From Candidatus Hodarchaeota archaeon (lineage in GTDB: Archaea; Asgardarchaeota; Heimdallarchaeia; Hodarchaeales; Hodarchaeaceae), in the NCBI GenBank assembly GCA_029856365.1, contig JAHQWW010000131.1, forward strand, positions 1 to 10,209: DNA of 10,209 bases. Direction: 5' to 3'. Below the pieces are notes generated by a model. It did not search any database. It saw only the letters and a list, made by a program, of their open reading frames with translations, and was not told the DNA's origin. Below are positions 1-10,209 of the stretch, piece after piece. Within the stretch, counting starts at the first letter, position 1. The number at the start of each line of letters is the position of its first letter. The position numbers and the translations under genes were made by a program.

Positions 1-1140
1 GCTCACGTGAATACTACATTCTTAATCGAAGAAGGTGCAGCATCGAATTTAAGTCGAATGTCTTATCCATGGTTGTTCTTTGATATGGATTGGATGAAAG
101 AAACTGATAAAACAAAAATTGATGAATTAAAGATTGATGAAGCCTTAATTTGGCTTTCTTTGACTACAAAAAAACCATTGATCCAACTTGATTTACAAGA
201 TTTTCACAATAATTTTCTCTCGGATCTTCTACAGCTTTTTAATTACAATATTCCTAGTTTAACCGACGAGGTGTTAGAGAGAATTACTAGTAAAATTCTC
301 TTTAAAGAAAAGCTTCCGAGACATAAAAGAATACTAGTCATCTCTTGTCGTCCTGGTGACGATGGTGTTATTGCTGATATTATTAGAGCTTTAGTTAGTA
401 ATCATAACAAACCAAAAATAGTAAATATGGTAAGTGGTAACATTAATGTAAAAAATACAGATGTTATCGATTACTGTGAACAGAATCTTTTTGAAAAATC
501 AATCAAAGAACATATCTTGAATAATACTCTTAATATGATTGAATTATTGAAATTAAAGACCCTTGTTAGGAAATCTGAAGCAATAGATATGCATGCATAT
601 ATGGGCATCTCATCTGAAAATCAAATTTTCTTAAATCTGCCTTTTTATGAAACTCGAACAATCGAAAAAATCATAGACATTTCTGATGATGATATTATTC
701 CATTGATAACGATTCTGGACAAAGAACAACCTGATATGATTTTCATTCTTGGAGGAATTACCGATCCATATGGCCTCAAAGCGAGAATTGTTGAAATCTT
801 TGAATTGGCATTAAATAGGTCAACGATTCAAAAGGTTGAATTATGGTATTATAAAACAACGATGGAGGAGTTTTCCATTGCGAAAGGAGATATAATCTTT
901 CCTTTTTCTGAAAAAGAAATGGATCTAAAAGCGATAGCAATTCAACGATTAAGAAGTCAACAAGTTGTTGATTTTCTTACTATTCCTGGATTTGACCCAC
1001 GACCACTTTGGGAACGTATAAAAGAGCGAAATCAGAGTGTTGGACACATCCTTAAGACTACTGGTTTAGTTCCTGATGAATATAATTATGCATCAATTTA
1101 TCAAGTTTCTCAGTATATCAAGGATGTTTCTGCAAAATAA
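1..1140 (+). CDS. nagB: Long-form glucosamine-6-phosphate deaminase-like protein (NagB domain plus C-terminal PIG-L/LmbE-like domain, PRK02122 type); 5'-truncated by the window edge; PIG-L domain degenerate
   Basis: Frame is open from base 1 (gct cac gtg aat = A-H-V-N), so the GTG at 7 is probably internal. AHVNTTFLIEEGAASNLSRMSYPWL matches the end of the NagB domain (HPNxTxxLDExAASxLTRxxTPWL). Linker WLSLTTKKPLIQLDLQDFHNNFLSDLL and blocks VRKSEA, FLNLPFYET and PGFDPRPLWERIKERN match long NagB of Bacteroidota type. The deaminase active site lies outside the window. Confidence 0.82.
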   Translation, partial: AHVNTTFLIEEGAASNLSRMSYPWLFFDMDWMKETDKTKIDELKIDEALIWLSLTTKKPLIQLDLQDFHNNFLSDLLQLFNYNIPSLTDEVLERITSKILFKEKLPRHKRILVISCRPGDDGVIADIIRALVSNHNKPKIVNMVSGNINVKNTDVIDYCEQNLFEKSIKEHILNNTLNMIELLKLKTLVRKSEAIDMHAYMGISSENQIFLNLPFYETRTIEKIIDISDDDIIPLITILDKEQPDMIFILGGITDPYGLKARIVEIFELALNRSTIQKVELWYYKTTMEEFSIAKGDIIFPFSEKEMDLKAIAIQRLRSQQVVDFLTIPGFDPRPLWERIKERNQSVGHILKTTGLVPDEYNYASIYQVSQYIKDVSAK

Positions 1141-1156
1141 GAAACCTGATATTCTC

Positions 1157-1160
1157 GGAG
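1157..1160 (+). promoter_or_regulatory. Putative Shine-Dalgarno (GGAG) for the GH2 gene
   Basis: GGAG lies 10 nt upstream of ATG 1171 in a 30-nt gap, consistent with co-transcription. Confidence 0.45.
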
Positions 1161-1170
1161 TAAGAACCCT

Positions 1171-3777
1171 ATGAGTAACAAAATACCCTTAAACAAAGAA
1201 TGGAAAATGCAATCTTCGGAAAAGCTGTCGAAGTTTGGTGAAGTGATTTCCACTACAGATTTCATCCCAGAAGATTGGTATACTGTAGATGTACCAACAA
1301 CCGTCATAAATGGTCTTATTATTAATGATGAATATGATTTCAAAGACCCTTACTTTGGATTAAATCTGAAATCCTTACCAGGATACAAAGCAGATGTTAA
1401 ACGACAGAATTATGAGAGTCGATATAAACCTGAAGATAGTCCATTTAGAAGGTCATGGTGGTTTAGAAAAGAGTTTTCATTGGAGGAGGATCAAGTAAAG
1501 AAGGAAACTTGGATAGCTTTTGATGGGATTAATTATTCAGCAAATATTTGGTTAAATGGCAAACGGATCGCTGGTTCTGATTATGTTATAGGAACATATC
1601 GGCGATATGATTTCCATGTCTCACATTTTGTGACTCCAGGTAAAAATATTCTAGCCTTAGAGGTTTTCTCCCCAAATCCTGATGACCTTGGAATAAGTTT
1701 TGTTGACTGGAACCCTTTGCCTCCTGATGATAACATGGGCATTTGGCAACTAGTATACTTGTACACAACAGGACCTGTTGCATTGAAGTTTCCATTTGTA
1801 AGGAGTAAATTGAATATTGAATCGCTAGAAGAAGCGGAATTAATAATTACTGCAGAATTTCATAATACACAGAAAGAACGTGTGATTGGTGTTGTGAAAG
1901 GTGAAATAGAAAAGATTTTTTTTCAGAAAGAGGTTATTCTTGATTCCAATGTGAAAAAAACAATTGTTTTTTCACCCAAGGAGTTTCCGCAATTAAGGAT
2001 AAAAAATCCTCGGGTATGGTGGCCCCATCAACTTGGTTCTCCAGAATTATATAAGCTGGATCTTAAAATTATCGTTGACGAAAAAGTCTCGGACTGGGAT
2101 GAAATTACTTTCGGGATAAGAGATATTAAATCTTACATCAACGAGTATTCTTCAAGTAAGCTTACCATTAAGAGCCATGAAATCTTAAAGTCAGACCAGA
2201 AAGTTGGCTCCCGTGTGTTCACCATCAATGGGCACGATATTCTACTTCGAGGTGCTGGATGGACCCCTGATATGATGCTGAATCAGTCTGATGAACAAGA
2301 CTATATTGATGTAAGTTTTCTCAAAAATCTTAACATGAACACAGTACGTTTCGAGGGAAAACTTGCAACAGATAATTTTTGGGATATATGCGATAGGGAA
2401 GGCATACTTGTTCATGCAGGATGGGTATGTTGTAGCCATTGGGAAAAATGGGATAACTGGAAGACAGGTGATATTAAAATCGCAGAAGAATCGTTACGCT
2501 CTCAAATTCTTCGTTTACGTAACCATCCAAGTTTTACAGCATGGTTTTATGGGAGTGACTTCCCACCACCCGAACACATTGAGAGAGTTTACCTCAAAGT
2601 GCTAGAAGAAACATATAATGAACTTCCAAGAGTTTCTAGTGCTACAGCTTATCCTACAAAGCTAGCAGGCGAAACTGGTGTCAAAATGACGGGTCCTTAT
2701 ACTTATGTTCCCCCTTCATACTGGTATACAGAAGGAAGAATAGGAGCTGCGGAAAATTTTAACACTGAAACAGGTCCAGATGTATGTATTCCTCCATATG
2801 AGAGTTTAAAAAGAATGCTGCCCGAATTCCAACTTTATATTGGAAGTGAGGGCTGGAATTATCATGCAGGACTTGGGGCATTTACTAGTACAAAATTAAT
2901 TGAGGAGACCATTACAAAAAGATATGGAGAACCGAAAAATTTTGAAGATTTTATAAAAACTACTCAGATTCTGGGATATGAATGCTGGAGAGCTATGTAT
3001 GAAGCACATGCAAGAAACTACCCTAAGGCAACAGGTGTAATAGGGTGGATGCTAAATAGTGCATGGCCAAGCTTGATCTGGCAATTATATGATTATTATA
3101 ATAATCCTAATGGTGCCTTCTTCGGATCAAAAAAGGCTTGTGAACCCGTTCATGTCCAATATTCCTATGATGATGATTCGATATGGATCATTAACAGTAC
3201 ACTCGATCCGAAGGAAAATATTACTGCAAATGTTAAAATTTTTAACATAAACCTTGAAGAACGATTTTCTCAGTCCAAGAAGATAGAAGTGAAAGCTAAT
3301 GACAAATCTAAGGTTTTAATCATACCTGAGTTAAATGGACTCTCTTCTGTATATTTTCTATCCCTCATTATTGAGGAAAACTCAACCATTGTAAGTAGGA
3401 ATTTATACTGGCTTTCAACAACAAAAGATATTCTAGAAGAGAAAGATAAATGGCCTTATACACCATTAAAGTCTCATGCGGACTTGAGTGCAATTAGATC
3501 TCTTCCTAACGTTGAGATAAATAGCACTTATAATATTATTGAATCGGGTCAGAACTATGAAATAACAGTGGTACTCATTAATTCTTCCAAGCATTTGGCT
3601 TTTTTTCTCAGACTTATACTTTTTGATGAAAAAACACAACAATTTGTTGCTCCTGTGTACTGGGATGATAATTGTATTAGTCTTCTTCCATCAGAAAAGG
3701 TTGAGATTAAAGGCGTATTTCCAAAGAAAGCCATAAGTAGTAAAGCGATTCTTAAAGTGGACGGTTGGAATTGTTAG
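1171..3777 (+). CDS. csxA: GH2 exo-beta-D-glucosaminidase (CsxA-like), cytoplasmic
   Basis: 868 aa. GH2 motifs FDGINYSANIWLNG and WWPHQLGSPELY. CsxA-subgroup signatures NTVRFEGK, GWVCCSHWE, RLRNHPS...GSDFPP (Asp acid/base, D463, 2557-2559, in place of the usual NE), GVKMTGPYTYVPPSYWY, FNTETG (nucleophile E533, 2767-2769) and WMLNSAWPSLIWQLYDYY. No signal peptide or C-terminal CBM is evident. Confidence 0.88.
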   Translation: MSNKIPLNKEWKMQSSEKLSKFGEVISTTDFIPEDWYTVDVPTTVINGLIINDEYDFKDPYFGLNLKSLPGYKADVKRQNYESRYKPEDSPFRRSWWFRKEFSLEEDQVKKETWIAFDGINYSANIWLNGKRIAGSDYVIGTYRRYDFHVSHFVTPGKNILALEVFSPNPDDLGISFVDWNPLPPDDNMGIWQLVYLYTTGPVALKFPFVRSKLNIESLEEAELIITAEFHNTQKERVIGVVKGEIEKIFFQKEVILDSNVKKTIVFSPKEFPQLRIKNPRVWWPHQLGSPELYKLDLKIIVDEKVSDWDEITFGIRDIKSYINEYSSSKLTIKSHEILKSDQKVGSRVFTINGHDILLRGAGWTPDMMLNQSDEQDYIDVSFLKNLNMNTVRFEGKLATDNFWDICDREGILVHAGWVCCSHWEKWDNWKTGDIKIAEESLRSQILRLRNHPSFTAWFYGSDFPPPEHIERVYLKVLEETYNELPRVSSATAYPTKLAGETGVKMTGPYTYVPPSYWYTEGRIGAAENFNTETGPDVCIPPYESLKRMLPEFQLYIGSEGWNYHAGLGAFTSTKLIEETITKRYGEPKNFEDFIKTTQILGYECWRAMYEAHARNYPKATGVIGWMLNSAWPSLIWQLYDYYNNPNGAFFGSKKACEPVHVQYSYDDDSIWIINSTLDPKENITANVKIFNINLEERFSQSKKIEVKANDKSKVLIIPELNGLSSVYFLSLIIEENSTIVSRNLYWLSTTKDILEEKDKWPYTPLKSHADLSAIRSLPNVEINSTYNIIESGQNYEITVVLINSSKHLAFFLRLILFDEKTQQFVAPVYWDDNCISLLPSEKVEIKGVFPKKAISSKAILKVDGWNC

Positions 3778-3842
3778 TAAGCCGAGGATTAAGAATTAAT
3801 AAAATAAAAATTCAAAAGAGGTAGTGATGCAAAATTTTGTAA

Positions 3843-3850
3843 TAAGGATG
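3843..3850 (+). promoter_or_regulatory. Putative Shine-Dalgarno (TAAGGATG) for the GH94 gene
   Basis: Ends 8 nt before ATG 3859. Confidence 0.45.
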
Positions 3851-3858
3851 GAAAAAAT

Positions 3859-6255
3859 ATGGGAAAATATGGATATTTTTCTGAAGATGATTTGGAATTC
3901 ATTATTACACGGCCAGATACCCCACAACCGTGGATAAATTATGCAATAAATGGTAAATATCATGCACTTATTTCTAATACTGGTGGGGGGTATAGTTACT
4001 ATATCAATCCGAGAAATTCACGGATTACTAGGAGAAAATACAATTCCCTCCCATATGATCGTCCAGGGAGGTATGTGTATATTCGTGATGATAAAACTGG
4101 TGAATACTACTCACCAACTTGGCAACCAGTATTAAAAGAGCTTGATTCATATGAATGCCGACATGGTCTGGGATATACCAAAATCTCTTCCTCATATAAG
4201 GGAATTAAAAGCAGTATTCTCTACTTTGTCCCTATCGATGAGGATATGGAAATTTGGAAAATTTCTATTGAAAATACAACGAATGAGGATAAAAAGCTGA
4301 ATCTTTTCTCTTATGTAGAGTTTGTCCCTGGTGATGCGTATTCTGATGTTATTGATCATCCTAACCACTCCCACTTCTTATATGCTGATTTTGATCCAGA
4401 AGAAAAGGCAATCTATGCAACTAACAAGATTGGGGTATCCTTCCTACCTGAAGAAGAACAGTATAAAGATGATGGCTGCTGGGGTAAGTTTGTATTCTTT
4501 AAATCAACATTAGATATTGCTGCACATGACTGTAATCGTGATCATTTCATCGGTAGTCCCTATCGTTCTGAAACAAATCCATTAACAGTTGAAAAAGGAC
4601 AACTAACTAATTCGATGCTGAATTCGGGCCATGCCTGTGGTGCATTGCAAAACAACGTTACTATCAAAACTGGGGAAAAACTTGAATTCTGTATAATGAT
4701 GGGTGTTGTCGACAGACTGGATTACAAAACCCAAACCCGTAAGATACTTAATGAATGGACTCCTGAGAGGGTTGAGAAAAGTCTTGGCGATTTGAAGAAC
4801 TATTATCAGAACCTTTTTGGTACTATACAAGTTAAAACTCCAAATGATAAGGTAAATAGAAACATAAACGTTTGGAACAAGCTTCAGGCAAAGGTTAATT
4901 TCACTGTCTCCCGAGATGCTTCTAGATATCACTGGGGTCTCTCCTATGGTATGGGTTTTCGAGATACCTCCCAGGATCTTCTGGCTATGATCATGTTTGA
5001 TGCTCCAGCTGCTAAGGAAGTCATAAAAGAACTTGCTAGACAGATGTTCAGTGATGGAACTACATATCATAACTTCTTCCGTGTGTCACATGATGGTATT
5101 AAAACAGGCCACTCGGATGATCCACTGTGGTTGCCTCTTGCAGTTCAGTACTACTTGAATGAAACAGGTGATTTTACGTTCCTTGATGAAATTGAAATGT
5201 ATGCCGATGGTAAAAGCGGTACCATTCTTGAACACTGTTATCGTGGCGTCGACCAGGTCTGGAGTCAGAGAAGCAAAAGAAATATACCACTTATTCTTAA
5301 TGGTGACTGGAACGACGACCTAAATGAGTGTGGTAGGCATAAAAAGGGAGAAAGTATGATGGTAGCAGAGCAGCTCTGCGTTGATCTTCAGTTCATGATT
5401 GAGATGCTTACTTACACCAAAAGGGATCCTGAAAAGGTTGAAGAGTATAAGAAGATAAATGAAATAATTATTGAAGAAATGAACAAATCTTGCTGGGATG
5501 GAAAATGGTATCATCGATTCACCAAAGATGATGGTTCTGTACAGGGTACTCATAAGAATGAACAAGGGCAGATTTATCTCAATGCACAGTCGTGGGCAGT
5601 TATCAGTGGAATAGCGAAAGATGAAAGTGCGGTACAGTGTCTTGATTCTGTTCTTGAGCATCTCGATTCGAGAGTTGGGCCTCGTATCTGTGCTCCAGCA
5701 TATACGAAGTCGGATGCTACCATTGGTGCAGCAACAAGAGAAGCTCCAGGCAAAAAGGAAAATGCTTCTGTTTTTAACCACCCTGTTACTTGGTTTATTC
5801 AAGCCAATACTATTCTTAAGAGAGGTAATATTGCTTTTGAGCAATATCATAAAACATTACCAGAAGTCCTATCTAAGGATCAAGATCTGTTTGCAGTCGA
5901 ACCTTATGTGTACTGTGAATATACAACTGGTCCAGATCATAAGGAATACGGTAAAGGTGGTCATTCATGGTTAACAGGGACAGCTTCATGGATGTACTTT
6001 TGTGGTGTGAATTTCATTTTAGGTATTAAACCCACATATGATGGCCTCATAATTGATCCATGTATACCAAGTGAATGGGATGGATATACTGCAATTAGGA
6101 GATTCAGGAATTCTACATATAATATTTCAGTAAAAAATCCTAATCACAAAGAATCGGGAATATCTGAAGTCATATTGGATGGAAAATCCTTTGAAGGTAA
6201 TAAATTCCCTATTTTTGATGATGGCAAGGAACATTCTATAGAAATCATAATGTAA
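3859..6255 (+). CDS. GH94 glycoside phosphorylase (cellobiose/N,N'-diacetylchitobiose phosphorylase family); amino-sugar substrate likely from context
   Basis: 798 aa, typical length. MGKYGYF...ITRPDTPQPWINY, DRPGRYVYIRD, YECRHGLGYT, GMGFRDTSQD, SDDPLWL, GDWNDD (catalytic acid D486), KENASVFNH (phosphate-site His), EPYVY and SWLTGTASW. Confidence 0.93.
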   Translation: MGKYGYFSEDDLEFIITRPDTPQPWINYAINGKYHALISNTGGGYSYYINPRNSRITRRKYNSLPYDRPGRYVYIRDDKTGEYYSPTWQPVLKELDSYECRHGLGYTKISSSYKGIKSSILYFVPIDEDMEIWKISIENTTNEDKKLNLFSYVEFVPGDAYSDVIDHPNHSHFLYADFDPEEKAIYATNKIGVSFLPEEEQYKDDGCWGKFVFFKSTLDIAAHDCNRDHFIGSPYRSETNPLTVEKGQLTNSMLNSGHACGALQNNVTIKTGEKLEFCIMMGVVDRLDYKTQTRKILNEWTPERVEKSLGDLKNYYQNLFGTIQVKTPNDKVNRNINVWNKLQAKVNFTVSRDASRYHWGLSYGMGFRDTSQDLLAMIMFDAPAAKEVIKELARQMFSDGTTYHNFFRVSHDGIKTGHSDDPLWLPLAVQYYLNETGDFTFLDEIEMYADGKSGTILEHCYRGVDQVWSQRSKRNIPLILNGDWNDDLNECGRHKKGESMMVAEQLCVDLQFMIEMLTYTKRDPEKVEEYKKINEIIIEEMNKSCWDGKWYHRFTKDDGSVQGTHKNEQGQIYLNAQSWAVISGIAKDESAVQCLDSVLEHLDSRVGPRICAPAYTKSDATIGAATREAPGKKENASVFNHPVTWFIQANTILKRGNIAFEQYHKTLPEVLSKDQDLFAVEPYVYCEYTTGPDHKEYGKGGHSWLTGTASWMYFCGVNFILGIKPTYDGLIIDPCIPSEWDGYTAIRRFRNSTYNISVKNPNHKESGISEVILDGKSFEGNKFPIFDDGKEHSIEIIM

Positions 6256-6418
6256 CATTTTTCAAATATCTGGGATCAAGATAGAGTTGATGATAACGTA
6301 TTACCGAGGATAATATTGTTATACCTTTCACATTTATGTTTTAATAGCTTAGTTATCATTACTAACAATTATTAATTGATACAAATAATCGGTAGAATGA
6401 GTATAGGTATGAAAAGAG

Positions 6419-8563
6419 TTGGATGTAGAACAATTTGAAAAACTAATAACAAAAAATGAAGAAATCTTATTCATATTGTATAAAAGAAAGATTTTCTTAA
6501 TTTCTGACCTTCTGAGTAGTGGTCTATTACACAATAAAGAATTCCTTGAGCAAAATGCAGCAGTTTTCCCTGATGATAGTCATAAAATTATAACTCAGTT
6601 ATTAAACTCTGAATATATTGTAAATTATCCTTATCCAGTATTAATTGATTTTGCAAAGACAATAGAATTTTATAAGAGCAATATCTCTCTACCTGAAAAA
6701 GAACGAATTGAATCTTCCTTTTTAATGTCAAGAATAAATTTCATGGGAACAGACGGTATTCGTGGTAAAATTAGTCTGGAAACTGAGGACTACTTAAAAG
6801 ATCTTACAACTAAAAACATCCTAACTCCTGAACTTATCAGAAATTGTGTATATTCATTTGCAAATTTATTGCTTAGCAAGAAGATTATAGAAGAAAATGA
6901 TACCGTCTGTATTGGAGATGATGGAAGGGATAGAATAACTAATGGGAAATTTAAGAAAGCATTAATTGATGGTTTTCTCGGAGCAAATATTCATGTTTAT
7001 GATCTAGGAATTGTACCTACAGGTATTGTGCCCTATCAGCTACTAAAAAGGAATTTTAAAGCTGGAGCTGTATTAACAGCTAGTCACAATCCATCAAATC
7101 AAAATGGGATTAAATTCTTTCTTAATGGTAAAAAACTGTTACCCGAAGGAGAATTGGGTGATTTTACACTTTCTGCTCTGATGTATTTCTTTTATATGCA
7201 GAAAATTCTACCAGAAAGAAGAGCTTCTATTTCTGTTTCAGAAAATATATTGATTGAGAGCACCGATTTCATTCTTTCAGTTTTACCACAAAATATCACT
7301 AGTCTTCTAAAGGATATCGTAATTATATTTGATTCTGCAAATGGTGCGTTTACAGAAATTGGGATAAATGTTCTAGATGCCTTACAATTAGATTATAAGA
7401 GTGTTAATGACTCTCCCGATGGACACAATATAAACAAGAATTGTGGTATTGCTGAATTAGAAGGCCATGATATTTTTCATGTTGAATCCTTAGATGCTTA
7501 TCCTCGATTAATAAAGGAAACATTCTCCATTGGGAGGAAGAATGATCCAGGCAAAGTATTTGGTATATCTTTAGATGGTGATGGTGATAGAGGATATGTA
7601 GTTCATTATAATAAAGAAGAGGATTGTGTTTATGTTATCAATGGTGATAAATGTGGTTATATATTAGCTGAATATTTCATTAAATCAAGAAAAATTGAAG
7701 CTAAAGAAGCCTATTTTGTATTAACAATCGAATCCGATTTAATGGCTGCTTCTAGTGTTGAGAAAAATCTTGGTCTTAAAACAAAAATCGTCAGTGTGGG
7801 GGATAAATGGATAGGGAATTTTGATGAGGGAGAACTATTGATTGGTGTTGAAGTTTCTGGACATGTTATTTTTCCAATTGAGTTTTTAAACGATTTTAAT
7901 CAAAAAGTGAACCTTTTAACTGGAAATGGTCTTCTGACTAGTTTAATGCTATTGACTGCCATAAAAGAGTTGGATCTCCCAATAGAGAAAATCTTTCTTC
8001 CTTTCAAGCCAGGAATTTCTGAAATCTTTTATGTATTCTTCATTGATAAGTCTAGATTCTGTAAGGGTAGTACTGTTTGGACAAAAGATATTGAATTGAT
8101 AAATAGCGAAATTTCACGGCTAATTGAAAATAGAAGGTTAAGTTTGGATACTAAACTCGTGATAGAGGAAAAAGAAGACCCAAATGTTTTGTATATGAAT
8201 ATTGTTGATGCAAATGAGGTACTAGGGTGTATTTTTGTGCGTAATTCGGGCACTGAGGATAAAATTGCTACTTATACTCTAGGAAAACTAGAAATGAAAG
8301 AAATTCTTTACAAAATTGGTGAAAAATTATGGGAGAATCACTTTTTATTAATGAAAGACAAGGATAAACTTGAGTTTAAATATGAAAGCCTGATCAAATC
8401 TATTCTGCAAAAACAAACTGAGATTTATGTACAAGAGTTAAAGGGTGTAATGGAACAAACTCTGGAACAACCAATAAATAAAAATAACCTTTATAATGTA
8501 TTATATGGGCTTAAGAAAGAAGGAAGAATTAAATCAGAAAATCAGATCATACGATTGCAATAG
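6419..8563 (+). CDS. Alpha-D-phosphohexomutase (GlmM/PMM-PGM superfamily), probable phospho(acetyl)glucosamine mutase, with N- and C-terminal extensions
   Basis: 714 aa. GTDGIRG, TASHNP (phospho-Ser S222, 7082-7084), NGIKFF, DSANGA, DGDGDR metal loop, VGDK, GVEVSGH sugar loop and RNSGTE phosphate loop. Start is uncertain: TTG 6419 (in-frame TGA at 6410-6412) or ATG 6725 (MSRINFMGTDG). Confidence 0.88.
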   Translation: MDVEQFEKLITKNEEILFILYKRKIFLISDLLSSGLLHNKEFLEQNAAVFPDDSHKIITQLLNSEYIVNYPYPVLIDFAKTIEFYKSNISLPEKERIESSFLMSRINFMGTDGIRGKISLETEDYLKDLTTKNILTPELIRNCVYSFANLLLSKKIIEENDTVCIGDDGRDRITNGKFKKALIDGFLGANIHVYDLGIVPTGIVPYQLLKRNFKAGAVLTASHNPSNQNGIKFFLNGKKLLPEGELGDFTLSALMYFFYMQKILPERRASISVSENILIESTDFILSVLPQNITSLLKDIVIIFDSANGAFTEIGINVLDALQLDYKSVNDSPDGHNINKNCGIAELEGHDIFHVESLDAYPRLIKETFSIGRKNDPGKVFGISLDGDGDRGYVVHYNKEEDCVYVINGDKCGYILAEYFIKSRKIEAKEAYFVLTIESDLMAASSVEKNLGLKTKIVSVGDKWIGNFDEGELLIGVEVSGHVIFPIEFLNDFNQKVNLLTGNGLLTSLMLLTAIKELDLPIEKIFLPFKPGISEIFYVFFIDKSRFCKGSTVWTKDIELINSEISRLIENRRLSLDTKLVIEEKEDPNVLYMNIVDANEVLGCIFVRNSGTEDKIATYTLGKLEMKEILYKIGEKLWENHFLLMKDKDKLEFKYESLIKSILQKQTEIYVQELKGVMEQTLEQPINKNNLYNVLYGLKKEGRIKSENQIIRLQ

Positions 8564-8694
8564 AAGTTATGTGTTACCTATAATCTTCTCTTGTCTAGAA
8601 GTAGATAGTTATAAGCTTCTTAATCCTTTCTATATCTCGGTATCTTGATACCCATCAGATTCATATGCTCTCAGCCTATTAAATAACAAAGTTG

Positions 8695-9858
8695 TTATTT
8701 GCTGGAGTAAAGTACTGTTCCTTTGCATATTGTCGTGAGAATATTGAGCTTCGAGTCAAGAATCACGATATCCGCAACAAAATCTGGAGCTAAACGCCCA
8801 TAATTCGATAATTTCATTACTTCTGCAGGATTCAATGTAGCCATTCTAATTGCATCTTTAAGGTCTAAACCTATTTGCGTAACCATATTCTTGACAGCGA
8901 CATCCATAGTTAAAGTGCTGCCAGCTAGTCTTCCTGTAGCTTTTATTCTACTGATGCCATCCTTGAGTACAGTTTCTAAACCACCTAATTCATATTCTCC
9001 ATCTGGAAGACCTGTTTCAGAAATAGCATCAGTTATTAAGATTAATCTCTCAATACCTTTTAATTTGACTACTGCAGTTATGGTTCCTGGATGAAGATGA
9101 ACCATATCTGTAATCAATTCCGCATATACATCCTCCCTTGTTAAATATGCTCCGATTATTCCTGGTTCTCTATGATGAAAGGGTCTCATACCATTGAAAA
9201 GATGACTACAGATAGTAATACCAGCATCAAATCCTAATATCGCTTCTTTGTATGTTGCATTCGTGTGTCCAACAGAAACAACTATTCCCATTTCCTTTGC
9301 ATACTTGATATATTCTACTGCTCCTGGAAGTTCAGGTGCAAGAGTAATCCTTTTAATATTATGGTCAGATTTTCGGGTTAATTCTTCTAATTCTTTTATG
9401 TTTGGATTTCGTGCAAAGTTAACATTTTGAGCTCCTGCTTCTTTCCCCGTGTTTATATGGGGGCCTTCTAGGTGAAGTCCCAGTATTTCTGCTCCCTTAA
9501 CTTCCTTTTTAACTACATTTTTTACAGCATCACACACTTGTAACAAAATCTCTTGAGACTGGGTCACAGTTGAAGGTAAAAAAGACGTTACACCATGTTT
9601 CAAAAGAGATTTTGATATTTCAACAAGACCTGCCACGTTATTTATTGTTACATCGTAACCACCATATCCATGTGTGTGAATATCAAGAAATCCAGGAGCA
9701 GCTATAGAGTTAGGATAATATAGAACATCCTTGTCTTGCGAGATCTCATTCCAACGTACTAACTTCTTTATTTTATCTTTTTCAATAACAATGCCTATTT
9801 CCCTAAGTTCTTCTGTTGGTGTTATTGCCCTATCTACTTTCAAAACCAATTGTTCCAT
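8695..9858 (-). CDS. nagA: N-acetylglucosamine-6-phosphate deacetylase
   Basis: 387 aa. PGFLDIHTHGYGG, GLHLEGP, GAQ, TLAPE, GHTNA, HLFNGM, HHREPG, LITDA, LAGSTLTMD and NPA. Metal ligands and the catalytic Asp are present. Confidence 0.96.
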   Translation of the reverse strand: MEQLVLKVDRAITPTEELREIGIVIEKDKIKKLVRWNEISQDKDVLYYPNSIAAPGFLDIHTHGYGGYDVTINNVAGLVEISKSLLKHGVTSFLPSTVTQSQEILLQVCDAVKNVVKKEVKGAEILGLHLEGPHINTGKEAGAQNVNFARNPNIKELEELTRKSDHNIKRITLAPELPGAVEYIKYAKEMGIVVSVGHTNATYKEAILGFDAGITICSHLFNGMRPFHHREPGIIGAYLTREDVYAELITDMVHLHPGTITAVVKLKGIERLILITDAISETGLPDGEYELGGLETVLKDGISRIKATGRLAGSTLTMDVAVKNMVTQIGLDLKDAIRMATLNPAEVMKLSNYGRLAPDFVADIVILDSKLNILTTICKGTVLYSSK

Positions 9859-9867
9859 CCTGAAGCT

Positions 9868-9872
9868 TCCTT
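9868..9872 (-). promoter_or_regulatory. Putative Shine-Dalgarno (AAGGA) for nagA
   Basis: Minus strand reads ctAAGGAagcttcaggATG, 9-nt spacer. Confidence 0.45.
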
Positions 9873-9883
9873 AGAGTAGTGGT

Positions 9884-9948
9884 AAACTTATAGCTACTAT
9901 GGCTTGACCAACGTGGCGATCTACCACCCGAACTATTCCTATAAGTTT
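9884..9948. repeat. Perfect 10-bp inverted repeat AAACTTATAG ... CTATAAGTTT with 45-nt spacer
   Basis: Arms at 9884-9893 and 9939-9948 are exact reverse complements; the spacer is 23/45 G+C. Confidence 0.8.
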
Positions 9949-10009
9949 TTATGTTTTATGTAAAAACCAATTAATGTTTCTTTGTAATATTATTAGAAAC
10001 CACAATTAT

Positions 10010-10015
10010 GGAGGT
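10010..10015 (+). promoter_or_regulatory. Shine-Dalgarno GGAGGT for the SIS-domain gene
   Basis: GGAGGT ends 5 nt before ATG 10021. Confidence 0.75.
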
Positions 10016-10020
10016 AAATT

Positions 10021-10209
10021 ATGCCTGCTGATCAATACTTTGAAGCAATCAGTAGAGTTCTTAAAAAAATTCGTGAAACTCAATCTGAAAAGATTAAAAA
10101 GGCCGCTCAAGTAATGGCGGAATCCGTTGAACACGGAGGGGTTGTTCACATGTTTGGTAGTGGACATTCAGTTATCCCAGTCCTTGACATCTTCCCCCGT
10201 TATGGTAGC
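10021..10209 (+). CDS. SIS-domain sugar-phosphate-binding protein, UPF0309 family; 3'-truncated by the window edge (absent from the ORF track)
   Basis: Manual translation MPADQYFEAISRVLKKIRETQSEKIKKAAQVMAESVEHGGVVHMFGSGHSVIPVLDIFPRYGS, open to the end. YF...Q.E.I..AA...A....GG....FGSGHS.......F.R.G is the UPF0309/SIS_2 N-terminal pattern, with a strong SD. Confidence 0.87.
   Translation, partial: MPADQYFEAISRVLKKIRETQSEKIKKAAQVMAESVEHGGVVHMFGSGHSVIPVLDIFPRYGS

Follow-up and report, generated by a model that had tools for sequence, protein, structure and literature searches.

The (GlcNAc)2 operon of Vibrio (VC0611–VC0620) encodes a mutase, the GH94 chitobiose phosphorylase ChBP, a GH20 enzyme, a kinase, a GH9 exo-glucosaminidase and an ABC importer. 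Thermococcus and Pyrococcus use a different enzyme set, namely the PIG-L deacetylase Dac, the GH35 enzyme GlmA, an ADP-dependent GlcN kinase and the SIS deaminase GlmD; to our knowledge, the Thermococcus route has no phosphorolytic branch. A further pathway has been proposed for the bacteria Chitinivibrio alkaliphilus and Chitinispirillum alkaliphilum (Sorokin et al. 2014, as recounted in PMC4814513). As far as that account describes it, the pathway comprises a cytoplasmic GH94 enzyme, a GlcNAc-1-P mutase, a kinase, NagA and NagB, with a side route in which a cytoplasmic ‘chitobiase’ (GH2 in Chitinivibrio, GH9 in Chitinispirillum) splits deacetylated dimers.

The DNA analysed here (the window) is the whole 10.2-kb contig (10,209 nucleotides) of a Hodarchaeales (Asgard) MAG, and its gene cluster is largely bacterial in type. 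The end of a gene for a ROK kinase–NagB–PIG-L-like fusion is followed by genes for a GH2 enzyme, a GH94 phosphorylase and a mutase, with intergenic gaps of 30, 81 and 163 nt. Judging from these sequences, the window probably encodes the core of a cytoplasmic route for imported, partly N-deacetylated chito-oligosaccharides. The original prediction put the combination of GH2 and GH94 enzymes forward as possibly undescribed. However, Chitinivibrio alkaliphilus is reported to employ a cytoplasmic GH2 ‘chitobiase’ together with chitobiose phosphorylase and a mutase (PMC4814513), and the window matches the recounted pathway in both its main enzymes and its side route. Because this type of pathway has already been proposed for chitin-eating bacteria, the window would represent a variant of it and not new chemistry. 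In the account available, the Chitinivibrionia pathway is an unassayed whole-genome reconstruction from scattered bacterial genes, whereas the window belongs to one conserved archaeal operon, which is also set apart by its kinase–deaminase–pseudo-deacetylase fusion.

The 3′ part of the fusion gene (positions 1–1140, + strand) is open at its 5′ end, gave no match in a Pfam search and covers only positions 260–639 of NF002557. It encodes the final ~25 NagB residues (nt 1–75), a helical linker and a PIG-L/LmbE-fold domain (about nt 328–1120). The start of the window shares an exact 77-mer, in frame, with contig C28, which carries the ROK kinase domain and the NagB domain (TIGR00502, 275 bits, above the cut-off). 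The joined protein, of about 1014 amino acids, is 100% identical to P0151, an uninterrupted 1014-residue fusion, and uninterrupted fusions are also found in L047 and L048. Because the fusion starts on C28 and is joined by the 77-mer, a kinase is part of the window’s first gene, contrary to the earlier view that the window has no kinase. Of the six genes originally listed, those for GH2, GH94, the mutase, NagA and the SIS protein were recovered, the last as its first 63 codons, but in place of a NagB gene the window holds the tail of the fusion. The ROK domain retains the ENDAN, ExGH and CxCGxxGC motifs, and its model is nearest to Thermotoga maritima GlcNAc kinase and other ROK kinases; its phosphate-1 motif is GVEIGG, as opposed to GIDIGG in Helarchaeota-type fusions, which counts against the proposed route. 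Homologues of the fusion have PF02585, and the 42 Foldseek matches listed at E ≤ 0.001 for the model of the PIG-L domain (AF2, pLDDT 88) all have the LmbE/PIG-L fold; most are deacetylases, and Pyrococcus diacetylchitobiose deacetylase is among them. In motif alignments, the motifs of the domain are degenerate (SCRPGDD, 343–363; DPYGLK, 763–780; LRSQQ, 949–963), with loss of the zinc and base residues, indicating a dead deacetylase that shares the fold of Dac but, unlike Dac, is predicted to be inactive.

The GH2 gene (1171–3777, + strand) encodes an 868-residue putative exo-β-D-glucosaminidase of subfamily GH2_16. The protein is homologous over its full length to CsxA of Amycolatopsis orientalis (2VZS; E = 3.5e-152 over residues 12–867, compared with 1e-29 for β-mannosidases), and it contains an Ig_GlcNase domain (PF18368; Pfam 1e-23). 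The alignment starts at CsxA residue 58, and the window protein lacks the signal peptide of CsxA as well as its C-terminal ~140 residues, which we take to be a CBM35. The signatures of subfamily GH2_16 are an SD that replaces NE and a Glu that replaces His (PMC12243196). Both signatures are present: the Glu in VRFEGK (2344–2361), the Ser-Asp in YGSDFP (2548–2565) and the nucleophile Glu in NTETGP (2761–2778) match E394, S468–D469 and E541 of CsxA, in which E394 contacts the C2 amine (PMC6566704). The maximal Kyte–Doolittle 12-mer at the N terminus is 0.63 for the GH2 enzyme and 0.17 for the GH94 enzyme, compared with 2.86 for a nearby membrane-anchored GH16 enzyme. These results agree with the original assignment of a cytoplasmic, CsxA-type GH2 enzyme and with its statement that neither protein has a signal peptide; the GH2 enzyme is predicted to be intracellular.

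The GH94 gene (3859–6255, + strand) encodes an inverting phosphorylase of 798 residues, as judged by Pfam GH94 domains, clade analysis and a tree. It falls in a clade marked by PGKKEN and DWNDD (the D clade), in which the Asgard sequences sit among bacterial ones; its nearest non-Asgard relatives are Chitinivibrionia proteins (55–64% identity), from Chitinivibrionales (64%) and Chitinispirillum (55%), the latter growing only on chitin (PMC4814513). In a sister clade (the T clade), the GH94 genes neighbour NanE or GH18. The best solved relative is Clostridium thermocellum cellobiose phosphorylase (CBP; 554 bits, compared with 481 bits for Vibrio ChBP), and JGI annotates the homologues as ‘cellobiose phosphorylase’. 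Vibrio proteolyticus ChBP (1V7V) matches the window enzyme in fold and length and shares the catalytic Asp of DWND, but belongs to a different clade, and its C493, V631, V635 and Q690 are replaced by D, E, K and E. In the window, the catalytic Asp486 and the adjacent Asp487 lie within DWNDD (5305–5319), Glu628, Lys632 and Glu634 within TREAPGKKEN (5734–5763), and Glu687 within YCEY (5911–5922). Residues C625 and Y804 of CDP, equivalent to C493 and V631 of ChBP, touch C2 of the +1 sugar (PMC5667895; PMC10318527), and D487 and E628 occupy these positions. On this correspondence, in which residue roles are taken from papers on CDP and CBP and not from a D-clade structure, D/E in the window enzyme replaces C/V where C2 of the +1 sugar is contacted, and E replaces Q at the −1 C2 contact. 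In the sequences compared, D/E and T/C at the +1 pair co-vary without exception (27 and 93 sequences, respectively), and the same split is found in 12 and 6 further loci. Because the +1 contacts are Asp/Glu and not Cys/Val, plain (GlcNAc)2 is not an obvious substrate, and a disaccharide whose reducing end is GlcN is the likelier candidate. By its clade, the enzyme is neither a Vibrio-type chitobiose phosphorylase nor a cellobiose phosphorylase; the D clade is nearest to the Chitinivibrionia enzymes.

The third complete gene (6419–8563, + strand) encodes a 714-residue α-D-phosphohexomutase of the PGM superfamily (PGM_PMM_I/III and GlmM matches). All four catalytic motifs are retained (TASHNP, 7076–7093; DGDGDR, 7574–7591; VEVSGH, 7847–7864; RNSGTE, 8240–8257), and the best matches are GlmM (TIGR01455 at 4e-40; PDB 6GYZ). 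Extensions of ~105 residues at the N terminus and ~70 at the C terminus are present, and the protein is ~250 residues longer than the mutase of the Vibrio operon. The motifs are also kept in orthologues of 714–726 residues encoded directly 3′ of D-clade GH94 genes (L034, L036/L054, L037, L038, L039, L055, L056 and the P0026 contig), identifying the mutase as a dedicated partner of the phosphorylase. We found no published assay for either D-clade GH94 enzymes or this mutase family in the literature.

D-clade GH94 genes almost always have this mutase next to them and amino-sugar genes nearby, such as NagB (L036 and L038), GH20 (L038) or a YdjC deacetylase and an ABC importer (L036). Locus L039, with GH94, mutase, SIS, GH9, SBP, BadFG kinase and CE4 deacetylase genes, is a close analogue of the Vibrio operon that contains the window’s GH94 clade. 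In the one D-clade Chitinispirillum locus examined, neither a mutase nor a GH2 gene adjoins GH94. The order fusion–GH2–GH94–mutase is kept in four Hodarchaeales MAGs (the window, L018, L047 and L048), with the GH94–mutase cassette 55–81 nt after GH2 in the same orientation, and a GH2 gene with Ig_GlcNase adjoins D-clade GH94 in three bacterial contigs (L034, L056 and L073). Against the proposed route, a search centred on GH2 found D-clade GH94 next to it in only 1 of 25 loci (L018). The independent bacterial adjacency and the conserved archaeal placement suggest selection on the GH2–GH94 linkage. The analysis bears out a conserved cassette in amino-sugar contexts as well as the GH2–GH94–mutase linkage that the original prediction proposed to test. 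In the close relatives L008 and L009, the fusion and GH2 are present without the cassette. The locus is a mosaic in which the fusion and GH2 are the older pair, and the cassette, whose bacterial relatives are nearest in Chitinivibrionia, was inserted after GH2 and ahead of an SDR gene in some members of the lineage only.

NagA, a GlcNAc-6-phosphate deacetylase (8695–9858, − strand; TIGR00221, 317 bits; cut-off 226), is encoded convergently with the mutase and divergently from the SIS gene; it is the sole nagA of the genome and is single-copy in four Asgard genomes. The SIS_2/UPF0309 gene (10021–10209, + strand; PF13580 at 5e-19, NF002805) continues on contig C25, which opens with the matching C terminus followed by GH42 and ROK, making it the first gene of a SIS_2–GH42–ROK operon. 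In G001, a Heimdall-type chromosome, the SIS_2 orthologue matches NagS SCO4393 (9EOL) at 8e-27 with H53, R64, E94 and D179 kept, and NagA is paired with SIS_2–GH42–ROK ~590 kb from the GH2 locus. NagA and SIS thus belonged ancestrally to a separate module, and because they accompany another operon in G001, their adjacency in the window may be partly a historical accident. Their identities stand as first assigned; their place as original parts of the pathway does not.

In the proposed pathway, the GH2_16 enzyme would hydrolyse GlcN off the non-reducing end of GlcN-terminated oligomers, and the GH94 enzyme would phosphorolyse the left-over β-1,4 disaccharide, with no ATP spent. The +1 pocket, with Asp487/Glu628 in place of Cys493/Val631 of Vibrio ChBP, favours GlcNAc-β-1,4-GlcN as the substrate, giving GlcNAc-1-P and GlcN, although (GlcNAc)2 or (GlcN)2 is possible. 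The mutase would shift the phosphate from C1 to C6, NagA would deacetylate GlcNAc-6-P, the ROK domain would phosphorylate free GlcN (or GlcNAc), and the NagB domain would convert GlcN-6-P to Fru-6-P and NH3; the PIG-L domain would be a non-catalytic relic. We infer all of these activities. The logic of dimer import, GH94 phosphorolysis, sugar-1-P mutase and exo-glucosaminidase for deacetylated units is shared with the Vibrio operon, from which the window differs by GH2_16 in place of GH9, its GH94 clade, its fused kinase and deaminase and its archaeal host. A cytoplasmic GlcN route with exo-β-glucosaminidase, GlcN kinase and GlcN-6-P deaminase is shared with Thermococcus and Pyrococcus; here, the glucosaminidase is GH2 and not GH35, the deaminase is NagB-type and a phosphorolytic branch is added.

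The presence of GH16, GH130, GH116, GH3 and a second GH94 at the same locus marks it as a multi-substrate glycan island, which weighs against the proposed route. One possible but doubtful reading is that three unrelated modules lie side by side in an island shaped by gene transfer: a GlcN module (fusion and GH2), an imported phosphorylase–mutase cassette, and NagA with SIS_2–GH42–ROK for another substrate, such as β-galactosyl-N-acetylhexosamines. They would have only their end products, GlcN-6-P and GlcNAc-6-P, in common and would not trim a single oligomer in alternation. Consistent with this reading are the cassette-free L008 and L009, the presence of the cassette with neither NagA nor SIS in L047 and L048, the distant NagA of G001 and the different operon, with ABC transporter genes, that houses the L036 cassette. 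However, the independent GH2_16–GH94 adjacency in bacteria and the conserved placement in four archaeal MAGs argue that the linkage is under selection.

The substrates might instead be other GlcNAc/GlcN glycans, with GH94 acting as an ordinary (GlcNAc)2 phosphorylase on substrates such as N-glycan chitobiose cores released once GH130 has phosphorolysed the mannosides, or on fragments of microbial cell walls or exopolysaccharides. We regard this as improbable. In its favour, all relatives carry a GH130 gene (β-mannoside phosphorylase family) ~6 kb upstream, and in L031, an Actinomycetota MAG, such a gene immediately precedes GH2. Man-GlcNAc and Man-chitobiose are known substrates of GH130 enzymes (PMC8950772). 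The neighbours of the T clade point the same way, and a search for GH18 chitinases found none in the genome, which is 83.6% complete. Yet N-glycan cores have no free C2 amine, the group for which the GH2_16 signature is specific, the acidic +1 pocket is unlike its counterpart in Vibrio ChBP, and D-clade neighbours include oligosaccharide deacetylases and GH9 or GH2 glucosaminidases. Also in favour of the proposed route, the window’s genome encodes, at other sites, YdjC, CE4, three intact PIG-L proteins and a GH20 enzyme. Still less probable, and in our view very unlikely, is a role in β-glucan use with GH16, GH116 and GH3, in which GH94 would be a phosphorylase of cellobiose or another β-glucoside, the 714-residue protein a phosphoglucomutase and the amino-sugar genes incidental. 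The CBP match, the JGI names and the glucan-type island genes fit this role, but the whole D clade has D, E and E at the positions equivalent to CBP C491, Y653 and Q712, its members neighbour amino-sugar genes, and the second GH94 of the island already scores far higher against the family (541 bits). Moreover, cellulose does not support growth of Chitinispirillum, the nearest bacterial relative whose phenotype is known, and the mutase scores best against GlmM.

The window, which is the entire contig C164 of a Hodarchaeales metagenome-assembled genome (MAG; 4.24 Mb in 204 contigs, 35% G+C, completeness 83.6%), contains six reading frames, and all of its genes have their closest relatives in Asgard MAGs labelled Hodarchaeales/Hodarchaeota, Hermodarchaeota, Heimdallarchaeota or Promethearchaeota. 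The gene at 3859-6255 (plus strand) encodes a GH94 protein (PF17167, 366 bits; PF06165, 249 bits). Its catalytic Asp, D486 in the motif DWND, aligns with D492 of the Vibrio chitobiose phosphorylase (ChBP; 1V7V), and the Arg of the FRD...QD motif is present in GFRDTSQD. The protein scores 554 bits against the C. thermocellum cellobiose phosphorylase (CBP) and 481 bits against Vibrio ChBP.

To obtain a picture of the sugar-binding residues, we read positions off alignments and took their roles from papers on other GH94 enzymes. In CDP, three residues (C625, Y804 and E810) form hydrogen bonds with O2 of the +1 sugar, and R496 and Q874 bind the -1 sugar through its C2-OH (PMC5667895). In CBP, Tyr653, the Cys after the catalytic Asp and Gln712 contact the C2-OH of the +1/-1 glucose (PMC5667895, PMC10318527), and the replacement of Tyr by Val631 has been called crucial to chitobiose specificity (PMC10318527). 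At the two variable positions that contact O2 of the +1 sugar, the window protein has D487 (ChBP C493, CDP C625) and E628 (ChBP V631, CBP Y653, CDP Y804); E634 matches the conserved CDP E810, and E687 occupies the position that binds the -1 sugar C2-OH (ChBP Q690, CBP Q712, CDP Q874). The Val631 and Cys of Vibrio-type ChBP are thus replaced by Glu628 and Asp487, and the CBP residues by E628, D487 and E687, which are invariant in the clade. Although nearer to CBP by score, the enzyme is predicted to be neither CBP nor Vibrio ChBP. K632 was also considered as the counterpart of ChBP Val631, but the 1V7V alignment places V631 opposite E628 and V635 opposite K632; moreover, K632 has no discriminating value because it is invariant across both subclades described below.

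Among the 120 best homologs, in all of which K632 and E687 are invariant, positions 487/628 split cleanly into D + E (27 sequences, the window protein included; the D clade) and T + C (93 sequences; the T clade). Further metagenome loci obey the same rule, 12 with D + E and 6 with T + C. The D clade, of which about 40 members were seen, includes proteins from Chitinivibrionales (64% identity) and from Chitinispirillum (55%), which grows on chitin alone (PMC4814513). In a tree built without the characterised Ignavibacterium album ChBP (IALB_1006), the Asgard GH94 sequences form a single cluster embedded in bacterial sequences of the D clade. The specificity positions of this clade differ from those of all characterised enzymes compared by sequence, and we found no published biochemistry of the clade, or of the long mutase subfamily that accompanies it, in the literature.

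That mutase is encoded directly after GH94 (6419-8563, plus strand). All four phosphohexomutase motifs (the phosphoserine loop TASHNP, the metal loop DGDGDR, the sugar loop GxExSGH and the phosphate loop RxSGTE) are present and are conserved in orthologs. The best-matching family is GlmM (138 bits; cut-off 448), and the protein falls under every equivalog cut-off, which suggests a separate subfamily. An N-terminal extension of ~105 aa (window 6419-6730) and a C-terminal extension of ~70 aa (8350-8563) are absent from GlmM/PMM and conserved in all 714-726-aa orthologs.

The contexts of D-clade GH94 genes in other genomes were compared. The 714-726-aa mutase lies directly 3′ of GH94 at L034, L036/L054, L037, L038, L039, L055 and L056 and on the contig that encodes P0026. 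NagB is found nearby at L036 and L038, GH20 at L038, and a GH2 with an Ig_GlcNase domain at L034, L056 and L073; L036 further has an ABC importer and a deacetylase of the YdjC/ChbG type near GH94, and L039 has SIS, GH9, a binding protein, a BadFG-type kinase and a CE4 deacetylase. Oligosaccharide deacetylases and glucosaminidases are over-represented among the neighbours of D-clade genes.

The GH2 gene of the window (1171-3777, plus strand) has CsxA as its best solved relative (E=3.5e-152, residues 12-867), with beta-mannosidases at ~1e-29. In GH2_16 enzymes, Ser-Asp replaces the Asn-Glu acid/base motif of other GH2 enzymes (PMC12243196), and YGSDFP in the window protein aligns with CsxA S468-D469. 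The Glu-for-His substitution of the subfamily is seen in VRFEGK, aligned with CsxA E394, the C2-amine-binding residue, and the nucleophile in NTETGP, aligned with CsxA E541. The N-terminus is not hydrophobic, and nothing in the window protein corresponds to the C-terminal ~140 residues of CsxA. Both GH2_16 signatures, the nucleophile and the N-terminus agree with what had been proposed from the window, and the assignment as a cytoplasmic exo-beta-glucosaminidase is well supported at the level of sequence.

The first reading frame (1-1140, plus strand) is open at its 5′ end. It had been taken for NagB, but it has no Pfam match and aligns only with positions 260-639 of NF002557, the C-terminal part, which rules out a stand-alone NagB; the NagB domain lies instead, with a ROK domain, on another contig of the same genome (C28). 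When reverse-complemented, C28 shares an exact 77-mer with the start of the window, in frame, a type of link that occurs only eight times in the entire assembly, and C28 ends in a 667-aa open frame that encodes both domains. The join is borne out by P0151, a 1014-aa protein with 100% identity across the query, and by unbroken fusion genes of 1013-1014 aa at L047, L048, L008, L009 and L018. The NagB domain scores 275 bits against TIGR00502 (cut-off 236.9) and keeps the LDEY and GHIGFNE active-site blocks as NLDEYY and GHIGFNESG. In the ROK domain, ENDAN, AGELGH (ExGH) and the zinc-cysteine motif CGCGNKGC are present, and the first phosphate motif, GVEIGG(R)T, has Glu in place of the expected Asp (DxGxT). 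The best fold matches of the ROK model are GlcNAc, ManNAc and glucose kinases; Mlc-type regulators match too. A winged-helix DNA-binding domain at the N-terminus of the fusion is unsupported, as these ~90 residues model as a beta/alpha unit (fusion residues ~8-90; L006 (G000:C28) 1730-1982, minus strand; pLDDT 85-96), which occurs in all Asgard fusions but not in the ~531-aa ROK-NagB fusions of bacteria.

The last domain of the fusion (window 325-1120) is homologous to PIG-L proteins. Its AlphaFold model (pLDDT 88) matches LmbE/PIG-L-fold proteins, mostly deacetylases, with BC1534 and the Pyrococcus diacetylchitobiose deacetylases as top structural matches. In PIG-L/LmbE zinc deacetylases, the zinc ligands are the His and Asp of (A/P)HPDD and the His of HxxH, and an Asp serves as the general base. 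The window domain retains the fold but not the catalytic motifs: PHPDD has become CRPGD (His to Arg, base Asp to Gly) and DPHGTH has become DPYGLK (second His to Lys), so that only one of the three zinc ligands remains and the general base is lost too. These alignments exclude an active Dac-like deacetylase. The loss is common to all Hodarchaeales-type orthologs; the motifs are intact in bacterial NagB-PIG-L proteins and in the 1044-aa Helarchaeota-type fusions (P0161-P0165), which keep SPHPDDD, DPHGTH and HKSQ and may be genuine tri-enzymes that combine kinase, deacetylase and deaminase. The domain in the Hodarchaeales fusion is, as judged by its motifs, a conserved pseudoenzyme. Overall, the fusion is best read as a putative sugar kinase and a GlcN-6-P deaminase joined to a dead deacetylase. 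With a deacetylase domain that is apparently active in some Asgard lineages and dead in others, this fusion would be a clean natural case of pseudoenzyme retention.

The order and orientation of fusion, GH2, GH94 and mutase are identical in the window, L018, L047 and L048, which, with the GH2 genes beside D-clade GH94 in three bacterial contigs (L034, L056 and L073), bears out the proposed GH2-GH94-mutase linkage. At L018, a public Hermodarchaeota contig, a 100-N gap (11860-11959) takes out the end of GH2 together with ~40 codons at the start of GH94, and the apparent truncation is therefore an assembly artefact. At L008 and L009, SDR, GH116, a CBP-like GH94, GH3 and an SBP_bac_5 gene come immediately after the fusion and GH2. 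The GH94-mutase cassette is an insertion, because at L047 it lies between GH2 and the SDR gene that adjoins GH2 at L008/L009; the two-gene core of fusion and GH2 is the older part of the locus.

The remaining window genes belong to a second module. NagA (8695-9858, minus strand; TIGR00221, 317 bits against 225.65, profile positions 4-379/380) is a single-copy gene in four Asgard genomes. It is divergent from a SIS_2/UPF0309 gene, of which the window holds the first 63 codons (10021-10209, plus strand) and which heads a SIS_2-GH42-ROK operon that is conserved in G001 (L051). A k-mer overlap search found no contig as the 3′ neighbour of C164; the adjacency of C164 and C25 is inferred from the SIS_2 gene being split across both, as C25 (G000:C25:1-3325, L053) opens with the missing SIS_2 C-terminus, followed by GH42, ROK, SDR and GH116. 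On the complete G001 chromosome, NagA is the divergent partner of the SIS_2-GH42-ROK operon and lies ~590 kb from the GH2 locus. This separation and the order on C25 indicate that the module was placed right after the cassette in the window genome. The window SIS_2 fragment shows the catalytic H and R of NagS, and the full-length G001 ortholog keeps H53, R64, E94 and D179 of NagS (SCO4393) at about one-third identity. Orthology to NagS, a GlcNAc-6-P dehydratase, is limited to Streptomycetaceae, and homologs with 26-36% identity are reported to have no significant activity (PMC12680351). The downstream GH42 was considered as a Thermococcus GlmA-type glucosaminidase, but it scores 123 bits against GH42 beta-galactosidases and 21 against GlmA (5GSL), and it looks by sequence like a beta-galactosidase rather than GlmA.

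Taken at its simplest, this gene set would serve to break down partly deacetylated chito-oligomers in the cytoplasm. GH2 would take off GlcN from the non-reducing end of chitosan oligomers, the kinase and NagB domains of the fusion would convert GlcN to Fru-6-P, NagA would act on GlcNAc-6-P, and GH94 with its own mutase would be an added, ATP-saving phosphorolytic branch. The D clade has two extra carboxylates at the site of the C2 substituent of the +1 sugar. Because of these and the deacetylase- and glucosaminidase-rich neighbourhoods, we infer and favour GlcNAc-GlcN, with GlcN as the reducing-end sugar, as the GH94 substrate. GlcNAc-beta-1,4-GlcN is the product of CE4/COD-type deacetylases, and it is most simply this form of half-deacetylated chitobiose that would be cleaved. 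Only tentatively, and with rather less than even confidence, do we propose the full account, in which 'DWNDD / (R/K)E..GKKEN' GH94 enzymes have an undescribed specificity for GlcN at +1 in half-deacetylated chitobiose and form, with a dedicated 714-aa mutase, an ATP-saving route that evolved in bacteria and was acquired by Asgard archaea. If this is so, an enzyme that phosphorolyses disaccharides containing GlcN would have a new EC activity and be useful for the synthesis of defined chito-oligomers.

The logic is like that of the Vibrio chitobiose operon, which has GH9 where GH2 is found here. The original prediction regarded the combination of GH2 with GH94 as apparently undescribed; a scheme of cytoplasmic GH2, ChBP and mutase had, however, already been drawn from the genome of Chitinivibrio alkaliphilus (PMC4814513). 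New here are the arrangement of these genes as a conserved archaeal operon, the fusion of three domains of which one is a dead deacetylase, and the recognition of GH94 and mutase as putative separate subfamilies, with distinct specificity residues in GH94. Asgard archaea are the closest prokaryotic relatives of eukaryotes, and the locus may provide a concrete picture of how those in sediments scavenge amino-sugar polymers, with a capacity built stepwise from bacterial-type genes. Elsewhere in the window genome are YdjC, CE4, three intact PIG-L genes and GH20; no GH18 was detected in this 83.6% complete genome, GH18 being the chitinase family searched.

Upstream of the fusion, on the other strand, are genes for an alpha/beta hydrolase, ThuA, an Opp-type permease, GH130, a membrane-anchored GH16 and an HTH regulator. 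The Opp/Dpp-type ABC permease gene (~327 aa; L006 4636-5298 and L007 1-396) stands by itself, as neither a second permease nor an ATPase or binding protein lies close by, and is conserved at L008, L009, L018 and L047. The GH130 (L007 (G000:C53) 417-1430) is 74% identical to a GH130 of an Actinomycetota MAG (L031, 8877-9869) that lies directly 5′ of a GH2_16 gene; an identity this unusually high between archaeon and bacterium suggests recent transfer. The GH16 (L007 (G000:C53) 1486-2430) has an N-terminal membrane anchor, a Pro/Glu/Thr-rich linker and a weak SKN1/KRE6 match. In Bryobacterales MAGs (L019-L022), too, GH2_16 is flanked by GH16, a hint of a connection to beta-glucan/chitosan walls of the fungal type. 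The neighbour tally of bacterial GH2 homologs, made from crude ORF calls in high-GC DNA, is indicative only. As for the T clade ('DWNDT / RCVPGKKEN'), its 93 sequences come from Calditrichota, KSB1, Armatimonadota and others, and no published assay of a member was found in the literature. T-clade genes occur with GH18 and SIS_2 (L049 9042-12466) and with a normal 482-aa PGM and NanE (L050 8556-13131).
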